Positions 1-64,000 of a stretch of DNA of 64,000 bases are shown here, one piece after another. The translations under genes were made by a program, and so were the position numbers. Numbering within the stretch: the stretch's first letter is position 1; each line of letters begins with the position of its first letter. Under the pieces are notes generated by a model. It was given only the letters and a program-made list of their open reading frames with translations, ran no database searches and was not told where the DNA came from. The DNA is from an uncultured Acidobacteriota bacterium (GTDB lineage: Bacteria; Acidobacteriota; Thermoanaerobaculia; Gp7-AA8), in contig CAVUKB010000005.1 in the NCBI GenBank assembly GCA_963741955.1, positions 388,994 to 452,993 on the forward strand, given 5' to 3'.

Positions 1-144
1 GAACACCGGCATGGTGACGTAGTCCTCGACCGTCAGAGGGGCGGCGCCGAAGAGCGGCAGCGCGAGGAGGAGAAGCAGAGGCGAGAGACGAGAGGCGAGA
101 GACGAGAGGCGAGAGGGGAACCAGGTTCGGGTCGTGATGTTCAT
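1..144 (-). CDS. 5' fragment of a putative secreted protein; only the N-terminus is in the window and it continues past position 1
   Basis: The reverse complement of 1..144 starts with ATG (plus-strand cat at 142-144) and reads MNITTRTWFPSRLSSLASRLSPLLLLLLALPLFGAAPLTVEDYVTMPVF. It has a signal-peptide-like hydrophobic stretch. Part of it is coded by the simple repeats, so the call is weak. Confidence 0.3.
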   Translation of the reverse strand, partial: MNITTRTWFPSRLSSLASRLSPLLLLLALPLFGAAPLTVEDYVTMPVF

Positions 145-355
145 GCGCGGAAGTCTATCAAGAGAGGCGAGAGGCGAGAGGATTGTTCTCTCAGCAGGAT
201 CACGCCACTTGTCGGACCTGTCGGACCTGTCAGACCTGTCAGACCTGTCAGACCTGTCGGACGGTACGCCGAGTGCTCGCCTCTCGCCCCTCGCCTCTCG
301 CCCCTCGCCCCTCGCCTCTCGCCTCTCGCCCCTCGCCTCTCGCCCCTCGCCTCTC
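70..355. repeat. Composite simple-sequence repeat island: (GAGAGGC/GAGAGAC)n at 73-118, (GTCRGACCT)x6 at 210-262, and (CTCGCCYCTCGCC)n at 279-352
   Basis: Directly visible tandem hepta- and octamer repeats. The same two motif families recur at 18267-18435. Confidence 0.9.
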
Positions 356-863
356 ACAACACCCGGTGCACCACATCCATCATCGCCTTCACCATCCTTC
401 CGGTGAGGCCCCAGATCTCCAGATCTCCGTGCACGTAGAAATAGCTCGGGTATTTGCGGGCCTGGTATTCGACGTAGCGGATCTCCGGATTCGGAGGCGA
501 CAGGAGAACCGAGATCGGTACCTCGTACGTCTCGACGACTTCGCTCTCCTGCAGGACGTACTCGAGATCGGGTGGGATGATGCCGATGAAGGGCGCGACG
601 ATGAATCCCGTCCTTGCGTGGAGATCGTCCAGCCGCCCGATCAGACGGATCGCATCGCGAGGAATGCCGACCTCCTCTTCCGTCTCCCGCACCGCCGTCT
701 CTTCCAGCGTTTCGCCGGCCTCGGCGGCACCACCGGGAAATGCCACCTGCCCGCGGTGAAGAGCGAGCGACTCGGAGCGGCGCACGAAGAGAAGTGACCA
801 TCCGTCGCGCCGCGGGATCAGCGGAGCGACCACGCATGCGCGGCGGAGCTTTCCGACGCTCAT
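354..863 (-). CDS. NUDIX hydrolase (CoA pyrophosphatase-like)
   Basis: ORF 354..1376 (minus). The conserved part starts at an internal ATG (plus-strand cat 861-863) with MSVGKLRRACVVAPLIPRRDGW. It carries the Nudix box GGAAEAGETLEETAVRETEEEVGI. The upstream in-frame part overlaps the GT1 gene's 3' end and is not used. Confidence 0.7.
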   Translation of the reverse strand: MSVGKLRRACVVAPLIPRRDGWSLLFVRRSESLALHRGQVAFPGGAAEAGETLEETAVRETEEEVGIPRDAIRLIGRLDDLHARTGFIVAPFIGIIPPDLEYVLQESEVVETYEVPISVLLSPPNPEIRYVEYQARKYPSYFYVHGDLEIWGLTGRMVKAMMDVVHRVL

Positions 864-928
864 CTCGTCCGCGGGACGGGTTGCGAGGAGAGCCTCCAGA
901 CGCTCAGCGGTGTCGTCGTCGAAGCGGA

Positions 929-2467
929 TCACCGCGGGATCTCCAGTCGGGCGAATGGCGGGGCCGGCGCTGTCGGGATTCCTTCCAGCGCGTGCTCGAG
1001 CGTCAGCAGTTCGGCCTCGAGCGGGATCGAGAGCTCGAGCTCGGCAACCGAATCCGGCGCGAGGTCGCCCGGGAGGGCGATCCAACGGTCGAACAGCACG
1101 GTCTCTCCCGAAAGAGCCTTCAGAACCAATCTGTATCCCGGCTCTCCCCAGAGCGCGGAGCGCACCGACGCGTTCCCCTCGTTTCGCACCGAGATCCGCA
1201 CGACACGCCCGTCCAACCCCGCCACCGCTTCGATGAGATTCACTGCGATGTGCGGGAAGAGCGCCCAGCCACCGCCGGCCGGCCGGCTCCGTCCGACCGG
1301 ACCGTCCGTCGCGTCCCGGATGATCCGGGTGTAGTCGTCCACCGCCCGCTCGAGCGATGCGTTCAGTTCCACCCACTTCCGGCGTGCCGCCCGCGCCTCG
1401 TCCCGATCTTCATCGTCGAGCATGAACTCCACGAGCGACGGGATCTCTCCCTCACCGAAGGGAATCCTGCTCACCACGGCACGCGGGAGCTCACCGAACT
1501 GCGCGTAGTCGCTCACTGCCACCGGCTTGCCGGCAGCGAGAATCTTGATCAGAGGCCCCGACGTCTCTCCTGCGGTCGGATACCGGAGGTTCACGATCCG
1601 GTCGACCGCGGCGAGGCTCTCGACGAATTCGAGGTCGGACACGTAGCCGGTGACGTTCCACACGTCTGGTGCCAGGCCTGCAGAATGGGCGATCCTCTGG
1701 AGATCGATATTCGGCGAGGGCTCGCCGACGACCAGAAGCCGAAGGTTCGCGTCTTTCGCATGCGCCCGTGCGAACGCCTCGAATACCACCTCCGGCCGCT
1801 TGGCCGCAGTGACGAAGCCGAACATCCCGACCCACCGCTCGTCGTCGCGGGCCCCGAGGGCTCGCCGGACTTCCTCGCGACTCCTTCCCCCCTCCAGCGG
1901 GAGATGCGGGTGACCGATGACGTGAATCGGCGCTCGAACGCCGTACTCCTCGAGACGCTCCGCGGCCCAGCGATTGTGAACGATCACCGCCTGCGACGAC
2001 GCCGCGAGCTCGATCGACGAGGGGAAGAGGAAGTTCCCGAGCTCCTCGTGGATCCCCGCGACGCGCGACGCCGCCCACGCCCGTCCCGCCGCGCCGTGGT
2101 TCCGCTCGAGGATGTCCATGTACCCTTCCGCATCACCGCGTGCGAGAGTCATTTCGACGATCAGGTGCTGGAGCACGAAATCGTGGAGGACGACGATCGA
2201 TGGACGCGCGATCGCATACCGGTAGACGAATTCGTGGTACGGGTTGTTGCCCATCTGGCAGACGACCCGATCGAAGCCGCCGGGCTCGAACTCCTCGATC
2301 GGGATCACCCTCGCTGCGACCTCGTCGACCCTCGGCTGGTTCACCACGCAGGTCAGATCGAAGCGGGCTGCTAGCCCCGGCAGCAGCATCGCCGTGTAAT
2401 CGGCGATGCCGCTTCGCGCGGGAGGAAGCGGAGAGAGGAGCGCGAGGGAAAGCATCTGGAGATCCAT
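929..2467 (-). CDS. Glycosyltransferase family 1 (GT4-like)
   Basis: 512-aa ORF with a GT1 C-terminal domain (EPSPN...GYVSDLEFVESLAAVDRIVNLRYPTAGETSGPLIKILAAGKPVAVSD). Confidence 0.8.
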   Translation of the reverse strand: MDLQMLSLALLSPLPPARSGIADYTAMLLPGLAARFDLTCVVNQPRVDEVAARVIPIEEFEPGGFDRVVCQMGNNPYHEFVYRYAIARPSIVVLHDFVLQHLIVEMTLARGDAEGYMDILERNHGAAGRAWAASRVAGIHEELGNFLFPSSIELAASSQAVIVHNRWAAERLEEYGVRAPIHVIGHPHLPLEGGRSREEVRRALGARDDERWVGMFGFVTAAKRPEVVFEAFARAHAKDANLRLLVVGEPSPNIDLQRIAHSAGLAPDVWNVTGYVSDLEFVESLAAVDRIVNLRYPTAGETSGPLIKILAAGKPVAVSDYAQFGELPRAVVSRIPFGEGEIPSLVEFMLDDEDRDEARAARRKWVELNASLERAVDDYTRIIRDATDGPVGRSRPAGGGWALFPHIAVNLIEAVAGLDGRVVRISVRNEGNASVRSALWGEPGYRLVLKALSGETVLFDRWIALPGDLAPDSVAELELSIPLEAELLTLEHALEGIPTAPAPPFARLEIPR

Positions 2468-2540
2468 TATCTATGATCTGCCAAATCTGCTGTCCGGGAT
2501 CCGCGGTCCGGACCGCCCCCGTGGCATCAGAGACCAGAGC

Positions 2541-3651
2541 TCAGATGCCCTCCGCGCTTTTCTTCGCGTTGGTGGCGAGGTACGACTCGATCAGCGGATC
2601 GATGTCGCCGTCGAGGACGCGCTGGATGTCGCCGATCTCATAGCCGGTGCGGAGGTCCTTGACCATCTGGTACGGCTGGAGGACGTAGGACCGGATCTGG
2701 CTTCCGAACCCGATCTCCCGCTTCTCGCCTGCCAGCTTCGCGTGCTCGTCGTCACGCTTGTCGAGCTCGATCTGGTAGAGGCGCGCCTTGAGGATCTTCA
2801 TCGCCGTCTCGCGATTCCGTCCCTGACTCCGCTCGTTCTGGCAGGTGACCACGATGTTCGTTGGGAGATGGGTGATCCGTACCGCCGAATCGGTGACGTT
2901 GACGTGTTGGCCGCCGGCTCCCGATGAGCGGTAGGTATCGATCCGGAGATCCTTGTCCAGCACTTCGATCTCGATCTCCTCGTCGATGTCCGGATAGACG
3001 TAGACGGATGCGAAGGAGGTGTGTCTCCGCTTCGCCGCGTCGAACGGAGAGATCCGGACCAGCCGGTGCACTCCGTGCTCGGATTTCAGATACCCATACG
3101 CGTAGTCGCCGCGGACCATGAACGTCACGCTCTTGATCCCCGCTTCGTCGCCGGCCTGGTAGTCGACCATTTCGGTCGGGAAGCCGCGCCGTTCGCAGAA
3201 CCGGAGGTACATCCTGAGGAGCATGTCCGCCCAGTCCTGCGATTCCGTTCCCCCCGCGCCGGGGTGAATGGAGACGATCGCGTCCCGATCGTCGTGCGGA
3301 CCGGAAAGCTTCATGGTCATTTCGACCTGATCGACTTCCTGCTCCAGCTGGGAGACGAGGGATTCGATGTCGGCGGAAACGTCCTCCCCTTCCTTCTCCA
3401 GTTCGGCGAGAACGTCGACCTCTTCGGCTTTGGTCTCCAGCGACGTCGCCGTCTCCAGACGCTTTTCCACCAGGCGACGTTTGCGGTTCAGCTCCTGTGC
3501 ACGATTCTGGTCGTTCCAGAACCCTTCGCCCGACATTTCCTTCTCGATCTCGTCGATCGATCTCTGTGCGGCAACGGGGTCAAAGATAACCTCGAATCGC
3601 CTGGAGTCGCTCCCGAAGCTCTTCTACTTTCGCGGCTGTCTGTTCCTTCAT
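2541..3651 (-). CDS. prfB: Peptide chain release factor 2, translated with a programmed +1 ribosomal frameshift. Frame-0 codons run from 3651 down to 3583; reading resumes at 3581 and continues down to 2541; nucleotide 3582 is skipped.
   Basis: The frame-0 N-terminus is MKEQTAAKVEELRERLQAIRGYL and ends at an in-frame TGA inside the motif CTT TGA C. In the +1 frame it continues LDPVAAQRSIDEIEKEMSGEGFWNDQNRAQ... into the 331-aa ORF. That ORF has the RF2 signatures SPF (SPFDAAKRRHTSFASV) and GGQ (SSGAGGQHVN). Confidence 0.9.
3576..3600 (-). promoter_or_regulatory. RF2 autoregulatory +1 frameshift site: a Shine-Dalgarno-like GAGG, then UAU CUU UGA C
   Basis: Minus strand reads CGAGGTTATCTTTGACCCC, the same arrangement as the canonical E. 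coli prfB shift site (internal SD, CUU slippery codon, UGA followed by C). Confidence 0.85.
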
Positions 3652-5249
3652 CTGATGACCCTTCTCCGTACGACGGCCGCTGCAACAGCGAGGACGGCCG
3701 CGAGAATTGCAAACCAGTCGCCGAATCTGACGTAGGCGGTGAGACGGTGCCGCGGAGCGAAGGTTGCCATGATGGTTCCCTTCCTTCCGACCGGCAACTC
3801 CTGCACGATCTTTCCGGTCGGATCGACCACCGCCGAGATTCCGGACGTCGCCGCCCGCAGCAGGTAGCGGTTGTCTTCGATCGCGCGGAGTCGCGCGTTG
3901 TTCAGGTGCTGGCGCGGCGCCGCTGTCTCCCCAAACCACCCGTCGTTGGTGATGGTCACCAGGACGTCGGCACCGTTGCGGACCTGCTGCGCCGTGATCT
4001 GCGGGTAAACCACCTCGTAGCAGATCGCCGGACCATAGCTGAACTTCCCTTTGAGGGGACGGTCATTGCTTCCGAACTGGAAATTGCCGACCGCGTGAAC
4101 GAGCTTCCGTGCAAAGAAGAGCATCTTCCGGAGAGGCACGTACTCACCGAACGGCACCAGCCGGATCTTGTCGTAACGGCCCCTGGTCGTCCCCACCGTC
4201 ACGATGTAAGCCGAGTTCCAGAGCTTGTCCGGATCGCGCGGGTCTTCCGCGACCGACCCGAGGATCACATCGATTCCTTCCAGACGGGAGATCGATTCGA
4301 CGTAGTCCCGAAGCATCGGTGTGGTCATGTAGACCACCGGCACCGTGGACTCCGGCCAGATGATGACGTCGGGCTTCGGTTTCGCTTTCGCCGCGGCGTC
4401 CGTCATCTCGGTCATGGTCATGAAGATCGAGAGCGTCTGCCCCTCGTCCCACTTCATCGTCTCGGGAATGTTCGGCTGGAGCAGTGCCGCGGTGTAGGTC
4501 TTCTCGTCGAGAATGCGGAAGTTCTCCCGATCGATGAGAACGATACCGGTGGTCCACCAGAGAAGACCGAAGACGAGCAGTCCGCCGATCACCACGATCT
4601 TCTTACCACCAGGGGCGGAGACGAGAACTATCCAAGCCAGGAGCGTGGAGAAGAGAACGATCATCGCGCCGATGCCGTAGGGACCGAAGACCGGCGCGAC
4701 CTGGACGATCGGCCGGAGATCGACCGCGGCAGCGGCGATCAGATTCCACGGAAAACCGGTCAGAAGAAACGTCCGGCCGAACTCCACCGCCGCCCAGACG
4801 AACGGGATCACGAACCACCAGCGGATCGCTTCCCCGGGCCGGATCAGGTGCACGAAGAGTGTGAAAAGGCCGCCGTAGAGCCCCAGGACGATCGACATCG
4901 CAACGAACAGAGCCACTCCGGTCGGATACGGAAGGCCGCCGTACTTCGACATCACCGTGATCACCCAGGGAACGTTGATCAGCCAGGTGACGGTGTAGCC
5001 GGCGCTGCCGAGGAAAAAGGCCTCGAGCTTTCCACTCGCGGTCACCGCGGCGAGGATCAGCGGGACGAACGCGACGAAGATCAGCGGGGCGAGATTGTAG
5101 TCCGGAAAGCTGACCGCGATCAGCACGCCGCCGAGCATCGCCGAAAGAAACCGCACCCACCGTGCGGCGAGCCATCGGCGGACCATCGTGGTGGCCGGGC
5201 CGTCCGTGGAGAGCGAGGTCTGGGAATCGGTAGTCGTCAATGCCGTCAT
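3648..5249 (-). CDS. lnt: Apolipoprotein N-acyltransferase
   Basis: 533 aa with a polytopic N-terminal membrane domain and a C-terminal CN-hydrolase domain (PAICYEVVYPQ). Its stop overlaps the prfB ATG (ATGA). The start could instead be the internal MVRRW. Confidence 0.85.
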   Translation of the reverse strand: MTALTTTDSQTSLSTDGPATTMVRRWLAARWVRFLSAMLGGVLIAVSFPDYNLAPLIFVAFVPLILAAVTASGKLEAFFLGSAGYTVTWLINVPWVITVMSKYGGLPYPTGVALFVAMSIVLGLYGGLFTLFVHLIRPGEAIRWWFVIPFVWAAVEFGRTFLLTGFPWNLIAAAAVDLRPIVQVAPVFGPYGIGAMIVLFSTLLAWIVLVSAPGGKKIVVIGGLLVFGLLWWTTGIVLIDRENFRILDEKTYTAALLQPNIPETMKWDEGQTLSIFMTMTEMTDAAAKAKPKPDVIIWPESTVPVVYMTTPMLRDYVESISRLEGIDVILGSVAEDPRDPDKLWNSAYIVTVGTTRGRYDKIRLVPFGEYVPLRKMLFFARKLVHAVGNFQFGSNDRPLKGKFSYGPAICYEVVYPQITAQQVRNGADVLVTITNDGWFGETAAPRQHLNNARLRAIEDNRYLLRAATSGISAVVDPTGKIVQELPVGRKGTIMATFAPRHRLTAYVRFGDWFAILAAVLAVAAAVVRRRVIR

Positions 5250-5379
5250 AAACGCATCCGCGATCTGGAATCTCTCATCGTCGATCTCGGGAATCCGTCA
5301 CGGGGTGAGAAGTCCGGGGTGCGCAGTAGCAACTGAGAGGAACATACGTGGCGGCCGGAATGCGATCCGGCACAGCTGC

Positions 5380-5874
5380 TCACTTCTTGAAGAGATTTTC
5401 GAACGCTCTCCGTGCGTCGTCGGCGGAACGGATGTTTCCGCCATGGCCACCGTTGCCGCCGTTGCCGTTGGTTCCGGGCCCCTTGTCCGCGGTCAGATCA
5501 CGGATGATCTTCGGATCGAAGAGTCCGCACTGATTCGCTTTGTCCTTCGGTGCAACCCGGGCCGGGATGGTCGCCTTGCACTCCCACTGGGTGGAGGTGT
5601 CGAAAAACTTGCAGTTGGTGCAGGTGTGGAGGTCCGCGCCGCATTTGCACGCGAGGTCGGATTCGAGCTCTCCGGTCAGGATCTGCTTCTGGCCGCAACG
5701 ACTGCACTTGAAGACTTCCGGACCTGGCGCGCCGGCCGAACGCCCGCGTGGGGCACCTTCGATGCGCGTGCGAGGCGGCTCCGGACGGGGAGCCGAACCG
5801 CCGGACGAACCGCCCGCGGGCTTTTCGGTTCCGCTGTCCATGTATCCGCGGTGTCTGTATTTTCGATCGCTCAA
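5380..5874 (-). CDS. Hypothetical protein with Cys-rich zinc-ribbon-like motifs and Gly-rich tails
   Basis: 164 aa containing CSRCGQKQ...CKCG...CTNCKFF...QCG. Codon bias looks coding. No family assigned. Confidence 0.5.
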   Translation of the reverse strand: MSDRKYRHRGYMDSGTEKPAGGSSGGSAPRPEPPRTRIEGAPRGRSAGAPGPEVFKCSRCGQKQILTGELESDLACKCGADLHTCTNCKFFDTSTQWECKATIPARVAPKDKANQCGLFDPKIIRDLTADKGPGTNGNGGNGGHGGNIRSADDARRAFENLFKK

Positions 5875-5879
5875 GGGGT

Positions 5880-6020
5880 TACCTCAAATATGCAAAATAG
5901 AGCACGACTGCGATCACGACGATGACCAGCAGCGTGAAGAGCCTCAGCGCGAAACGCGCGACTCTGAAGGCGAACCATGCAAGGAAAATGATCAGAAAGA
6001 CCAGTACCAGCTTTTCCATC
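5880..6020 (-). CDS. Small (46 aa) hydrophobic membrane peptide
   Basis: It reads MEKLVLVFLIIFLAWFAFRVARFALRLFTLLVIVVIAVVLYFAYLR (two predicted TM helices). It is below the ORF-track length cutoff and sits upstream of the E2 gene. Confidence 0.3.
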
Positions 6021-6111
6021 AGGGACGCGCTTCAGTGTACCAGAGTCGGGGAGAAACGCCGGGAGAGCCGGTGGCGCATTTGCGGTCCCTCGCGTCTTCC
6101 GCACATGACCA

Positions 6112-7398
6112 TCAAAGCACGAGTCGTACCGGCTGTTCGAGATATTGCTTCAGAGTGCGCAAAAATTCCGCACCGGTCGCCCCGTCGATGACACGATGGT
6201 CGCACGACATCGTCATTTTCATCATCTCACGAACCACAACCCGCCGCTCGCGCACGACTGGCTTCGGTCCCGCCGCCCCCACGGCCAGGATGGCCGAATT
6301 CGGTGGATTGATGATCGCGGTGAACTCCTCGATCCCGAACATCCCCAGATTCGAGATGGTGAACGTGCTTCCCTGATATTCGTCCGGCCGCAACCTCCGG
6401 CTTCTCGCCCTTTCGGCCAGATCCCTCCCCACGGCGGAGATCTCCATCACGCTTTTCCCGTCCGTGTTGCGGATGACCGGCGTGATCAGCCCTTCCGGAG
6501 TCGCCACTGCGATCCCGACGTGGACGTCTCCGTGCTGATGGATCGCCTCCGGAGTAAAACTCGAATTCACCGCCGGATGCCGCAGCAGCGAGAGCGCAGC
6601 TGCCCGGACGACGTAATCGTTCACGCTGGTCTTCACCCCTTCGATCTCGTTGATCTGCGCCCGCAGCGACATCAGCTCCGTCACATCCGCCTCGACGGTC
6701 AGGAAGAAATGAGGAACGGGTCCGATCGATTCGACCAGACGCCGGGCGATCGTCCGGCGCATCGCGGAGAGGGGAATCTGCTTCTCTTCGAGCGAGGGTT
6801 GCGGCATCCGCTGCACCGGCGCTTTCGTCGCGGAAGGCGGTTGCGACTTCGACGCCGGGCCCGATTCGGCCGCACGGCTGACGTCCGACGCGACGACGCG
6901 CCCCGCCGGACCGCTTCCCTGGACCGAACCGATGTCGACACCGAGCTCGCGCGCCATCCGGCGAGCCAGCGGTGACGAGCGCACGAAGCCGCCCGGCGGC
7001 GGCTCCGGAATCACGGGAGGGGTCATTTCGGGCGGAGCACCCGCCTCTGCAGGCGCGGCCTGCGCCTCTCCCTTCGCGGCCGGTTCCCGCTCCGGGGCAA
7101 CGGGTTTCTGCGGCGCTTCCTTCGTGCTCCCCTTCGCCGCCTTCTTCTTCGGGGCTTCTTCCCCTGGTCGCTGCACTCGCGAGAGCACCGCGCCGACTTG
7201 AGCAGTCTCCCCTTCTGCCACTTCGATCTCGCCGAGAACGCCGTCGTCTTCGGCTTCGAGATCGAGGTTCACCTTGTCCGTCTCGATCTCCAGCAGGGGC
7301 TCGCCGCGTTTCACCGCGTCGCCCGGTTTCCTGTACCAACGGACGACCTTTCCTTCGGTCATCGCGTCGCCCATCTTCGGCATGATGATCTCGGACAT
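6112..7398 (-). CDS. Dihydrolipoamide acyltransferase (E2 of the pyruvate / 2-oxoacid dehydrogenase complex)
   Basis: 428 aa with an N-terminal lipoyl domain (IMPKMGDAMTEGKVVRWYRKPGD...EIETDKV), an Ala/Pro linker, a subunit-binding domain, and the catalytic signature DHRVIDGA. Confidence 0.9.
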   Translation of the reverse strand: MSEIIMPKMGDAMTEGKVVRWYRKPGDAVKRGEPLLEIETDKVNLDLEAEDDGVLGEIEVAEGETAQVGAVLSRVQRPGEEAPKKKAAKGSTKEAPQKPVAPEREPAAKGEAQAAPAEAGAPPEMTPPVIPEPPPGGFVRSSPLARRMARELGVDIGSVQGSGPAGRVVASDVSRAAESGPASKSQPPSATKAPVQRMPQPSLEEKQIPLSAMRRTIARRLVESIGPVPHFFLTVEADVTELMSLRAQINEIEGVKTSVNDYVVRAAALSLLRHPAVNSSFTPEAIHQHGDVHVGIAVATPEGLITPVIRNTDGKSVMEISAVGRDLAERARSRRLRPDEYQGSTFTISNLGMFGIEEFTAIINPPNSAILAVGAAGPKPVVRERRVVVREMMKMTMSCDHRVIDGATGAEFLRTLKQYLEQPVRLVL

Positions 7399-7441
7399 AG
7401 TTACTTCCCACCCTGCATCGATTCGACCGTTCCCGGTGCGT

Positions 7442-8428
7442 TCAGCCCCGGTACATCACGCCCCGCACAGCCCGGATCACGTCCTGCTCGTGCGGAACGG
7501 CGAGCAGCTCGAGGTTTCGCGCGTACGGCATCGGCACGTCCTCGCCGGTCACGCGGGCGACCGGCGCGTCGAGCTCGTCGAAGACCGTCTCGGATATGCT
7601 CGCGGCGATCTCCGCCGCCGCACCGAACGGCTTCCACTGCTCCTGGACCACCACTGCCCGATGCGTACGGCGTACCGACTGATAGACCGGGTCGAGGTCG
7701 AGCGGACGGAGCGTGCGGAGGTCGATCACCTCCGCTTCGATCCCATCTTCCGCCGCGAGCTTCTCCGCCGCTGCAAGCGAGAGCTGCAGCATTCTGCTGT
7801 ATGAGACGATCGTCACGTCGTCGCCCTCGCGCGCAATCCGCGATTTGCCGAACGGAACCAGAGCGTCGGGATCGTCCGGCACTTCGCCTTTGATTCCGTA
7901 CAGCGCCGCGTTCTCGAGGAAGATCACCGGATCCTTCCCCCGGATCGCGGTCTTGAGCATTCCCTTCACATCGGCCGGCGTTCCAGGCGCGACGACCTTC
8001 AGTCCCGGGAAGTGACCGTAGAACGACTCGAAGGACTGCGAGTGCTGCGCCGACAACTGAACACCTGCCCCCTGGGGGCCGCGGATCACGATCGGGACGT
8101 CGACCTGACCACCAGAGAAGTAGCGGATCTTCGCCGCGTGGTTCAGGATCTGGTCTGCGGCGACGATGGCGAAATTGAAGGTCATCATCTCCACGATCGG
8201 ATGAAGGCCCATCATCGCCATTCCGATCGCGGTTCCGACCATTCCGGCTTCTGCGATCGGAGTGTCGACCACGCGCCTGGGGCCGTACTTCTTCAGCAGA
8301 CCGGCGGTGATGCGGAACGTCCCTTCGTACACTCCGATGTCTTCGCCCAGGAGGAGCACCGAGCCGTCGCGGTCCATCTCCTCGACCAGCGCATCGTGAA
8401 TCGCGTCACGATAGGTGCGCTCAGCCAC
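7442..8428 (-). CDS. pdhB: Pyruvate dehydrogenase E1 component, beta subunit
   Basis: Transketolase-like beta subunit (AERTYRDAIHDALVEEMDRD...). A GTG start lies 8 nt after an AAGGAG Shine-Dalgarno and overlaps the pdhA stop (GTGGCTGA). The upstream in-frame extension of ORF 7442..8764 is rejected. Confidence 0.85.
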   Translation of the reverse strand: MAERTYRDAIHDALVEEMDRDGSVLLLGEDIGVYEGTFRITAGLLKKYGPRRVVDTPIAEAGMVGTAIGMAMMGLHPIVEMMTFNFAIVAADQILNHAAKIRYFSGGQVDVPIVIRGPQGAGVQLSAQHSQSFESFYGHFPGLKVVAPGTPADVKGMLKTAIRGKDPVIFLENAALYGIKGEVPDDPDALVPFGKSRIAREGDDVTIVSYSRMLQLSLAAAEKLAAEDGIEAEVIDLRTLRPLDLDPVYQSVRRTHRAVVVQEQWKPFGAAAEIAASISETVFDELDAPVARVTGEDVPMPYARNLELLAVPHEQDVIRAVRGVMYRG

Positions 8429-9473
8429 GCGGCATCTCCTTCCCCTCGTCGGAAGTGATGTCGGTGAAGAGCTCCGCGTCGTCGGGCTGAGGACTGTTCT
8501 CCGCGAACTCGAGAGCCTTCGCGGCATCCTCTCCCGCCCGTGCTTCCATGGCGGCGATGTCGTCGTCGGTGAGCCCGCAGATCTCCTTGAGGCGGTTCGA
8601 GAGGATGGTGATCGGATCGCGGTGGCGATGCTTCTCGACCTCTTCCTTCGTCCGGTACGGCTGGAGGATGTCCGCCGCTCCGTGACCCGAGAATCGATAG
8701 GTGATCGCTTCGATGCAGTAGGGCCGCCCCGTCTCGCGTACCTGCCGGACGACCCGGTCCGCAACTCCGCGGATGGCGAAAACGTCCTGCCCGTCCACCT
8801 TCTCCGAAGGGATCTCGTATGCGTTCATGCGAGCCGAGAGATCGGTCAGAGCGGAATGCCGTTCGATCGACGTACCCATCGCGTAGCCGTTGTTCTCGAT
8901 GATGTAGATCGCCGGGCACATCCCCTGTTTGCCCCAGAGGCCGGCCATGTTCAGCGCTTCGTGGAACGAGCCGATATTCATCGCACCATCGCCGAAGAAA
9001 CAGAGCGCGAGACGGTCGGTCTGCTGGTAGCGGAAGGCATAGGCCGCTCCGGTCGCAAGGGTCAGGTGTCCACCGACGATGCCGTAGCCGCCGTAAAACC
9101 CGTGCTCCGCGTCGAACAGGTGCATCGAGCCGCCCTTGCCGTGGGAGACGCCGGTCGCCTTGCCGAGCAGCTCGGCCATCACTGCGCCGGGGTCACTCCC
9201 GAGCATCAGGGCATGGGCGTGGTCGCGGTAGCCGGCGAAGACGGCGTCATCGGGGCGGATCGCGGTGAGGATCCCCGCTACGACCGCTTCCTGCCCGCTG
9301 TAGACGTGAAGATAGCCGCCGATCTTTCCCCGCCGGAATTGTCCCTCCGTCGTCTCTTCGAAGCGACGAATGAAGATCATTTTTCGCAGCAGCTCCGTCC
9401 ACTCCGGGGCGCACACTTCCTCCTCGACGGGTGTCTGCTTTTCCTTTTTTCGAGCCATCAGAGTTGTACTCAC
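8421..9473 (-). CDS. pdhA: Pyruvate dehydrogenase E1 component, alpha subunit (TPP-binding)
   Basis: 350 aa with a TPP-binding motif (GDGAMNIGSFHEALNMAG). The start may be at M6 (MARKKEKQ). Confidence 0.85.
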   Translation of the reverse strand: MSTTLMARKKEKQTPVEEEVCAPEWTELLRKMIFIRRFEETTEGQFRRGKIGGYLHVYSGQEAVVAGILTAIRPDDAVFAGYRDHAHALMLGSDPGAVMAELLGKATGVSHGKGGSMHLFDAEHGFYGGYGIVGGHLTLATGAAYAFRYQQTDRLALCFFGDGAMNIGSFHEALNMAGLWGKQGMCPAIYIIENNGYAMGTSIERHSALTDLSARMNAYEIPSEKVDGQDVFAIRGVADRVVRQVRETGRPYCIEAITYRFSGHGAADILQPYRTKEEVEKHRHRDPITILSNRLKEICGLTDDDIAAMEARAGEDAAKALEFAENSPQPDDAELFTDITSDEGKEMPRG

Positions 9474-9604
9474 TGCAATTCCTTCGCGCCTCCTCCTGCG
9501 AAGGCGGAACGCGAGATTCTAGTTGGAAACGCGAAAATATTACAGACCGGGGGCCTCCGTCTTCACACGCTTTGCAAAAACGTGACCCTTCGTTCCCCCA
9601 CTTC

Positions 9605-10918
9605 CTACAGTTCACGGATGCGATTCCGGCGCATCAGAAACAGCGCAGAGATCACACCGAGCGCCACCGCGTTCGCGCCCAGGGCCAGCGAAACCGAGGC
9701 ACGATCGGCGACCCATCCCGCGGTCAGGTTCCCCAGCGGCATGCCGCCGCGGAACGAGAGCATGAATATGGACATCACCCTCCCCCGCATCTCTTCGGTC
9801 GTCGCGAGCTGCACGAGTGAGCTCACGGTAGTGATGATCCCGAGCAGCGATGCGCCCGCGAAGAATACCGCGATCAGACTGATCCAGAGCGTTCCCGACG
9901 ACGCGAAGATCAGGAGAAAGACCGCGAAGCCGAGCTGATACACGAGAGCGCTCCGCCCGCGGCCGGTGCGGTGCGACCGTGCGGCGACGAACAGTGCTCC
10001 TGCGACCGATCCCGCTCCCGAGGCAGTCATCATCCAGCTGTATCCCGTCGCACCGAATCCGAACACCGATTTCGCCACCACCGGAAGCATGGTCACCAGA
10101 GGGATTCCGAAAAACGTGCTCACGAATGCGAGGAGTGTCAGCTGGCGTATTGCGGGGCGCTGCTGCAGAAACGAGAATCCGGCGCGGATGTCGCCGAAGA
10201 TGCTGCGCGTCTTCGCGACGACGGGTTGGAACGACGCACGGATCGCGAGGAGGCTGAGCATCACCGGAATGAACGAAACGCCGTTCAGTGCGAAGCACGC
10301 CGCCGGGCCGAGCGCCGCCAGTGCCAGTCCCGCGAGAACCGGACCGATCATCCGGGCCAGGTTGAACTGCATCGAGTTGAGTGCAATCGCGTTCGGCATG
10401 TCCTCGCGCGGTACGAGCAGCGGCAGGAGGGCCTGATAGGCAGGTCCGCCGAAAGCCTGGGCCGTTCCGGTGGCGAACGAGAGTGCGAAGATGTGCCAGA
10501 CCTCCACTTTCCCGCTGTAGATCAGCGCTGCGAGGATGAACGCAAGCGTCATCTGCGCCACCTGTGAGACGAGAAGGATCCGGCGGCGCTCCACCCGGTC
10601 GGCGACGACTCCTCCGAAAAGTGAGAAGAGAATCATCGGTGCGGTGGCGAGAAATGCATCGACGCCCAGCAGGAATGCCGACTTCGTCATGGAGAGGACG
10701 ACCCAGCTCTGGGCGACCGTCTGCATCCAGGTCCCGGTGGTGGAGGTGAACGCGCCGATCCAGAGGATGCGGAAGTCGCGCGAGCGGAACGCCTGAAATG
10801 CGCGGAGGGAGAGCTTCGCCCGAACCGATTCCGGCCCGTCGGCACCACGATCGCCTTCCGGGGAGCGCGAAGCGTCGTCGATGATCGACTCCTTGCATTC
10901 CACGCACTCCTGCAGCAC
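9605..10918 (-). CDS. MFS transporter (EntS/MFS_1-like, 12 TM)
   Basis: ORF 9605..11059. The MFS body starts around LRAFQAFRSRDFRILWIGAF. The start is uncertain (GTG candidates near 10918 or 10825) because the ATG at 11059 would overlap ruvC. Confidence 0.7.
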   Translation of the reverse strand: MLQECVECKESIIDDASRSPEGDRGADGPESVRAKLSLRAFQAFRSRDFRILWIGAFTSTTGTWMQTVAQSWVVLSMTKSAFLLGVDAFLATAPMILFSLFGGVVADRVERRRILLVSQVAQMTLAFILAALIYSGKVEVWHIFALSFATGTAQAFGGPAYQALLPLLVPREDMPNAIALNSMQFNLARMIGPVLAGLALAALGPAACFALNGVSFIPVMLSLLAIRASFQPVVAKTRSIFGDIRAGFSFLQQRPAIRQLTLLAFVSTFFGIPLVTMLPVVAKSVFGFGATGYSWMMTASGAGSVAGALFVAARSHRTGRGRSALVYQLGFAVFLLIFASSGTLWISLIAVFFAGASLLGIITTVSSLVQLATTEEMRGRVMSIFMLSFRGGMPLGNLTAGWVADRASVSLALGANAVALGVISALFLMRRNRIREL

Positions 10919-10991
10919 GTGGAGGTGTTCGTACGAGACGGGGCTCTTCTCCGGGAGGATCGTCCCACCCTCACCGGGGTGAAGATCCCGG

Positions 10992-11489
10992 TTACTGCAA
11001 ACGGATCCGGCCGGCGGGCCGCACGCTGTGGGCGTGACAGATCGCGACCGCCAGCGCATCGGCGGCGTCCACGGACATTTTCAGCTCGCGCGCTCCGCGG
11101 ACCAGGAGCTGAACCATGCTGCCAACCTGCGACTTCTCCGCCCCACCATATCCGACCACCGCACTCTTGACCGATCGCGGCGAATACTCGAAGACTTCGA
11201 GGCCTGCGTTGCACGCGGCGAGGAGAATCACTCCTCTGGCGTGCGCGAGCTGGATCAGGCTCTTCGGATTGAGTCCCGCGAACGGCGATTCCACGGCCAT
11301 CGCGTCCGGAGAAGTGCGCGCGATGACTCCCGTCAGTTCCTCGTAGATTCTCCGCAGGCGCTCGGGGAACTGCTCGCCCCGTCGCGTCCGGACCTCTCCC
11401 TGTTCGATGATCGACAGCTGACCCCGGCCGGAATCGATCACCCCATAGCCGGTGACGATGGAACCGGGATCGACGCCGAGAATCCTCAT
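10992..11489 (-). CDS. ruvC: Crossover junction endodeoxyribonuclease RuvC
   Basis: 165 aa, MRILGVDPGSIVTGYGVID..., RuvC fold. Confidence 0.9.
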   Translation of the reverse strand: MRILGVDPGSIVTGYGVIDSGRGQLSIIEQGEVRTRRGEQFPERLRRIYEELTGVIARTSPDAMAVESPFAGLNPKSLIQLAHARGVILLAACNAGLEVFEYSPRSVKSAVVGYGGAEKSQVGSMVQLLVRGARELKMSVDAADALAVAICHAHSVRPAGRIRLQ

Positions 11490-11493
11490 CGGA

Positions 11494-12237
11494 TCACTCG
11501 GCCATCAGCTCGTCAGGGATGTCGAAGTTCGTCCAGACGTTCTGCGTATCGTCGTGGTCGTCGAGCATCTCGATCAGCTTCATGGCCTGACGCCCCTTCG
11601 AGTCGTCGAGCTCGGTGTAGGTCGTGGGAATCTCGCCGATCTTCGCCTCCAGCGTCGGAATACCCGCCTTATCCACGGCTTCGCGAAGACTCTCGAAATT
11701 CGCCGGGTCGACGTAGATCTCGAACGCCTCCGGATCGTCGGTATTGAGGTCGTCCGCCCCCGCTTCGAGGGCGATCTCCATCAGCCGGTCCTCCGACGCC
11801 GCGCTCTTCTCGATTGCGATGTATCCCTTTCGCTCGAAAAGGTACTTCACCGATCCGGGCGTCCCCATGTTCCCGCCGTATTTCTCGAAGATGTGCCGGA
11901 TCTCGGGGGTGGTGCGGTTGGTGTTGTCGGTGAACGCCTCGACCAGGATGGCCACGCCTCCGGGGCCGTACCCCTCGTACGTCACCTCTTCGTAGGTGCT
12001 CCCTTCGATCTCTCCCGTTCCCCTCTTGATCGCCCGGTCGATGTTGTCTTTCGGCATGTTGCTGGCCTTGGCCTCGGCGACTGCCGCTCGAAGGCGGGGA
12101 TTCGCTTCCGGATCACCGCCGCCGAGACGTGCGGCAACGGTCATTTCCTTGATGATCCGGGTGAAGACCTTACCGCGCTTGGCGTCGGCCGCACCCTTCT
12201 TGTGCTTGATCGTGCTCCATTTGCTGTGACCCGACAT
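11494..12237 (-). CDS. yebC: YebC/PmpR family DNA-binding transcriptional regulator
   Basis: [31 protein letters not shown]... Start taken at the internal ATG (M17 of the ORF). Conserved yebC-ruvC arrangement. Confidence 0.9.
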
Positions 12238-12342
12238 ACAGAATCCGTTCTCCTTGAATCGCGTCCCGCTCGAAAGAGAGGACAAATCGGAAGGTCAACT
12301 ATAAATTGAAGAATAGCACCGTTCTTTTCAGCGGAGGAACCC

Positions 12343-12564
12343 GTGATTCAGTCCGTCATCACGATTCCGCAGTTTCCCATCGCCATCGTTTTCGAGGATG
12401 GAGACTGCCAGATCTACGACAGCCCCGACGACCTCCAGAACCGGCTCGACTGTATCGACACCACGCTCGCCGACAACCGGATCTGGATCCGCGACAACAT
12501 GGGACGAGCCGTCCTCCTCCGGATGATCGGCGGCGAAATCTATCATTTCGAAGCCGCCGAGTAA
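12343..12564 (+). CDS. Hypothetical small protein (73 aa)
   Basis: GTG start 6 nt after a GGAGG Shine-Dalgarno. Coding-like third-position GC. No recognisable domain. Confidence 0.45.
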   Translation: MIQSVITIPQFPIAIVFEDGDCQIYDSPDDLQNRLDCIDTTLADNRIWIRDNMGRAVLLRMIGGEIYHFEAAE

Positions 12565-12599
12565 AAGCCCCGGATCATGGACCGGACCTCGTGGATCTG

Positions 12600-12880
12600 A
12601 CGCCACGACCGTGCGTCTTCGGCGCCGGTCGGATCCTCGTTCATCTCAGATCATCGTCTCCGATCCCCGGTGCCTCTCAGATCCTCGTTCCTCGATCTCA
12701 GATCCTCGTTCCCCGGTGCCGCTCAGATCCTCGATCCTCGATCTCCGATCCCCGGTGCCTTTCAGATCCTCGATTCTCGATCCCCGATCCTCGATGCCTC
12801 TCAGATCCTCGATCCCCGATCCTCGATGCCTCTCAGATCCTCGATCCCAGATACTAGATCCTAGATGCCTCTCCGATGCC
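12600..12880. repeat. Degenerate tandem repeat with a ~32-bp period, built from CCTCGATC octamers (cagatcctcgatccccgatcctcgatgcctct)
   Basis: Seen directly. It lies between the convergent small ORF and the der 3' end. It is the reverse-complement family of the 18267-18435 repeat and the same orientation as 33077-33130. Confidence 0.85.
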
Positions 12881-12882
12881 TT

Positions 12883-14217
12883 TCAGTTGCCTTTCATTCC
12901 TTTCCGCCCGCGGATCACCAGATGGACCGGTGTTCCGACGAGAGAGAGTGCATCTCGAAACTGATTTTCGAGAAACCGCCGGTAGGAGAAGTGGAGCGGG
13001 TCTTCCATGTTGGAAAAGATGGCGATCGTCGGAGGTTGAGCCTTCAGCTGCGTCGCGTAGTAGAAGCGCCGCTGCCGGCCGCGCACCGCCGGGGGATGGT
13101 GCAGCGCCACCGCACGCTCCAGGATCTTGTTCAGGTCGGAGGTCCTGAACTTCGAGCGGTATGATTCGGCAATCTGGTCGATGGTCGGGAAGAGCTTCTC
13201 CACTCGCCGTCCGTACTTCGCAGAGATGAATTCCAGCGGAGCGTACGGGAGAAACTTCAGCTTCCGCCGCACCCGGTCTTCGTACTCCCGCGTCAGAGTC
13301 GGAGTCCGTTCGACCGCATCCCACTTGTTCACCAGGATCAGCGCGGCCTTTCCGGCCTCCTCGGCGTAGCCCGCCACCGTCGCATCCTGAGCCGCGATCT
13401 CCTCGGTTCCATCGACCACCAGCAGCGCGATGTCGCATCGCTGGATCGCCTTGCGCGCGGAGATCACCGAAAGCTTCTCCGCCTCATCGGTCGTCTTTCC
13501 TTTGCGACGGATTCCGGCGGTGTCGATGATCAGATATTCGCGGCCGTCGCGTTCGATCAGTTCGTCGATCGCATCACGCGTCGTCCCCGAGATCTCCGAA
13601 ACGACGGCGCGTTCTGCGTTGGTGAGGCGGTTGAGGAGGGAAGACTTCCCGACGTTCGGACGCCCGATGATCGCGAGCCGCAGAGGCTCGCTCTCGGCCG
13701 CTTCCGGTTCTTCTTCCACCGGAACGACTTCGCGAATCGCCTCGAGGAGATCCTCCGTGTTGATTCCATGCTCCGCGGAGACTGCGATCAGTCGCTCGAA
13801 ACCGAGACCGTAGAATTCCGACTGATTCTCCTGAGCCACTCGGGTGTCGATCTTGTTCACGACCACGATCACCCGTCGCGACCCGGAGCGAAGCTGCTCG
13901 GCAATGTCTTCGTCCTCGGGGAGAATGCCGGTCGTCCCGTCCACGACGAAGAGGATCAGGTCGCCGCTCTCGATCGCCTGCGCGGCCTGGATCCGGATCT
14001 CGTCGGCGAACGCGGACATCGGACTGTCGCCGTATTCGAGTCCGCCGGTATCGGTCAGCTCGAACCGCTCACCGGAATCGAGCTGCACCTCGTCGGAGAG
14101 CCGGTCGCGCGTCATTCCGGGAAGATTGTGGATCAGCGCACGCCGCCGCCCCGCAATTCGATTGAAGAGCGTGGACTTGCCGACATTCGGCCGGCCGACG
14201 ATGACGATTCTTTTCAT
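12883..14217 (-). CDS. der: Ribosome-biogenesis GTPase Der (EngA), tandem GTPase domains
   Basis: Two G domains (GRPNVGKST..., IIGRPNVGKSSLLN...) plus a KH-like C-terminus. Confidence 0.9.
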   Translation of the reverse strand: MKRIVIVGRPNVGKSTLFNRIAGRRRALIHNLPGMTRDRLSDEVQLDSGERFELTDTGGLEYGDSPMSAFADEIRIQAAQAIESGDLILFVVDGTTGILPEDEDIAEQLRSGSRRVIVVVNKIDTRVAQENQSEFYGLGFERLIAVSAEHGINTEDLLEAIREVVPVEEEPEAAESEPLRLAIIGRPNVGKSSLLNRLTNAERAVVSEISGTTRDAIDELIERDGREYLIIDTAGIRRKGKTTDEAEKLSVISARKAIQRCDIALLVVDGTEEIAAQDATVAGYAEEAGKAALILVNKWDAVERTPTLTREYEDRVRRKLKFLPYAPLEFISAKYGRRVEKLFPTIDQIAESYRSKFRTSDLNKILERAVALHHPPAVRGRQRRFYYATQLKAQPPTIAIFSNMEDPLHFSYRRFLENQFRDALSLVGTPVHLVIRGRKGMKGN

Positions 14218-14241
14218 CAGACACCGATTCCAATCGCAGAA

Positions 14242-15663
14242 CTACCGGAACGCCAGAACCAGCGCGATCGCGATCGCAGCGCCGATCGCGGTATTGAGGA
14301 AGTTGAGCGCGCCGTTGGGAACCGCGCGGCTGCGCTTCCGATTCCAGCTCCCGACCACGCTCTCGATCCACGATCCTGCGGCCGCGGAGATCACGACGAC
14401 GCCGACGACGCTCCAGAACGAGAGGCCGGCTGATTCCCCCGCCCGGGGTACGAACATCGCTCCCCTCCCGCCACCTCCCTCCACGAACCCGCCGAACGAG
14501 GCGGCGGCGACGGCGAAGACGGAGACGATCAGGGCGGCTGTCCATCCGGCAACGGTTCCTTCGAGAGAGATCGCCCCTTCCGTTCCCGGCGCCACCCGCC
14601 GGAAGCTCAGGGGAAGAAAGGCGTGCTCGCCGAGGAGCTGACCGATCTCCGAGCCGGCGGTGTCGGCGGCCGCGGTCGCGAGTGACGCGACCGCCGCGAT
14701 CCAGAGGAGATGCGGATCGAAAGAGGACGTCGTCATCAGGAGAGCGAGGATGGCTGCGACGCCGACGTTCGCGAACGCATGCGCGAATCCGCGGCGTCCC
14801 CCCTTCTCCTGAGCCAGACCCTTCTGCCCTTTCCGCTGGTATCCGAGCTTCGTCGCTCCGCTGCCGATGACGAAGAAAACGAGGAGCGCGACGTAGAGCG
14901 CCCATCCGCCGAAGACGATGATGATCGTCCCGAGAAGCCACCCTCCGATCATTCCGGAGAGGTCGACGCTCCGGAGGATCCAGCCGGTGAGCGCGAGAAG
15001 CGTGTTCACCCCGATCCAGAGGTAAAGGCCGCGGTCGAACGGCTGCATCGTGAGCGACTGGATGTGCGTGAGCCCCCACAGAACGAGAGCGCCGGTCAGC
15101 GGGACGGTGATGTTGTCGTTGACCTCGAGCGCGAGCGTCTCCACCAGAGCGCAGGCGAGGGTCGTCACCAGGATCACGATGGCCGGAGGAATGATGGAAG
15201 GCGGCGGACCGAGGAAGAGGTATATCGCCAGAGCCGAAGGAAAACCGACCTCGAAGAAGCCCAGAATGCCTCCCAGAGACTTCTCCCGATTCCAGGGGAG
15301 ACGGAAGATCGGGAGATTGCGACCGATGAGAGTCGCGGCGCCGTCTCCGAACGCGAGGATCACCCAGATGGCACCTGCCATTGCCGGATGACGCGCAAAA
15401 ACGAGGATCAGAGCGAGGACGGCGAGGGGGTAATAGAGAATGCCGGGATCATGGCCCCGCTCGTGGCGCGCGATTCGATCTCCGAGGAGCCGCGGGAGGA
15501 GCAGCCAGTTGAAGAAGAAGGCTGCGAGAGCGGCGGCCGCCGCTTCCCACACATTCAGCCACGCGAGCGTGACGGCGAAGAATCCGACGCCGATGTGGAT
15601 CAGCTTCCGAAGCGATTCCGACCGGGAATGAGGGGGGCTCGAAATCTCGCTGGTGCTCTCCAT
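14242..15663 (-). CDS. Polytopic membrane protein: CTP-dependent polyprenol (dolichol) kinase-like N-domain fused to a DUF92/TMEM19-like C-domain
   Basis: The N-domain has a DolK/CdsA-type motif ([15 protein letters not shown]...[13 protein letters not shown], resembling KTxEGxxxG). The C-domain contains [21 protein letters not shown], typical of DUF92. Start chosen at MESTSEISS to avoid overlapping the divergent gene; the ORF extends to 15807. Confidence 0.65.
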
Positions 15664-15754
15664 GTTCCGTCTTGCGTTTTCCTTTGTGGGACCGGGACTG
15701 ATTTTCACTAGAGTACAATACTGCCCGTCCCGTGACTCACTCACTTCTGATTCC

Positions 15755-17227
15755 ATGAGCCAGCCCATGAGCGAGACCCGACCTGAACCTCTGCTCAGTG
15801 TCGTCATTCCCTGTTACAACGAACGGGCGACCGTGCGTGAGCTTCTGCGTCGCGTACGCGCAGTTCCGATCCAGAAAGAGATCATCGTCGTCGACGACTG
15901 CTCGACCGACGGATCGCGCGACATCGTCGCCCGGATCGCCCTCGAGGCGCCGGAGATTCGCCACATCATCCAACCGGTGAACATGGGTAAGGGCGCAGCG
16001 CTCCGCAGGGGAATCGAGGAAGCCCGTGGCGAGATCGTGGTCATCCAGGATGCGGACCTGGAGTACGAGCCCGAAGAGTACCCACGACTGATCCAGCCGA
16101 TTCTCGACGGTGTGGCGGACGTGGTCTATGGGTCGCGCTTCGAAGGCTACCCGCGGCGGGTGATGATGTACTGGCACACGGTGGGGAACAAGTTTCTGAC
16201 CTTCCTCTCGAACGCCACCACGAACCTCAACCTGACCGACATGGAGACCTGCTACAAGGTCTTCCGGCGGGAGATCATTCAGTCGATCCCACTCCGCTCG
16301 AACCGCTTCGGGTTCGAACCGGAGATCACCGCGAAGGTTTCGCGCCGGGGATACCGGGTGTACGAAGTCCCGATCTCCTATCACGGGCGCGACTACTGGG
16401 AAGGAAAGAAGATCAACTGGAAGGACGGGGTCTCCGCGATCTGGACGATTCTCAAGTACGGCCTCTTCTCGTCCGACGGCCACGAAGACCGCGCGTACTC
16501 CACATTGCGGCGGATGTCGCTCCTCAGCCGATACAACCGCTGGATCTGGGACAGCATCCGCCCGTACATCGGTGAGCGCGTCCTCGAAGTCGGCGCGGGA
16601 ACCGGAAACATGACCCGCTTCCTCTACGGGAAGGAGATCGTGGTCGCGACCGACGCAGACGAGACGTATCTGTGGCTGCTCCGGAATCAGTTCCGCCGCC
16701 ATCCCGGAGTGATCGTCGAGAAGCTCGTGCTCGGGGACGACCTGTCGGGATTTGCCCACTACCACTTCGACACGGTGGTCTGCCTGAACGTTCTCGAGCA
16801 CGTCGAGAACGATGTCGAAGCTCTCCTTCGTCTGCGGGAGATCCTTCCGCCGGGCGGGCGGCTCGTCCTCTACGTTCCCGCGGGCCCGCAGATCTTCGGG
16901 AAGCTCGACGAGGCGGTCGGACATCACCGGCGTTACACCCGCGAGGAGTTGACGTCGAAAATCGAAGACGCAGGCTTCGAGGTCGAGAAGACGGTGTTCC
17001 GTAACCGGATCGGACGTATCGGCTGGTGGCTCAACGGACGAATACTCGGACGCGCCGAAGTTCCTTCCGTGCAGTCGAGGATCTTCGACCGGCTGGTCCC
17101 GCTTTTCCGCGCGATGGAAGGAGACGACCCGCCGGACGGACTCGGGCTGATCGCGGTCTGCCGGAATCCCGAGCCGAAGCCGGAGAGCGCGTCCCCTGCC
17201 GGCCGGCTGGCGGGGACGTCCGCATGA
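15755..17227 (+). CDS. Bifunctional GT2 glycosyltransferase (polyprenol-phosphate mannose synthase/Dpm1-like) fused to a class I SAM-dependent methyltransferase
   Basis: GT2 N-domain: [11 protein letters not shown]...[12 protein letters not shown]...GKGAALRRG...DADLEY. MTase C-domain: [15 protein letters not shown]...[12 protein letters not shown]...[10 protein letters not shown]. Start at the internal ATG (MSQPMSET). Confidence 0.8.
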
Positions 17228-18267
17228 CGCGGAGCGGGACGACAGTTCTGATTCTCGCCGGTGGCGCCGGCACCCGGCTGTGGCCTCTGAGCACGGACGA
17301 ACGCCCCAAGCAGTTTCTCCGGATCTTCGCAGGGCGATCGCTCCTCGAGCTGACCTGGTCGCGACTCGCCCCGCTCGCCGCATCACCGTCGCATCTGTTC
17401 GTCGCGACGAACGAACGATACCGTCCGCTGGTGCGCGAGCAGATCCCCGAGCTGCCGGAGGAGAACATCCTGGTCGAGCCGGCCCGGCGCAACACCGCTC
17501 CGGCCATCGCGGCATGCTGCCGGGTGATCGCGCGCCGCCACCCCGACGCGGTGGTGGCGATCTTCCCTTCCGACCACGCGATCGAGGATCGTGACGCGGA
17601 CGACGGATCGTTCGCAGCCGTCGCGTCGACGGCGATCGATTTCGCGGCGTCGCACGACGCGCTGGTCACCATCGGAATCCGTCCCACCGAGCCGAACACC
17701 GGCTTCGGGTACCTCGAGCTCGGAGAGGAGCTCGCGACCGGCGTCGTCGGTGTCCGCCGCTTCGTGGAGAAACCGGATCTCGTGACTGCGCAGCAGTACG
17801 TCGACTCGCAACGCTTTCTCTGGAACGGCGGGATGTTCGTCTGGCGTCTTTCCTCCTTCTTCGAGATTCTCGAAAAGGTCGCTCCGGAGATCGCACGCGG
17901 GAGTCTCCGCTTCGTGGAAGCGGATGATGAGCAGCGGCGATCTCTGTACGAGGCGATGCCGTCGATCTCGATCGACTATGCGGTGATGGAGAAGGCAGCA
18001 GGCGTCGCCACGGTGTCGGCGCGGTTCGAATGGTCGGACGTCGGCAGCTGGAAGGCGGTGGCGAGGTTCGCCGGGGCCTCGATTCCAGACAACGTATTCG
18101 TCGAAGACTCCTCCCGCCTCTTCGTCCGCTCCGATCGCACCCGCCCCGTCGGGGTCGTCGGTCTCGACAACGTCGCGGTGATCGAGACCGAGGAAGGACT
18201 CCTGGTGCTGAACCTCGAGAAGTCCGAGTTGCTCAGCGCTCTCGTGAAGCGGATGGGAGGCATCTAG
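17224..18267 (+). CDS. Mannose-1-phosphate guanylyltransferase (GDP-mannose pyrophosphorylase)
   Basis: [24 protein letters not shown]... nucleotidyltransferase fold. ATG overlaps the upstream stop (ATGA). Confidence 0.85.
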
Positions 18268-18435
18268 GATCGAGGATCGAGGATCGAGGATCGAGGATCG
18301 AGGATCGAGGATCGAGGATCGAGGATCGAGGATCGAGGCATCGAGGATCGAGGCATCGAGGCATCGAGGCATCGAGGATCGAAGATCGAGGCCAAACCCG
18401 TCGGACCTGTCGGCCCTGTCCGACAAGTCTGACGC
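18267..18435. repeat. Octamer tandem repeats: (GGATCGAG)x~13, then (GCATCGAG)x4, then GTCGGACCTGTCGGCCCTGTCCGAC
   Basis: Seen directly. Same motif families as 70-355. Confidence 0.9.
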
Positions 18436-18453
18436 CGAGCTTCGACGGCAGTC

Positions 18454-19287
18454 CTACCCGAAGAGCGCCGCTGCGTTCTCCCACAGGATCTTCTGCTCCA
18501 TCGCTTCGCCGAGCCCGAGCGACCGGAGCTCGTCCACGTTCGCCGACATCGAGGTCACGCCGGGCGATGGCCAGTCGGTGCCCCACAGGACCTTCTCCGC
18601 GACGTCGCCGATCCTCGGGAGATACCGAAGGAGCGCCCGAGGAGGGATACCGGAGACGTCGATCCTGACGTTGGGATGCCTCCGGGTGAGGAAGAACGCT
18701 GTCTCCCCGTAGAGAGGGCGCCCCGCGTGGGCGAGGATGATCGGCAACCGCGGGAAATCGACTGCGACGTCGTCCACCGGCATCGGGTCGGCGTAGACGT
18801 TGCGCGCTCCCGGAAAGACCGACGTCCCGGTGTGGAACATCACCGGAACCGAGCGTGCCTCGCACTCGCGATAGATCTCCGCGAGCGCTGGAAGCTCGTC
18901 ACGGTACGCGTTCGCCGCATACAGCTGGTGCGGCGGGTGGATCTTAATCATCCGCATCCCGCCGTCCAGGATCCGCCGGACTTCACCTCCGACGTCGGGC
19001 TGCAGGCGCGCGTGGACCGAGCCGACGGGGAGGAGCCGGTCGCGATGGCCGCGCGTGAAGTCGAGAATCCAGTCGTTCACTTCGGGGGTGAATCCCGTCA
19101 CTTCCGGCGAGACGTAGTTGATGCAGCAGATCCGCTCGATTCCGTTCGCGTCGAGGTGCCGGAGCATCGCGTCCGCGCTGGAGAGTGCCTCTTTCGCGTC
19201 GGCGTGTCCCGGATCGTCGATCATCGCGAGCACTTCCGGCCGCACCATCTGCCACGGCTGAACGTGAACGTGGACGTCGAAGATCAT
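18454..19287 (-). CDS. Amidohydrolase-2 family metal-dependent hydrolase (TIM barrel)
   Basis: MIFDVHVHVQPW... with HxH and conserved His/Asp positions. Confidence 0.7.
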   Translation of the reverse strand: MIFDVHVHVQPWQMVRPEVLAMIDDPGHADAKEALSSADAMLRHLDANGIERICCINYVSPEVTGFTPEVNDWILDFTRGHRDRLLPVGSVHARLQPDVGGEVRRILDGGMRMIKIHPPHQLYAANAYRDELPALAEIYRECEARSVPVMFHTGTSVFPGARNVYADPMPVDDVAVDFPRLPIILAHAGRPLYGETAFFLTRRHPNVRIDVSGIPPRALLRYLPRIGDVAEKVLWGTDWPSPGVTSMSANVDELRSLGLGEAMEQKILWENAAALFG

Positions 19288-19300
19288 CGCGGAAAGACGC

Positions 19301-19750
19301 TCAGCTCATCACCAGGCGCATGCAGGTGGCACTCTCCGGGCAGGCGCCCTGCAGCTGTGACGACGAGAGGAGCTGCGGATGGATCTGATCGCGGTCGATC
19401 ACCTTGAACCCGCGCTTCCGGAAGAACTCTTCGGCCCCTTCGGTGAGGAGATAGAACTCGCGCAGCCCGCGCGAGGAGAGCCGGTCGAGAAGCTCCCGCA
19501 CGATCCTTCGCCCGAGTCCCATCCCGCGGTACTCGGGATCGACCGCGATCGACCGCAGGAGTGCGGCGAACTGGTAGGCTTCGGCTCCTCCGCACGCCAC
19601 GGCCACCGCTCCGTCGCGCGCGATGACGAAGTTCCTAAGATGCGCCTCCACGTCGGAGGTCATCAGCTGGTTCCGCTCGAGGAGGGAGAGGACCTCCGGG
19701 AGGTCGTCGGGTAAGGCCGGAGTGATCCGGAGATCGGCAAGAGTCTTCAT
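19301..19750 (-). CDS. GNAT family N-acetyltransferase
   Basis: Acetyl-CoA-binding motif RGMGLGRRIVRELL. Confidence 0.75.
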   Translation of the reverse strand: MKTLADLRITPALPDDLPEVLSLLERNQLMTSDVEAHLRNFVIARDGAVAVACGGAEAYQFAALLRSIAVDPEYRGMGLGRRIVRELLDRLSSRGLREFYLLTEGAEEFFRKRGFKVIDRDQIHPQLLSSSQLQGACPESATCMRLVMS

Positions 19751-19903
19751 CTCCCCCCTCTGCTGAATCGGAATTCGTACGACGGATGAAGATATGTGAT
19801 GAGGCCGTATCGCGCAAGCGATCGGAAGGAACGGAGAGAAGAGCGACCCCGGATCCGCTCGCGGCTCGCTTTGCGGAGCGCTTCGCGCGGGCCGCTCGAT
19901 CCG

Positions 19904-20632
19904 TCAGCGCAGTTCGAACGTCACGTCGACATGGAACTCCATCTCCAGGGTTCCCTCCTCCACCGGTACGCTCGAAGCTGCAACTCGCGACTCCATCGCC
20001 ATGGCCATGGGTCGGGGAGGTGGCGGAGTCATTCCTTCTTCGGAGATCACGATCGCGCGTCCCAACGTCCTGCCGGCCGCTTCGGCGAGCGCCTGCGCGC
20101 TGCTCTTCGCATTCTCGTACGCCTGGCGCAGCCCCGTTCTTCGGGCAGCTTCGGGGTCGGCGATGCTCATGTTGAGCCCGGAGGCATTGTTTGCTCCCGC
20201 ATCGACGGCGGCCTGGAGCAGCTTCCCTGCGGTCGTGGCTTTCGACGTCGTCACCACCACCGAGTTGTTCACCTGGTAGCCGGTGAGTCGCGGCGCCTCT
20301 CCCTGCTGGTAGACCTGCTGCGGATAGACCGAAAAATTGGTGGTGCGAATCTGATCCGGAGTCGCCCCCGCCTTCTTCAGTGCGTCGACCACTCCGGAAA
20401 CGCGGGTGTTGTTCTGACGGACCGCGTCATCGACCGTCGGAGCCGTCGTCTGCACCCCGATGGTGAACGTCACCCGGTCGGGAGTGAGCGAGAGCCTCGC
20501 GTTTCCACGTACCGTGACGGTGTCCGCGAGAGTTCCCGCAGGTGCCATCTCCGCGGCGAGCAGACGCGCCGCAGGAAGAAGAAAAAGGAGCATCACAGCT
20601 CCGGTGATCTGAACCACAAAACGCTGTCGCAT
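19904..20632 (-). CDS. SIMPL/DUF541 periplasmic protein
   Basis: Signal peptide MRQRFVVQITGAVMLLFLLPAARLLAA. SIMPL-like body (TVTVRGNARLSLTPDRVTFTIGVQT...). Start at the internal ATG. Confidence 0.65.
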   Translation of the reverse strand: MRQRFVVQITGAVMLLFLLPAARLLAAEMAPAGTLADTVTVRGNARLSLTPDRVTFTIGVQTTAPTVDDAVRQNNTRVSGVVDALKKAGATPDQIRTTNFSVYPQQVYQQGEAPRLTGYQVNNSVVVTTSKATTAGKLLQAAVDAGANNASGLNMSIADPEAARRTGLRQAYENAKSSAQALAEAAGRTLGRAIVISEEGMTPPPPRPMAMAMESRVAASSVPVEEGTLEMEFHVDVTFELR

Positions 20633-20857
20633 AACACCTCCTCGAGTGAGCTGCATCACTTACGGATTCCCGGTGCAAGCTACCATGTCTTCGAACGTGA
20701 GGCCCGGCGTTCGAGGCCCTGGGCGGCTGATCCGAGAGCGAATATACGGGCGACGAGTCTGGTTGCGGTGGTCGGGACCGGAAGGCAAGTCCGATCTCAA
20801 TAGCGGCCATCGCCGGCAACCGGTCATGCGGCGGCCGGAATCCAGGAGAGGGAAGAA

Positions 20858-21091
20858 ATGGCAGATCCGAATGACAAAGTTCCCGGGCAGGATCCAGGTG
20901 CGTACTACGTCGACAGTCAGTGCATCGACTGCGACCTTTGCCGGGAGACTGCGCCCGACAACTTCACCCGCAACGACGAGGAAGGCTTCACGTACGTGTG
21001 CAAACAGCCCGCGGGCGCGGATGAAGAAAACCTGGTGAAGGACGCCATGGCGAACTGCCCCGTCGAGGCGATCGGCGCCGACGGCGTTTAG
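20858..21091 (+). CDS. Ferredoxin (small iron-sulfur protein, 77 aa)
   Basis: CIDCDLCRETAP...CP motifs. Shine-Dalgarno GGAGAGGG upstream. Confidence 0.75.
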   Translation: MADPNDKVPGQDPGAYYVDSQCIDCDLCRETAPDNFTRNDEEGFTYVCKQPAGADEENLVKDAMANCPVEAIGADGV

Positions 21092-21097
21092 TCTCTT

Positions 21098-21132
21098 CCG
21101 GAGGGGCCGGCGCCGTCCGGCGCCCCCCTCCG
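21098..21132. terminator. Bidirectional rho-independent terminator-like GC hairpin between convergent genes
   Basis: ccggaggggccggcgccgtccggcgcccccctccg is an imperfect palindrome immediately after the ferredoxin stop and the response-regulator stop. Confidence 0.5.
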
Positions 21133-21552
21133 TCAATGCATGATGCTGTCGGAGCTGACTTCCTCCGCCCAGTTGTCCGCCAGCAGCACCTCGATCAACT
21201 CCTGCAGCTCCTCCATGTGAAACGGCTTGGTCAGGGCAGCGGTCAGGTTGTTGCCTTTCGTGATGGTGAGGATGTCGCCCTTTCCGGACGCGACGATGAC
21301 CGGCACCCGCCGTCCCTGCTGGAGATACCAGCTGATCCATTCCTCCCCCGTCATTCCGGGCATGTTGAGATCGAGCAGAATCAACCGCGTATCGGGATTC
21401 CGCCGGAACATGCTCATCCCTTCTTCGGCACCCTTCGCGGAGAGGACATCGTAACCTTTCCGCTGCAGGAACGAGACGTACAACTGCAGTACGTCCGGAT
21501 CATCTTCGATCGCGAGAATCTTTTGTCCGTTCGTAGTATCAGCAGATTGCAT
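21133..21552 (-). CDS. Stand-alone response regulator receiver (CheY-like) protein
   Basis: KILAIEDDPDVLQLYVSFLQRKGYDV...LILLDLNMPGMTG...KP: phosphoacceptor Asp and the conserved Lys context. Confidence 0.75.
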   Translation of the reverse strand: MQSADTTNGQKILAIEDDPDVLQLYVSFLQRKGYDVLSAKGAEEGMSMFRRNPDTRLILLDLNMPGMTGEEWISWYLQQGRRVPVIVASGKGDILTITKGNNLTAALTKPFHMEELQELIEVLLADNWAEEVSSDSIMH

Positions 21553-21674
21553 GACGAAACGACAATTTGCGAACTGCATACCACTCCTCCGCGGAGCGCA
21601 TGTCGTTTATACAAAGAACTTTTCGACCCCCACCTTCATCTCCGGTTCGGCTACCGGTGGGATAATGAGCTCCC

Positions 21675-21932
21675 ATGGGAATCGCGACCTGGTGCATCGC
21701 CGGACTCCTCGCCTTCGCCATCGCGCGTGCCATTCCGTTGCAGCGCCGCCGGAACCGCGCCTCTGAGCTCTTCGCCGCCCTCGTGATGGCTCTTCTGGGC
21801 GGCGTCGCCGCCACGGTCATGGACTTCGGCGGATGGCGCGTCATCGACGTGCGTGCGGTCATCTTCGCTCTCGCCTGGTCTCTCGCGGCCATCGCCATCC
21901 TCCGGATCGTCAACGCTACAATGGCGCGGTGA
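21675..21932 (+). CDS. Small membrane protein, GlsB/YeaQ/YmgE (transglycosylase-associated) family-like
   Basis: MGIATWCIAGLLAFAIARAIP... 85 aa with 3 TM helices. Confidence 0.5.
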   Translation: MGIATWCIAGLLAFAIARAIPLQRRRNRASELFAALVMALLGGVAATVMDFGGWRVIDVRAVIFALAWSLAAIAILRIVNATMAR

Positions 21933-24055
21933 CGAAGATCCGGCGGTACAAGCTCGAGTCCCCCGCGCGAACCAGGAACTACCGCGTCCGCTACGAGGAT
22001 CAGCTCAACAGCGAACAGCTCGAGGTGGTGATGGCGGGAGACGGGCCGATGCTGGTCATCGCCGGCGCCGGCACCGGGAAGACCCGTACTCTCACCTACC
22101 GCGTCTCACGGCTGATCGAAGACGGAGTCGATCCTTCTTCCATTCTCCTCGTCACGTTCACCAACAAAGCAGCCCGCGAGATGCTCGGCCGCGTCGAGGA
22201 GCTCGTCGCAATCGATACCCGCAGTATCTCCGGCGGAACGTTCCACTCGGTCGGAAACCGCCTCCTCCGCCAACACGCCGAGCGACTCGGTTACCGCTCG
22301 AATTTCTCCATCCTCGACTCCGAGGATTCGAAGGAGATGATGGAGACGGCGATCACCGCCGCCGGGATTCCGACGCTCGAGAAACGATTCCCGAAAGGGG
22401 ACGTCCTCCTCGAGATCCATTCGTTCGTCGCCAACACCGCGACCCCGCTCGAGGCACATCTCGAAGAGAACTACCCGCACTTCGCTACCTGGCTCTCGGA
22501 GATCCGGAGCGTCTTCGCGCAGTATGCGCATCGCAAGCTCGAGGCGAACGTGATGGACTTCGACGATCTCCTCCTCAACTGGAAGCGTCTCCTCGACGAG
22601 CATCCGGAGGCCGCGGAAGTACTCCGGATCCGCTACCGCCATCTTCTGGTCGACGAGTATCAGGACACGAACCGGCTCCAGGCGGAGATCATCGACTCCA
22701 TGGCTGCGCACCACCGCAACGTGATGGTCGTCGGGGATGATGCACAGTCGATCTACTCGTTCCGTGGTGCATCGTTCGAGAACATCATCACGTTTCCGCA
22801 GCGCTTTCCCGACGCGCGCGTGTTCAAGCTGGAGACGAACTACCGCTCGTCGCCCCAGATCCTCTCCCTCGCCAACGCCGCGATCGCACACAACCGCTTC
22901 CAGTTTCCGAAGCAGCTTCACGCCGTCCGCGGCTCCGGACCCGATCCGGCGATGGTCGGCGTCGACGACGTCTACGAGCAGGCGTCCTTCGTCGCTCAGC
23001 GCATCCTCGAGCTCCGCGACGAAGGAGAATCGCTCGACGAGATCGCCATCCTCTACCGCTCCCACTACCAGTCTCTGGAACTGCAGATGGAGCTCTCCCG
23101 ACGGATGATCCCCTACGAGATCCGCTCCGGCGTCCGCTTCTTCGAACAGGCCCACATCAAAGACGTCCTCGGGTACCTGAAGATCATCACCAATCCGACC
23201 GATGAGCTCTCCTGGAAACGAACGCTGAAGCTCTATCCGAAGATCGGCACCCGCACTGCGTCCGAGATCTGGAGCGAGCTCTCCCGATCCCGCGACCCTC
23301 TCGGCACTTTCCTCGCCGGAAGGATCCAGATCCGCAGCCGCGGAGCGGGAGAGAGCGTTCGGAGTCTCCGACACACCCTCGAGACTCTCAGCCGTGATGC
23401 GATGAAGCGCAGCCCGTCCGAAGCGATCCGGCTCATCCTGACGGAAGGGTACGGTGATTACGTCCGGGCGAAGTTTCCGAACTCCGACGCGCGTCTCGAC
23501 GACCTCGAGCAGCTGTCGAATTACGCACTTAGGTACGACGACGTCGACGCGTTTCTGAACGAGCTCGCCCTGTCGAACCCTCTCAGCGGCGAGGACGTCG
23601 CCGCTCTCGCATCCGAAGACGAGAGAGTGATCCTCTCGTCGGTGCACCAGGCGAAAGGGCTGGAGTGGAGGACCGTGTTCGTCATCTGGCTCGCCGACGG
23701 ACGCTTCCCCTCGGTGCGGGCGATGCGCGGAACGGGCGCCATCATCCGGATCAGGAAAAACGCGCCGCCGATCCCCGAAGTGCCGGTGGAGAAGCTCCTC
23801 ACCGGAAATGCGGAAGGTGGAGATGAGCCGGTGTACGCGACGGTCGATCGCGGCGAGGAGATCGAACTCTCCATTCCCGGTGAAGAGGAGGAACGGCGGC
23901 TGTTCTACGTCGCGCTCACCCGAGCGATGAACGAGGTCTACCTCGTCTACCCGGTGATGGCCCGCGACCGGATGCAGATGGACGTGCTGATGGAGCCGTC
24001 CCGATTCGTGCGCGAGCTCCCCGGCGATCTGTACGAGAAGTGGGTGATCGGCTAA
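21929..24055 (+). CDS. UvrD/PcrA/Rep family ATP-dependent DNA helicase
   Basis: Q-motif and Walker A (LNSEQLEVV...GPMLVIAGAGTGKTRTLTYR), plus helicase motifs (VDEYQDTN, SVHQAKGLEW). GTG start chosen so it overlaps only the upstream stop; the ORF ATG at 21833 would overlap the previous gene by 100 nt. Confidence 0.8.
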   Translation: MTKIRRYKLESPARTRNYRVRYEDQLNSEQLEVVMAGDGPMLVIAGAGTGKTRTLTYRVSRLIEDGVDPSSILLVTFTNKAAREMLGRVEELVAIDTRSISGGTFHSVGNRLLRQHAERLGYRSNFSILDSEDSKEMMETAITAAGIPTLEKRFPKGDVLLEIHSFVANTATPLEAHLEENYPHFATWLSEIRSVFAQYAHRKLEANVMDFDDLLLNWKRLLDEHPEAAEVLRIRYRHLLVDEYQDTNRLQAEIIDSMAAHHRNVMVVGDDAQSIYSFRGASFENIITFPQRFPDARVFKLETNYRSSPQILSLANAAIAHNRFQFPKQLHAVRGSGPDPAMVGVDDVYEQASFVAQRILELRDEGESLDEIAILYRSHYQSLELQMELSRRMIPYEIRSGVRFFEQAHIKDVLGYLKIITNPTDELSWKRTLKLYPKIGTRTASEIWSELSRSRDPLGTFLAGRIQIRSRGAGESVRSLRHTLETLSRDAMKRSPSEAIRLILTEGYGDYVRAKFPNSDARLDDLEQLSNYALRYDDVDAFLNELALSNPLSGEDVAALASEDERVILSSVHQAKGLEWRTVFVIWLADGRFPSVRAMRGTGAIIRIRKNAPPIPEVPVEKLLTGNAEGGDEPVYATVDRGEEIELSIPGEEEERRLFYVALTRAMNEVYLVYPVMARDRMQMDVLMEPSRFVRELPGDLYEKWVIG

Positions 24056-24146
24056 CCCGCATTATTCACGGGACTTCTACTGCGAAAACGGATCAGCGGT
24101 CGCGATCCGACCGCCATCTCCGCCGGCTCGTGACGCGCGTCCCGCG

Positions 24147-26636
24147 TCAGAACTGCACCAGCAGCCTCGCTGCGCGCAGCACGTCCTCCTCACTCGGAAG
24201 GAACGCCTCCTCCAGCGGCGGTGAGTACGGCACCGGAGTATCGACCGAGCCGACGATCCGCACCGGTGCGTCGAGATATTCGAACGCCTCTTCCTGGATG
24301 ATCGCAGCGAGGCTCTCACCGATTCCACCGGTGCGCGTGTCCTCGTGCACGATCAGCACGCGGTTGCAGTGCCGCGCGAGGGCCAGGAGTGCAGTTCGGT
24401 CGAGTGGGGCGAGAGATCGGAGATCGAGAACCGCGGCCTCCACCCCCTCTGCCGACAACGTCCCCGCCACGCGCATCGCCACGTGGACGTACGCGCCGTA
24501 GGAGACGATGGCGAGATCGGACCCTTCCCGCCGCAAGGCGGCTCTCCCGATCGGAAGTGCCGGAGCGCTCTCTTCGCCGAGGATCTGCCGGATCCGCGGA
24601 TCTCGATAGAGCGCGATGTGTTCGTAGTAGAGGACCGGATCGGGATCCGCCACTGCGCTCGCCATCAGGGAGCGCGCGTCTTCCGGCGTCGAGGGACAGA
24701 CGATCTTCAGACCGGGCGTCCGGTAGAACCAGGCTTCGGTGTTCTGGCTGTGGTACGGACCCGCGTGACGCAGTCCGCCCCACGGCATCCGCACCACCAT
24801 CGGCACTTCGCCGCCCCAGCGGTACCGGATCTTCGCCGCGTTGTTCACCAATTGATTGAATCCGGTCGCCACGAAGTCGTTGAACTGGATCTCGCCGATC
24901 GGCCGCCGTCCCGCGAGAGCGGCGCCGACGCACACCCCGAGCACTCCCCCTTCGGCCAACGGAGAATTCACGATCCGGTCACCGAACTCCTGCAGCAGCG
25001 GACGGAGCAGGAGAAACGCGTTCCCGTATTTTCCGCCCACGTCCTCCCCGTAGATGAAGACCCGGTCGTCGGTACGCAGCGCGTCGCCGACTCCCATCAT
25101 CACCGCTTCGAGGAACGTCTTCCCTTTCGGGTCGAACGGCCGTCCGGCATCGAGCTCCGGCATCTGCAGGTCTGACCCCGCCTGCCTCCGCTCTTCTTCG
25201 AGGACCTCCACCTTCACCCTGGGCTTTTCGCCGCCGAACACTCCTCGACCTGCGAGCGAAGGCTCCGGCCATGGTGCATCGATCACGGCACGCGCTTCCC
25301 GTTCCACGATCCCGGTCGCCTCGCGCTTCCACTCGTCCACTTCGTCCGCCGTGACCACCCCCTCCCGTTCGAGACGTGCAGTGTACGTGCGGATCGGATC
25401 GCGAACGGACCAGAAATCCCATAGCTCCTTCTCGACATACCCTCCCTCCGAGGGCGCCGGATACTCCCAGCCGCCGGCGGGGTCTTTCCCCAGATAGAGC
25501 ATGTCGTCGTGATGAGCGTGGCCGCACATCCGCATCGCCACCAGCTCGATCAGGGTCGGTCCCTCGCCCGCTCTTGCGCGCTCCACGGCCCAGGCGAACG
25601 CCGCCGCCACCGCGTCTGCGTCCGTTCCGTCGATGGTGACGCCCGGGACGCCGTACCCCGCCGCCTTCTCCGCGAAGACGCGTGCTGCCGACTGGTCGGA
25701 GACGGGGGTCGAGAGCGCGGTCTGGTTGTTCTGCAGACAGAAGATAGCCGGCAGCTTCCGAGCCGCAGAGAGATTGATCGCCTCGTGCCATTCGCCGAGA
25801 GACGATCCCCCCTCGCCTATGAACGAGAGCGCCACCCGGCCGGAGCCCTCGAGATGGAACGCCATCGCGAGCCCCGCCACGGTCAACGTGGGGATCGCGA
25901 GCGGTGCCGATGCCGGAAGCACTCCCCAACCGAAATCGCCGACGTGGAGGTCCTTCCCGTTCATCGGTGGGCCCGCTTTCCCCATCTGCGCGCTCAGGAC
26001 CATCCGGACCGCTTCCGGGTCGTTGCGCATCGAGAGGACCACCCCGAGGTCCCGGATCACCGGCGCCACGACATCGCCGCGCCACGTCTCACCTTCCCGG
26101 AAATCCCGGCCGCGGCGCAGTCGGATTCCGGCGGCGTAGATCGCCTCCTGTCCGAGAGAGCGGAATCCCTTCCCCTGGAATGAAGCGCTTCCCCAACGGA
26201 CTTCGCCGCCGGTGAAAAAGCTTTTCAGTCGATTGTCGACCGCTCGGGTGAGAATCATCCCCCGGAGTATTTCCCGTCGCTCGTCCGCTGCGAGTGATGC
26301 GGCGATCGCCTCGCGCACCAGAAATCCATCGCATCCTTTGATCAGTTCTTGCGTCGCCTGATCCAGCCGATCACTCCCCGAGACGCCGGGCGTGGTCTCG
26401 TCGAGCTGTCCCGGTGGCCGGAACGAGAGTGAATGGCGGAGCGCCCGGTGAAGCGGTTCGCGCAGATCCTGGATGGCCACCGGATCTCGATCCGGCTCGC
26501 GTCCCCCGCGCGCCGCTTCGAATGCTTCCAGAGCTGCGCGCAGCGCGAAGGGATACTGCTCAGCGACGAATGCTCCGAACCGAGAGCCGAGGCTCTGCGT
26601 CCGCGAATCCGCGACGACCGACTCGATTTCTGCCAT
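24147..26636 (-). CDS. Fused E1 alpha/beta 2-oxoacid dehydrogenase (TPP-dependent, transketolase-like), single 829-aa polypeptide
   Basis: An N-terminal E1 alpha-like TPP domain and a C-terminal E1 beta-like transketolase domain, both in one ORF. Confidence 0.8.
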   Translation of the reverse strand: MAEIESVVADSRTQSLGSRFGAFVAEQYPFALRAALEAFEAARGGREPDRDPVAIQDLREPLHRALRHSLSFRPPGQLDETTPGVSGSDRLDQATQELIKGCDGFLVREAIAASLAADERREILRGMILTRAVDNRLKSFFTGGEVRWGSASFQGKGFRSLGQEAIYAAGIRLRRGRDFREGETWRGDVVAPVIRDLGVVLSMRNDPEAVRMVLSAQMGKAGPPMNGKDLHVGDFGWGVLPASAPLAIPTLTVAGLAMAFHLEGSGRVALSFIGEGGSSLGEWHEAINLSAARKLPAIFCLQNNQTALSTPVSDQSAARVFAEKAAGYGVPGVTIDGTDADAVAAAFAWAVERARAGEGPTLIELVAMRMCGHAHHDDMLYLGKDPAGGWEYPAPSEGGYVEKELWDFWSVRDPIRTYTARLEREGVVTADEVDEWKREATGIVEREARAVIDAPWPEPSLAGRGVFGGEKPRVKVEVLEEERRQAGSDLQMPELDAGRPFDPKGKTFLEAVMMGVGDALRTDDRVFIYGEDVGGKYGNAFLLLRPLLQEFGDRIVNSPLAEGGVLGVCVGAALAGRRPIGEIQFNDFVATGFNQLVNNAAKIRYRWGGEVPMVVRMPWGGLRHAGPYHSQNTEAWFYRTPGLKIVCPSTPEDARSLMASAVADPDPVLYYEHIALYRDPRIRQILGEESAPALPIGRAALRREGSDLAIVSYGAYVHVAMRVAGTLSAEGVEAAVLDLRSLAPLDRTALLALARHCNRVLIVHEDTRTGGIGESLAAIIQEEAFEYLDAPVRIVGSVDTPVPYSPPLEEAFLPSEEDVLRAARLLVQF

Positions 26637-26732
26637 GGAACGAATCGTACGACAGCGAGCGCGATCGCGGAAGTGGAGAACGCCGAAGACGAACCGTGGT
26701 GCAGCGTTTCATGTGGCCTTACCCCACATTTC

Positions 26733-27617
26733 TCACACCGCCTCCCTGAGTGGAATTCTCTCTCTCAACCCGCCGAAACCGAGCTCGCCTGTGACCCGTG
26801 CCACTTCGTCCGGATTTCCTCCTCGGTACTCGAGATCGTTCAGCTTCACCGCAATCGGCGCGTCGGTAGAAACCGTCGCGAGCCGCTGCGAAAGAAACGC
26901 GATCTCGCGGCACGATTCGAGCTTCTTTCGGATCGAACCCGCACCCCGCACCGGCAGCTCCGCGACCTCGTCCACTCTCTCGTAGATCGCATCGAGGGTC
27001 CCGAAGGCCTCGAGCAGGAGCGTCGCCGTCTTCCCTCCGATTCCTTTCACTCCCGGAATGTTGTCCACCGCGTCACCGGCGAGCGCGAGATAGTCGACGA
27101 TCTGCTCGGGACGCACTCCGAACTTCTTCACTACCAGCTCCGGTGTGTAACGGATCGACTTCCCGAAGTCGTACCCGACCACGTCGTCCGACACGAGTTG
27201 CAGCAGATCTTTGTCCGTGGTGACGATGACGAACGAGTGTCCTCCCCCGCGCAGCTGGTGCATGACAGTCGCGATCAGGTCGTCCGCTTCGTAGCGGTCG
27301 TCGATGAAACAACGGCCTCCCATCGCCGCGGCGATCCGTTCGCACGCGCCGAGTTGCGCTTCGAGCTCGGGCGGCGGAAGGACCCGCTGCTGCTTGTACT
27401 CCGGGTACAGCTCGTTCCGGAAGCTGCTGTTCAGACTCCGGTCGAACGTGATGCCGAGGTGGGTCGGCTTCTCGTCCGCGATGAGCTTGAGGAGGAATGA
27501 GGCGAAGCCGTACACCGCTTGCGCCGGATTGCCGCGGGGATCACGGATCGAGTCGGGAAGCGCGAAGTAGGCGCGGAAGATGTAGGGGCTCGCGTCGATC
27601 AGATGGATCGTGCTCAT
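26733..27617 (-). CDS. 5'-3' exonuclease / flap endonuclease (Pol I N-terminal-domain-like, stand-alone)
   Basis: MSTIHLIDASPYIFRAYFALP...GVKGIGGKTA: the FEN/H3TH motifs. Confidence 0.8.
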   Translation of the reverse strand: MSTIHLIDASPYIFRAYFALPDSIRDPRGNPAQAVYGFASFLLKLIADEKPTHLGITFDRSLNSSFRNELYPEYKQQRVLPPPELEAQLGACERIAAAMGGRCFIDDRYEADDLIATVMHQLRGGGHSFVIVTTDKDLLQLVSDDVVGYDFGKSIRYTPELVVKKFGVRPEQIVDYLALAGDAVDNIPGVKGIGGKTATLLLEAFGTLDAIYERVDEVAELPVRGAGSIRKKLESCREIAFLSQRLATVSTDAPIAVKLNDLEYRGGNPDEVARVTGELGFGGLRERIPLREAV

Positions 27618-27655
27618 CAGGAGATAGTATTCCGAATTCGAAAATCCGCACCCCC

Positions 27656-28051
27656 GGTGACGCGTCCTCTAGCCCGCATTTCTCACACCGTCTCGTCGCG
27701 AGGAGGCGGAGAGCGGCTTGGATGCAAGGCGCGCGCAGCTTCGGCGACGAAGGCATAGTCGTAACTACGTCGAGGAGCCGAAGCTGCGCGCAACGCAGCA
27801 GACAGGCTGCTATCCGTCTCCGCAGCAGAGACGGTGTGAGAAATGCGGGTTAGGGGTGCGGATCCTCTGATCCGCCTCGAGAATCGTGTTGCTCGCGATG
27901 AAGAGTGAGGCTGTGGCTGGATGCGGAGCATCGGTCACGCGACCGTCAGGCCGACGAAGCTCCGCCTCTGCCGCAGCGATCGTTTCGATCCGCTCTGAAT
28001 ACGATTGCCTCCGCGGATCGGAAGATCCGCTCCCCACGGTGACGCGTCCTC
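27656..28051. repeat. MITE-like structured intergenic island bounded by direct repeats (ggtgacgcgtcctc at 27656-27669 and 28038-28051). It carries inverted copies of a conserved 35-bp repeat.
   Basis: The 35-bp unit cgcagcagagacgRtgtgagaaatgcgggYtagg occurs at 27822-27855 and, inverted, at 27669-27694. A nested hairpin gcgcgcagcttcggc/gccgaagctgcgcgc and a palindrome gcggatcctctgatccgc lie between them. Related copies are at 26723-26745 and 50695-50728. Confidence 0.6.
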
Positions 28052-28111
28052 CCGGAGGATTCGCCCTGGGAGCGACTCAGCTGGCCGGGCGGTTGCAGCA
28101 CGACCCGAGCC

Positions 28112-28843
28112 GTGGACCTCTACTTCCACGTTCTCCTTCTCGCGGCCATTCCGGCGGGAGCCAACTTCCTCGGCGGGGTGCTCGCCGAGATCCGTCCCGT
28201 CTCCCAAAAGACGCTGAACCTCACGCTTCACGGCGCCGCGGGCGTGGTCCTGGCGGTCGTGTCGATCGAGCTGATTCCGGATGCGCTGGAGGCGGAGCGC
28301 GCGTGGGTCTCCCTCATCGCTCTGCTGGTCGGCACCCTCGCGTTCGTCGGACTCGATCACTCGCTCCACATCGTGCAGTCGCGAGTCTCCGGAAGGAGCG
28401 TCTCGCGCGGCGCCTGGATGATCTTTCTCGCCGTGGCGATCGACCTCTTCAGCGACGGAATCATGATCGGAACCGGTTCCACCCTCTCCACCACTCTCGC
28501 GTTTCTCCTCGCTCTCGCGCAGGCGCCGGCCGATCTCCCGGAGGGATTCGCCACCATCGCCCGGTTCCGGAGTGAGGGGATGTCCCGCCGCAACCGTCTT
28601 CTTCTCAGCGCCGGATTCGCGCTTCCAATTTTTCTCGGGGCGACGATCGGATACTTCGGACTCCGCGGTGCGCCGCTCGTGGCCAGGCTCGCAGTCCTCG
28701 CCTTCACCGCTGGAATTCTGATGACTCTCGTGGTGGAGGAGATCATCCCGGTGGCCCACGACGAGAACGAGAGTCACTTCGCAGCGGTGATCTTCATGGC
28801 CGGCTTCGTCCTCTTCACCGCTCTCTCGCTGTACGTCGACTAG
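28112..28843 (+). CDS. ZIP family metal (zinc) transporter, ZupT-like
   Basis: GTG start. 8 TM helices with His/Asp/Glu metal-site residues in TM4-5 (LDHSLH, HDENESH). Confidence 0.8.
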   Translation: MDLYFHVLLLAAIPAGANFLGGVLAEIRPVSQKTLNLTLHGAAGVVLAVVSIELIPDALEAERAWVSLIALLVGTLAFVGLDHSLHIVQSRVSGRSVSRGAWMIFLAVAIDLFSDGIMIGTGSTLSTTLAFLLALAQAPADLPEGFATIARFRSEGMSRRNRLLLSAGFALPIFLGATIGYFGLRGAPLVARLAVLAFTAGILMTLVVEEIIPVAHDENESHFAAVIFMAGFVLFTALSLYVD

Positions 28844-28898
28844 CGATAGAGACGGGTGCAAAGCCGAGGGTAGCCGGAGTCATGCGATTCGGGAGAGA

Positions 28899-29843
28899 AT
28901 GCCTGAACGGCGCGATGTCACGTTGAACGGATCTGCGTCGCGGAGCTCACACCCAGTGCATTTCCTCTTTCTCCTCAATCCTCGCTCCGGACGCAACCGG
29001 AACCTCGAAGGACTCGAGAGGTCGGTCAGAACGGCACTCGAACGCGGCTCGGATGCCGATCTGGAGACCTGTCCCCCCCTCGATGAACTGGATCGACGCA
29101 TCGCCCACGCAGATCGAGCGGGCGTCGACGTGGTCGTGGCGATCGGAGGCGACGGGACGGTGAACGAGATCGGCCGGCGTCTGATCGGCAGCCGGATGGC
29201 CCTCGGCGTCATTCCCACCGGCTCCGGGAACGGCTTCGCGCGGCATCTCGGGATTCCACTCGATCCCGCCGCCGCCCTTCTCGCCCTCGCTCGCGGGCGC
29301 GTCGAATCGATCGACACGGCGGCCGCGAACGGCCGCCCGTTCCTGATGATCGCCGGGGTCGGATTCGACGCGCTGGTCGCCCATCGCTTCGCGGCACGAG
29401 GCTCGAGAGGTCTCCAGACCTATCTGAGGGAAGGGCTGACAAGCTATTTCACGTACAGGCCGGAGGAGTACCGGATCACCATCGACGGCCGAACCCGGGT
29501 CGAAGAGGCTTTCGTGGTCGCCATCGCGAACTCCAGCCAGTACGGAAACCAGGCCCGCATCGCCCCCCTCGCCTCTCTCCAGGATGGACTCCTCGACATC
29601 GCCCTGGTCCGTCACATCCCGCTGCTCTCCATGCCGTCGTTCTTATGGGACCTCTTCAACGGGTCGCTCCGCCCATCCGCGCATCTCGAGCTCCTGCACG
29701 GGAAAGAGATCGTCGTGGAGCGAGCCGCCGAAGGGGCGGCCCACCTGGATGGAGAGGCAGTGAGCCTTCCGGCACGGGTGACCTTCTCGCTCCGTCCCGG
29801 CTCCCTCCGCGCCGTCGTTCCCGCCTCCACCGACCGGATCTGA
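28899..29843 (+). CDS. Lipid kinase of the diacylglycerol-kinase catalytic domain family (YegS/BmrU-like)
   Basis: FLLNPRSG...GGDGTVNEI...PTGSGNGFAR: the DAGK_cat motifs. Confidence 0.75.
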   Translation: MPERRDVTLNGSASRSSHPVHFLFLLNPRSGRNRNLEGLERSVRTALERGSDADLETCPPLDELDRRIAHADRAGVDVVVAIGGDGTVNEIGRRLIGSRMALGVIPTGSGNGFARHLGIPLDPAAALLALARGRVESIDTAAANGRPFLMIAGVGFDALVAHRFAARGSRGLQTYLREGLTSYFTYRPEEYRITIDGRTRVEEAFVVAIANSSQYGNQARIAPLASLQDGLLDIALVRHIPLLSMPSFLWDLFNGSLRPSAHLELLHGKEIVVERAAEGAAHLDGEAVSLPARVTFSLRPGSLRAVVPASTDRI

Positions 29844-29902
29844 GCCGCTCAGTATTTTTGCGCGGTCGCGATCGACCCACGCAGTGTGAGGGTCAGATCC
29901 CG

Positions 29903-30151
29903 ATGACCAGATTCCGTCCCTACCTCAGAAGGCGCATCGATTCAGAGTCCAGCGGGAGCTTCGCCGAATATGAAGAACTTCAGGCGCTCGCCTCCGATCT
30001 CCTGGCAGACACCGACTGGGACTGGATCGAGGCAGACGTGGTCGAGCAGGAGCGCGCCCGGTTCGAGCGTTCGCTCTCACGCGTCGTTGCCGCCGTCGAA
30101 GAGAGCGACGACGAATACGAGACACTCGTCGCCGCCGGCTCCCGGCACTGA
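29903..30151 (+). CDS. Small acidic hypothetical protein (82 aa)
   Basis: MTRFRPYLRRRIDSESSG...DWDWIEADVVEQERARFERSL... No recognisable domain. Confidence 0.4.
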   Translation: MTRFRPYLRRRIDSESSGSFAEYEELQALASDLLADTDWDWIEADVVEQERARFERSLSRVVAAVEESDDEYETLVAAGSRH

Positions 30152-30180
30152 CCTTCTCGGGCCTCTCCCGCTCGCATCAG

Positions 30181-31131
30181 TTGCGTTCCCGGTTTACGAT
30201 GCCCCGTGCCTGCGCGCTTGCCGCTTCAGGCGGAGGAGGTCCGTTGATCCGCCTGCTCGCACTGGTGGGTGTTCTCGGGATTTCGTTTTCGGCCATCTTC
30301 GTCCGTCTCTCGGGGACCAGCCCTTCGACTGCCGCGGTGTATCGGATGGTGTACGCGATCCCCCCACTCATCGCTCTCTGGTGGCCGGTTCGCCACCGGG
30401 ACGACCGCTCACGTCGCGAACGGATGATGGGGGTGGTGGCGGGGTTTGCACTCGCAGTCGATCTCGCCCTCTGGCATCGCGCGATCCTCTACATCGGCGC
30501 CGGGCTGGCGACGGTGCTCGCCAATACGCAGGTCGTCTTCGTGGCACTCCTCGCGTGGCTTCTGCACCGTGAGCGACCGAGCGGCACCGCTCTGACCATG
30601 ATCCCGGTGGTATTCGGCGGGGTGGCTCTGATCTCGGGGCTGGGCCGCTCCGGCGCGTACGGCTCCGATCCGCTTCTCGGCGTCCTGTTCGGAACTGCGG
30701 CCGGGCTCTCTTACACGTCGTTCCTTCTCGTCTTTCGCGCTTCGAACCGGCGGCTCGCTCCGGCGGTCGCACCGCTCCTCGACGCGTCGATCGGTGCGCT
30801 CGTCGGCTCGCTGATCCTCGCAGTCTTCGATCCTCATTTCACTCTCGTCTGGTCGTGGCCGGCACATGGATGGCTGATCGCTCTGGCACTCGTCGCACAG
30901 GTTTTCGGATGGATTCTCATCTCCTCGGCGCTTCCGCGGTTGCCCGCACTCGACACGTCGGTGATGCTCCTGCTCCAGCCGATGGCAACCGTGATCTGGG
31001 GCCTTCTGATTTTCGGGGAGAGTCTTTCAGGATGGCAGTGGAGCGGTGTCGGGTTGGTCCTGGCAGGAGTCGCGGTGATCTCTCTTCGCGGCACCATGCA
31101 CCAGCCTGATTCGCAAGTGACGACCGGGTGA
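30181..31131 (+). CDS. DMT superfamily (EamA-like) transporter, 10 TM
   Basis: Two EamA-like halves. The start may be MPRACALA at 30199. Confidence 0.75.
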   Translation: MRSRFTMPRACALAASGGGGPLIRLLALVGVLGISFSAIFVRLSGTSPSTAAVYRMVYAIPPLIALWWPVRHRDDRSRRERMMGVVAGFALAVDLALWHRAILYIGAGLATVLANTQVVFVALLAWLLHRERPSGTALTMIPVVFGGVALISGLGRSGAYGSDPLLGVLFGTAAGLSYTSFLLVFRASNRRLAPAVAPLLDASIGALVGSLILAVFDPHFTLVWSWPAHGWLIALALVAQVFGWILISSALPRLPALDTSVMLLLQPMATVIWGLLIFGESLSGWQWSGVGLVLAGVAVISLRGTMHQPDSQVTTG

Positions 31132-31261
31132 CCGCGAGTCCGGGAGGCGCCTGCGGATTGAAACAGAACTGTTCGCTCTCCTCTCCTGCCGGATACGTCC
31201 GCAACGCCTGAATCGCGAAATCCCGAGTTTCACCGGCGCCGTCACTCGCTATACTCTTCTG

Positions 31262-32875
31262 ATGGCGGATCGGGCGGCGGAAACGGAAGAACGACTCAGC
31301 GAGATCCTCAATCTCTTCTCGCGAAAAATCGGATCGACAAAAGGTGCGCTCTACGCCACACCTGGCGGAAAGGATCCCTACGAGCTGGTGACCTGGTACG
31401 GCTTCGCGTCGACTCCGCGGCGCCAGGTCAGCCGGAGCGACCTGATCGTCAACCGCCTCAACACACGACGGTCCGCTTTCTGGGTCAACGGCGCTTCGAG
31501 CGATCCACGCCTGTACGAGCTGCTGTTTCACAGCGGGACCGACTCCATTCTCGTGGTTCCGATCTATCTCCAGAACCAGCTCGTCGGCTTCTTCGATCTC
31601 CGCGACAAAGCGGGAGGAGAACCGTTCGGGAATTCCGATCTCCCCCACGCGCGGGAGATCATCGAACAGATTCTTCCTCTTCTCTCACGCGGGGTTGTGA
31701 CTTCCTCATCCGGCAACGACAGGACCGCTTTGGCTGCAGCGCCCCCGGTGGATGAGGTGGCCGCACGCGAAGACGTGCTCCGCAGGACGATCCAGAAAGC
31801 GCATACGATCGCAGACCGCGATCTCGCGCCGCACCGGGCTACGACCCGCACTCTCTCCGAAGCCGAGATCATGTCCATCGTTCCGGCACTCTCGCCTCTC
31901 CTTCAGCTCTCCGGCGTCTCGATGGCCGTATTCACCGCGTTCGGACATCTCGGCAATATTCAGCAGATCATCTCCCGGGCGTCGATCACCGACGAGGCGA
32001 TGCGCGGATTCGAGCAGAAACTGAAGAACTGGATCCGGAAGCACTGGAACCTGAAGATCTCCGACACCACCCGATCGACGGTGACTCTCCCGTTCGGCGA
32101 ATCCGGGCCGAAGGTCCAGCCTGCGCACATCGGCACGGTGCTCAGCGCCGCCGTCGAGGTGAATGGAATTCCTGGTCTGGTCCTCAGCGTCGGATTCGAG
32201 ACTGCGCCCAGCCGCCAGACCAAAGCTGCTCTCGCGCTCAACCTCGAGCTCGTGCAGCAGATGCTCCACTACTCACTTTCCCATCTGCGGATGCGCACTG
32301 CGAATCAGAAGATCGCGGAGCGCCTCCTGGAGCCGGACTTCCGCCGCTATCCCCGTCTGGCGGATCACTCCATGCGGGTGGCGATGCTCGCCGAACAGTT
32401 CGCGCAGTATCTCGACCTCTCGGCCGCCGAGATGGAGAACATCCGGCTCGCGGCATATCTCCACGACGCCGGAATGCGCCTTCTCGACTACGACCGGCTC
32501 TACGAGAAGCCCTCTTTCAACGATGACGACCGCCGTCTCGTGCGAGAGCACCCGGTACTCGGCGCGGCGTTGATCGCCGAATCAGCCCTCGGAGAAGAAA
32601 TCGCGCGGGTCGTCCTCCACCACCACGAACAGCCGGACGGAAAAGGGTATCCTCACGGACTGACCGGAGAGCAGATTCCTCTCGGATCACGCATTCTCCG
32701 GATTTGCGAAACGTTCGACGCGATGACCTCTCACCACTCGTACCACGAGCCGGTTCCCGAGAGCGCCGCGCTCGCCAGCATCGTCCGGCTTGCCGGAGCG
32801 GAGTTCGAGCTCGACCTCGCCCACAAGTTCAACGAGATGCTCGTCAGGGCGTCTACCTTCGGAATGAACACCTGA
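31262..32875 (+). CDS. HD-GYP domain c-di-GMP phosphodiesterase with N-terminal GAF-like sensor domains
   Basis: The C-terminus has HD...HHHEQPDGKGYPHGL, the HD-GYP signature. Confidence 0.8.
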   Translation: MADRAAETEERLSEILNLFSRKIGSTKGALYATPGGKDPYELVTWYGFASTPRRQVSRSDLIVNRLNTRRSAFWVNGASSDPRLYELLFHSGTDSILVVPIYLQNQLVGFFDLRDKAGGEPFGNSDLPHAREIIEQILPLLSRGVVTSSSGNDRTALAAAPPVDEVAAREDVLRRTIQKAHTIADRDLAPHRATTRTLSEAEIMSIVPALSPLLQLSGVSMAVFTAFGHLGNIQQIISRASITDEAMRGFEQKLKNWIRKHWNLKISDTTRSTVTLPFGESGPKVQPAHIGTVLSAAVEVNGIPGLVLSVGFETAPSRQTKAALALNLELVQQMLHYSLSHLRMRTANQKIAERLLEPDFRRYPRLADHSMRVAMLAEQFAQYLDLSAAEMENIRLAAYLHDAGMRLLDYDRLYEKPSFNDDDRRLVREHPVLGAALIAESALGEEIARVVLHHHEQPDGKGYPHGLTGEQIPLGSRILRICETFDAMTSHHSYHEPVPESAALASIVRLAGAEFELDLAHKFNEMLVRASTFGMNT

Positions 32876-33076
32876 ATAAATCCCAGGACTGCGTCCTGGG
32901 CTATTGTCAATCGCCCCTACGGGGCTCCCGGAGAATCGTCTTTCGCCCTTGAATCCCAGGACTGCGTCCTGGGCTACTGTCAAACGCCCCGACGGGGCTC
33001 TCGGATCGTGTTCTTCCTCCAATCAGTCCCAGGACTGCGTCCTGGGCTACTATCAAACGCCCCTACGGGGCTCCCC
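32876..33076. repeat. Three tandem copies of a 73-bp unit (unit starts 32882, 32955, 33028), each with two perfect hairpins: cccagga-ctgcg-tcctggg and gcccc-tac-ggggc
   Basis: Seen directly, between the convergent HD-GYP gene and the GGDEF-EAL gene. REP-like or stacked bidirectional terminators. The spacers are too short for CRISPR. Confidence 0.85.
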
Positions 33077-33127
33077 GATCCTCGATCCCCGATCCTCGAT
33101 CTCAGATCTTAGATCTTAGATGCCTCT

Positions 33128-35917
33128 CTAACCTGCCTTCAGCTGTTCTTCGAAGATCTCGCCCGGCGCGGGTCGCGCGAAAAGAAATCCCTGACCGTAC
33201 TCGCACTTCATCATCTTCAGCATGGCCAGCTGTTGTTCGGTCTCGATTCCTTCGGCGATGACCTCGAGGTTCATGGCGTGTGCAAGGGCGATCACGGTCC
33301 GGACGATCTCCGCACTCTCGGGGTTCGCGATCATGCTGCCGACGAAGGAGCGATCGATCTTCAGTCCGTCCACACGGAACCGATGCAGGTAGCTGAGCGA
33401 TGAATAGCCGGTGCCGAAGTCGTCGATGGTGATCTTCAACCCGAGGTCGCGAAGACTGACCAGCACGCGCGCTGCGCCATCGGGATCGCGCATGATCGCG
33501 CTCTCGGTGATCTCGAGGTGAAGCGAGCCGGGATCGACGTCGCATTGCCCGAGCTGCTCGCCGAGCTCCGCGGCCAGGTCAGGAGCGGTGAGCTGCATCG
33601 CGGAGAGATTGAGGCTCATGGTCAAGGGAGGATCGGGGTGGAATCGATGCTCCCATTCGTGCAGCGTGCGGCACGCTTCCCGGAAGACCCACCGGCCGAT
33701 CCTGGCGATCAGACCCGTCTCTTCGGCGAGAGGAATGAACTCGTCCGGCATCACGATGCCCCGGGTCGGATGCACCCAGCGGATCAGCGCCTCGAAACCG
33801 ACGATGTGTGAGGTGGCGAGATCGACGATCGGCTGGTAGTTCAGGCGAAACTCGTCCCGGTCGACCGCCCGTCGCAGCTCCGTCTCGAGCTCGAGCAGCT
33901 GTACCGCGCTGGCGTGCATGGTCTTTTCGAAGACCACCGACCGCGCTTTGCCGAGCGACTTGGCGCGGTACATCGCGGTGTCCGCATCGCGAATGACGTC
34001 CTCGGGCTTTTCGTATTCCGGTCCTCCGGGGGCGATCCCGATACTCGCAGTGATCGAGTACTGTCGGTCTTCGTCGTGGAATGGCATCCGCAGGACTTCC
34101 TGGACTCTTTCCGCGATCTGCAGGGCTTCGGTCTGGCTGTGAAGATCTTCGAGAAGGATCGTGAATTCGTCTCCCCCGAAGCGCGCCAGCGTATCGCCTT
34201 CCCGCACCAGCGACGCCACTCGTTGAGAGACCTGCTTGAGAAGCCGGTCGCCGGTGTCGTGTCCCAGACTGTCGTTGATCACCTTGAAGCGATCGAGATC
34301 GAGGAACAGAACCGCAAACCCGATCTTGTGTCGTCGTGCACGAGTGATCGCCACCGCCAGGCGGTCCAGAAAGAGGGGGCGGTTCGGCAGAGTGGTCAGC
34401 GGGTCGTGATACACCTCGTGCATCAGTTGATCTTCGGCGACCTTCGCTTCGGTGATGTCGGTCTGAGAGCCGGCCATCCGGACCGGGATGCCTCTTTCGT
34501 TCAGGACGGCGAGGCCGCGGCAGAGCATGAAGCGATAGCCGCCCTCTTTCTGCCGCAGCCGGTACTCGCTCTCGAAGTGGGGCGACTCCGACTGCAGGTG
34601 CGCCGAGATGCGCGCCTGCACCCGCTGAACGTCTTCGGGGTGAATCCGCTCGAACCAGACCTCGGGAGTCGAGCCGAGCTCCTCGTCGGAGTAGCCGATC
34701 ATCGCTTTCCATCGCGGCGAGAAGTACAACTCCCCCGTCACCAGGTTCCAGTCCCAGAGGCCGTCGTTGGCGCCGGCGGCAGCGAGAGCGTATCGCTGCT
34801 CGCTCTCCTTCAGCGCGGTCTCCGCTTCGATTCGCTGCATCACCTCGTGCTGCAGATCGCTCACCACGCGCTGGAGATCCGCGGTTCGGTCGGCGACCCT
34901 CTTTTCGAGATCGTCTTTCATCCCTTCGAGCTCGGCACGCGCACGACTGAGCTGCTCATTCAGAACGAACAGTTCTTCGTTGCCCGCCTGGAGCTCGTCG
35001 AGCTTGTCCAGAAATGCGCTCTCGATCTGCGCCCGGTTGAGAAGCGCGAGCTTCGCTCCGTCCAGAAGATGATCGGGAAGAAGCCGTATGATCGCAGGGA
35101 ATCCGTCGAGATTCACGTACGAGCTCGCGAGCGCGTCGTAGCTGGCTTCGAACGTGCGGTCCGCGAGCTCTTCACCGGTCAGATGCGCGAGCCGCGTGTG
35201 CAGGGCCGCCGAGAGGTCGGCCAGAAGCATGGTCCAGCCACGGGGAGTCCCCGGAATCGCGCGGTCCGGCAGCAACTCGCACGGAACACTCACCTCCGGG
35301 ATCGAGGAGACCCATTGGGAAAGTCCCTCCAGAGCGCCGCCCCTGCTGCCGAGCAGATCCGCGGCTCTCTCGAGGACATTCACGAGGAACCGACGGGCCA
35401 GATCCAGCTCCTGCGCCGGCCGATCCTGAAAGATGATCCCGAAACGAGGGATTTCCAGGAGATCGGGAAAACGTGAGGCCACGAGCTCGCGCAGCTGCGC
35501 CTGGTCGAATCGATGGGACGGATCCGCCTGCACCAGGTACTGCTCGAGAAGGAGGTAGAGCGAAGGAAGCTCTTCACGCCGCCGCGAGATGGGAAGCCGG
35601 CGGAACGCAGCCACGCGCAATCGGGCGACCTCGGCGCTTCTGGGCGAAGTCATCTGACCGACGAGAAAGTCGACCAGATCCTTCACGTCGCGGTCGTCGT
35701 CCGTCCCCGTCGTCGCCGCGACTCGCGACCGCCAGAACCGCAAACTCTGCATCAACCCCATACCACGTCCACCCCGATCGATCCGCGCGAGCGATTGCAG
35801 GTTCCGTCCGGACCACCCGGGAGTCGCTCGCGACGTACATCCTGCCCACAGGTTAACTCCGATACGCAGCGAAAAGGAGCGGTTTCTTCCCACGGTTCGG
35901 CGAAGCCCGACGGTCAC
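33128..35917 (-). CDS. Multidomain c-di-GMP turnover protein: N-terminal sensor region, coiled coil, PAS, GGDEF and EAL
   Basis: RFGGDEFTILLEDL (GGDEF) and FEALIRWVHP plus downstream EAL motifs. A PAS region (DGLWDWNLVTGELYFSPRW). The start may be the internal MGLMQSL at about 35761. Confidence 0.85.
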   Translation of the reverse strand: MTVGLRRTVGRNRSFSLRIGVNLWAGCTSRATPGWSGRNLQSLARIDRGGRGMGLMQSLRFWRSRVAATTGTDDDRDVKDLVDFLVGQMTSPRSAEVARLRVAAFRRLPISRRREELPSLYLLLEQYLVQADPSHRFDQAQLRELVASRFPDLLEIPRFGIIFQDRPAQELDLARRFLVNVLERAADLLGSRGGALEGLSQWVSSIPEVSVPCELLPDRAIPGTPRGWTMLLADLSAALHTRLAHLTGEELADRTFEASYDALASSYVNLDGFPAIIRLLPDHLLDGAKLALLNRAQIESAFLDKLDELQAGNEELFVLNEQLSRARAELEGMKDDLEKRVADRTADLQRVVSDLQHEVMQRIEAETALKESEQRYALAAAGANDGLWDWNLVTGELYFSPRWKAMIGYSDEELGSTPEVWFERIHPEDVQRVQARISAHLQSESPHFESEYRLRQKEGGYRFMLCRGLAVLNERGIPVRMAGSQTDITEAKVAEDQLMHEVYHDPLTTLPNRPLFLDRLAVAITRARRHKIGFAVLFLDLDRFKVINDSLGHDTGDRLLKQVSQRVASLVREGDTLARFGGDEFTILLEDLHSQTEALQIAERVQEVLRMPFHDEDRQYSITASIGIAPGGPEYEKPEDVIRDADTAMYRAKSLGKARSVVFEKTMHASAVQLLELETELRRAVDRDEFRLNYQPIVDLATSHIVGFEALIRWVHPTRGIVMPDEFIPLAEETGLIARIGRWVFREACRTLHEWEHRFHPDPPLTMSLNLSAMQLTAPDLAAELGEQLGQCDVDPGSLHLEITESAIMRDPDGAARVLVSLRDLGLKITIDDFGTGYSSLSYLHRFRVDGLKIDRSFVGSMIANPESAEIVRTVIALAHAMNLEVIAEGIETEQQLAMLKMMKCEYGQGFLFARPAPGEIFEEQLKAG

Positions 35918-36090
35918 GCCGTTCGTCGACGGCTACCATCCTCCACCGCCACCGCCGCCGGTCGAACCACCGCCTCCGCCCATGGGGGTCCCCGCTGGTG
36001 CGGGTTCTTCTCTCGTGTACCGCGGATGATAGACCAGGCGTATAATTCCCGTTCAACAATCGTCCAAAACCTCGAATACGGGAGCTCGAT

Positions 36091-37908
36091 ATGCGTCATC
36101 ACGATCGCACCAGGGGCCTCTATCTCTATCTGTTTCTCTTTCTGGCATCGTTCGTCGCGATGGCTGCCCTCGCAGCCGACCGCGCCGAGTCTCGCTTCTG
36201 GGCCGATCCGATCGGGGATCAGCCGGTCGGGATCGCGCCTCACATGGCGTCCCGGGCCGTAGTACCGATGGCGACCGGCCTGGACAGCGCCATCGCCGGC
36301 GCCGTCGATTCGATCCGCGCCATGCAGACGTGGAATGACGAGGGGAGACTTCCGCTCCGCAACGGCTTCTCCCGGCCGCTTCCTTCACCGGTCGAGTTCC
36401 GTCTCGGCGAAGTGGCCGCGGCGTCGACCGGGCACCAGATGGCCGGAGGTCTCGTCACCCGCGCGTCGAATGGAGATCTCATCTGGTCGACGAGCATTCA
36501 CGTCGAAGATGCCTGGCGGCTCCGTCTCCACCTGAGTCACGTCGCGCTCCCACCCGGAACCGTGATGTGGGTGTACGGCAGCGGCGCTCAGGCGATCCGG
36601 TTCGACACCGGGATCCAGCAGGGCGACACCCTCTGGACTCCGATGGTCGACGGCGACACGATCTGGTTCGAAGCCCGGCTTCCCGTGACGGCACAGAACT
36701 GCGCGTTCGACATCGATCGCGTCATGCAGCTCTTCACCGGCGACATGATCCGCTCGAACGTCCGCACCGCCGCGGGGCTGCATACAAAAGCCGAAGAATG
36801 CGTGCAGGACGCGACGTGCACCACCTCGTCCACCCTGAAAGGGATCAGCGCGTACCGCGCCGCGGTCGGCCAGATGCAGTTCACCGTGAACGGTGACGGC
36901 TACGTCTGCACCGGTGCGCTCCTCACTGATAAGGCAGGGTCACGTACGCCGTACTTCCTCACCGCGAACCACTGCATCTCCAGTGCGGCCTCCGCGTCTT
37001 CGCTCCAGGTGACCTGGGATTACAAGAGCAACACCTGCGGAGTCTGGAGCACCGCGACGGCCAATCCTTCAACGAGCGTCGGCGCTTCACTTCTGGTCAC
37101 GAACCCGCGAAGCGACGTCACTCTCCTTCGTCTGAACAGCGTCCCCTCCAACCGCACGTTCCTCGGGTGGGACTCCACCCCGCTCTCGAACTCCACGAAG
37201 CTCTACCGGATCTCTCACCCGTACTCCGCGGTCTACGAAGACGTCTATCCGCAGGCCTGGTCGGAATCGAACGTCAGCACGTCGGTCCCCACCTGCCAGG
37301 GGAAATCGCGCCCTGATTATCTCTACGCAGTGAATACCAAAGGGGGGACGTTCGGCGGCAGCTCCGGCTCGCCGGTGATCGTGACCGATCAGAACGGCGA
37401 TGGCCTCTACGTCGTCGGGCAGCTCAACGGCGGTTGCCCGAGCGTCACGGGACATGACCCCGGCGATGGTTGCGACTACACGAACCACGACCTCGACGGA
37501 GCGTTCTCCACCAGCTATCAGGATCTCAAGTCGTTCCTCAATTCTTCCGCTCCGGTGGTCTGCAATCCCGATTCGACCACCCTCTGCCTCAACAACGGCC
37601 GCTTCAGAGTGAGGGTGAGCTGGACGGATTTCAACAACAACACCGGAAACGGCCAGGCGATCAAGTACACGCCCGACTCCGGACTGATGTGGTTCTTCGA
37701 TTCCACGAACATCGAGTTCCTGGTCAAGATCCTCAACGGCTGCGGCTTGAACAACCATTACTGGGTCTTCGCCGCCGCGACCACGAACGTCCAGTACACC
37801 ATGACCGTGACCGACTCGCAGAACGGGACGACGAAGACTTACTCCAATCCTCTCGGAACGTCGGCACCGGCGATTACCGATACCGGCGCGTTCGCCACCT
37901 GTCCCTGA
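36091..37908 (+). CDS. Secreted trypsin-like serine protease (peptidase S1 family) with an N-terminal pro-region and a Cys-containing C-terminal beta domain
   Basis: Signal peptide LYLYLFLFLASFVAMAALAA. Catalytic His (LTANHCI) and Ser (GDSGGP-like GGSSGSPV). Confidence 0.8.
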   Translation: MRHHDRTRGLYLYLFLFLASFVAMAALAADRAESRFWADPIGDQPVGIAPHMASRAVVPMATGLDSAIAGAVDSIRAMQTWNDEGRLPLRNGFSRPLPSPVEFRLGEVAAASTGHQMAGGLVTRASNGDLIWSTSIHVEDAWRLRLHLSHVALPPGTVMWVYGSGAQAIRFDTGIQQGDTLWTPMVDGDTIWFEARLPVTAQNCAFDIDRVMQLFTGDMIRSNVRTAAGLHTKAEECVQDATCTTSSTLKGISAYRAAVGQMQFTVNGDGYVCTGALLTDKAGSRTPYFLTANHCISSAASASSLQVTWDYKSNTCGVWSTATANPSTSVGASLLVTNPRSDVTLLRLNSVPSNRTFLGWDSTPLSNSTKLYRISHPYSAVYEDVYPQAWSESNVSTSVPTCQGKSRPDYLYAVNTKGGTFGGSSGSPVIVTDQNGDGLYVVGQLNGGCPSVTGHDPGDGCDYTNHDLDGAFSTSYQDLKSFLNSSAPVVCNPDSTTLCLNNGRFRVRVSWTDFNNNTGNGQAIKYTPDSGLMWFFDSTNIEFLVKILNGCGLNNHYWVFAAATTNVQYTMTVTDSQNGTTKTYSNPLGTSAPAITDTGAFATCP

Positions 37909-38018
37909 CCGTCGGAGCAGCGGATCGACACGAGGACGGACTCCGGTCCGTCCTCTTTTCGTTTGCAGGCGCGCAGGCGCGGCGGTCAGCCGGCGGCGTG
38001 TGGCCCTATGATGACTCC

Positions 38019-38585
38019 ATGCGCCGCACCTTCAGTCACGTGGTCGGGATCGACGACTTTCCTTTCGAGCGATCCCACCGGGGAGACGTGCGGATCGTGG
38101 GAACAGTCTTCGCCGGATCGCAGCTCCACGGAGTCGTCTCGTCGAGAGTGCGACGGGACGGCGCCAACGCGACCACCCGCATCGCCGCGATGGTGTACGG
38201 ATCGAAGTTCCGGGAGCATCTGCAGCTGGTGATGCTGCAGGGAATCGCCGTCGCCGGATTCAACGTGGTCGATCTCGCACGACTGGAGCGCGAGACCGGA
38301 CTCCCGGTGCTCGTGGTCGCCCGCCGCAATCCCGATCTCGACGCGATCCGCGACGCGCTTCTCACGCGCGTCCCCGGCGGCAAGAGGAAGTGGGCGCTGA
38401 TCCAGGCCGCCGGTCCGATGCGACGCGCCGGCGAGGTATGGGTTCAGAGTGCGGGGCTGTCAGCGGAGGAGACTTCCACGATCCTCGAGCGCTTCGCGAT
38501 CAACGGCGTGATCCCCGAGCCCCTCCGCGTCGCGCATCTGATCGCCGGCGGCATCGCGACGGGAGAGAGCACCGGCCGTGTGTAG
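38019..38585 (+). CDS. Conserved hypothetical protein (188 aa); weak resemblance to the DUF99/UPF0215 endonuclease-V-like family, unverified
   Basis: MRRTFSHVVGIDDFPFER... The N-terminal extension in ORF 37470..38585 overlaps the protease gene and is rejected. Confidence 0.45.
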   Translation: MRRTFSHVVGIDDFPFERSHRGDVRIVGTVFAGSQLHGVVSSRVRRDGANATTRIAAMVYGSKFREHLQLVMLQGIAVAGFNVVDLARLERETGLPVLVVARRNPDLDAIRDALLTRVPGGKRKWALIQAAGPMRRAGEVWVQSAGLSAEETSTILERFAINGVIPEPLRVAHLIAGGIATGESTGRV

Positions 38586-38621
38586 TGGGCGTGCCCGGTG
38601 AGGGTCGTTCCTCCCGCCGTC

Positions 38622-39194
38622 CTACGCCCGCAGCGCAGCCATCCGTTTCTTCGACTCTTCCAGCACGCTCTGGTGAAGGCTGTTCCCGTGCGAATCCATG
38701 GTCACGATGGCCATGAAGTCCTCCACCCAGAGGTGCCAGATGGCTTCGGGACTCCCCAGGTCCATCCAGTCGACGCCGTCGACTCGCTTGATCGCCGAGG
38801 CACAGACCTGCGCCGCGCCGCCGATGGCGTGGAGGTAGACCGCGCCGTACTCTTTGCAGCCGGCCAGAGTCTTGGGCCCCATGCCGCCTTTTCCGATCAC
38901 CCCTCGGATTCCGTAGTCGCGCATCACTTCCCACTGGTACGGCTCTTCGCGCGAGCTGGTGGTCGGGCCGGCAGCCTTGCAGACCCACTTGTCGCCTTCC
39001 TTCACCATCACCGGACCGCAGTGGTAGATGATCTGTCCCGCGAGGTCGACTGGAGGCTTGACCCCCTGATGAATGCGATGATGGACGGCGTCCCGTCCCG
39101 TGTAGAGGCGTCCGCTGATGGAGACGTTGTCGCCGACCTTCAGTCCGCGAATCGTCTCTTCGTCGATCGGTGTGGTCAATTTGATCGTAGCCAT
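38622..39194 (-). CDS. Class I fumarate hydratase / Fe-S hydro-lyase, beta (C-terminal) subunit
   Basis: MATIKLTTPIDEETIRGLKVGDNVSISGRLYTGRDAVHHR... typical FumB-C/TtdB. Confidence 0.85.
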   Translation of the reverse strand: MATIKLTTPIDEETIRGLKVGDNVSISGRLYTGRDAVHHRIHQGVKPPVDLAGQIIYHCGPVMVKEGDKWVCKAAGPTTSSREEPYQWEVMRDYGIRGVIGKGGMGPKTLAGCKEYGAVYLHAIGGAAQVCASAIKRVDGVDWMDLGSPEAIWHLWVEDFMAIVTMDSHGNSLHQSVLEESKKRMAALRA

Positions 39195-39220
39195 GATCTC
39201 TTCTTCCCGTTCTCGTGCAC

Positions 39221-40156
39221 TCAGTAGAGCCACTTCTGGACGTCGGCGGTGGTCATCGAAAGCTCGCAGCCGCGGCGGCGGAACGCCCAGCACATGTAGG
39301 CGATGCTGACGAAGTAGCTGGCCGGCAACCGGTTGCGTTTCCCGATCTTGCAGCCGAGGAGCGTGGTATTCCCGCCGAAGCCCATCGGACCGATGCCGAG
39401 CTGGTTGGCTTTTTCCACCACCCGCTTTTCGAGATCGGACAGCACCGGGTCCGGATTCGAGTCGTCGAGCGTCCGCAGGAGCTGTTCCTTCGCGAACGCG
39501 TATCCCGTCCCACGGTCGCCGCCGATGCAGACGCCGAGGATTCCCGGTCCGCATCCCTGTCCCTGGGCCTGGATGACCGAGTCGAGGATCGCGTTCTCCA
39601 CCCCTTCGAGCGTGCGGCCGCCGAGCTCCGGGTGCGGGAGGCTGTACTGCGCGTTCATGTTCTCGCAGCCGCCACCTTTGAGCATCACCTTCACTTCGAC
39701 GTGGTCCTTCCGCCACTGGTGGAAGTGGAAGACCGGCGAACCGGGGCCGGTATTGTCACCGCTGTTCTTTCCGGTCACGCTGTCGACGCTGTTCTGCCGG
39801 AGATAACCGACTCTCGTCGCCTCGCGCACCGCTTCCGTTGCCACCTCTTCGAACGTCAGCTGGTCGTAGCCGACCGGCACGTGGACGTAGAAAAGAATGG
39901 TTCCGGTGTCCTGACAGATCGGAAGCGAGTGCTCGACCGCCAGGCCGATGTTGCAGCCGATCACGTCGAGCGCGACGTCGGCGTTGGATCCCGGGGCTTC
40001 GGCTTTCCGGGCATCCCGGACCGACCGGGCGACGTCGTCCGGAAGGACGGTGCTGGTGCGGCGGATCAGCTCGAGGAGGTTGGTGAAAAGAGTCTGCTCC
40101 AGGGCCGACTTGAACGAGGACCCCGGACGGGATGTTTCGGGTGCAGTTGCTGTCAT
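39221..40156 (-). CDS. Class I fumarate hydratase / Fe-S hydro-lyase, alpha (N-terminal) subunit
   Basis: Conserved Cys ligands (CQDTGT, GGGCENMN, CGPGILGVCIGG) typical of FumA-N/TtdA. Start at the internal MTATAPETS. Confidence 0.85.
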   Translation of the reverse strand: MTATAPETSRPGSSFKSALEQTLFTNLLELIRRTSTVLPDDVARSVRDARKAEAPGSNADVALDVIGCNIGLAVEHSLPICQDTGTILFYVHVPVGYDQLTFEEVATEAVREATRVGYLRQNSVDSVTGKNSGDNTGPGSPVFHFHQWRKDHVEVKVMLKGGGCENMNAQYSLPHPELGGRTLEGVENAILDSVIQAQGQGCGPGILGVCIGGDRGTGYAFAKEQLLRTLDDSNPDPVLSDLEKRVVEKANQLGIGPMGFGGNTTLLGCKIGKRNRLPASYFVSIAYMCWAFRRRGCELSMTTADVQKWLY

Positions 40157-40316
40157 TTCCGTAGTCTCCGGCGGGAAGTCTATAGCCCGTATGCACGGCC
40201 GGCAAGGACGCACGTCACAGGCTCGGGGCTCGGGGCTCGGGGCTCGGGGCTCGAGCATCTGTGATCGCGGGTTCACAATTGCGTGCGGTCCGCCTCCGGT
40301 TAGAATCCGGAGCACC

Positions 40317-41624
40317 GTGACTTCCATTCCGCGGAATCCGCGTTCCCTCACCTGGCCGTGGATCCTCGCCGCGTTTCTCCTCCACGTTCTCCCGTTCGCC
40401 ATGCGCCCTGCGCTTCTCGGCGGAGACGAGCCGCACTACGCTCTGATGGCGCATTCGATCGCCGTCGATCACGATCTCGATCTGCGGAACGATTACGCGG
40501 CCGTCGACGCAGGGTCGAATGCAGCGGGACGGAAATTCGCCGGACGGACGCTCGACCCGCACCTGCGCCACTATGGCGACCGGATCGTCTTCTCCCACCC
40601 CCTCGGACTCCCCGCACTCGTCTCTCCGGCGGTCTGGCTTCTCGACCGACTTGCACCCGGCGCGGCTCCCGATCTCCTCCTGGGCGGAATCACCCTCGCC
40701 CTCACCTTCGCCGCATTCCTCGGCGGGTGGTGGCTTCTTCTTCAGGTTCTCGACGATCGGCGCGCAGCGACCCTGGTCGCGTTCGCCATCTACTTCTCGA
40801 CCCCGCTCTGGTTCTACAGCCGCACGTTCTTCACCGAGCCGTACACCTGGGCCTTCGCGGTCCTCGCCGTCGTGGCGCTCGCACGCGATCGCTGGATCAC
40901 TGCTTCAATTCTTCTTGCGCTCGTCTTTCTGGTGAAAGAGACGGGAATCCTCATCGTTCTCCCGATCCTCGTCTTCACTGCGTACCATCGGGGAGTGCGG
41001 CGCGCGGCAGAGCTCTCGATCGGACCGGCCGTCGCCGTTGCGATCTTCGCCACCAAAAACCTCCTCGTCTACGGATCTCCCCTCGTCACGTTTCAACCGT
41101 TCGAGCCCGGCAACCCTCTGCGAGGCCTTCTCGGCGAGACGTTCGACCTGCGTCATGGAATTCTCCCTTTCGCGCCGCTTCTGCTCATCGCAGCGGCCGG
41201 CTGGTTCATGAACGGTCGCCGCGAGGAGATCTCCCGCTATCTACCGTTCGCGGCGTCAGTCGCTCTCTCGTACTTCGTGCTGATCTCGATCTGGACCGAC
41301 TGGGGTGGTGGGTCGTGCTACGGACCCCGTCTCTTCGTTCCGGCGATACCCGCGTTCTCGATCTCGCTCGCGTGCGTCGAGCGTCCGGGACGGCGGCGTA
41401 CGGTCGCGCGACTCCTCCTCGACGCGGCGATCGTCGCCGGCTTCGCAATCCAGTGCGCCGCCGCGACGAATCCCTTTGCCGCGTTCTGGTCGGCTTCAGT
41501 GATCGAGATCGTGTACGGAAACCCGGCCGGGGCGATCGCGGGAGCCGTCGTTGCAGCGGCCGGACTCCACTTGCTCGAGCGGCGGGAGCCGGCACCGCCC
41601 CGGATCGTTCCGGAGAGCGACTGA
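40317..41624 (+). CDS. GT-C fold membrane glycosyltransferase (GT39/GT83-like, ArnT/PMT-type), ~11 TM
   Basis: GTG start. First-loop DE motif (LLGGDEPHYALMAH). Polytopic hydrophobic profile. Confidence 0.6.
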   Translation: MTSIPRNPRSLTWPWILAAFLLHVLPFAMRPALLGGDEPHYALMAHSIAVDHDLDLRNDYAAVDAGSNAAGRKFAGRTLDPHLRHYGDRIVFSHPLGLPALVSPAVWLLDRLAPGAAPDLLLGGITLALTFAAFLGGWWLLLQVLDDRRAATLVAFAIYFSTPLWFYSRTFFTEPYTWAFAVLAVVALARDRWITASILLALVFLVKETGILIVLPILVFTAYHRGVRRAAELSIGPAVAVAIFATKNLLVYGSPLVTFQPFEPGNPLRGLLGETFDLRHGILPFAPLLLIAAAGWFMNGRREEISRYLPFAASVALSYFVLISIWTDWGGGSCYGPRLFVPAIPAFSISLACVERPGRRRTVARLLLDAAIVAGFAIQCAAATNPFAAFWSASVIEIVYGNPAGAIAGAVVAAAGLHLLERREPAPPRIVPESD

Positions 41625-41757
41625 CGCCCGCTTCGCTGTTCGCGAAAGAGGCTCCACCGGTTCTCCCCGACCTCGGCTCCGATCCGTCTCTCCGCGTTTC
41701 AATCCGCACCGCCGGCACCCGGCGCTTCTGGCCCGAACCTTGCCCTTCCGCACCCCG

Positions 41758-42198
41758 ATGACTGGCTCGCTGTTCTGGTTCGCAAGCCTCGGCGCGGCGT
41801 ACCTCCTCTTCTCCGGTCACGCCACCGTCGCGCAGGGAATCGCCGCCGCGATTGTCGGGGCTGCGGGTTCCGCTGTGGCCGCATGGCTCCGTCGTACTGG
41901 CGGACTCGAGTTCGCGGCGCCCGGCGGAGCGACCCTTGCGCGACTGGCCGCGATCCCCGCGAAGATTCCGTTGCAGGCCGCCCGGCTGGCGGGACTTCTC
42001 CTGCATCGGATGCTGATCCGCAAACAACTGCAGGGAGCACACGATCGCGTGCCCCTTCACAGCCAGGGCGACGCCGGACAGCGTGCGACGGAACGGGCGG
42101 TGATGATGCTCGAGCTTTCCGCCACTCCCGAGACGTTCGTCGTCGGAACGGAACGGGATGCGTTGCTCATTCACCGTCTCGACGGAGGCTCATCGTGA
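41758..42198 (+). CDS. mrpE: Mrp/Mnh antiporter subunit E
   Basis: 146 aa, ...LELSATPETFVVG..., the MnhE signature. Confidence 0.7.
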   Translation: MTGSLFWFASLGAAYLLFSGHATVAQGIAAAIVGAAGSAVAAWLRRTGGLEFAAPGGATLARLAAIPAKIPLQAARLAGLLLHRMLIRKQLQGAHDRVPLHSQGDAGQRATERAVMMLELSATPETFVVGTERDALLIHRLDGGSS

Positions 42199-42458
42199 CC
42201 GGCTCTTCACTCTGGCTGATTCCCGCGAGCCTTCTCCTCCTCGCCTATCTCCCTGCACTCCGCGCAGTGACGAAAGGCGACACGAACATGCGTATCGTCG
42301 GACTCCTCTTCGCCACCGGCGTCACCACCACCGAGCTCTTTCTCCTGGTCGGCGCGCTCGGCCGCCTCACGTTCTCGGACATGATGATCGCTGCGGCACT
42401 GACCAGCTTCGCCGGCTCGATCTTCCTCATCCGGATGTACGCGAGGTGGATGTCGTGA
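42195..42458 (+). CDS. mrpF: Mrp/Mnh antiporter subunit F
   Basis: 87 aa, 3 TM. GTG start overlaps the mrpE stop. Confidence 0.65.
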   Translation: MTGSSLWLIPASLLLLAYLPALRAVTKGDTNMRIVGLLFATGVTTTELFLLVGALGRLTFSDMMIAAALTSFAGSIFLIRMYARWMS

Positions 42459-42745
42459 CGTCCACGATCATCACCGCCGTCCTCCTCGCGACGGCCGTCC
42501 TCCTGGAACTGGTCGGCGCCATCGGCCTTCTCTGGCTCCGCACCACCAAGGCAAAGCTCCACTACGCGAGCGGAACGACGTCGGCCGGAGTGATCCTCGT
42601 GGCGATCGCCCTCCTCGTCGCCAACGGTCTCTCCCCCGGCGGAGGAAAGGCGCTCCTGGCGGCGGTTCTCGTCGGGATTCTCGGTGGCGCAGTCACTCAC
42701 ACCATCGGTGCGGAAATCCATCGTGCCGGGAAGGAGCGCCGGTGA
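42455..42745 (+). CDS. mrpG: Mrp/Mnh antiporter subunit G
   Basis: 96 aa, 3 TM. GTG start overlaps the mrpF stop. Confidence 0.65.
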   Translation: MTSTIITAVLLATAVLLELVGAIGLLWLRTTKAKLHYASGTTSAGVILVAIALLVANGLSPGGGKALLAAVLVGILGGAVTHTIGAEIHRAGKERR

Positions 42746-42987
42746 TCTCCATCTTTCACGCGACCATCCTCGTTCTGATCGCCATCACCGGAACTGCGAC
42801 GGTGCTGGAGCATGATCCGAAGAAGCAGGTCCTGATCGCCAGCATCTTCGGACTGCAGCTCACGCTCTACTTCTTTTCCGTCAGCGCACCCGACGTCGCG
42901 CTCTCCGAGCTGGTGGTGGGGATGATCGCCCTCCCCGCCGTGACGCTGATCGCGATCGCGCGAATCGAAAGGGACCGGCAGAAGTGA
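42742..42987 (+). CDS. Small MnhB-related membrane protein (DUF4040/MbhD-like)
   Basis: 81 aa, 3 TM. Its position matches the Mbh/Mbx-type gene order. Confidence 0.55.
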   Translation: MISIFHATILVLIAITGTATVLEHDPKKQVLIASIFGLQLTLYFFSVSAPDVALSELVVGMIALPAVTLIAIARIERDRQK

Positions 42988-43808
42988 ACCGCACCCAGCG
43001 CACGATCATGTTTCTCTGCGGCGCAGCCGTGATGACCGTGCTGCTGGTCCTGGCGGTGCTGAGATTGCCGCCCGTGGGAGCGCGTCCGGACGAGCCCACC
43101 ACCAACCCGCCGCGCGACGAGATCCATCGTTCCGCAGAAACGACCCACCGGCGGACCTCGCCTCCGCTTCCCCATCATGGCTACGGCGACACTCTCACCC
43201 GTCTCGCGCTCGCCCGTCGCCACGTCACCAACGCCACGACCGCCGTCATCTTCGATTTCCGCGGCATCGACACTCTGGGCGAGGAGTTCGTTCTCTTCAC
43301 CGCCACCGCCGGCGTCGTCCTCCTCCTCCGCCGTGGTGAGAAGAGTCGCAGGAAGAGCCATGTCGCCGGACCCGTCGGAGCCGACGTCCGCCTCGGCGCG
43401 TATGGCGCGATCCCTCTCACCCTCGTCTTCGGCATCTATCTCGCGCTCAACGGTCACCTCGGGATGGGAGGCGGTTTTCAGGGAGGTGTGGTGCTCTTCG
43501 ACTGCTGGATGATCTATTACGTCGTGGCCGGCTCCGAGGCCTACCACCGCGCCGCGCGGGACGACGTCGCCGATCTCCTGGAAGGTGCCGCTGCAGCGGG
43601 ATTCGCTCTGGTCGGTCTCTCCGCGGTGGCCACCGGAGCCGCATTCCTCACCAACGTCCTTCCGTTCGGCAGGCTCGGCGATCTTCTCTCCGGAGGCACC
43701 ATTCCGGTGATCGACTCGCTCGTTGCGATCGAAGTCGCGGCGGCGCTGATCGTGATTTTCACTCAGTTCGTTCAGCAGCTCGAGCGACCGCAGAGGAGTG
43801 AGCGGTGA
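42984..43808 (+). CDS. mrpB: Mrp/Mnh antiporter subunit B
   Basis: MnhB domain motif NATTAVIFDFRGIDTLGEEFVLF. Confidence 0.7.
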   Translation: MNRTQRTIMFLCGAAVMTVLLVLAVLRLPPVGARPDEPTTNPPRDEIHRSAETTHRRTSPPLPHHGYGDTLTRLALARRHVTNATTAVIFDFRGIDTLGEEFVLFTATAGVVLLLRRGEKSRRKSHVAGPVGADVRLGAYGAIPLTLVFGIYLALNGHLGMGGGFQGGVVLFDCWMIYYVVAGSEAYHRAARDDVADLLEGAAAAGFALVGLSAVATGAAFLTNVLPFGRLGDLLSGGTIPVIDSLVAIEVAAALIVIFTQFVQQLERPQRSER

Positions 43809-44152
43809 TGTCGCTCCTGCCGTATCTCGTCACTCTATGGCTGCTGATGGCGGGTCTCTACGGCGTGATCCGCAGCCGAAACCTGGTGCAGATGACCATC
43901 TGCCTATGGGTGCTTCAGGCTTCGACGTACGTCCTCCTCCTTTCCATCGGATACGTCGCCGGAGCCGGCCCTCCGATTTTCGACCCGAGGCACATCGCAC
44001 TCCCTTCGGTCGATCCGGTGGTACAGGCGATGACACTGACCGACATCGTCATCGGCGCGACGCTCACCGCCCTTCTTCTCGCCATGGCGGTCGAGCTGGA
44101 GATCCAGGCGGGGAAGACGAGCTCCGAGAACTCTCGCCCCCTGAGGAGATAG
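43805..44152 (+). CDS. mrpC: Mrp/Mnh antiporter subunit C (NuoK-like)
   Basis: 115 aa, 3 TM, NuoK/MnhC-like. Confidence 0.7.
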   Translation: MMSLLPYLVTLWLLMAGLYGVIRSRNLVQMTICLWVLQASTYVLLLSIGYVAGAGPPIFDPRHIALPSVDPVVQAMTLTDIVIGATLTALLLAMAVELEIQAGKTSSENSRPLRR

Positions 44153-46180
44153 ATGGAGCACCTCGCCGCCTTCGCCTTCGCCGTTCCTCTCGTCGTGGCC
44201 GGCCTCCTCGTGGCCGGATCGAGCCGGATCCCGCGCGTGGTGGTCGATCTCGCGACCCTCGGGACTGCGATCTTTTCGACGACGTGCTGCATCATTCTCT
44301 TCGTCGCGTCGAGAGGTGCGCCGCTCGTCTACTGGTTCGGCGAATGGACTCCGCGAGGTCGCGCCGCGATCGGAATCGACTTCGTGGTCGACTCGCTCGG
44401 AGCCGGCGTCGCCTCGGTTGCCGGACTCCTGGTCGTCTTCGCACTGATCTACTCGATCCGTTACTTCGACGAGGTGAAGGCGCTCTTCCACGCGCTGATG
44501 CTGATCTTCCTCGCGTCGATGACCGCGTTCTCCTTCGCGGGCGATCTCTTCAACATCTTCGTCTTCTTCGAGCTTATGAGCATCTCCGCCTTCGCTCTCA
44601 CCGGCTACAAGATCGAAGAGGACTCGCTGGAGGGAGCATTCAACTTCGGGATCACCAACAGCATCGCGGGCTTTCTCCTCCTCACCTCGATCGGCTATCT
44701 CTATGCCCGGACCGGAAGTCTGAATCTCGCCGGGATGGGCGATCGCCTCTCGCTATCCCCTCACGATCCCCTCGTCGCGATGGCGTTCGTGTTCGGCATC
44801 ACCGCGCTCTTCATCAAGGGAGGCATCGTCCCGTTCCACTTCTGGGTCGCCGACGCTCACGCCGTCGCACCGATTCCGGTCTGCGTCGTTCTTTCCGGAA
44901 TCCTCGACCCTCTCTGGATCTACGGAGCGACGCAGTTCTACTGGACGCTCTTCAGTGGCCCTCTCGAGCCGTTGCAGCATCGCCTCCGAATCCTCTTCCT
45001 GATCCTCGGGCTTCTCACCGCCGTCGTCGGCGCTCTGATGTGCTCCACCCAACGTCATCTCAAACGGATGCTTGCATTCTCGTCGGTGAGTCACATGGGA
45101 ACCGTGCTGGCAGGATTCGCGTTCTTCGGCCCCGCCGCTCTCGCCGGCGCCTTGCTCTATCTCGCCGGACACGCGTTCATCAAAGGGAGCCTCTTCTTCG
45201 GAACCGGGAACCTGATGAACCGCTTCGGCTCGGTGGACGAGATCGACCTCTACGGGCGGGGAAAGGAGATGCGGGGGACAGGTCTTCTCTTTGCGATCGG
45301 CGGCCTCGCTCTGGGCGGACTTCCGCCGTTCGGAATCTGGTTCGCGGACACCATCGTCGATCACGAGATGACGCTACACGGCTTCTGGTGGAGTGGCGTC
45401 GTTCTCGTCGCGGCAACGGCGCTCACCGGGGCGACCGTTCTCCGCGCCGGGGGTCACGTCTTTCTCGGGGCAGGAACCATCGAAGATCTGCAGAAAAAGG
45501 CACCGACCGCCGACGAGAGAAAGGAGACGTCGGGATCGAGCGGGAGAACGCCCCTGGTGATGATCCTCCCGGTGCTCCTGACTCTTCTCGCCGCACTTCT
45601 TCCGGCCACCATCCGGCCGGTACCGGCCGCGTTCCGTGAAGCCGCAGAGCACTTCGTCGATCGTTCCGAGTATGCGGCACTGGTCCTGGACGGACGAGTC
45701 CCCCCTCCTGCCGTCGAAGCGCAGCCACGAGGCGCAACGCAGATCGGCGATGCGGCGCTGCGCGGCCTTCTGGCGACAGGGCTGATGCTCGTGATGGCGA
45801 CCTGGATGCTCCTCCGCGCTCCGGCCGTTCGCCGGCCGCGCTCGCGCAATACCGCGGGCATCATCGTCCGGCCTCTGCGCAAATCGCTCGAGCTCCTCGG
45901 CCGTCTTCACAGCGGAAAGGTCGCCGACTACGTCGCCTGGATCGTGGTCGGAGTCGCGGTTCTCGGTCTCGTCCTGATCTTCCCGCCATGCGCCGCGTCC
46001 AGCCCGCGAGGTCCGAGAGGTTCAGACCTCGAAGGGCCGAGCGTGTCGTGCGTAGCGCCGGTATCGAGGCCCGGTCTTTCAATTCGCGCAAATGAAATCC
46101 TGATCACCCGCAGTACGTCCGTCCATCCGATATCGTCGCGACGGAGACACCCGCCCGTCCACAGCAAATCGCGCAAATGA
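44153..46180 (+). CDS. mrpD: Mrp antiporter subunit D/A-like (NuoL/NuoN/MrpD family proton-pumping subunit)
   Basis: Conserved NuoN/MrpD core (GGIVPFHFWVADAH, FSSVSHMG). The last ~40 codons run into the 267-bp repeat array. Confidence 0.75.
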   Translation: MEHLAAFAFAVPLVVAGLLVAGSSRIPRVVVDLATLGTAIFSTTCCIILFVASRGAPLVYWFGEWTPRGRAAIGIDFVVDSLGAGVASVAGLLVVFALIYSIRYFDEVKALFHALMLIFLASMTAFSFAGDLFNIFVFFELMSISAFALTGYKIEEDSLEGAFNFGITNSIAGFLLLTSIGYLYARTGSLNLAGMGDRLSLSPHDPLVAMAFVFGITALFIKGGIVPFHFWVADAHAVAPIPVCVVLSGILDPLWIYGATQFYWTLFSGPLEPLQHRLRILFLILGLLTAVVGALMCSTQRHLKRMLAFSSVSHMGTVLAGFAFFGPAALAGALLYLAGHAFIKGSLFFGTGNLMNRFGSVDEIDLYGRGKEMRGTGLLFAIGGLALGGLPPFGIWFADTIVDHEMTLHGFWWSGVVLVAATALTGATVLRAGGHVFLGAGTIEDLQKKAPTADERKETSGSSGRTPLVMILPVLLTLLAALLPATIRPVPAAFREAAEHFVDRSEYAALVLDGRVPPPAVEAQPRGATQIGDAALRGLLATGLMLVMATWMLLRAPAVRRPRSRNTAGIIVRPLRKSLELLGRLHSGKVADYVAWIVVGVAVLGLVLIFPPCAASSPRGPRGSDLEGPSVSCVAPVSRPGLSIRANEILITRSTSVHPISSRRRHPPVHSKSRK

Positions 46181-47078
46181 AATCGCGTTCGCGCGCGGTC
46201 CGTCTCTCCACCACGAATCGTCCGCCGCGCAGGCTCTCGTCCATCCATGGCAAATCCGTCCCCCGCGCCTGACGGCGGGGCCTAACGAGATGAGGCCCTT
46301 CGCACTGTCCCGCCCCATGATCCCGAGAGCCGGTACTCCCGGTCTTTCAATTCGCGCAAATGAAATCCTGATCACGCGCAGTACGTCCGTCCATCCGATA
46401 TCGCCGCGACGGAGACACCCGCCCGTCCACAGCAATTCGCGCAAATGAAATCGCGTTCGCGTCGGGCCATCTCTCCACCACGAATCGTCCGCCGCGCAGG
46501 CTCTCGTCCATCCATGGCAAATCCGTCCCCCGCGCCTGACGGCGGGGCCTAACGAGATGAGGCCCTTCGCACTGTCCCGCCCCATGATCCCGAGAGCCCG
46601 TACTCCCGGTCTTTCAAATCGCGCAAATGAAATCCTGATCACCCGCAGTACGTCCGTCCATCCGATATCGCCGCGACGGAGACACCCGCCCGTCCTCAGC
46701 AATTCGCGCAAATGAAATCGCGTTCGCGCGCGGTCCGTCTCTCCACCACGAATCGTCCGCCGCGCAGACTCTCGTCCATCCATGGCAAATCGGTCCCCCG
46801 CGCCTGACGGCGGGGCCTAACGAGATGAGGCCCTTCGCACTGTCCCGCCCCATGATCCCGAGAGCCCGTACTCCCGGTCTTTCAAATCGCGCAAATGCAA
46901 TCCTGATCACGCGCAGTAAGTCCGTCCATCCGATATCGCCGCGACGGAGACACCCTCCCGTCCACAGCAATTCGCGCAAATGAAATCGCGTTCGCGCGCG
47001 GTCCATCTCTCCACCACGAATCGTCCGCCGCGCAGGCTCTCGTCCATCCATGGCAAATCCGTCCCCCCGCGCCTGACG
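46055..47078. repeat. About 3.8 tandem copies of a ~267-bp unit (unit starts 46071, 46339, 46606, 46874). Each unit has two copies of the AT-rich 16-mer tcgcgcaaatgaaatc.
   Basis: Seen directly. Copies are over 95% identical. Intergenic between mrpD and the DUF4388 gene. Confidence 0.9.
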
Positions 47079-47173
47079 GAACGATCGCTCATTCGGGTGA
47101 CGACAAAACGGCCCATCGGGTTCATAGTGGAAAGATCGAATCTGCGGCAACGCACGACTCTCGAGGTGATCTC

Positions 47174-47704
47174 ATGCCCATACGTGGAGATCTGAAGAGC
47201 ATGCACGTAGGCGAACTGCTCGTGTGGATCGGACAGTTTCACAAGAGCGGCATGCTCGAGCTCCGCACCGCTGAGGGAGTGCACTCACTGGCCTTCGAAC
47301 AGGGAAACCTGATCTTCTCCGCCTCGCCAACCGAGGAAGGAACTCTCGGCCGGCTCCTGATCGAGCGGGGCGCGGTGAGCGAAGAGGAATACCAGAACGC
47401 GAGGGACGAGAGAGAGAGGCGATCCGTCGCCGTCGCGAAGATCCTTCGCGATCTCCAGCTCCTTTCGGAGGAAGATGCGATTCGATTCCTGAGGAAGAAG
47501 GCAGAGAAGGAGCTCTTCACTCTGCTCCAATGCACCGACGGCGAGTTCTGCTTCGACGAGTCGATCATGCCGCAGCTCGATCTGCTTCCTCTCAGGCTGG
47601 ACCTCGACGGCGTGCTTCTCCGGGTCACGCAACACATCGATGAAAAAGGTGAGTATGATTTCGACTCGTCCGGGATCCACGTACGGCTCCCGAAAGAGAG
47701 GTAA
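47174..47704 (+). CDS. DUF4388 domain protein
   Basis: MPIRGDLKSMHVGELLVWIGQFHKSGMLELRTAEGVHSLAFEQGNLIFS... matches the DUF4388 N-terminal pattern. Confidence 0.6.
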   Translation: MPIRGDLKSMHVGELLVWIGQFHKSGMLELRTAEGVHSLAFEQGNLIFSASPTEEGTLGRLLIERGAVSEEEYQNARDERERRSVAVAKILRDLQLLSEEDAIRFLRKKAEKELFTLLQCTDGEFCFDESIMPQLDLLPLRLDLDGVLLRVTQHIDEKGEYDFDSSGIHVRLPKER

Positions 47705-47709
47705 GCGTC

Positions 47710-48261
47710 ATGCACGGTCAGGACACGGTCCGCTCACTCAGCCACCGGTTCGTACGGTCGTGGAAAGGCCGAAGCGCGCTGTTCATCGCCGTGATCGGCG
47801 GTCTCTTGCTGACCTCGTGCGCCTCGACCGGCCGCCCCGGCACCGGCGACCTCTCGTTCCGGATCACGTGGACCGGCCGCGCCGATGTCGACCTCTACGT
47901 CGAGAGCCCTCTCCGCGAGCCGGTGAACTACGTCCAGAACCGCGCCGCCTCCGGCGGATGGCTGGACATCGACTGCAACGTCCACGGCGTCAGCATGTGC
48001 GGAACACCGATGGAGAACGTCTTCTGGCCGCGCGGCCGCGCACCGAAGGGGACATATCGATTCTGGGTTCAGCTTTCGAATCCTGAAGGACTGACCCCCG
48101 ACGATCGTTACACTCTCGAAGTCCGGCGGGGAGAGCGGGTGGTCTGGTCGACTCAGGGCCAGGTTGTGGATCTCCCGGCCCACGTGCCGAATTTCGAAGT
48201 GGAGTTCCCCTCCTTCACCGTCCAGCCAATCGAACCCGAACGTTCCTATCAGACGAACTGA
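47710..48261 (+). CDS. Hypothetical lipoprotein
   Basis: Signal peptide with a lipobox (LLLTSCAS). 5-nt gap from the DUF4388 gene. Confidence 0.55.
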   Translation: MHGQDTVRSLSHRFVRSWKGRSALFIAVIGGLLLTSCASTGRPGTGDLSFRITWTGRADVDLYVESPLREPVNYVQNRAASGGWLDIDCNVHGVSMCGTPMENVFWPRGRAPKGTYRFWVQLSNPEGLTPDDRYTLEVRRGERVVWSTQGQVVDLPAHVPNFEVEFPSFTVQPIEPERSYQTN

Positions 48262-48344
48262 AGCCGCTGCTCCGAAAATCTATCTTCACGGTCGAACGCC
48301 CTCGAACGCGGTATCTCCACGACTCGCGCCGGCCTGAAGAACGC

Positions 48345-48818
48345 TCAATGACAGTGTTGTGCGGAGAGGTGGCCGGATGCGGTTTCTCCCGAACCGCTGC
48401 GGCACGTGAACGCGACGTCGGCGTGCAGATCGTGGATCTCGTTGACCTCCCAACCTGTCCGGCCGAGCGACACCGCGAGCTCGGAACAGTCTGACGCGGT
48501 GAATACGACTCCAGGTTCTTCCGGCCGTCCCGCATCGAAAAGTCGCAGACGTGCCGCTCCCGATGGATCGAGAATGAACCGCGCAATCGTACCGTCCGCG
48601 TCGCCGAAATCGGCGCCGTAGAAAAACTCGTACTCTCCCGAGCGGCAGCTCACCGGCGCGAATTCCCGATCCCCCAGAGCCTTACCGTGCAGCGTCGCAG
48701 TGCCACTCACTTCCGGGTGCATGACGGCCGTCAATCCTCCCGTTCTGCATCCTCCGCCGAGGAGTGCGAGCGTGACCGCCAGCAGCAGAGCATTCGACCA
48801 TTGCGATCTCATCGTCAT
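48345..48818 (-). CDS. Hypothetical lipoprotein
   Basis: Lipobox LLGGGCRTGG. Four further Cys residues. Confidence 0.5.
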   Translation of the reverse strand: MTMRSQWSNALLLAVTLALLGGGCRTGGLTAVMHPEVSGTATLHGKALGDREFAPVSCRSGEYEFFYGADFGDADGTIARFILDPSGAARLRLFDAGRPEEPGVVFTASDCSELAVSLGRTGWEVNEIHDLHADVAFTCRSGSGETASGHLSAQHCH

Positions 48819-48902
48819 CGGACCGATTCACCCGAAATCCGGAAGATCTGCCGGATCAAGACGAGGAGCGCCGCACGGCAGGCGGCGTTCCTCACTCCAG
48901 GT

Positions 48903-50522
48903 TCACTTCTTCGCTCCGGCCTTCGTCAGCAGCTTCACGTTCTCGGTGCAGTTCATCGCTCCGGCCATCATCAGCGCCGACGCACCGCCTGCGGACTTCG
49001 CATTCGGGTTCGCGCCCGCGTCCAGAAGCGCTTTGACCAGATCCGTCATCCCACATCTCTGGGATGCCCAGATCAGAGGGGTCGATCCGTTCTCGTCCTT
49101 CGCATTCACGTCTGCGCCCGCCTTGATCAGGAAGACCCCGAGCGCGGGATCCGAGAGCGTCGACGCCGCAAGCAGAGGCGTCGTCGCGTGATCGATCGAG
49201 CTCTTCGAGTTCACGCTCAGGCCGTAGTCCAGAAACGCCTGCGCCGCTTCGAAGTTTCCCTCGTGCGCACTCGCCACGAACTGATCCTCGGTGAGCTCCC
49301 GGTATCCGAGCTCGTCGAGCTTCGCGGCCGCGGCTTCCTTCTGTTCGGCCGAGACCACTCGCTGCGCCGCAGCCTTCTTCACCGGAGCGGCCTTCCCACC
49401 GAGGAGCGCAGCGACATCCGGATGATCGGACGACCATTTCGCGGCGGTCCGTCCCACCCGGTCCTTGATCTTCGGATCGGCGCCGGCTGCGAGAAGTCTC
49501 TGGACGACGTCGGCGTAACCAGCCTTCGCAGCCTGCATGAGAGGCGTATAGCCATCGGGCTTCGAGCGGACATTCACGTCCGCCTTTGCCGCGATCAGCT
49601 TCGCGACCGCGCCGTCGTGTCCTTCTTCGGCCGCCGCGAGAAGCGCCGTCTTCCCGTCATACGTGGTGCGGGCGTTGACGTCGGAGCCCGAAGCCAGGAG
49701 CGCTTCGACCGCTGCGGTGATCGCGGACTCCTCGACGTGGAACGACTCCATCCTGCTCCGCGGGATCCCGGCCATCGCAATCAGTGCCGTCCGTCCGGTA
49801 TTCGACTCCTTTGCCTTCACGTCGGCTCCGGCTTCGAGGAGGAGTCGCACCGATTCCGTCTCTCCCCCGTCCGCCGCGGCGATCAGAGGAGTGGTACCGT
49901 CGGCGTTCGGCGTATTCAGGTTCGCTTTGGCCGCGATCAGTACCGGTGTGGTGCTGCGTCCATACGAAGCGGAAAGAAACAGCGGCGTCTCGCCCTTCCC
50001 ATTCGGCGCGTCGACCCTGGCGCCGGCGTCGAGGAGGACCTTCAGCCGTGCCGGCTGATCCGCGATCACCGCTTCGTGCACGATCGTATTGCCGTCTTCG
50101 TACACCGTTTCGAGGCTGGCTCCGGCGGCGACGAGCAGCGGCGTGGCGTTGGCTCCGATCTGCCCGCTGTGGATGTCCGCGAACAGCGGGGTCTTGCCGT
50201 CCTGGTCCGCCAGGTTGACGCTGGCCTTCGCCTTCAGAAGCATCGCGACGAGTTTCGCATTGTCATCGTCCGCGGCCTCGAGCAGCGGCGTCCGTCCGGA
50301 CGAGTCGCGCGAGTCGGGGTCCATCCCGGCTTTCAGAAAGAGCTCGACCGCTTTTGCGTCACCACTGTCCGCGACGCTGACCATCTCCGCGGGAGTGAAG
50401 TCGTGTCCCATCTTCTGCAGTTTCTTGCGGGCGGATGCAGCCTCGTCGGCCAGCACCGCCGGGGCTCCGACGATGAATAGAGCGAGAACGAGCGCGCAAA
50501 CGCGGGACGTACGTGACGTCAT
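48903..50522 (-). CDS. Secreted ankyrin-repeat protein (about 13 ANK repeats)
   Basis: Signal peptide MTSRTSRVCALVLALFIVGAPAVLA. Repeated G-TPL--A---G----V--LL--GA motifs. Start at an internal ATG. Confidence 0.75.
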   Translation of the reverse strand: MTSRTSRVCALVLALFIVGAPAVLADEAASARKKLQKMGHDFTPAEMVSVADSGDAKAVELFLKAGMDPDSRDSSGRTPLLEAADDDNAKLVAMLLKAKASVNLADQDGKTPLFADIHSGQIGANATPLLVAAGASLETVYEDGNTIVHEAVIADQPARLKVLLDAGARVDAPNGKGETPLFLSASYGRSTTPVLIAAKANLNTPNADGTTPLIAAADGGETESVRLLLEAGADVKAKESNTGRTALIAMAGIPRSRMESFHVEESAITAAVEALLASGSDVNARTTYDGKTALLAAAEEGHDGAVAKLIAAKADVNVRSKPDGYTPLMQAAKAGYADVVQRLLAAGADPKIKDRVGRTAAKWSSDHPDVAALLGGKAAPVKKAAAQRVVSAEQKEAAAAKLDELGYRELTEDQFVASAHEGNFEAAQAFLDYGLSVNSKSSIDHATTPLLAASTLSDPALGVFLIKAGADVNAKDENGSTPLIWASQRCGMTDLVKALLDAGANPNAKSAGGASALMMAGAMNCTENVKLLTKAGAKK

Positions 50523-50694
50523 CCGGCACCTCCAGTTCGATTCCAGGGAATGCGAGAGCGTAAACCTGCGCCCGGCGTAAATCAATCGAAATTCACGAGC
50601 TGACCCCCACCACTCCCGAATTTCCGATGTTTCCGCTTCTCCAGCGCCGTACCACCCGGAGCGGGTGAGCCGGCGATCGGCCGCATTCCGCATC

Positions 50695-50728
50695 CGCAGC
50701 AGAGACGATGTGAGAAATGCGGGCTAGG
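50695..50728. repeat. Copy of the 35-bp MITE-like repeat (cagcagagacgatgtgagaaatgcgggctagg)
   Basis: Differs by 2 mismatches from the copy at 27822-27855. Confidence 0.8.
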
Positions 50729-51071
50729 AGTCTGCGCGATAGGAACGTCCGTCGCGAGAAAGCGAAGCAGCGAGGCCAAATTCGATCGGATTTGAGGTGC
50801 GTAGCGGTGGCTACTCGCCGAAAATCCGGACGAATTTGGACCGCTGATCCGCTTTCGCAGCAGGACAGTTTCTACCGCGCAGACTCCCAGGGAAGAACGG
50901 GCGAAGAGCCGCCGGGCGCAGGACCGCTATAATCGTCGCTGCCCGTCGCGGCGACACCCTTCGAACGAAACGGACTTCGTCGAACGATCGTGCCTGCCGC
51001 GGTCCACCAACCAATGGGAACGCGGGGCCGGCCCCGGGCCGTCCGTGGCGCTCCCGGGAGAACGAAACGAA

Positions 51072-52739
51072 ATGAGACTTGCCGTCCGCCTCTTCTTCAT
51101 CCTGTTCCTCTTGAGCCTTCCCTCCTTCGCACAACAGACCAAGCCGACGCGCCAGCGGGTCGAGAAAACTCCGCAGACGACCCGGTCGAAGCAACCCGCC
51201 GAGCAGTCTCCGCAAACCCGGCACTCGGAGCAAACCCCCGCACCGGAGTCGCACGTCTCCGCGATGCCGAATGCCGGGGGCCGCGATTTCCACTTCGACA
51301 TGACCGAACAGCCCCCGGTCGTGACGCATCACACCGCGACTGTCGGAGGAAAGACGATCCACTACACGGCCACCGCCGGCCGGCTCCCGATCAAGGATGC
51401 CGAGGGAAAGATCGAGGCGGAGATGTTTTTCGTCGCCTACACCCACGATGGAGCGGAGGCCGCCAGCCGGCCTCTCACGTTCGCCTTCAACGGGGGTCCC
51501 GGATCCGCATCGCTCTGGTTACACATGGGTGCGCTCGGCCCGCGCAAGGTCGCGCTGGAACCGGAGGGGTGGCTTCCACCTGCGCCATATCACCTGACGG
51601 ACAATCCGTACACGCCTCTCGACGTCACGGACCTCGTGGTGGTCGACGCGATCGGCACCGGATACAGCCGCCCCGCGGATGCCGCAGCCGGAAAGAAGTT
51701 CTGGAATCTTCCCGGAGACATCGAGTCGTTCGGGGAATTCATCCGCCTCTACATCAGCCGCTACGAGCGCTGGTCATCCCCTCTCTACCTCCTGGGCGAG
51801 AGCTACGGGACGACGCGTGCCGCGGGTATCTCGGGATACCTCACCGATCGCGGGATCAACTTCACCGGGATCATTCTCCTTTCCGAAGTGCTGAACTTCC
51901 AGACCCTGGAGTTCGCGAAGACGAACGACGTTCCGTACCCGCTGATCGTCCCGAGCTACACCATGATCGCGGCGTATCACGGAAAGCTCGCACCGGATCT
52001 GATGCAGGACCTCGCGAAGACGCGCGACGAAGTGACGCAGTGGGCGCTCGGACCGTATTGGGAAGCACTGAACAAAGGCGACGCGTTGACCCCGCAGGAG
52101 CGTGACGCCATCGCGACGCAGCTCGCGCGCTACACCGGTCTTACGAAGCAGATCGCCGATCTCGCGAACCTCCGCGTCGACGTCGGCACATTCACTCACT
52201 GGCTCCTCGCCGATCAGAAGCTGCGCGTCGGACGACTCGATGCGCGCTTCACCGGTCCGGATCCGAACGGCTGGATGGATACTCCGTTCTATGATCCGAG
52301 CGGCGGCGAGACCACCGCGCCGTTCACTTCGACGTTCTACGATTACGTCCGCCGCGACCTCGGCTACAAGGTCGACACGCCGTACTACACGTCCGCACGG
52401 CAGTCGGGGATGTTCAACTGGAGCTGGAACGCCCCGGCCGAAGGTCCGCGACGTCGCGGCGACGAGTCGGGCTATCCCGACACAGCATCGGCGCTCCGCG
52501 CCGCGATGGTGAAGAACCATTGGCTGAAGGTCCTGGTGATGGAGGGCTACTACGATCTCGCCACGCCGTTCGCTGCCGCGAACTACACCATGAACCACCT
52601 CGATCTTCCTGCGGAGTACCGGAAGAACATCTCATATGCGACGTACGAGGCGGGACACATGGTGTATCTCCGGATGAAGTCTCTCGAGAAGTTCCACAGC
52701 GACGTCGCGAACTTCATCCACGCGACCAGCGGACAATAG
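51072..52739 (+). CDS. Secreted serine carboxypeptidase, peptidase S10 family
   Basis: Signal peptide MRLAVRLFFILFLLSLPSFA. Catalytic Ser motif LLGESYGTTRA. His near the C-terminus (YEAGHMVY). Confidence 0.75.
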   Translation: MRLAVRLFFILFLLSLPSFAQQTKPTRQRVEKTPQTTRSKQPAEQSPQTRHSEQTPAPESHVSAMPNAGGRDFHFDMTEQPPVVTHHTATVGGKTIHYTATAGRLPIKDAEGKIEAEMFFVAYTHDGAEAASRPLTFAFNGGPGSASLWLHMGALGPRKVALEPEGWLPPAPYHLTDNPYTPLDVTDLVVVDAIGTGYSRPADAAAGKKFWNLPGDIESFGEFIRLYISRYERWSSPLYLLGESYGTTRAAGISGYLTDRGINFTGIILLSEVLNFQTLEFAKTNDVPYPLIVPSYTMIAAYHGKLAPDLMQDLAKTRDEVTQWALGPYWEALNKGDALTPQERDAIATQLARYTGLTKQIADLANLRVDVGTFTHWLLADQKLRVGRLDARFTGPDPNGWMDTPFYDPSGGETTAPFTSTFYDYVRRDLGYKVDTPYYTSARQSGMFNWSWNAPAEGPRRRGDESGYPDTASALRAAMVKNHWLKVLVMEGYYDLATPFAAANYTMNHLDLPAEYRKNISYATYEAGHMVYLRMKSLEKFHSDVANFIHATSGQ

Positions 52740-52740
52740 T

Positions 52741-53458
52741 TCCGCGAAGCGGGTCGCGCGTTCCGCGGGTCGCGCGTCCTGTGGGTCGCGCGTCTCGCGC
52801 GAGGCTCCCCGGCATCCTGCCGGGGAGCGATGGCGGCAACGCCACGCAAAACGCGCATCTCGCGCCGCAGTCCGTTCGTCTCTCGACTCTCGGGACGATC
52901 CTCGTATCTCGCACCAGGCAGGGCGGCGCGGGACGCCGCCCTGCATCGGGCGAGGACGCCCAACCCACGACTGTGGGTCGCGCGTCTCGCGCGAGGCTCC
53001 CCGGCATCCTGCCGGGGAGCGATGGCGGCAACCAAACGCGGATCGCTCCTCTCGCGCCGCAGTCCGTTCGTCTCTCGACTCTCGGGACGATCCTTGTATC
53101 TCGCACCAGGCAGGGCGGCGCGGGACGCCGCCCTGCATCGGGCGAGGACGCCCAACCCACGACTGTGGGTCGCGCGTCTCGCGCGAGGCTCCCCGGCATC
53201 CTGCCGGGGAGCGATGGCGGCAACCAAACGCGGATCGCTCCTCTCGCGCCGCAGTCCGTTCGTCTCTCGACTCTCGGGACGATCCTCGTATCTCGCACCA
53301 GGCAGGGCGGCGCGGGACGCCGCCCTGCATCGGGCGAGGACGCCCAACCCACTGGGCATCGGGCGAGGACGCCCAACCCACTGGGCATCGGACGGGACGT
53401 CCAACCCACGACTGTGGGTCGCGCGTCTCGCGCGAGGCTCCCCGGCATCCTGCCGGGG
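52741..53458. repeat. About 3.5 tandem copies of a ~190-bp unit ending in the hairpin ccccggcatcctgccgggg (hairpins at 52807, 53000, 53191, 53440)
   Basis: Seen directly. The array continues at 55263-55545 beyond the IS insertion. Confidence 0.9.
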
Positions 53459-53492
53459 ACTGGAGTTTGGCGTTTCTCGAGCAAGGCGCGAG

Positions 53493-54905
53493 CTACGAAG
53501 TGGCGTACTGGACAGCCATTTCGGGGGTGACAGCGGATTTCGAGCGCTTCAGGTGTCGTGCGACGGGGGTCTGGAAGTCGGTGAAATTGGGGGGTTCGAA
53601 GTTGCGGATGTGGCGAATGCAGGCGGATCGCATCGCGCGAAGGTACTGGCCGGTGGGTATTCGCCACTGATCGGGGATATCGTTGTCTCTCCACTTGGGC
53701 ATCAGTTCGGGGGGCGCAGTGGAGCCGAGGCCGAAGCAATCGGCGGCAGCGAGGAGCATCATCGAGTAGACGGCTACGGCGAAAGCGGGCAGCGAGTCGA
53801 CCGATCGCCGGTTGCGCACCTGCGCCTGGCCGACACCGAAGATCTGCTTTTCGTCGCGGTGATTGACCTCGATATCCCAGCGGCGGAAGTAGGCTTGGAC
53901 GAGCTCGACGAGCGAGAGTTTCAGGTCGGTACAGATCAGGAACGCCGGTTTGCGATACAGCAGGCGTGATTTCTTGCGGAGCCGATAGCCCAGTGGCCGG
54001 ATCACGACGAGCCGCAGAGGCAGTTCATAACCCGAAGTTTTCCAAAGCACGGGACCGATGGTCTTGATCGAACAGGCGTGTTCACGACCCGAGGCCCAGA
54101 CTTGGACCTGTTGCCAGTCGATGGATTGGTCCACGCGGAGTTGATCGGGTGTTGGGGCCTGATCGCCATACCAGCGCTTGCGTCCGCGAAGCGGTTGAGA
54201 GTTTGGAGGAAAGAACAGCTTCGCGTCGCCTCGGATGCGACCGATCAGGATCGTTCGTTCCGGCAAGTTCCGCAGAACCGTACGGTTGGTGTAACCGCCG
54301 TCAACCACCGGCATCAGCACGCGCTCGCTCGCTCCGAGCTGGTCAAAGTCCTTGCGAGTTTGGATCAGCAGACGCGTTGCACCGATGGAAAGATTCTGCT
54401 CTTTCTGCTGGCGACGATACTCGGCACGTTCCTGCTCGGTTGCTCCGGCCCCCGGGCGAACCGCCGGAGGCTGGTGATTGAACCGGATCGGGAAGCTGCG
54501 CGCCGGACCGGCAGACTGGCCAGTTAAAGGAACACTGATCGCAGCCTGAATGAACCGTTGGGCGCGGATCAAGTTCGTGTGGAAAGGCGGCGACATCGGA
54601 TCGCGCTGATAACTCACGCCTGGGATCTTCATGCCCGTCTTGCGCAACTTCGTGTCATCCAGCGGCAGCACCAGCGGTGCGTCGAGCGGCAAGTACGCGA
54701 GCAGGTGTCGTTCGATGACTCTGAACATCTCGCTCACATCGAACCGACCCTCCGAGAAAACGCGATAGTCTGCCGACCAGTCCTGCTGCGGATCGCGGCC
54801 TGCTTCAATCATTCCGCTTACCGTGTGTCGCCCGGTGCAGTTGAGCAGGCCGATGGCCAACCCACGAACCCGCTGAAGCACCCGAGCATCACAGGATCCA
54901 TTCAA
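53493..54905 (-). CDS. DDE transposase, IS4-like (YREK signature)
   Basis: 470 aa with VDGGY and YFRRWDIEVNHRDEKQ (Y-x2-R-x3-E-x6-K). Confidence 0.8.
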   Translation of the reverse strand: MNGSCDARVLQRVRGLAIGLLNCTGRHTVSGMIEAGRDPQQDWSADYRVFSEGRFDVSEMFRVIERHLLAYLPLDAPLVLPLDDTKLRKTGMKIPGVSYQRDPMSPPFHTNLIRAQRFIQAAISVPLTGQSAGPARSFPIRFNHQPPAVRPGAGATEQERAEYRRQQKEQNLSIGATRLLIQTRKDFDQLGASERVLMPVVDGGYTNRTVLRNLPERTILIGRIRGDAKLFFPPNSQPLRGRKRWYGDQAPTPDQLRVDQSIDWQQVQVWASGREHACSIKTIGPVLWKTSGYELPLRLVVIRPLGYRLRKKSRLLYRKPAFLICTDLKLSLVELVQAYFRRWDIEVNHRDEKQIFGVGQAQVRNRRSVDSLPAFAVAVYSMMLLAAADCFGLGSTAPPELMPKWRDNDIPDQWRIPTGQYLRAMRSACIRHIRNFEPPNFTDFQTPVARHLKRSKSAVTPEMAVQYATS

Positions 54906-54945
54906 TTCGTCGAAGATCGCGTTGAATGAGCGAAGAAGATTTCGA

Positions 54946-55155
54946 TCAGCGTTTTTTTTTGACCCGCTTCGCTTCGACGGTTCCGGTCGGATCCTTTGCC
55001 CGCTTGAGGATCAGCGTTCGCTTGTCCTCGATGACCCATTCGACGATCTCACCGCGAATGAATTCACAAGCTTGGGCCACGGCCGCGGGAAGGTTCACGT
55101 ACCACTGCCTGCTCTTTGCACGAGCGATCAGCTGCACTTTGGTTGGAAATCCCAT
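54946..55155 (-). CDS. AbrB/MazE-fold small DNA-binding protein (69 aa) carried inside the IS
   Basis: [54 protein letters not shown], a looped-hinge-helix-like pattern. The upstream in-frame extension of ORF 54946..55296 runs into the repeat and is rejected. Confidence 0.5.
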
Positions 55156-55262
55156 GGTGACCTCCTTCTGGTCTAGTGATATAACTAGATACCACGGGAC
55201 GAAAAAAAAGTCCAGAATTCCTGGACTTCCGCCCAACGACTCCGAGTTCCGCCAAACTCCAG

Positions 55263-55545
55263 TCCCCGGCATCCTGCCGGGGAGCGATGGCAGCAATCAA
55301 ACGCAGATCCCGCCTCTCGCGCCGCGGTCCGTTCGTCTCTCGACTCTCGGGACGATCCTTGTATCTCGCACCAGGCAGGGCGGCGCGGGACGCCGCCCTG
55401 CATCGGGCGAGGACGCCCAACCCACTGGGCACCGGACGGGATGTCCAACCCACTCGAGCATCGGACGGGACCTTCAGTCATCGAACAGGACGTCCAACCC
55501 GCTTGCCCGGGCTCGGGTTGAGCCCGGACCCACTCTCGCGAGATA
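55263..55545. repeat. Continuation (about 1.3 units) of the 190-bp repeat on the right flank of the IS. It ends in the hairpin ccgggctcgggttgagcccgg.
   Basis: The sequence matches the units at 52741-53458. Confidence 0.85.
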
Positions 55546-55567
55546 CTCCGCACCCGGAGGTCCTTCA

Positions 55568-56872
55568 ATGCGTTCTCATCTCGCCCTCTTCACCATTCTC
55601 CTCGCCGCGTCGCTGCTCGTTCCGCAGGCTGCATCCGCAGCCGATGCCGCGCCCACGAACGTCCTCCTCCGCCCGGAGCGCGTCTTCGACGCCGTCAGCA
55701 CCACGCCGCACGACGGCTGGGTCGTCCTGGTCACCGGGGACCGCATCGCTGCAGTCGGACCGGCCGCCGAGGTGAAGGCACCCGCAGGGGCGCAGGTGAT
55801 CGACCTCCCGGGCATGACGCTTCTCCCGGGACTGATCGACGCGCACTCCCACATCTTCCTCCACCCCTACAACGAGACGCTCTGGAACGATCAAGTGCTG
55901 AAGGAAGCGCTCGCGTACCGGACCATCCTCGCGGTGAACCACTCGCGGGACACGCTGATGGCGGGATTCACTACGCTCCGCGATCTCGGAACCGAGGGGG
56001 CGGGTTACGCGGATCTCTCGGTGAAGCAGGCCATTGAAGAGGGACGCATCCCCGGACCGCGGCTTTTCGTTGCGACGCGCGCCATCGTGGCGACGGGAAG
56101 CTATGGCCCCGGACCACGTGGCTTCGCTCCGGAGTTCGTTCCGCCGAAAGGGGCGGAAGAAGTGAGCGGCACGGCGGAGATTCTCAAAGCCGTGCGCGAG
56201 CAGGTCGGACACGGCGCCGACTGGGTGAAGGTGTACGCCGACTACCGCCGCGGCCCCGGCGGGACGGCTGCGCCGACCTTCTCGCTCGACGAGTTGAAGA
56301 CGCTCGTCGATGAAGCACACAGCGCGGGACGCGAAGTCTCCGCACACGCGACCACAGCCGAAGGGATGCGACGCGCGGTGATGGCCGGCGTCGACACGAT
56401 CGAGCACGGCTACGGCGGGACGGACGACGTATTCAAACTGATGGCGGAGAAGGGCGTCGCGTTCTTCCCCACTCTCACTGCTGAAGAAGCGTACGGCGAA
56501 TACTTCGAGGGGTACAAGCGCGGCACGAAACCGCTCACGCCCGGGATGCAGCAGGCGCTGCACGCGTTTCAGCTGGCGATGAAGGACGGCGTGACCATCG
56601 GATGCGGCAGCGACGTCGGCGTTTTCACGCACGGCGAGAACTACCGCGAAGTCGAGTGGATGGTGAAAGGCGGCATGACTCCGGTCCAGGCGCTCATGGC
56701 CGCCACCGCGGTCGACGCAAAAGTCCTCGGGCAGCAGGACCGCTTCGGCCGCGTGGAGAAAGGCCTTCTCGCCGATCTCATCGCCGTCCCCGGCGACCCG
56801 ACGAAGGACATCACCGCGATCGAGACCGTCCCGTTCGTGATGAAAGGCGGAGTGATCTACAAGCGGCCCTGA
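55568..56872 (+). CDS. Secreted amidohydrolase family protein (imidazolonepropionase / Xaa-Pro dipeptidase-like metal hydrolase)
   Basis: Signal peptide [24 protein letters not shown]. Metal-ligand motifs HSH...H...H...D (LIDAHSHIF). The 648-aa ORF's N-terminal extension is repeat-derived and rejected. Confidence 0.75.
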
Positions 56873-56934
56873 TCCGGCTCTCCAACGACCTCGGCAGTCG
56901 CCCCGGCGAAGATGCGCTATCATCATGGCTTCCC

Positions 56935-58467
56935 ATGATCGATACGCCGCTCTCCCGTCGCGACGCGCTCCGGGTACTGGGCCTCACCATGGCCTCGCTC
57001 CCGTTCATGCGAGGTCTCCGAGCAGAGGACGTCCCGACGCCGAACGTCATCTTCATCATGACCGACGATCAGCGGAAGGACGCGATGAGCGCGTACGGCA
57101 ATACCATCCTGAAAACGCCGAACATGGACCGGATCGCGAACGGCGGGGTCAGGTTCGAGGAAGCGTTCGTCACCAATTCTCTCTGCGCGCCGAGCCGCGC
57201 TTCGTTCCTCACCGGCCTCTACTCGCACTCCCACGGGGTCATCACCAACGGCGATGGACCACAGTTCTACAACGGTCCCGGTCTTCCGAAGGACCAGCCG
57301 ACCTGGCCACAGCTTCTCCATGAAGCCGGCTACCACACCGGACTGGTCGGGAAGTGGCACCTCAAGTCGCAACCGACCGGATTCGACGACTGGGTCATCT
57401 TCCCGTGGCAGGGGGAGTACCACGATCCGGAGATGCTGGCGAAGGGAGTCCCGCTCCGTATGCGCGGTCATGCTGACGACGTGGTCGGCGATCAGGCGCT
57501 CGAGTTCCTCCGCAAGCGACCGCGGGATCGTCCGTTCTGCCTCCTCTACCAGTTCAAATCCCCGCATCGCACCTGGGGTCCCGCGAAGCGTTTCGCCCAC
57601 ACGTTCGACGACATCGAGATCCCCGTTCCCCGCACCTTCGAAGACCGCCTGGTTGGAAGACCCGAAGCGGTCCGTGCCGCGGAGATGGAACTGGAGAACA
57701 TGCCCGATTACCGCGATCGCGTTCCTCTCTCCCTTCCTCCCGAAGAGCGGAAACGGAGAAACCTGCAGATCATGGTGAAGGACTACTATCGCGTGCTCCT
57801 GAGCGTCGACGAGAATGTCGGCCGCGTTCTGGACTTTCTCGACGAGCAGAAGCTCACCACCGACACGATCGTCATCTACACCTCAGACAACGGATTCTTC
57901 CTCGGCGAGCACGGCCTGTTCGACAAGCGGCTGATGTACGAGCCGTCGATCCGCATCCCGTTCGCGGTTCGCTATCCGCGGCGCGTTCCGGAAGGAGTGG
58001 TCGACCGGTCGCACATGATCCTCAACGTCGACGTGATGCCGACCGTCCTCCAGTTCGCGGGTGTTCCCGTCCCGCCGCGGCTGCAGGGCCGGAGCATGGT
58101 GCCGATCCTCGAGGGAGCCGACGTGCCGTGGCGCGACGCCTTCCTCTACGAGTACTACGAATATCCGGCCGGACACTGCGTGCGGAAGAACCGCGGCGTG
58201 CGAACCGGACGATGGAAGCTGATTCACTTCTTCGAACAGCCGGAAGAGTGGGAGCTTTACGATCTGAAGAATGATCCCGACGAGACGAAGAACCTGGCGT
58301 CCGATCCGAAATACGCGAGTGTCAGGACGTCGCTGATCGCGAGAATGGCCGAGCTGCGGAAAGAGCTCGGCGACAGCGATCCGCCCGGGCCTCCGCCGCG
58401 CGCGCAGGGCTGCCACGAGGGACATGCGTTGGGGTGGAGCGACTCCCCCACCGCGGTGCCGAAGTAG
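56935..58467 (+). CDS. Tat-secreted sulfatase (formylglycine-dependent arylsulfatase family)
   Basis: Twin-arginine signal (SRRDALRVLGL). Sulfatase signature SLCAPSRASFLTG (C-x-P-x-R). Confidence 0.8.
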   Translation: MIDTPLSRRDALRVLGLTMASLPFMRGLRAEDVPTPNVIFIMTDDQRKDAMSAYGNTILKTPNMDRIANGGVRFEEAFVTNSLCAPSRASFLTGLYSHSHGVITNGDGPQFYNGPGLPKDQPTWPQLLHEAGYHTGLVGKWHLKSQPTGFDDWVIFPWQGEYHDPEMLAKGVPLRMRGHADDVVGDQALEFLRKRPRDRPFCLLYQFKSPHRTWGPAKRFAHTFDDIEIPVPRTFEDRLVGRPEAVRAAEMELENMPDYRDRVPLSLPPEERKRRNLQIMVKDYYRVLLSVDENVGRVLDFLDEQKLTTDTIVIYTSDNGFFLGEHGLFDKRLMYEPSIRIPFAVRYPRRVPEGVVDRSHMILNVDVMPTVLQFAGVPVPPRLQGRSMVPILEGADVPWRDAFLYEYYEYPAGHCVRKNRGVRTGRWKLIHFFEQPEEWELYDLKNDPDETKNLASDPKYASVRTSLIARMAELRKELGDSDPPGPPPRAQGCHEGHALGWSDSPTAVPK

Positions 58468-58636
58468 TCGAGAAACTCCGCGAGCGACCATCTCGCGCTC
58501 CGCGAACCCGCTCCCGCCCCGTCCGAAGCGAGCTCTCGGGCTTTTCCATTTTTCCTGCCGAATTCACCGGATTCGAATGGTAATCGTGCGCGAGATCACG
58601 TCCGTCGCTCGATCCTGTCTTACAATAGTTCTCTAA

Positions 58637-59623
58637 ATGGTCCCATCCTTGTTCGGACTTCTGGATTCATTTCCAGCGGTAGAGGTGGTGCGTTTTCTGG
58701 TCGCCCGCGCGATGTCGGGGACGCTCTCCATTGCCTCCGGCGGCGGATTCGAGATCGTGTTCCGTCGCGGCCGCATCGTCGCTGCGTCCTGCCGCGGAGA
58801 GAACGCGGCCTCGGCTGCCGCGGAGATCGCGATTCGCGCGATGCTTCAGTGGACCGGAACGTTCTCGTTCGCAGATTCGATCGGCGATCCCGCCGGCTCC
58901 GTCGATCTCGATCCCGCCCAGTTGATCGCCACGGTGGAGGAACGCATCGATCAGAGCGTCCACTACCCGGCCGGCTCCGTCTTCCTTCTCGCCCGCGACA
59001 TCGAAACGGACGAACGATTCACGGCCGGAGAAGTCCGGGTTCTGCGGGAGCTCGACGGGACGCGTCCGATCGAGGAGGTGATCCGGGAGAGCGGTCTCGC
59101 GAGCGACGAGGCGGCCGCAATCGTTGCATCGATGGTCCGCAGAGGATGGCTGATCTCCCGGCAGGGCTCGAAGATGAAGCTTCCCGCCGCACGACCTTCG
59201 GATTCCCCCGCTCCTGATCGGGCGGGCGTTCCACGTCCCCCCACCGAGGAGATGCCGGCACCTGCGGGATCGGCCGGGCCCGCCGAACCGAGCTCACGGG
59301 CGCCATTTCTCGCCTGTTTCACGCTCGACAATACCGCGAGCACGTCGTTCCCTCTCTTCGACGAGAGCTGCACGATCGGACGGAGCTCCAGGAATACGAT
59401 CCAGCTCGATGACCCGAGCGTCTCCTCTTCGCATGCCCGCATCACGGCCACCGCCGATGGGCATCTCCTCGAGGACCTCGGGTCGAGCAACGGGACGTTC
59501 GTCAACGGCCGGAAGATCAGGACGGCGTCGCTGCGCGACAAGGACCGCATCCGGATGGGCGCGGTCTACATGGTCTACATGATTCCCGAAGTCCATCGAC
59601 CCGAGAGCGAGCCTCGCCCATGA
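58637..59623 (+). CDS. DUF4388 domain plus C-terminal FHA domain protein
   Basis: N-terminus LLDSFPAVEVVRFLVARAMSGTLSIASGGGFEIVFRRGRIVAAS (DUF4388-like). C-terminus CTIGRSSRNTIQLDDPSVSSSHARI...GSSNGTFVNGRKI (FHA). Confidence 0.65.
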   Translation: MVPSLFGLLDSFPAVEVVRFLVARAMSGTLSIASGGGFEIVFRRGRIVAASCRGENAASAAAEIAIRAMLQWTGTFSFADSIGDPAGSVDLDPAQLIATVEERIDQSVHYPAGSVFLLARDIETDERFTAGEVRVLRELDGTRPIEEVIRESGLASDEAAAIVASMVRRGWLISRQGSKMKLPAARPSDSPAPDRAGVPRPPTEEMPAPAGSAGPAEPSSRAPFLACFTLDNTASTSFPLFDESCTIGRSSRNTIQLDDPSVSSSHARITATADGHLLEDLGSSNGTFVNGRKIRTASLRDKDRIRMGAVYMVYMIPEVHRPESEPRP

Positions 59624-62022
59624 CGGAGCTCGATCTCATCATCGTCGGCTCCGGACCCGCAGGATTGAGCGCTGCGTCTCACGCCGCGAGCAACGCTCTT
59701 CGCTACGTGGTCCTCGAGCGAGCTCCACACATCGCCGACACCATCCAGTGCTATCAGGCGCGCAAGTACGTGATGGCCGAGCCGATGGTCATCCCCGGGC
59801 GCGGCGATCTCCCGTTCGAGGCGGGCTCGCGCGAGTCGATCCTCGACGCATGGAGTGTCCACTGTCGCGATCGCACGCTCCACATCGAGTTCGGAAAGGA
59901 AGTTCAGTCGATCGAGCGCGGCTCGTCCGGATTCACGGTCCGCACGAAGGACGGCGGAAGCTGGGCGGCCCCGAACGTGATCCTCGGCGTCGGCACGCAG
60001 GGATCTCTGCGGAAGCCGAACGTCCCGGGCGAAGATCTCCCCCACGTTTTCTATCGACTGGCCGACCCGTCCGATTACAGCGATCAGGATCTCGTCGTGG
60101 TCGGTGCAGGCGATTCCGCGCTCGAGATCGCACTCGCGCTCGCCGACGAGAACCGCGTCAGCCTGGTCGTCCGCTCGTCCGAGATCGTCCGGGCGAAGGA
60201 GAGCCTCACCCGCGAGGCACTGAGTCGCGAAGCGAGCGGACGGATGACGATCTACTTCAGCGCGACTCTGCACAACATCGAGCCGGGATTCACCGATCTC
60301 GACGTTCGCGGAGAGATCGTCCGTGTTCCCGCACAGGCTCTCTTTCTCAAGCTCGGAGCGGTCGCACCACGGAAGTTTTTCGAGTCGTGTGGCATCGAGT
60401 ACAGCGGGAAAGATCGCGACGCCATCCCTCTCCTCTCGGAGCACTACGAGACGAGCGTTCCGGGCCTCTATCTGATCGGCGCGGCAAGCGGACGCGATCT
60501 GATCAAACTCGGGATGAATCAGGGATGGGAAGTCGTCGAGCACATCCTCGGGCACGAGGTCGAACCCGCCGACGAAGCGGTGCTGCGGGAGAGAGTTCCC
60601 TTTCTGGAAGGAACCGTCCACCAGAGGATCGGACAGCTCAGAGAAAAGATTCCGCTATTCGCGGCCGCCGAGGTCGAGCAGATCCGCGAGATGCTGCTCG
60701 CGACGGAGTTGCGGGAGTTCACGAACGGGCAGACCGTCATCCGGCAGAACGATTACACGAACGAGTTCCTGGTGATCGCGAGCGGCCGGGTCGAGGTCCT
60801 GGTCCGGAGCGAGGAAGGCGTGGAGAGCCGGGTCGCCGAGCTGACCGCGGGGAACTTCTTCGGCGAGATGAGTCTCATCTCGGGACGTCGCCGGAGTGCG
60901 ACGGTGAATGTGGTCGGCCCGGCGAAGATCTTCGCCATTCCGCGAAAAGCCATGCTGAAGCTGATCCGCACTTCGCCCGCAGTGCGCGATCTGGTCGATC
61001 GCGCATTCCTGATCCGGGCGATTCAGGGCTACCTCTTCCCGAATGTCTCCACCGCACGGCTGGGAGAACTGGTCGGACGTGCCGAGCTCCTCTCGCTCCC
61101 GAAGGGTCACGCGGTGTTCTACGAGGGCGCCGAAGGAGACGCGTTCTACCTCATCCGGAATGGAATGGTGAAGATCGCCCGCAAGTCGGGTGATCGGGAG
61201 CTCGTTCTCTCCTATCTCGTCGCAGGCAACTTCTTCGGAGAAACGGCACTCCTTTCGAACCAGCCGCGGACTGCGACCGTCACCACGATCTTTCCCTCCG
61301 ACCTGATTCGCCTCAGCCGCGACGATTTCCAGTCGTTCCTCGCGGCCAATCCTCAGTTCCGCGCCGACCCGATGAAGAAGCTCGAGGAGCGACGGATCGG
61401 CGCTCTCGTCGCCGATGCGACACCGGGAGCGGGGAACGTTCTGAGCGATCTGATTCGCGAAGAAGTGGTGATGGGGACGGACACCCTGATCATCGACGAG
61501 CATCTCTGCATCCGCTGCAGCAACTGCGTCCGCGCGTGCGAGGGCGTTCACGATGACGGTCAATCGCGGCTCTCGCTCACCGGCATTCGTCTGTACAACG
61601 TCCTCGCACCGAACTCCTGCTGGCAGTGCGAGAACCCTCTCTGCATGCTCGACTGCCCGCCGGATGCGATCGCGCGCGACCCGCGAGGAGAGGTCTACAT
61701 CCGGAGCAACTGCATCGGATGCGGAAACTGCGAGTCGAATTGTCCCTACGGCAACATCTTCATGATTCACCCCAAACCGAAGTGGGATCCATTCGGCTGG
61801 GTCAAGTCACTCTTCGCCCGCGCTGCGGGAAGATCGGCCGACGGCAACGGCGGCGAGCACGGCATCGAGCGGACTCTCGCCGTGAAGTGCGATCTCTGTC
61901 GCGACCTCGGCAGCGGACCGGCATGCGTGCGGAGCTGTCCCACCGGTGCCGCGCTGCGTCTCACGCCGCAGGAGTATCGCAGCACGCTGGAGGAGATCGT
62001 GATCACCAGAGGAGATCGCTGA
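59620..62022 (+). CDS. Multidomain redox/sensor protein: thioredoxin-reductase-like FAD/NAD(P) oxidoreductase, then two cNMP-binding (CAP effector) domains, then a 4x[4Fe-4S] ferredoxin module
   Basis: IIVGSGPAGLSAA and VVVGAGDSALE (dinucleotide folds). Two GNFFGE(M/T)(S/A)L cNMP-pocket motifs. Four Cys clusters: CIRCSNCVRAC, CWQCENPLCMLDCP, CIGCGNCESNCP, CDLCRD...CVRSCP. ATG overlaps the upstream stop. Confidence 0.75.
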   Translation: MTELDLIIVGSGPAGLSAASHAASNALRYVVLERAPHIADTIQCYQARKYVMAEPMVIPGRGDLPFEAGSRESILDAWSVHCRDRTLHIEFGKEVQSIERGSSGFTVRTKDGGSWAAPNVILGVGTQGSLRKPNVPGEDLPHVFYRLADPSDYSDQDLVVVGAGDSALEIALALADENRVSLVVRSSEIVRAKESLTREALSREASGRMTIYFSATLHNIEPGFTDLDVRGEIVRVPAQALFLKLGAVAPRKFFESCGIEYSGKDRDAIPLLSEHYETSVPGLYLIGAASGRDLIKLGMNQGWEVVEHILGHEVEPADEAVLRERVPFLEGTVHQRIGQLREKIPLFAAAEVEQIREMLLATELREFTNGQTVIRQNDYTNEFLVIASGRVEVLVRSEEGVESRVAELTAGNFFGEMSLISGRRRSATVNVVGPAKIFAIPRKAMLKLIRTSPAVRDLVDRAFLIRAIQGYLFPNVSTARLGELVGRAELLSLPKGHAVFYEGAEGDAFYLIRNGMVKIARKSGDRELVLSYLVAGNFFGETALLSNQPRTATVTTIFPSDLIRLSRDDFQSFLAANPQFRADPMKKLEERRIGALVADATPGAGNVLSDLIREEVVMGTDTLIIDEHLCIRCSNCVRACEGVHDDGQSRLSLTGIRLYNVLAPNSCWQCENPLCMLDCPPDAIARDPRGEVYIRSNCIGCGNCESNCPYGNIFMIHPKPKWDPFGWVKSLFARAAGRSADGNGGEHGIERTLAVKCDLCRDLGSGPACVRSCPTGAALRLTPQEYRSTLEEIVITRGDR

Positions 62023-62023
62023 G

Positions 62024-62863
62024 GTGCCGGTCCGGAGACATGCAGGCCGCTGGCAGCTGATCTCGGCGCTTCTTCTCGCCGCACTGCTCGGCTCATACGT
62101 CTGGTACGAGCAGCGCGAGCCGTTCACCCATGGCGGATCGACGATGGGTCTGATCTACGGAATCGTGGCGCTCGCGCTGATGGGCCTCCTTCTCTGGTTC
62201 GGCATCCGGAAGCGCTCCTACCGAAGCCGCTTCGGCACGCTCGAGGAGTGGCTGCAGTCGCACATCTATCTCGGCCTCTTCACGTTTGCGGTGGTGATCG
62301 CGCACACCGGATTCCAGTTCCGCGATCGGATGGCGATCGCGCTCCTGATCGTGGTCACTCTGGTGATCGCCAGCGGAATCCTCGGCGCGATTCTCTACAA
62401 GACGGTGCCGCGTCTGCTCACCGAGGTCGACTCGAATCTTCCTGCGGACGCGATGTCGGAAGAGATGAACCAGCTGACGCGATCGATGTCGCGGGCCGCA
62501 TCGGGCAAGTCGGCCCCGTTCCAGCGCATTTACAAACGGCTGGTGCAGGAAGCAATCCCTCCTCCTCTCGCGGGATGGCGTCTCCTGCTCCGTTCTTCGA
62601 ACCGACGGAATCCCACCACTCGTCCGGACGACTGGTCGTCATTCCTGGGGATGGTTCCGGAAGACGAACAGGCGGAGCTGCGACAGCTTCTGGTGCTCTC
62701 ACGGCAGCAGAAGGAACTGCAACTGCGCCTGGTTGCACAGCAGAAGTACCGTAACCTGCTCGATTTCTGGCTCTACATGCACCTCCCTCTTTCCATCGCC
62801 ATGATCCTCCTGATCATCGCGCATCTGTGGGGCGTGTTCTATTACGGCAAAATCCAGTTCTGA
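62024..62863 (+). CDS. Hypothetical polytopic membrane protein (about 5 TM)
   Basis: GTG start 1 nt after the upstream stop. Hydrophobic segments. No recognisable family. Confidence 0.5.
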   Translation: MPVRRHAGRWQLISALLLAALLGSYVWYEQREPFTHGGSTMGLIYGIVALALMGLLLWFGIRKRSYRSRFGTLEEWLQSHIYLGLFTFAVVIAHTGFQFRDRMAIALLIVVTLVIASGILGAILYKTVPRLLTEVDSNLPADAMSEEMNQLTRSMSRAASGKSAPFQRIYKRLVQEAIPPPLAGWRLLLRSSNRRNPTTRPDDWSSFLGMVPEDEQAELRQLLVLSRQQKELQLRLVAQQKYRNLLDFWLYMHLPLSIAMILLIIAHLWGVFYYGKIQF

Positions 62864-62872
62864 GGAATCGGC

Positions 62873-64000
62873 GTGTCCTTTCTGCTTCAGAAGATCGACC
62901 GGCCCAGAGTCACTCTGGTCGAGGTGAAGTCGCCCCGATTGACGATCGGGCGAGGCACGGGTGCGGACCTTCGATCCGAAAACGCCGCGGTGGCGCTCGA
63001 GCACGCGGTCGTCGAACTGAGGAAGGATGCCGGATACGAGATCTTCGACCGGGGGAGCATCACCGGGACGTACGTGAACGGGCGTCCCATCGAGAGCCGG
63101 CTCCTCGCGGCAGGCGATCGGATCGAGATCGGCGACCTGGTGATGGACGTCCAGGTTGCGGCGGCGGATCGTCCCCTCTTCCTCCGCGTCGAGAAAACGC
63201 GGGAAGAGAACGAAGCTCCGCTTCAGACCGGCGCGGCGGACGAGCGTCCCGTCTTCCTCACCGGAGCGCGGGTCGGAGCGCCTCGGATTGACTTCTCCCG
63301 CGCCTACGCACTGCGCCAGGGCTTTCTGTCGAAAGGTGGAATGGTCTTCTCCCTGATGGCCCTCACGGCGATTCTCGTTGCGGCGGCGATCATCGGTGCG
63401 AAGGGCCTCGCCTACCAGCCCGGGCCGATCTCCGTCGCGCACGCGACGGCGACCCGACCCGATGGCGAGCGCGTCATCGGCGAACACGAGTGCAACGCGT
63501 GTCACGTTCCCTTCGGAGGAGCGAGCAACCACAAGTGCGGCGAGTGCCACGAGCAGTCGTTCCACCAGGCGAGAGAAGCGAAGGTCGGCCCGTGCATCGA
63601 CTGTCACGCAGAGCATCGCGACGTCCCGAATCTCGCGATGGTCCAGGCACAGCAGTGCGTTCGATGTCATCGGAATCTCGAGGGGAGCTCCATCACCGCG
63701 AAACGAACCATCACCGCGTTCGAGACCGACCATCCCGAATTCACGATCCGGCTGGCGAGCGGAAAGAACGAGGCGGTCAACACCGCGACGGCTCGTACCG
63801 CGGATGCGATTCCACTGAAGTTCAACCACCAGTGCCACCTTCAGGGAAAGTGCAATCTCACTCCGCCCACTGCGAGCGACCCGAGACGGGAGAAGGTCGA
63901 GCTTCACTGTGTCTCCTGCCACACTTTCGATCCGCAGACCGGAGCGGCCCAGCCGGTCCGGTACGAGACCGCATGCTCGAAATGTCATCCGCTCACGTTC
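62873..64000 (+). CDS. FHA domain, single TM helix, then a multihaem c-type cytochrome (at least 6 CxxCH); 3' end lies beyond the window
   Basis: GTG start. Open through the window end, so it is absent from the ORF track. FHA: LTIGRGTGADLRSENAAVALEHAVVEL...GSITGTYVNGRPI. TM: MVFSLMALTAILVAAAIIGA. Haem motifs: CNACH, CGECH, CIDCH, CVRCH, CVSCH, CSKCH. Confidence 0.7.
   Translation, partial: MSFLLQKIDRPRVTLVEVKSPRLTIGRGTGADLRSENAAVALEHAVVELRKDAGYEIFDRGSITGTYVNGRPIESRLLAAGDRIEIGDLVMDVQVAAADRPLFLRVEKTREENEAPLQTGAADERPVFLTGARVGAPRIDFSRAYALRQGFLSKGGMVFSLMALTAILVAAAIIGAKGLAYQPGPISVAHATATRPDGERVIGEHECNACHVPFGGASNHKCGECHEQSFHQAREAKVGPCIDCHAEHRDVPNLAMVQAQQCVRCHRNLEGSSITAKRTITAFETDHPEFTIRLASGKNEAVNTATARTADAIPLKFNHQCHLQGKCNLTPPTASDPRREKVELHCVSCHTFDPQTGAAQPVRYETACSKCHPLTF

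Follow-up and report, generated by a model that had tools for sequence, protein, structure and literature searches.

Background

Several described repeat systems can be compared with the locus reported here. In the neisserial intergenic mosaic elements (NIMEs), dRS3 20-mers flank RS segments of 50-150 bp, and dRS3 is an inverted repeat (ATTCCC-N8-GGGAAT) that is a known integration target. The MIRU/VNTR loci of Mycobacterium tuberculosis consist of tandem units of 46-101 bp with small in-phase ORFs. They occupy several intergenic spacers per genome, each between co-directional genes, extend into the end of the preceding ORF and vary in copy number. The BOX elements of Streptococcus pneumoniae and the BIMEs/REP of Enterobacteria are dispersed intergenic repeats of modular build, with one module reiterated variably in tandem; they are lineage-specific, their function is partly understood, and BOX/REP form stable hairpins. 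The STRR/LTRR of heterocystous cyanobacteria are 7-9-nt motifs in tandem at many intergenic loci. In eukaryotic alpha satellite, diverged monomers, each with a short conserved box, are grouped into a higher-order unit that is then amplified.

The tandem array described here is located between an mrpD-like ORF and a DUF4388 gene in a 64-kb window (the whole 64,000-nucleotide stretch of DNA that was analyzed). It probably belongs to a family of non-coding, hierarchically organized tandem repeats that is dispersed and lineage-specific, i.e. satellite or mosaic intergenic DNA, and would be one of its loci. As in the NIMEs, the family forms non-coding intergenic arrays at many dispersed loci of one lineage, with a conserved sequence of ~20 nt alternating with 50-150-nt segments from few families. 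In contrast to the NIMEs, the conserved core is non-palindromic, with no sequence similarity to dRS3 and no linked recombinase, and the arrays are regular, high-identity tandem amplifications. The MIRU arrangement is matched in the position between co-directional genes, in the presence of several loci per genome, in the overlap with the upstream ORF (here the mrpD-like stop, in an ATGA overlap) and in a suspected variability of copy number. However, the unit here is 268 nt, out of frame and without a coding signature, and it is unrelated to MIRUs in sequence and host. BOX and BIMEs/REP resemble the family in modularity, dispersal and lineage specificity, whereas the modules here have no structure beyond that of shuffles; no RAYT-like transposase was found in the DNA examined. 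As the core has no inverted repeat and there is no stable fold, the array is an analogue and not a member of dRS3/REP/BOX. The short repeats of this lineage, (AAWTCGCGC)n, (ATTTCGG)n and (GATCCTC)n, are reminiscent of STRR/LTRR but are nested in longer modules and higher-order units. The alpha satellite likeness lies in diverged monomers (~60% identity outside the core) that share a short conserved box and are grouped in a higher-order unit amplified at 96% identity, although this array is kilobase-scale and intergenic in a bacterial chromosome, with no centromere or segregation evidence.

Anatomy of the array

The coordinates of the array and its components are given in Table 1. TRF placed the array at 46070-47079 with a period of 268, 3.8 copies, 96% matches, no indels and a score of 1885, while similarity of the unit ends in alignment A1 extends 5' to ~46050 (GCCGGTA...) when a 3-7-nt indel is allowed. 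This confirmed the array reported in the initial annotation, with unit lengths of 268, 267 and 268. As in a minisatellite, a unit of at least 10 nt is repeated head to tail with high identity beyond chance. The GC content of the array (63%) and of the window (64%) is below the ~70% that had been assumed for the genome, and the + strand of the array is C-rich (C 39%, G 24%).

Table 1. Positions of the repeat components, neighboring genes and ORFs within the window.
Feature	Position	Strand	Basis	Remarks
Whole tandem array	46050..47079	+	TRF, alignment A1, composition	3.8 higher-order units
Unit 1	46070..46337	+		268 nt; provides the final ~37 codons and the stop codon of the mrpD-like ORF
Unit 2	46338..46604	+	Alignment A1	267 nt; private 1-nt deletion, substitutions in A'
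Unit 3	46605..46872	+	Alignment A1	268 nt
Unit 4, partial	46873..47079	+		A, A' and 27 nt from the start of B
Module A (type 2), copy 1	46080..46164	+
Module A, other copies	46348-46432, 46615-46699, 46883-46967	+
Module A' (type 1), copy 1	46165..46250	+
Module A', other copies	46433-46517, 46700-46785, 46968-47053	+
Segment B, copy 1	46251..46347	+		97 nt
Segment B, other copies	46518-46614, 46786-46882	+		First 27 nt also at 47054-47079
Core 16-mer TCGCGCAAATGAAATC	46084..46099	+		First of eight
MrpD-like (Proton_antipo_M) ORF	44153..46180	+		675 aa
10-bp inverted repeat	46007..46031	+		Directly 3' of the conserved mrpD-like end
DUF4388 (PatA_N) gene	47174..47704	+		94 nt downstream of the array
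Spurious ORF through the array	46079..46783	-		234 aa; deposited as P0241
Second spurious ORF	46614-47150	-

The 268-nt unit is itself a higher-order repeat, comprised of two related ~85-nt modules (A and A') and the unrelated segment B. The first 20 nt of A and A' are identical (20/20) and the remainder matches at 39/67 positions (58%; Fisher p = 2e-4), indicating that the two modules are homologous. Every copy of module A opens with the core CAAWTCGCGCAAATGAAATC; module A' opens with the same core and closes with CCATCCATGG, followed by CAAATCC. Segment B lacks the core, carries two short G+C hairpins and, across its three full copies, is free of substitutions except at one G/C position near the 3' end. 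Pairwise testing of segment B against A and A' was not significant, and no relationship was detectable; a third module in this position is hinted at solely by the three-core units of P0249. Private variants of unit 4 include a mismatched core (AAATGCAATC). A module HMM recovered exactly eight modules in the window, the rest of which contains no further copy of the unit, the modules or the core sites. Several other tandem arrays are present in the window.

Exact copies of the core 16-mer start at 46084, 46169, 46352, 46437, 46619, 46704 and 46972, and an eighth copy with one mismatch starts at 46887, all on the + strand; the eight copies previously counted, two per unit, are thus present, seven of them exact. 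With up to three mismatches allowed, the window contains 10 matches compared with 0.87 expected, and 0 shuffles reached 10. The sites are not evenly spaced as had been proposed, since the distance between cores alternates between 85 and 182-183 nt. Likewise, the description of the 16-mer as conspicuously AT-rich is correct for the AAATGAAAT portion only, the whole core being 44% GC. By reading of the sequence, the core is not an inverted repeat, and in a comparison by eye none of the sigma-54, IHF, DnaA box, parS, dif, Fur, LacI-family/cre or ARG box motifs fits it.

Flanking genes and coding potential

Homologues of the MrpD-like protein, none with more than 47% identity, are ~605 aa in length, and their alignment stops at residue 608 of 675; the conserved part of the ORF ends near 45992. 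The array therefore overlaps a non-conserved read-through tail of 62 codons and not the conserved protein. The earlier statement that the array starts inside the last codons of mrpD applies to the ORF as called, the TGA stop of which (46178-46180) falls within the second core, but not to the conserved MrpD-like protein. The inverted repeat between the conserved end and the array is possibly the 3' hairpin with which the operon originally ended.

The reported adjacency to the DUF4388 gene was upheld, with a measured gap of 94 nt in place of 95. The gene is a neighbor of the array and not an established part of the element. Genes from -6 kb to +5.6 kb of the array comprise Mrp subunits, DUF4388, ankyrin, peptidase S10 and unannotated small ORFs. 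Orthologues of the DUF4388 gene (54-63% identity) have other upstream genes and no synteny, and the motif is absent from their upstream regions in relatives (110-410 nt). This speaks against a locus-specific regulator.

The array is non-coding, as originally described. No Pfam domain was found in the array ORFs, and their GC3 is 0.59-0.64 (0.63 for the 234-aa ORF), compared with 0.75-0.79 in real genes. The spurious minus-strand ORFs exist because the G-rich strand is poor in stop codons. Small + strand ORFs with an ATGA stop/start overlap with mrpD, i.e. a MIRU-like coupling, were rejected on the basis of GC3, rare codons and neutral substitutions.

A dispersed, lineage-specific repeat family

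The wider family came to light when the spurious minus-strand ORF (P0241) was used as query in a protein search, which retrieved P0242-P0245; an exhaustive HMMER scan found only 10 such ORFs among 1.84 billion representatives. The core-bearing ORFs sit on four large contigs (1.47, 1.30, 0.71 and 0.54 Mb) and on one 14-kb ENA contig (L017). At least seven further arrays occur on the three other large contigs (0.54, 0.71 and 1.30 Mb), known from translated ORFs alone. In the family ORFs the core is translated in each of the three frames (DFICA, ISFAR, FHLR), one ORF holds more than 20 cores, and there are sister arrays with 4-9 units. The four large contigs appear to belong to one genome, and L017 presumably to a different strain or species. 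The satellite reading proposed in the initial annotation is supported in that the array DNA is non-coding and part of a dispersed, lineage-specific family.

Contig L017 contains two core-bearing arrays and three solitary modules, together with two additional related arrays that lack an exact core. Eleven core copies are within two mismatches of GATTTCATTTGCGCG, 10 of the 11 being exact. The four arrays, with periods of 95-159 nt, contain nested (ATTTGCGCG)n in which n varies; the core runs on into the 9-bp microsatellite (AAWTCGCGC)n, and the number of 9-mers differs between units. The module HMM found 12 full-length modules in this contig. Module A' of the window is 82-85% identical over 101 nt to the type-1 modules of L017, and module A is 78% identical to the type-2 modules. 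In alignment A2 the core is invariant across arrays, with GATTTGC and GATTTCA.TTGCGCGA flanking a variable interior. With related copies at several loci and a modular, non-coding, intergenic build, the repeats have the features of a dispersed mosaic family of the NIME/BIME/BOX kind.

The family was found only on contigs of one Thermoanaerobaculia lineage in the collections searched, namely 15 billion proteins, GTDB representative genomes, JGI metagenomes, IMG/VR, plasmids and phages. Public DNA matches to the 20-mer CAAWTCGCGCAAATGAAATC (three in genome_contigs, four in metagenome_contigs and one in viral_contigs) were all single occurrences in unrelated, lower-GC, mostly coding DNA, with ~2 expected by chance in 596 Gb according to our calculation; L006 is the sole possible solitary relative among them. 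The triple 9-mer pattern matched nothing in viral contigs, and blastn of the unit against plasmid and phage collections gave no match. No description of the repeat family was found in a literature search.

Comparison with other element classes

Searches of the array against Rfam gave no match up to E = 10 and none at gathering level. Fold z-scores of +0.42 and -0.16 indicate that the array is no more structured than shuffles, and the alifold consensus of 13 diverged modules (-4.9 and 0 kcal/mol by orientation, covariation term +0.31) revealed no covariation. No sigma-70 consensus was found in the array on either strand and no tRNA or tmRNA was detected, while the one weak terminator-like site in the array was not above shuffles. 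The window gave no replication-origin signal and its GC skew had no turn.

Several element classes were considered and rejected. A CRISPR array, with identical 23-47-nt repeats and unique spacers, is excluded as each unit repeats one set of segments (A, A' and B) around its cores; no cas genes are present from -6 kb to +5.6 kb of the array. An iteron-type origin or partition site would have 17-22-bp direct repeats at ~11/22-bp phasing beside a rep or par gene and an AT-rich unwinding region; it is inconsistent with the 85/183-nt spacing and with the lack of a nearby rep/par gene, GC-skew turn or plasmid/phage match. A structured ncRNA or sRNA gene array was rejected for lack of a covariance-model match and of conserved structure with covariation. 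A type III toxin-antitoxin system (ToxI-like, ~36-nt repeats) does not agree with the period of 268 or with a downstream gene that is DUF4388/PatA_N and not of the toxN/abiE type. An integrated viroid-like or rolling-circle multimer, expected to have units of 250-400 nt with a strong self-complementary fold or a ribozyme, was rejected based upon the fold z-scores and the absence of any Rfam ribozyme family.

Copy number and alternative explanations

The array has 3.8 copies in the window and 1.8 copies in the short-read contig L001, whose flanks are 100% identical over 11.2 kb. L001 is a fragmented contig that terminates within the next tandem array, so that short-read collapse is as likely an explanation as real variation; a hypervariable locus is plausible but unproven. 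That the assembler generated extra copies at a true locus of one or two units is very unlikely. Such an artefact would account for the 1.8 copies between identical flanks and for the support of units 2 and 3 by the 1.47-Mb contig alone, but ~14 distinct private variants and one indel across the four units show that these are not copies of one read, and the private variants of units 1 and 4 are reproduced exactly in the independent assembly L001. Furthermore, the termination of L001 in the next array and the break of Logan contig L002 41 nt into this one are the expected behavior of short reads at a real repeat, and sister arrays of several units occur elsewhere. Still less credible is a real repeat protein encoded by the minus-strand ORFs (P0241 and relatives). 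ORFs of 178-641 aa do cross the arrays and are called by gene finders; however, a period of 268 is not a multiple of three and shifts the frame in every unit, the 234-aa ORF is open only through the private 1-nt deletion of unit 2, and one DNA core is read in all three frames. These ORFs also lack a Pfam domain, have a GC3 equal to bulk GC and match only members of the same repeat family, and the substitutions between module copies (nine non-synonymous to four synonymous by our count) are near neutral.

The initial annotation raised the possibility of promoter-like or regulatory sites. In a locus-specific form of this idea, the eight cores would be operators or promoter-like elements that allow a transcription factor to control the DUF4388 operon or the mrp end, with copy number tuning expression. 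The position of the array just upstream of DUF4388 on the same strand, a core much better conserved than its surroundings and, by our reading, a core-like TCGCGAAATCAAATATAAT with a perfect TATAAT just upstream of a gene start in L017 are in agreement with such a role. It is nevertheless improbable, given the lack of a sigma-70-type site on both strands, the absence from the core, by our reading, of any hexamer that combines A at -11 with T at -7, the motif-free upstream regions and differing upstream genes of DUF4388 orthologues, the lack of more sites in the remainder of the window, and the occurrence of the same core in arrays at many unrelated loci in both orientations. Dedicated regulation of DUF4388 or the mrp genes by the array is unlikely. 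Rho loading sites are generally C-rich, G-poor and unstructured, and the composition of the sense strand and its structure, which is not above shuffles, resemble this description. The alternative in this case would be a transcribed repeat with a role at the RNA level, either as a set of sRNA genes or as a long, C-rich 3' region without structure, on which Rho is loaded and by which mrp is insulated from DUF4388. The C-rich strand is also sense to the co-directional flanking genes at array 1 of L017, and another tandem array of the window consists of three copies of Acido-Lenti-1, a known RNA motif. This role is nonetheless unlikely, as no Rfam match, no promoter, and no conserved structure or covariation among the 13 diverged modules on either strand were found, and the single weak terminator-like site does not exceed shuffles. 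In addition, the family arrays of L017 occur in both orientations relative to their neighbors, the two concordant orientation cases are not significant, and Rho loading does not need repetition.

Proposed origin and possible function

The preferred reading is that of satellite or mosaic intergenic DNA. Its building block is a module of ~85-90 nt bounded by the invariant core, which lengthens to a ~27-nt block (TCCAYRGCAAWTCGCGCAAATGAAATC) where modules abut, with an interior of ~60 nt of which there are a few old subtypes. At this locus a type 2 module (A), a type 1 module (A') and segment B, possibly a decayed third module, make up the 268-nt higher-order unit, which appears to have been amplified recently to 3.8 copies. 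Gain and loss of units presumably took place at the DNA level, through slipped-strand mispairing or unequal recombination between near-identical units, and the 9-bp sub-repeat (AAWTCGCGC)n of the sister arrays would be subject to the same processes. The array locus itself is likely to be neutral.

As the first 20 nt are identical between module types and the core is invariant across arrays, the core is a reasonable candidate for a protein recognition site. Its identity across arrays would most likely reflect recognition by a DNA-binding protein or by a recombination or mobilization protein. A perfect core and subtypes that are 78-85% conserved between loci exceed the expectation for a neutral satellite, suggesting that a host function is possible. 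That the ~27-nt block and the 9-bp reiterations are the recognition site of a dedicated putative protein, and the arrays an active system, is conceivable but unlikely. Such a system could be a self-spreading family of modules mobilized via the core, which would be the acidobacterial equivalent of REP/RAYT or dRS3, or it could be a set of arrays that load proteins and so give shape to the chromosome or insulate transcription units. If the latter were true, expansion and contraction would lead to heritable variation.

Under the satellite reading, an apparent one-off regulatory array becomes one locus of a hierarchical family, in which a 9-bp microsatellite lies in ~88-nt modules and these in 160-270-nt higher-order units. 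Short-read assemblies break at or collapse such arrays, gene callers convert them into database "proteins" (P0241-P0250), and at this locus the array adds a false C-terminal tail to the MrpD-like protein. The arrays could serve as strain markers, and the perfectly conserved core could be used as bait for finding the putative protein that reads it.

Array anatomy and position

A single tandem array occupies 46070-47079 (Tandem Repeats Finder: period 268, 3.8 copies, 96% matches, score 1885), bearing out the tandem array of the initial annotation. The units are 268, 267, and 268 nt long, and similarity of the unit ends extends back to approximately 46050 if a small indel is allowed. The 16-mer TCGCGCAAATGAAATC was found as seven exact copies and one with a single mismatch, all on the plus strand; at up to 3 mismatches it had 10 matches in the window versus 0.87 expected. 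Spacing was not even across the eight sites, as had been described, instead alternating between 85 nt and 182-183 nt, and GC content was 64% for the window and 63% for the array rather than the roughly 70% ascribed to the genome.

Each 268-nt unit is comprised of module A (85 nt), a related module A' (86 nt), and an unrelated segment B (97 nt). The first 20 nt, CAAWTCGCGCAAATGAAATC, are identical in A and A', while the other 67 columns are just 58% identical (Fisher p = 2e-4); with the 20-mer removed, the alignment of A with A' still beats 98.5% of shuffles. Among the four units, about 14 columns vary and there is one indel, in a mosaic pattern suggesting exchange between units. The sole substitution among the three full copies of B was one G/C position near the 3' end, a near-invariance that by our own estimate is not significant, the differences being too few.

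The mrpD-like ORF (44153-46180; Proton_antipo_M) ends within the array, its TGA belonging to the second 16-mer. Its homologues are approximately 605 aa and the alignment stops at residue 608 of 675; thus the array overlaps a non-conserved read-through tail, and the claim that it begins inside the last mrpD codons is true of the ORF but not of the conserved protein. The ancestral stop codon is apparently absent. A 10-bp hairpin (46007-46031) precedes the array-overlapping tail, and the ORF continues 62 codons beyond the end of all homologues (45992-46180), through this hairpin and into the array. A gap of 94 nt separates the array end from the start of the DUF4388 gene.

Other assemblies and orthologous loci

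Two further contigs encode the flanking DUF4388 protein: L001 from NCBI (24 kb, GCA_049580305.1) and a Logan contig of 3.7 kb, the latter beginning 41 nt within the last unit. In L001 the array flanks match the window at 100% identity, for 5.4 kb on the left side and 5.8 kb on the right side, but only 1.8 units lie between them, with unit 1 joined to unit 4 via the invariant B and all variants matching. This comparison between assemblies, which had been proposed at the outset, confirms that at least two distinct copies of the unit are real, while the difference between 3.8 and 1.8 units may be either a true copy-number difference or short-read collapse. L001, a short-read contig, terminates inside the window's next tandem array, of 192-nt units (at 52834).

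The window belongs to a Thermoanaerobaculia MAG. The nearest MrpD-like homologue had only 46% identity. Orthologues of DUF4388, at 50-63% identity, occur commonly among Thermoanaerobaculia. In those looked up, the upstream genes differed from the window's and the 110-410-nt upstream regions lacked the 16-mer even with 3 mismatches allowed, so the array does not represent a control region conserved with this gene. Furthermore, no sigma-70-type promoter was found in the array, and the proposed role as a dedicated DUF4388 regulator appears unlikely from these sequences. In the closest DUF4388 relatives (63% identity), samples show a 96-bp difference in the upstream spacer (L011 1240-1340 versus L012 1240), which is due to additional copies of the REP-like palindrome GCGGGCTAGCAGCCCGC; this palindrome has no relation to the array in the window.

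A dispersed repeat family

Exact scans with the 20-mer in GTDB representative genomes, JGI metagenomes, and IMG/VR returned only single matches in unrelated DNA. The family was found using a spurious 234-aa minus-strand ORF of the array (46079-46783), deposited as a protein (P0241), as the query. It matched four other such 'proteins', and an exhaustive HMMER scan of 1.84 billion representatives yielded ten in all (P0241-P0250, up to 641 aa), which stand in public protein collections, are domain-less, and read the same DNA core in three frames. These ORFs repeat the frames DFICA, ISFAR, and FHLR of the minus-strand core GATTTCATTTGCGCGA, with more than 20 core copies in P0249; plus-strand frames (RANEI, AQMK) also occur in some. 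The ten ORFs are located on contigs of 1,466,178 (the window's), 1,299,627, 705,193, and 544,001 nt and on one 14-kb ENA contig (L017). We infer that a single long-read MAG accounts for the four large contigs, each of which is recorded from both NCBI and ENA; in that case the family would be dispersed through the genome in at least eight arrays, those on the other large contigs being read from translated ORFs. A possible solitary diverged module lies on a metagenome contig of 60% GC (WNGO01007810.1, 1355-1429; a 75-nt HMM match with E = 1.8e-5 in which the 20-mer core is exact). It is intergenic, and an 834-aa ORF follows 82 nt downstream.

In L017 (63% GC), tandem arrays with periods of 159, approximately 150, 95/191, and 116 nt make up about 3 kb of 10.8 kb and occupy nearly all intergenic gaps of an exopolysaccharide locus. 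The contig carries 11 core copies within 2 mismatches (10 exact) and 12 full-length modules by the module HMM. Here the core continues as (ATTTGCGCG)n, a microsatellite of 9-bp repeats whose number differs between units. Read in the opposite orientation, 9-mers alternate between AATTCGCGC and AAATCGCGC, exactly the A/T polymorphism found at position W in the 20-mer of the window, so that the 16-mer corresponds to the n = 1 microsatellite state plus TGAAATC.

An alignment of 13 diverged modules spans about 100 nt and has a variable interior between two invariant ends, GATTTGC and GATTTCA.TTGCGCGA. Compared with the L017 modules, window A' is 82-85% identical to type 1 over 101 nt and window A approximately 78% identical to type 2, so both module types predate the window array. 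L017 and the window also have in common a 167-nt hairpin element at 93% identity, indicating an origin in closely related organisms. A fourth L017 array (7050-7981, 116 nt x 8.2), made of (ATTTCGG)n heptamers, bears a degenerate module end, GAACACGATTGCACG, which suggests further subfamilies.

Nature of the array

A protein-coding repeat was rejected: the 268-nt period disrupts the reading frame, the 234-aa ORF being kept open only by a private 1-nt deletion in unit 2; GC3 was 0.59-0.64 in every array ORF versus 0.75-0.79 in neighbouring genes; and the long minus-strand ORFs had no Pfam domain. A role at the RNA level, such as Rho loading on the sense transcript, is possible given a C-rich (C 39%, G 24%), unstructured composition, but an Rfam search of the array up to E = 10 gave no match, and neither strand of the module alignment showed a conserved RNA structure. 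Folding energy was no better than shuffles (z = +0.42 and -0.16 for the two strands), a tRNA search found none, and the single, weak terminator-like site equaled the number in shuffles. GC skew had no turn, comparison with plasmids and phages gave no similarity, and no cas, rep, par, or recombinase genes were present within approximately 6 kb.

The array probably belongs, as one locus among several, to a lineage-specific family of hierarchical satellites or mosaic intergenic repeats; the satellite reading offered initially is supported by its non-coding character and by the related arrays on L017 and other contigs. In the most recent step, the three-part unit would have been amplified to 3.8 copies at 96% identity. 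Slipped-strand mispairing and unequal recombination between long direct repeats give rise to such tandem amplification, and either may have acted at the window locus; such a process would fit both the changing number of 9-mers in sister arrays and the contrast between 3.8 and 1.8 units. The core is invariant though array interiors have diverged 15-40%, which argues that it is read by something, most simply a putative DNA-binding or recombination protein.

The closest analogues are the NIMEs of Neisseria, in which a conserved 20-mer alternates with 50-150-nt segments, as well as MIRU/VNTR loci, BOX and BIME elements, and cyanobacterial STRR repeats, while eukaryotic higher-order satellites are a formal analogue. 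The family is of the same general kind but lacks the defining features tested, having a non-palindromic core, no hairpins, and no in-phase ORFs. It is therefore an analogue and a member of none of them, and constitutes a new, undescribed family, of which a literature search found no description; its conserved core and three-level hierarchy merit follow-up.

Other repeats in the window

Tandem repeats total roughly 2.4 kb of the 64-kb window.

Other repeats and mobile elements in the window
Feature	Position	Details
Acido-Lenti-1 RNA (RF01687), three head-to-tail	32882-33072 (array 32875-33075)	73-nt unit; 41-47 bits, gathering score 37 (Rfam)
Second long-period array	52779-53409, resumes 55263-55476	192 nt x 3.0, 97%, plus 29-nt repeats
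IS inside 192-nt array	53460-55262	1803 bp; 13-nt terminal inverted repeat CTGGAGTTTGGCG
DDE_5 transposase of the IS	53493-54905	minus strand
Near-perfect hairpin element, 167 nt	50724-50890	between ankyrin and peptidase S10 genes; MFE -103.5 kcal/mol, z = -10.2
Heptamer satellites (GATCCTC/GATCCCC)n	12632-12877, 18257-18391, 33072-33126	intergenic, either strand
Other 7-nt arrays	52-355	window start

The third heptamer satellite (GATCCYC) directly follows the Acido-Lenti-1 array. A 21-nt hairpin, TCCCCGGCATCCTGCCGGGGA, is present on both flanks of the IS, beyond which the 192-nt unit resumes. The 167-nt hairpin resembles a dispersed element of the MITE or IVS type, with related fragments at 27805-28039; the L017 copy (4601-4767) is located immediately upstream of the gene for a 23S_rRNA_IVP (four-helix-bundle) protein.

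Follow-up and report, generated by a model that had tools for sequence, protein, structure and literature searches.

An IS701-family insertion sequence flanked by a duplicated hairpin in a 192-bp array, and a clade of relatives that appears to target DNA shape

In the 64-kb window studied here (the whole stretch of DNA that was analysed, 64,000 nucleotides from an uncultured Acidobacteriota bacterium), an insertion sequence interrupts a tandem array, and the same small hairpin adjoins both of its ends. Are these hairpins part of the element, or are they two copies of its target, and, if so, is the duplication merely long or does the element seek out hairpins? The first-pass annotation had posed a long target duplication and hairpin targeting as alternatives; we find that both hold at once. 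Our best explanation overall, with a probability of roughly 0.8, is that a single hairpin in an intergenic 192-bp array served as the target of an IS701-family element.

The element and its boundaries within the array

The array lies between a peptidase S10 gene (51045–52739) and an amidohydrolase gene (55568–56872), both recognized by Pfam matches. TRF reports a period of 192 with 3.0 copies at 52779–53352 and 97% matches, in agreement with the interrupted ~190-bp array described earlier, which resumes at 55263–55425. Unit 4 is the unit interrupted by the element, and the intact units serve as proxies for the empty site. The features of the insertion are as follows.

52779–53459, plus strand: tandem array, left part (units 1–3, 52779–53354; 29-bp sub-repeats, 53327–53409; first 48 bp of unit 4, 53412–53459)
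53439–53459, plus strand: left copy of the 21-bp target-site duplication (TSD), TCCCCGGCATCCTGCCGGGGA, identical to 55263–55283
53460–55262, minus strand: insertion sequence, 1803 bp, with ends CTGGAGTTTGGCG...CGCCAAACTCCAG and its genes on the minus strand
53460–53472, plus strand: perfect 13-bp terminal inverted repeat at the right end, as oriented by the transposase gene
55250–55262, plus strand: left-end terminal inverted repeat, 13 bp, perfect
55263–55283, plus strand: right copy of the 21-bp TSD, identical to 53439–53459
55263–55500, plus strand: rest of array unit 4, then degenerate 20–29-bp sub-repeats (55263–55425 is 96% identical to unit positions 28–190)

An independently assembled Logan contig (L161) consists of exactly the element's 1803 bases at 100% identity, and the first and last bases, CTGGAG...CTCCAG, are common to all relatives compared. 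The element recognized at first pass is thus real, and it is the contig and the relatives' ends that correct its length from the 1804 bp then given. Its inverted repeats, ACTGGAGTTTGGCG at both ends in inverted orientation with no mismatches, are indeed perfect, over 13 bp rather than 14 (17/20 matching beyond that); because the element is 1803 bp long, the outermost a and t of the longer version belong to the target. The element has a GC content of 59% versus 64% for the window, in which BLAST finds it as a single copy. The orfB product is also recorded on four large contigs.

When both flanks are aligned to the uninterrupted units, they overlap at exactly alignment columns 28–48, which defines a 21-bp duplication composed of a 19-nt hairpin and one base on each side. 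Direct copies of this hairpin adjoin the element (53440–53458 and 55264–55282), as had been seen before, when the repeat was taken to be 19 bp. The hairpin, CCCCGGCATCCTGCCGGGG, occurs five times in the window, always in the array region and including the two copies that flank the element, whereas shuffles give an expectation of 0.01 matches. The full array palindrome is 25 nt long (11-bp stem, 3-nt loop, DNA folding energy of −15.4 kcal/mol), and because the TSD is 21 bp the cut in the window falls 2 bp inside the stem. The predicted empty site is ...GAGGCTCCCCGGCATCCTGCCGGGGAGCGATGGCAGCAATC... with a single hairpin.

Hairpin and terminal inverted repeat together form a 43-nt inverted repeat that is 86% complementary, a point in favor of a reading in which the hairpins are carried by the element instead of being duplicated from its target. 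The flanking copies, however, are direct rather than inverted, with the loop TCC on both sides, and intact array units contain a single hairpin at the same place. The independent assembly, moreover, breaks exactly at CTGGAG...CTCCAG, and identical copies of an IS in one genome carry different hairpins.

The earlier suggestion that the insertion is recent is plausible, given a perfect TSD, perfect inverted repeats, two intact ORFs and full identity with the independent assembly; the insertion sequence is intact and probably active. Two other candidates were set aside. A period of 192, divisible by 3, raised the possibility that the array encodes a repetitive protein; this was rejected because ORFs in all frames are R-rich and of low complexity, as judged by reading the translations by eye, and also because two well-supported genes flank it. 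The one Rfam match in the array and element, to RsmW, was below threshold (23 bits versus a gathering threshold of 52).

A split transposase gene and its A9 run

Two ORFs, a homopolymeric run at their junction and two non-coding features lie inside the element.

53493–54905, minus strand: orfB, DDE catalytic part, 470 aa from the first TTG (Pfam DDE_5, E = 1.4e-16; NF049999 IS701_3)
54946–55155, minus strand: orfA, 69 aa, ending ...KRVKKKR* (471 homologues, 27 invariant columns)
54952–54960, minus strand: A9 run where orfA and orfB meet (plus-strand T9), proposed slippage site, with the orfB frame open through the run
55172–55189, minus strand: palindrome TCTAGTTATATCACTAGA, 16 nt upstream of the orfA start codon
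55198–55230, minus strand: terminator-like hairpin with a trailing T8 run, upstream of orfA and immediately within the left end (consensus scan)

The 470-aa DDE transposase with a YREK motif that had been predicted from the ORF is borne out by the Pfam DDE_5 match and by the motif itself, since Y-(2)-R-(3)-E-(6)-K reads YFRRWDIEVNHRDEK in OrfB (Y339-R342-E346-K353). The catalytic residues are D83/D84, D202, and E346, and the D, D, E and YREK positions are invariant across 17 homologues. A PDB sequence search with OrfB gave no meaningful match. The NCBIfam model NF049999 (transpos_IS701_3) scores 171.9 bits with OrfB and 176.7 bits with the fused OrfAB, a narrow margin over its cutoff of 170, whereas IS4-family HMMs reach 16–35 bits against cutoffs of 115–250. 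The IS1634 model NF033559 stays below its cutoff (15.1 bits versus 100), and among the NCBIfam matches at E ≤ 0.1 there is no IS1182-family model, nor is there an IS1182-type Pfam domain. By HMM, then, the element is assigned to the IS701 family of IS4-related DDE transposases. The label IS4-like used at first is acceptable but imprecise, NCBIfam pointing to IS701 and the IS4 models giving ~34 bits versus cutoffs of 152–250.

The target consensus of the IS701 family is YTAR. Classical members have a TSD of exactly 4 bp and a single ORF, and most are without the Y of YREK (De Palmenaer et al. 2008, PMC2266710). Like that family, the present clade has a DDE transposase matched by IS701 HMMs and Pfam DDE_5, terminal inverted repeats, and a length of 1.4–1.9 kb. 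Unlike its classical members, the clade has hairpin TSDs of 12–28 bp, a complete YREK, an orfA/orfB split at a conserved A9, and an additional N-terminal module that is putatively AbrB-like. The element in the window accordingly shows the HMM match and terminal inverted repeats of IS701 and neither the 4-bp TSD nor the single ORF; of the marks of IS4 sensu stricto it has the complete YREK motif and lacks the HMM match and a TSD of ~7–13 bp. An IS701-like element of Microvirga ossetica, 25% identical, has near-identical termini, CTTGAGTTTGGCC...GGCCAAACTCCAG (ends CTTGAGTTTGGCC / CTGGAGTTTGGCC), and classical 5-bp TSDs, TTGAG/CTTAG. A plasmid protein search returned relatives at 25% identity only.

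The 69-aa ORF that had been likened to AbrB/MazE is present, and the likeness itself is weakly supported. PF04014 matches 25 of 37 OrfA relatives (E ≤ 0.05; best 8.5e-6), and the OrfA of the window has no Pfam match at E ≤ 0.01 and no match in a PDB sequence search. An AF2 monomer model (pLDDT 64) has AbrB, SpoVT, MazE, C56, and C68 among its top Foldseek matches, all non-significant at E ≥ 0.76. OrfA is probably, on this weak support, a SpoVT/AbrB-type DNA-binding domain.

How the two ORFs are joined is suggested by the run between them. The orfB frame is open upstream of the first TTG, to 54962, and the IS701 HMM match likewise reaches upstream of that codon. Among distinct relatives, the A9 run is kept in 83 of 104 and is A8 in eight; with frames around the run assigned by homology, orfB lies in the −1 frame relative to orfA at A9 in 57 and in the +1 frame in 26, and never in frame. 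The orfA stop follows the run by 1–2 codons in most relatives, and none of the best 120 transposase homologues is a fused ORF. Runs of 9A in IS elements are established sites of transcriptional slippage, in elements listed from Deinococcus, Mesorhizobium, Nostoc, Streptococcus, and Sulfolobus (Baranov et al. 2005, PMC1088944). As in those elements, the present clade has a run of at least 8–9 A at the ORF overlap, A9 and occasionally A8, whose length and position are conserved in diverged homologues; the clade has both −1 and +1 arrangements among close relatives, and we found no slippage report for it. Because A9 is conserved and orfB is in the −1 or +1 frame, transcriptional slippage likely yields a 553-aa OrfAB, the product computed for an A8 (or A11) mRNA. 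RNA polymerase would slip on A9 and, in the window copy, the loss of one A would fuse OrfA, as an N-terminal DNA-binding module, to OrfB, while unslipped mRNA would give OrfA alone, probably a regulator. The first-pass annotation listed the two ORFs without this putative recoding site.

Upstream of orfA, T7–T8 runs occur at a similar position in several relatives, and the terminator-like hairpin could block read-through transcription from outside. The CTAG-N8-CTAG form of the adjacent palindrome is kept in relatives despite diverged non-coding surroundings (left ends of 12 elements compared), which makes it a candidate for an operator or a promoter element; scanning for sigma-70 promoters gave no match. 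A search for MITE-like derivatives with the same ends found none, and the short-distance end pairs that it returned correspond to an internal end-like motif inside orfA.

Duplicated hairpins across the clade

If the hairpin at this locus was duplicated from the target, what happens at other insertions? Relatives at 37–82% identity with the same termini (CTGGAGTTTGG, common to clade members) have direct duplications of 12–28 bp at 40 distinct insertion sites, each a different hairpin and usually cut 1 nt outside the stem. These ~40 hairpin-duplicating insertions are spread over four bacterial phyla, and the hosts of the clade are environmental, uncultivated Acidobacteriota, Planctomycetota, Verrucomicrobiota, Kiritimatiellota, and other lineages. 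Short unrelated repeats at other copies had been named at first pass as the result that would speak against hairpin targeting; in relatives with the same termini, all are hairpin duplications. That check covered related elements, namely 16 copies in an Opitutales MAG, six in an Acidobacteriota MAG, and single copies elsewhere. In the Opitutales long-read MAG, 16/16 copies have different hairpin TSDs of 18–25 bp. In the Acidobacteriota long-read MAG, the targets of all six copies are REP-like hairpins in REP/BIME-like pairs, and such hairpins are also found nearby without an insertion. A relative at 62% identity has a 23-bp hairpin TSD, and one at 82% identity is flanked by four different hairpins.

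The association holds beyond individual examples. Of 215 IS flanks, 86% contain a perfect stem of 6 bp or more that begins no more than 3 nt from the IS end; among 845 control positions the figure is 2.4%. The dyad is centered on the TSD in 40 reconstructed empty sites. Bases outside the TSD, and its outermost base, pair about as often as chance predicts (7–13/40), and from the next base inward pairing involves 34–40 of 38–40 sites (89–100%). The stems vary in sequence and keep their complementarity, which is evidence of the covariation type for intrastrand pairing. Because the 40 sites duplicate different hairpins with the cut usually 1 nt outside the stem, we consider the targeting structure-directed, and the clade appears, from these comparisons, to recognize DNA shape and not sequence. 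Long open frames do cross reconstructed empty sites; in these GC-rich genomes, spurious ones cross even the known intergenic site of the window.

DDE transposases normally set target-duplication length by fixed geometry, and a weak palindromic target consensus is common among DDE transposons. The latter observation counts toward an explanation in which a fixed ruler makes a ~20-bp stagger in B-form DNA and the palindrome preference merely reflects a two-fold symmetric transpososome, with no hairpin or cruciform forming at all. TSD lengths do cluster at 21–23 bp within their range, and at L044, L056, and L072, as in the window, the TSD is shorter than the palindrome and the cut falls inside it. 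A ruler of this kind is nonetheless improbable. The lengths run from 12 to 28 bp, a 16-bp spread across which the helical phases of the two scissile phosphates would differ greatly, and the limit of pairing follows that of the TSD, being at chance at index 0 and 37/40 at index 1. The stems, furthermore, share self-complementarity only and no sequence, which protein read-out of B-DNA leaves unexplained.

Many short-read metagenome contigs have different or inverted hairpins on the two sides of the IS. Such mismatched flanks in some contigs could be cited for recombination or assembly error as the source of the whole arrangement; we attribute them, tentatively, to chimeric assembly across an element present in several copies or to recombination of one IS copy with another. 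Together with the idea of element-borne hairpins considered above, this explanation is already contradicted by the results, and we give it very little credence. We are, by contrast, highly confident in the joint reading that this is an IS701-family element with a 21-bp hairpin TSD and that hairpin targeting is clade-wide. Hairpin duplication as a property of the whole clade goes beyond what could be known from the window at first pass.

Models of target capture and their implications

Two structures could present a hairpin to the transposase, and they differ in whether the DNA is double- or single-stranded. We lean, somewhat better than evenly, toward a cruciform. The transposase would recognize a shape in its target, most likely that of a cruciform extruded by supercoiled DNA, and would join the IS ends ~1 nt outside the two stem feet, at positions ~2 nt apart across the four-way junction. 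The cruciform would then be reabsorbed, and gap repair would copy the whole stem-loop to both sides, so that TSD length would follow hairpin size and not a fixed ruler. The palindromes in the window and at L044, L056, and L072 are longer than their TSDs, which means that some cuts fall short of the outermost base pair; here a size limit or partial extrusion is assumed. The geometry of whole-stem-loop duplication already appears in the literature as a hypothetical route open to DDE elements (PMC5678879).

The alternative is a hairpin formed on transient single-stranded DNA, for instance within a transcription bubble or on the lagging-strand template, where the transposase would capture it as with other hairpin-dependent mobile elements. 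Stems of 6–12 bp with loops of 2–4 nt are stable as single-stranded DNA (−15.4 kcal/mol in the window) and are short for spontaneous cruciform extrusion, and the usual targets are REP-like and terminator-like hairpins. Direct duplication of a whole hairpin, however, requires strand transfer to both strands at symmetric positions, for which a four-way junction is simpler, and the 16 copies in the 5.7-Mb Opitutales contig are in mixed orientation with no obvious two-replichore pattern. We consider this single-stranded route unlikely. A near-symmetric target is not expected to impose an orientation on the IS in any case.

Several known systems invite comparison with the clade. IS1272 / TnSha1 of the IS1182 family targets hairpin-forming inverted repeats without primary-sequence specificity, with terminators and intergenic hairpins preferred, and a cruciform model has been proposed for it (PMC4923244, PMC5678879). 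IS1272 removes the stem-loop or puts itself in its place, with no TSD left behind, whereas the present clade duplicates the stem-loop precisely, and the two transposases are unrelated at the HMM level. The clade is thus a counterpart to IS1272 with the opposite outcome, duplication versus deletion of hairpins, reached by an unrelated transposase family. Insertion into repetitive extragenic palindromes is shared with REP-targeting IS, that is, IS1397/ISKpn1 of the IS3 family and IS110-family elements such as ISPpu10. IS1397 and ISKpn1 insert in the loop with 3–4 bp TSDs and are specific for the REP sequence of the host, and IS110 elements rely on a DEDD recombinase together with a bridge RNA and are not known to produce a TSD. 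Unlike these, the present clade accepts any hairpin sequence and duplicates the whole hairpin. Our literature search, with ISfinder and TnPedia outside it, found no description of hairpin-duplicating IS701 elements. It is possible, although we put it at somewhat less than even odds, that the clade represents an undescribed mode of target capture, in which a cruciform of any sequence is recognized and a whole hairpin of variable length is duplicated, in a large unnamed clade of the IS701 family.

In this clade, duplication length follows hairpin size and targets share self-complementarity alone, so that the insertions offer comparative evidence of the covariation type that a transposase may read non-B DNA structure in vivo. 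If the cruciform reading is true, the insertions would be a natural record of in vivo cruciform sites and the enzyme a structure-specific integrase. Hairpin targeting may steer insertions to REP-like or terminator-like intergenic sites, and such steering could account for high copy numbers (at least 16 in one genome). For annotation, IS pipelines that seek direct repeats of 2–14 bp will misplace the ends of these elements, and will list orfB either as a pseudogene or as a gene on its own. As for the insertion in the window, it amounts to an ordinary polymorphic marker within a repeat array.

Element ends and the interrupted array

The insertion element spans 53460-55262 (1803 bp, CTGGAG...CTCCAG), with both ORFs on the minus strand: orfA (69 aa, 54946-55155) and orfB (470-aa DDE ORF, 53493-54905). 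Its ends form perfect inverted repeats, and a 19-nt hairpin in direct orientation adjoins it on both sides. An independent assembly, Logan contig L161 (SRR27973573), consists of the same 1803 bases at 100% identity; the termini CTGGAGTTTGG...CCAAACTCCAG, or variants differing by one to two bases, are common to every relative retrieved; and in the alignment of the flanks to uninterrupted array units, the left flank ends at column 48 and the right begins at column 28. Together, these observations fix the element ends at 53460 and 55262. Because the flanks overlap across columns 28-48, the target-site duplication (TSD) is 21 bp (TCCCCGGCATCCTGCCGGGGA, 53439-53459 and 55263-55283). That L161 stops at the element ends is expected of a de Bruijn assembly if the sample holds more than one flanking context. 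The first-pass annotation, which described a hairpin abutting both IS ends, a 470-aa DDE ORF, and a 69-aa ORF, is confirmed with small coordinate corrections: its perfect 14-bp inverted repeats are 13 bp long, the 14th base on each side being target DNA. Taken singly, the window insertion is an ordinary genomic event.

The interrupted array lies between two genes:

51045-52739, plus strand, peptidase S10 gene, left neighbor of the array
55568-56872, plus strand, amidohydrolase gene, right neighbor of the array

This intergenic array has a period of 192 bp (3.0 copies, 52779-53352, 97% matches) with sub-repeats of 29 bp and 16 bp, and it matches no Rfam family and recurs nowhere else in the 64-kb window. 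Five copies of the 19-nt hairpin CCCCGGCATCCTGCCGGGG are present across the window, where chance predicts 0.01; all are confined to the array region, and two of them flank the IS. Since the full array palindrome is 25 nt (11-bp stem, 3-nt loop, DNA folding energy of -15.4 kcal/mol, z = -6.2), the junctions of the window insertion lie 2 bp inside the stem. Each 192-bp unit contains three hairpins in all (whole-unit folding z = -5.3), and the one at 52908-52954 (-22.9 kcal/mol) is stronger than the targeted hairpin, yet free of IS. The array (52779-53459 and 55263-55500) terminates in degenerate 20-29-bp sub-repeats, GCATCGGGCGAGGACGCCCAACCCACTGG.

Insertion at hairpins and their direct duplication

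Comparison with 80 loci from GTDB genomes and 80 from metagenomes shows that insertion occurs at hairpin-forming palindromes whatever their sequence, that the whole hairpin is directly duplicated, and that the foot of the stem sets the position of the junction. The element is multicopy in two long-read metagenome-assembled genomes (MAGs), in which every copy is readable with both flanks. All 16 full copies in an Opitutales MAG lie between perfect direct repeats of 18-25 bp; the 16 duplications all differ in sequence, and all are hairpins. All six copies in an Acidobacteriota MAG (L007-L017) lie within REP-like hairpins (a single mismatch in one case), and these target hairpins also occur unoccupied nearby, as BIME-like inverted pairs ≈65 nt apart. 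The TSD of a relative at 62% identity, on a 66-kb contig, is a 23-bp hairpin; around the closest relative (82% identity), four different hairpins occur in different contigs. The interpretation in the first-pass annotation is supported, and its two readings hold together: the duplication is an unusually long TSD and also evidence of hairpin targeting.

Across all loci, a perfect stem (≥6 bp) that starts no more than 3 nt from the IS end is present in 86% of 215 flanks and in 2.4% of 845 controls, with a modal offset of 1 nt and a modal loop of 3 nt. Among 40 distinct insertions with matching flanks, the TSD ranges from 12 to 28 bp (mode 21-23 bp), and in the 40 reconstructed empty sites its center coincides with the dyad axis. 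Pairing stays at chance (7-13 of 40) at the outermost TSD base and at the six positions beyond it; over the seven positions further inward, it rises to 34-40 of 38-40 sites (89-100%). This edge, one base inside the TSD, gives the rule that the TSD equals 1 nt + stem-loop + 1 nt; in four exceptions (the window, L044, L056, and L072), the palindrome extends past the TSD.

One alternative, that the flanking hairpins are part of the element, is contradicted by several observations: the loops of the two flanking copies are in direct orientation, the intact array units, which are paralogous empty sites, hold a single such hairpin, and identical IS copies have different hairpins around them. With self-complementarity alone conserved and TSD lengths spread over 16 bp, the target is most simply viewed as recognized in the form of an intrastrand-paired structure. 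Rival accounts hold that a long stagger of fixed length is combined with a preference for palindromes, or that single-strand hairpins are captured at forks. For recognition of a paired structure, the simplest candidate target would be an extruded cruciform, given the symmetric joining of the two strands, and the stem-loop would be duplicated when the gaps are filled. The IS1272 paper (PMC5678879) sketches this geometry of whole-stem-loop duplication as a hypothetical pathway.

In many contigs from short-read metagenomes, the hairpins on the two sides are unlike or inverted, both flanks still being hairpins. Because the long-read assemblies are consistent, we ascribe these mismatches to assemblies that are chimeric across the repeated element, or to recombination between copies of the IS. 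At three loci (L087, L090, and L091), the right IS flank is the reverse complement of the left, past the hairpin in two, probably through an assembler strand flip within the palindrome; these loci warn that short-read contigs spanning the element are unreliable. The closest relative adjoins a 207-aa Y1_Tnp (PF01797) gene (L162, 273-896) that could encode a REP-associated tyrosine transposase. This neighbor and the BIME-like target pairs hint that the clade exploits REP systems.

Family placement and precedents

The orfB product matches Pfam DDE_5 (E = 1.4e-16) and scores narrowly above the cutoff of the NCBIfam IS701 family transposase model NF049999 (171.9 bits, cutoff 170), and far under those of the IS4, IS1634, and other IS701 models in the NCBIfam search. 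Residues D83/D84, D202, and E346 are unchanged among 17 homologs, as is Y339-R342-E346-K353, which bears out the YREK motif of the first-pass annotation; the Y of this motif is absent from most classical IS701 members (PMC2266710). By sequence and termini, the element belongs with IS701; two hallmarks in that family's description, a TSD of 4 bp and one transposase ORF, are absent.

An IS701-like element of Microvirga ossetica (25% identical) lies within a 1751-bp match common to two plasmids (L169 and L170; NZ_CP016618.1 and NZ_CP016617.1; 99.8% identical). Its ends, CTTGAGTTTGGCC...GGCCAAACTCCAG, are nearly the same as those of the window element, and its TSDs are classical 5-bp duplications (TTGAG and CTTAG); the GAGTTTGG terminus therefore predates hairpin targeting. 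REP-targeting IS3 and IS110 elements are unlike the window clade in both chemistry and outcome. In function, the element comes closest to IS1272/TnSha1, a member of the unrelated IS1182 family that likewise targets hairpins without sequence specificity; IS1272, however, deletes the hairpin and leaves no TSD, whereas the window clade duplicates it. Some IS1182 members target palindromes, according to a review as cited in the IS1272/TnSha1 papers. Full-text literature searches turned up no account of IS701 elements that duplicate hairpins; an ISfinder entry may nonetheless exist. The window insertion reveals a widespread clade with a distinctive and testable mode of insertion, apparently structure-directed, and a conserved putative slippage site.

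The A9 junction and OrfA

Upstream of the first orfB start codon, the orfB frame stays open and crosses an A9 run (54952-54960) encoding the final codons of orfA (...KRV KKK R stop). Among 104 distinct related elements, with frames defined by homology, the junction run is A9 in 83, A8 in 8, and absent from the 13 most distant. In the A9 elements orfB lies in the -1 frame in 57 and the +1 frame in 26, the window included, and is never in frame; the orfA stop codon falls 1-2 codons past the run in most elements. No fused ORF occurs among the 120 best transposase homologs. The length and position of the A9 run are kept while the surrounding protein falls to 45% identity, and both frame relations are served. 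A conserved homopolymer of this kind is the signature of transcriptional slippage reported for IS elements (PMC1088944). Computed deletion of one A yields a 553-aa OrfAB that scores 176.7 bits against the IS701 HMM, matching from profile position 2 with residues encoded 5' of TTG; this upstream start favors the fused OrfAB as the real transposase. The A8 relatives (L019, L039, L040, L049, L055, L138, L145, and L158), still out of frame, may be real variants or homopolymer errors; 8A runs were likewise seen by Baranov et al. (PMC1088944).

OrfA is very conserved among 471 homologs. The first-pass description of it as AbrB/MazE-like is supported by PF04014 (MazE/SpoVT-AbrB) matches in 25 of 37 relatives, but not by the window protein itself, which has no PF04014 match in the Pfam search and whose AF2 model, of mediocre confidence (pLDDT 64), has AbrB, SpoVT, MazE, C56, and C68 among its best fold matches, none significant. 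OrfA is thus likely AbrB-like. Three features lie near it or the left end:

just inside the element's left end, terminator-like hairpin followed by T8
55172-55189, minus strand, palindrome TCTAGTTATATCACTAGA, directly upstream of the orfA ribosome-binding site
55132-55142, minus strand, IS-end-like motif CCAAAGTGCAG or CCAAAGTCCAG, within the first orfA codons

The palindrome has the form CTAG-N8-CTAG, 10-25 nt 5' of the orfA start, and this form is kept in 12 of 12 relatives inspected despite diverged non-coding surroundings, making it a candidate for an operator of the AbrB-like OrfA or for part of the promoter. The IS-end-like motif consists of codons for PTKVQ, a peptide invariant in OrfA, matches the IS right end CCAAACTCCAG at all but 1-2 of 11 bases, and also occurs at eight other loci (L038, L044, L045, L071, L106, L108, L117, and L131); it could be a coding coincidence or a putative internal transposase-binding site.

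Follow-up and report, generated by a model that had tools for sequence, protein, structure and literature searches.

A candidate regulated electron conduit leading from NAD(P)H across the cell envelope, encoded by an eight-gene cluster with an FHA-multihaem cytochrome in Acidobacteriota and other phyla

Four adjoining genes, g1 to g4, lie at the end of a 64,000-nt stretch of DNA from an uncultured Acidobacteriota bacterium (hereafter, the window). We propose, with moderate confidence, that they encode the cytoplasmic and inner-membrane module of a regulated eight-gene trans-envelope electron conduit that starts from NAD(P)H. The proposal draws on domain identities, invariant cofactor ligands, topology, synteny and cyclase linkage, all of which were read from the sequences. 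A first-pass annotation of the same DNA had described a transmembrane electron-transfer chain gated by cyclic nucleotides and by Ser/Thr phosphorylation. The electron chain and the cyclic-nucleotide control in that reading are supported by the sequences, and the phosphothreonine (pThr) gating is supported in part. The features of the cluster are listed in Table 1.

Table 1. Genes and domains of the cluster (positions in the window unless a contig is named; aa, residue numbers of the protein)
Feature	Position	Strand	Description	Basis
g1	58637..59623	+	cytoplasmic DUF4388/PatA_N + canonical FHA adaptor protein, 328 aa	ORF, Pfam
g1 domains	aa 7-106; aa 245-308		DUF4388/PatA_N; FHA	Pfam
g2	59620..62022	+	soluble 800-aa flavo-iron-sulfur protein with two CNB domains	Pfam, NCBIfam, PDB sequence matches
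g2 domains	aa 5-292; aa 365-451; about aa 483-575; aa 623-782		TrxR-fold FAD/NAD(P)H; CNB-A; CNB-B; four-[4Fe-4S] ferredoxin module	
g3	62024..62863	+	5-TM inner-membrane protein, predicted dihaem b-type cytochrome (ferric-reductase / cyt b561-like)	invariant His, hydropathy, AF2
g4	62873..64000	+	5' 376 codons in window; FHA-TM-multihaem cytochrome c	ORF, Pfam, TM prediction
g4 in window	aa 24-87; aa 156-174; after TM1		divergent N-terminal FHA; TM1; 6 CxxCH	
g4 past window			4 more CxxCH, TM2, Pro/Ser-rich linker, canonical C-terminal FHA	
g4 full length	L001 7499-9934		811 aa, FHA-TM-10 CxxCH-TM-FHA	
d1	downstream gene		HbpS-like protein, periplasmic double HbpS-like	
d2	downstream gene		probable outer-membrane beta-barrel	signal peptide, C-terminal aromatic residue
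d3	downstream gene		decahaem LVIVD protein, 10 CxxCH, secreted	
d4	downstream gene		4-5-haem cytochrome, c554-like, secreted	weak match to pentahaem c552 5ze8, E 0.004

The four ORFs have the coordinates and junctions first reported for them, and the domains named in them (FHA, DUF4388, cNMP, Pyr_redox and 4Fe-4S) could all be assigned. The g1 and g2 genes overlap by 4 nt (ATGA), g2 and g3 are 1 nt apart and g3 and g4 9 nt apart, while g4 begins with a GTG codon and its ORF leaves the window at its end. However, the unit is larger than the four-gene operon first described, although its genes and their order were given correctly: g1 to g4 make up the first four genes of a collinear cluster of eight, and four genes as the whole operon are ruled out by synteny. 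Extension of the contig downstream, which the first-pass annotation had recommended, recovered the full g4, with 10 CxxCH motifs, and further genes. Three downstream genes are visible on the extended contig (L001), and the fourth is found in the homologous loci L003, L078, L079 and L080. A scan of the cluster for promoters and terminators returned sites no more numerous than in shuffled sequence. Upstream of g1, the window carries sulfatase, amidohydrolase and transposase genes.

The cluster is widespread. A genome scan confirmed 381 matching stretches, and the 75 loci fetched place it in Thermoanaerobaculia, Holophagales, Gamma- and Alphaproteobacteria and Bdellovibrionales MAGs. In about 70 loci of Acidobacteriota, Gamma-/Alphaproteobacteria and Bdellovibrionales, g2, g3 and g4 are followed in collinear order by d1, d2 and d3, with variable flanks. 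The gene neighbourhood, whose conservation had been proposed as a check, is thus kept in several phyla, and chance adjacency is ruled out by the collinear order and the variable flanks. As for the downstream products, d2 ends in an aromatic residue in all 51 complete ORFs tallied, as outer-membrane barrels typically do, and has no family match; d3 has no match in a PDB sequence search, and none of d2, d3 and d4 matches an MtrA/B/C equivalog. In L003, the cluster is abutted by Ccm genes for cytochrome c maturation. In some lineages, other signalling genes are found near the cluster, namely CHASE2-cyclase, FHA-GGDEF, VWA-FHA and hybrid histidine kinase genes.

The g2 protein, described at first as a flavoprotein with two cNMP domains and a 4x[4Fe-4S] module, was recognized as such by Pfam, with cNMP_binding twice (E 2e-43), Pyr_redox_3 (6.8e-35), Pyr_redox_2 (5.2e-22) and the Fer4 families, and by PDB sequence matches to YpdA/Bdr (7a7b, 1.7e-18), the tandem CNB domains of PKG and PKA-R, and HycB 4-cluster ferredoxins. 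No TM segment is predicted. The first-pass label TrxR-like holds for the fold only. Among 62 sequences, the glycine motifs for FAD and for NAD(P)H are retained, and the flavin domain has no conserved CxxC and no conserved Cys at all; the scores against TIGR01292 (69, cut-off 343) and TIGR04018 (128, cut-off 340) are far under the equivalog cut-offs, so a true thioredoxin reductase is ruled out. Since the redox disulfide CxxC is missing, the domain is better described as a YpdA/FNR-like member of the TrxR fold. Its GxGPxG motif has Ala at a position where YpdA has Cys, and g2 does not qualify as a YpdA bacillithiol-disulfide reductase either. In the ferredoxin module, all 16 Cys of the four motifs (CxxCxxCxxxC, CxxCxxxxCxxxCP, CxxCxxCxxxCP and CxxCx8CxxxCP) are invariant in the 62 sequences. 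The best matches are HycB3 (6e-15) and formate hydrogenlyase subunit 2 (8e-15), but the score lies below every equivalog cut-off, and the module is therefore assigned to the four-cluster ferredoxin type (HycB/HydN/NrfC/DmsB) and to no named member of it. The tandem cNMP_binding match covers two stretches with 146.7 bits (PF00027 cut-off 27.5). Both CNB domains retain the phosphate-binding cassette G-E...R-x-A, in which conservation across the same 62 sequences reaches at least 95% for G415/E416/R425 and G540/E541/R550/A552 and at least 80% for A427.

Hydropathy and an AF2 model (pLDDT 80.6) agree on five TM helices for g3, as had been noted, and hydropathy together with K/R counts indicates an N-in/C-out topology; a conserved cytoplasmic loop of 130 aa separates TM4 from TM5. 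Two H-x13-H pairs, H80/H94 in TM3 and H253/H267 in TM5, do not vary among 69 homologs from several phyla, and a dihaem b-type membrane protein is predicted on this basis. The Pfam matches fall below the gathering score (Ferric_reduct PF01794, 20.4 bits vs 28; prokaryotic cytochrome b561 PF01292, 25.9 vs 30.1). Within the g3 family, Ferric_reduct is matched at E<=0.01 in 21/31 (best 3.8e-6) and Ni_hydr_CYTB in 18/31 (best 9.7e-6), again sub-threshold. A natural fusion, P0379, joins a g3-like domain to a C-terminal 5-CxxCH cytochrome, which agrees with the C-out topology and suggests that the b-haem domain is functionally tied to multihaem c.

The g4 protein had been read as one FHA domain, one TM helix and at least six CxxCH, which is right for the part in the window, whereas the full-length protein carries 10 CxxCH, followed by another TM helix and another FHA domain. 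The N-terminal FHA match (E 4.8e-12) scores 46.6 bits against a cut-off of 20.7; the precomputed Pfam list for full-length g4 contains FHA twice, and with the family profile, FHA domains of known structure are matched at the N- and the C-terminal end. According to TM prediction, the haem domain sits between the two TM helices and cytoplasmic FHA domains flank both ends, so that the haems would be periplasmic, as first suggested. In a 15-sequence alignment, the haem domain always has 10 CxxCH and 10 further invariant His, that is, one distal ligand per haem. In this long form, the haem domain is membrane-anchored at both ends, and its reach across the periplasm would be limited.

The invariance of the cofactor motifs across phyla, the conserved gene order and the role of g3 as the predicted membrane step argue for a transmembrane chain from NAD(P)H, flavin and Fe-S to periplasmic haems. 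Contact among g2, g3 and g4 is suggested by synteny, and we infer from the above the physical complex, the direction of flow, the gating mechanism and the substrate. NAD(P)H would be bound at the disulfide-free flavin domain of g2, as in YpdA and TrxR-type ferredoxin-NADP reductases, and electrons would then run along the protein's own four [4Fe-4S] clusters. The g2 protein would dock on the cytoplasmic face of g3, where two stacked bis-His b haems, probably ligated by H80 and H253 near the cytoplasm and by H94 and H267 near the periplasm, would carry electrons across the membrane. Anchored beside g3, g4 would receive them into ten bis-His c haems in the periplasm, and d1 to d4 may conduct them onward to the outer membrane or the cell surface.

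The membrane step resembles that of the NADPH oxidase / ferric reductase (FRD) superfamily (NOX, FRE, STEAP, MsrQ), in which electrons pass from NAD(P)H through flavin and two bis-His b haems on TM3/TM5 to a far-side acceptor; the N-in TM1-5 topology and the H-x13-H spacing are common to g3. However, FRD proteins have 6 TM helices rather than 5, and g3 is sub-threshold in Pfam and contains the TM4-TM5 insert. In addition, the FNR-like domain is fused in the FRD superfamily, whereas here a separate TrxR-fold flavoprotein with four Fe-S clusters is found, and the acceptor is a multihaem c protein.

Many dihaem b proteins bind quinone, and g3 could too. In that case, g3, with or without g4, would connect the multihaem chain with the quinone pool, working as a quinol:cytochrome c or cytochrome c:quinone oxidoreductase in the manner of CymA/NapC, CbcL or CybB, and g2 would feed or sense this step as an NAD(P)H:quinone reductase or a redox regulator, with no direct passage from g2 through g3 to g4. 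We regard this as rather unlikely: no quinone-site motif is identifiable, g4 matches no NapC/NirT/NrfH family of NCBIfam at E<=0.01 and its family profile reaches NrfH in the PDB only marginally (E 0.0096), and both the two H-x13-H helices and the tight universal tie to a soluble NAD(P)H-flavin-4x[4Fe-4S] protein fit a straight-through wire better.

FHA, DUF4388/PatA_N and CNB are typical signalling domains, and signalling genes adjoin the cluster in some lineages. The proteins might therefore form a redox-sensing complex, in which the periplasmic haems of g4 report the redox state of the periplasm or of the cell's exterior, the signal crosses the membrane, and the FHA domains, g1 and g2 are signalling outputs rather than an electron source. 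This appears improbable, because the conserved core has no output domain (kinase, GGDEF or DNA-binding) and keeps what an electron path would need. The ten haems of g4, each with an invariant distal His, resemble a wire and not a sensing haem, g2 keeps the whole NAD(P)H-FAD-4x[4Fe-4S] path with its 16 invariant Cys, g3 keeps its four haem-ligand His, and genes for a putative porin and for two other multihaem proteins are constantly linked.

For the conduit that we favour, electrons likely flow outward, leaving NAD(P)H for an acceptor in the periplasm or outside the cell; this direction is downhill and favoured by the membrane potential, and it avoids the quinone pool. Inward uptake, in which a donor in the periplasm or outside the cell would feed the multihaem chain and electrons would pass by way of g4, g3 and g2 to NAD(P)+ or a ferredoxin-like acceptor, that is, the reverse flow for autotrophy suspected for iron oxidisers, is very unlikely: the cofactor chain is reversible in principle, and a related module is expressed in all conditions tested in Fe(II)-oxidising Gallionellaceae, but by general bioenergetics electrons would have to move against the membrane potential onto a couple of about -320 mV, doubly uphill for Fe(II)-type donors, the cluster has no energy-coupling subunit, and Thermoanaerobaculia and Woeseiaceae are not known to be obligate lithoautotrophs.

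Unregulated outward flow would be wasteful, which would account for the heavy regulation that the domains suggest. The two CNB domains, placed between the flavin and Fe-S modules of g2, may gate or tune the flow. Control by cyclic nucleotides, already proposed at first pass, is backed by the retained phosphate-binding residues and by the class III cyclase genes that join the cluster in several lineages. Such genes occur within or adjoining the cluster in 9 loci, in three different arrangements, and a CHASE2-like fragment lies at the cluster edge in 2 additional loci; the cyclase-linked lineages are Woeseiaceae, Pseudomonadales and some Acidobacteria. No cyclase gene is present in the neighbourhood of the window itself.

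Phospho-control appears to be backed less well than cyclic-nucleotide control, because the universal FHA domain, the N-terminal one of g4, lacks the pThr-binding Ser/Asn, and no kinase is linked. The pThr residues were scored with a GarA sequence as reference and cross-checked on the two canonical domains of the same locus. The g4 N-terminal FHA domain keeps GR, but in most Acidobacteria Ala replaces the Ser and Thr replaces the Asn, and the domain is more degenerate still in Proteobacteria. By contrast, the C-terminal FHA domain of g4 is canonical (GR/SRH/STNGT), and so is that of g1 (GR / SxxH / SSNGT), for which FHA (E 5.5e-21; 75.2 bits vs the PF00498 cut-off of 20.7) and DUF4388 (E 1.4e-9) both exceed the gathering cut-off, as expected from its first description as a DUF4388-FHA protein. 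These two canonical domains are limited to the Thermoanaerobaculia variant. The g1 gene is found only in clusters whose g4 carries the C-terminal FHA domain, with 24 concordant-positive, 24 concordant-negative and 6 discordant cases. The linked Ser/Thr kinase that the first-pass annotation suggested looking for did not appear: in 1.36 Mb (80 fetched loci and the window), the Hanks kinase motif occurs at 2 sites, neither of them conserved and none in the window. The pThr gating originally proposed may thus apply to g1 and the C-terminal FHA domain of g4, which in Thermoanaerobaculia would add a pThr-dependent assembly or regulatory layer, but not to the universal FHA domain, which may be a phospho-independent docking domain. 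Candidate phosphorylation sites are a conserved Thr in the g3 loop and the Pro/Ser/Thr-rich linker of g4.

A more specific version of the conduit is offered here as a tentative suggestion. It would be a prokaryotic, quinone-independent 'NOX-like' valve, in which cAMP/cGMP bound between the flavin and Fe-S modules might switch g2 on and the FHA domains might recruit it to g3/g4, independently of phosphorylation at the g4 N-terminus and in a pThr-dependent way through g1 and the C-terminal FHA domain. This would allow on-demand electron export across both membranes to an external acceptor, that is, second-messenger-gated extracellular electron transfer.

The first-pass annotation knew of no characterised system of such composition. 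Indeed none has been characterised, but equivalent modules have already been described. The putative porin-cytochrome operon ptdABCDEFG of marine ODZ Alphaproteobacteria has no assigned function (bioRxiv 10.1101/2023.11.21.568154). Its PtdE (cNMP-binding + 4Fe-4S), PtdF (ferric-reductase-like membrane protein) and PtdG (decahaem) correspond to g2, g3 and g4 in composition and order, and the operon also has a porin and further multihaem proteins. However, pentahaem PtdA, porin PtdB, a separate FAD/NAD(P) oxidoreductase PtdC and tetrahaem PtdD lie upstream, whereas in the present cluster the HbpS-like, barrel, decahaem-LVIVD and 4-5-haem genes lie downstream, the flavin domain is fused to g2 and there is no PtdC; the published description mentions no FHA domains, no g1 and no second TM/FHA of g4. 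The FHA-nonahaem cytochrome (NHC) cluster of Ferrigenium straubiae is expressed in all conditions tested, again with no assigned function (bioRxiv 10.64898/2026.01.22.701106). Its multihaem cytochrome is anchored in the inner membrane, has an FHA domain in the cytosol and is encoded beside a 5-TM protein and a cytosolic [4Fe-4S] protein. The module differs in its nine haems, single TM helix and nirK/SHP neighbourhood; the haem-b role of the 5-TM protein was unrecognised, and the description is without cNMP, flavin, g1 or C-terminal FHA features. In the Gallionellaceae pangenome, cytochrome cluster 403 is a 'Forkhead-associated protein, 10 haems' (PMC10734462). It should be noted that the Ptd and Ferrigenium modules were likened to g2-g3-g4 by their published descriptions, not by sequence, and that a homolog search with the short-form g4 profile returned almost only Woeseiaceae and no bridge to the Gallionellaceae or Ptd relatives. 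Since the core triad matches PtdEFG and the Ferrigenium module by composition, the locus belongs to a described but uncharacterised kind. The LVIVD mention in a Tenderiales preprint concerns an unrelated protein.

The Hmc/Tmc complexes of sulfate reducers, together with CymA, ImcH and CbcL, likewise combine periplasmic multihaem c, membrane haem b and a cytoplasmic Fe-S protein for electron transfer through the inner membrane, and inner-membrane cytochromes of extracellular electron transfer are also the entry points of porin-cytochrome conduits. However, they are built from other protein families (NarI-like b subunits, HdrD-like CCG proteins, NapC/NirT folds) and are in most cases coupled to quinones or to Dsr/Hdr chemistry, and NAD(P)H-flavin, CNB and FHA domains are absent from all of them.

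If the proposed conduit is real, many uncultured soil, sediment and marine bacteria would send NAD(P)H electrons across the envelope with the quinone pool bypassed, under cyclic-nucleotide and FHA control. The carriers would be Thermoanaerobaculia, Woeseiaceae, Pseudomonadales and their relatives and, by composition, also Gallionellaceae and ODZ Alphaproteobacteria. Extracellular electron transfer would gain a new point of entry, bacteria would have a counterpart of the NADPH oxidases and ferric reductases of eukaryotes, and a multihaem wire gated by a second messenger or in a phospho-dependent way would be described for the first time. The model also offers a function for PtdEFG, the Ferrigenium FHA-nonahaem cluster and Gallionellaceae cytochrome cluster 403. 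The module is not rare, because the g3-type family alone comprises about 1,900 clusters at 50% identity (E<=1e-10).

The four co-directional ORFs of the first-pass annotation (g1 to g4) were recovered with identical coordinates and junctions: g1 and g2 overlap in an ATGA, g3 starts 1 nt past the g2 stop, and the GTG start of g4 lies 9 nt past the g3 stop. Its domain calls in g1, g2 and g4 are all above the curated Pfam thresholds, and the base composition of the four-gene region is the same as that of the surrounding DNA. In NCBI, the locus proteins (Thermoanaerobaculia MAG) carry no annotation beyond 'FHA domain-containing', 'cyclic nucleotide-binding domain-containing' or 'hypothetical'. The earlier observation is confirmed and also enlarged, in that the four genes it had taken as the unit are only part of it. 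One genome was scanned for each species, which confirmed 381 matching stretches; the sequences of 75 distinct loci were retrieved. In a set of 5.8 billion proteins, at least 256 belong to the g4 family. In tblastn searches with all proteins, g2-g3-g4-d1-d2-d3 (d1 to d4 being four further genes downstream of g4) are collinear in almost all loci that extend far enough to reveal the order, and d4 follows d3 in all four loci examined for it. This neighbourhood, whose conservation had been proposed as a check, recurs in Acidobacteriota (Thermoanaerobaculia, Holophagales), Proteobacteria (Woeseiaceae, Pseudomonadales, Chiayiivirga/Lysobacteraceae, Rhodospirillaceae, Stellaceae) and Bdellovibrionales MAGs, while the flanks vary by locus (Ccm maturation genes, hybrid histidine kinase, PSCyt2/DUF1501, Na/H exchanger; here sulfatase, amidohydrolase and DDE transposase). 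Therefore, the unit is an eight-gene cluster.

Table. Coordinates of the cluster genes and associated features (window positions unless a fetched locus, L, is named)
Feature	Location	Strand	Description
g1	58637-59623	+	ORF; DUF4388/PatA_N, FHA
g2	59620-62022	+	ORF; Pyr_redox_3, Pyr_redox_2, two cNMP_binding, 4Fe-4S families
g3	62024-62863	+	ORF; five TM helices
g4	from GTG 62873, past window end	+	N to C: FHA; TM1 (aa 156-174); ten CxxCH; TM2 (aa 586-604); Pro/Ser-rich linker; second FHA
g4 linker	L001 9300-9700 (aa ~600-735), beyond window		low complexity
d1	downstream of g4	as g4	secreted; two HbpS-like domains
d2	downstream of g4	as g4	640-680 aa; secreted; aromatic C-terminal residue
d3	downstream of g4	as g4	~1,200 aa; secreted; ten CxxCH, LVIVD propeller repeats
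d3 copies	L001 13869-17489; L003 16335-20096; L078 15983-19573; L080 15364-19065		
d4	after d3	as g4	430-490-aa cytochrome; 4-5 haem sites; c554-like
Woeseiaceae cyclase/Slam-like/FecR block	L080 1350-6735; also L056, L064, L067	as g2	directly upstream of g2 homologue
FHA-GGDEF gene	L070 798-3131	+	Chiayiivirga
Hanks-kinase motif	L070 ~1682	-	motif alone
VWA-FHA gene	L073 3011-4381	-	Pseudomonadales chromosome
Ccm genes	L003 358-4967		CcmF/NrfE-like, CcmH/NrfF-like, TPR CycH/CcmI-like
DDE_5 transposase ORF	53493-54905	-	Pfam E 1.4e-16

The membrane-spanning redox step of the cluster is predicted to be g3, as a dihaem protein. Its five TM helices, already called in the first-pass annotation, are supported by hydropathy and an AF2 model (pLDDT 80.6), and its topology is N-in/C-out, with a conserved 130-aa cytoplasmic loop joining TM4 and TM5. 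H80 and H94 (TM3) and H253 and H267 (TM5) are the same in all of 69 homologues, which come from several phyla, and the two His of each pair are 14 positions apart. Bis-His dihaem sites are spaced in this way in cytochrome b and in ferric-reductase/NOX domains, the latter also on TM3 and TM5. Profile support for the predicted dihaem domain is weak but consistent, since Ferric_reduct is matched by 21 of the 31 g3-family members and Ni_hydr_CYTB by 18, all below the Pfam threshold. The family comprises 1,940 clusters at 50% identity (E<=1e-10). In one member, P0379 (758 aa), a g3-like dihaem-b membrane domain is naturally fused, on its C-terminal side, to a c554/MtrC-like cytochrome with five CxxCH. 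This fusion independently puts the C-terminus of g3 on the periplasmic side and links the g3 domain to multihaem c partners. Two others, P0349 and P0286, have N-terminal extensions of 80-150 aa.

The full length of g4, 811 aa, was read from a longer public contig carrying the same locus (L001, GCA_049580305.1). Because both ends, each with an FHA, are cytoplasmic, the haem domain can only lie in the periplasm, the side to which its CxxCH motifs had been assigned, which answers the topology check set out earlier; a positively charged stretch directly follows TM2. None of the ten CxxCH varies in an alignment of 15 sequences, and neither do ten more His, enough to give every haem one possible distal ligand; this is the pattern of a bis-His electron wire. 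The linker after TM2 is rich in Pro, Ser, Ala and Thr. Within it, T692 and T709, just N-terminal of the second FHA, are nearly invariant and could be phosphorylated and then bound by an FHA, intra- or intermolecularly, by analogy with GarA/OdhI.

Across 62 sequences of g2, the 16 Cys that make up the four ferredoxin motifs never vary and the glycine motifs for FAD and NAD(P)H are conserved; the flavin domain has no conserved Cys. Consequently, the TrxR-like call made earlier holds for the fold: the domain is an NAD(P)H flavoprotein like YpdA and the TrxR-type FNRs, while a role as disulfide reductase is ruled out. Among its PDB sequence hits is YpdA/Bdr 7a7b (1.7e-18), and the NCBIfam models nearest to the g2 modules (YpdA; CRP/PKA-type CNB; HydN/AegA-type ferredoxins) are all far below equivalog cut-offs. 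In its Fe-S module, g2 is similar to the four-cluster ferredoxins of the HycB/HydN type, proteins that dock on membrane subunits.

Among the downstream products, d2 ends in an aromatic residue, the usual signature of an outer-membrane barrel, in the 51 complete ORFs tallied, and d4 has weak similarity to the Thermochromatium pentahaem c552. Proteobacterial homologues share about 41% identity with this locus in g2, 28% in g3, 27% in g4, 40% in d2 and 52-55% in d3, which is by far the most conserved gene of the cluster between Acidobacteria and Proteobacteria. No relative of d3 was found in the PDB sequence search, and the protein has no family assignment; it may act as the catalytic or terminal part of the cluster.

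The most economical reading of the cluster is a wire, in which electrons would pass from NAD(P)H to FAD and the four [4Fe-4S] of g2, then to the two b haems of g3, the ten c haems of g4 and the periplasmic and outer-membrane components d1 to d4; the sequences themselves show the domains, ligands, topology, synteny and linkage to cyclases, and complex formation, flow direction, gating and acceptor are what we infer. From bioenergetics, outward flow would be downhill and helped by the membrane potential. An unregulated short circuit from NAD(P)H to the outside would be costly, which fits the high density of regulatory domains. We retain a quinone-coupled role of g3 and g4 and a redox-sensor complex as alternatives, and also inward electron uptake, for which flow onto NAD(P)+ would be doubly uphill.

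The transmembrane chain under cNMP and phospho-control, as first proposed, is right in outline, and its cNMP part is the stronger. The tandem CNB domains of g2 resemble PKG and PKA-R (PDB sequence search, E 1e-24 to 1e-18), and their G-E...R-x-A cyclic-phosphate contacts are conserved across the 62 sequences. In Woeseiaceae, the operon-like block of g2 also holds CHASE2-Guanylate_cyc, Slam-like TPR/SlipAM and FecR-domain genes, immediately upstream of g2. A cyclase gene comes straight after d4 in Pseudomonadales and lies upstream in two Acidobacteria with short-form g4 (without TM2 and C-terminal FHA). In total, nine loci are linked to a cyclase, and two more carry a CHASE2-like fragment at the locus edge. 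No cyclase was seen beside the long-form Thermoanaerobaculia clusters or in the window. The d1 protein of a Woeseiaceae locus (L080) carries a lipobox (LTAC) and could be a Slam-exported surface lipoprotein.

For phospho-control, g1 and the C-terminal FHA of g4 have the full canonical set (GR, SxxH, S-x-NG-T). However, the only FHA found in every lineage, at the g4 N-terminus, keeps GR and His with Ser replaced by Ala and Asn by Thr, and is more degenerate in Proteobacteria. It matches the T3SS YscD-type cytoplasmic domain just below the Pfam threshold, and FHA-like domains of this kind work without binding phosphopeptides; it is therefore read as a docking domain. Both g1 and the g4 TM2 with C-terminal FHA are present in 24 loci, neither in 24, and 6 are discordant, some apparently by frameshift; the association (Fisher p 4e-9) ignores kinship and is largely one clade against the rest. 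No linked Hanks kinase was found in 80 fetched loci plus the window (1.36 Mb), where the catalytic motif occurs twice, neither conserved. One such motif overlaps, on the opposite strand, an FHA-GGDEF ORF adjoining the Chiayiivirga cluster; a VWA-FHA gene adjoins that of a Pseudomonadales chromosome.

Modules of this kind have been described in three literature traces, without function. In the ptdABCDEFG operon of ODZ Alphaproteobacteria, whose function 'remains completely unknown', PtdE is a CNB/4Fe-4S protein, PtdF a ferric-reductase-like membrane protein and PtdG a decahaem (bioRxiv 10.1101/2023.11.21.568154). An FHA-nonahaem cytochrome gene of Ferrigenium straubiae adjoins genes for a 5-TM and a [4Fe-4S] protein, the combination of FHA with multihaem cytochromes being previously unreported according to its authors (bioRxiv 10.64898/2026.01.22.701106), and a 'Forkhead-associated protein, 10 haems' cytochrome cluster occurs in 27 Gallionellaceae genomes (PMC10734462). 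The likeness is one of composition and order, drawn from the published descriptions. The present locus differs in having a fused flavin domain in g2, dihaem ligands that can be recognised in g3, a hairpin-shaped g4 whose second FHA is canonical, a DUF4388-FHA partner (g1) and the accessory set d1 to d4. The system is a new variant and is widespread. The nearest characterised functional analogues are NOX/ferric reductases and Hmc/Tmc-type transmembrane complexes, although by defined features the cluster belongs to neither family.

At the window locus, an ORF for a transposase of the DDE_5 superfamily is found 3.7 kb upstream of g1, and the amidohydrolase and sulfatase genes between them are outside the conserved neighbourhood of other genomes. 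In another Thermoanaerobaculia MAG (L003), Ccm genes directly precede the g1 homologue, which suggests a dedicated haem lyase for the cytochromes of the cluster.
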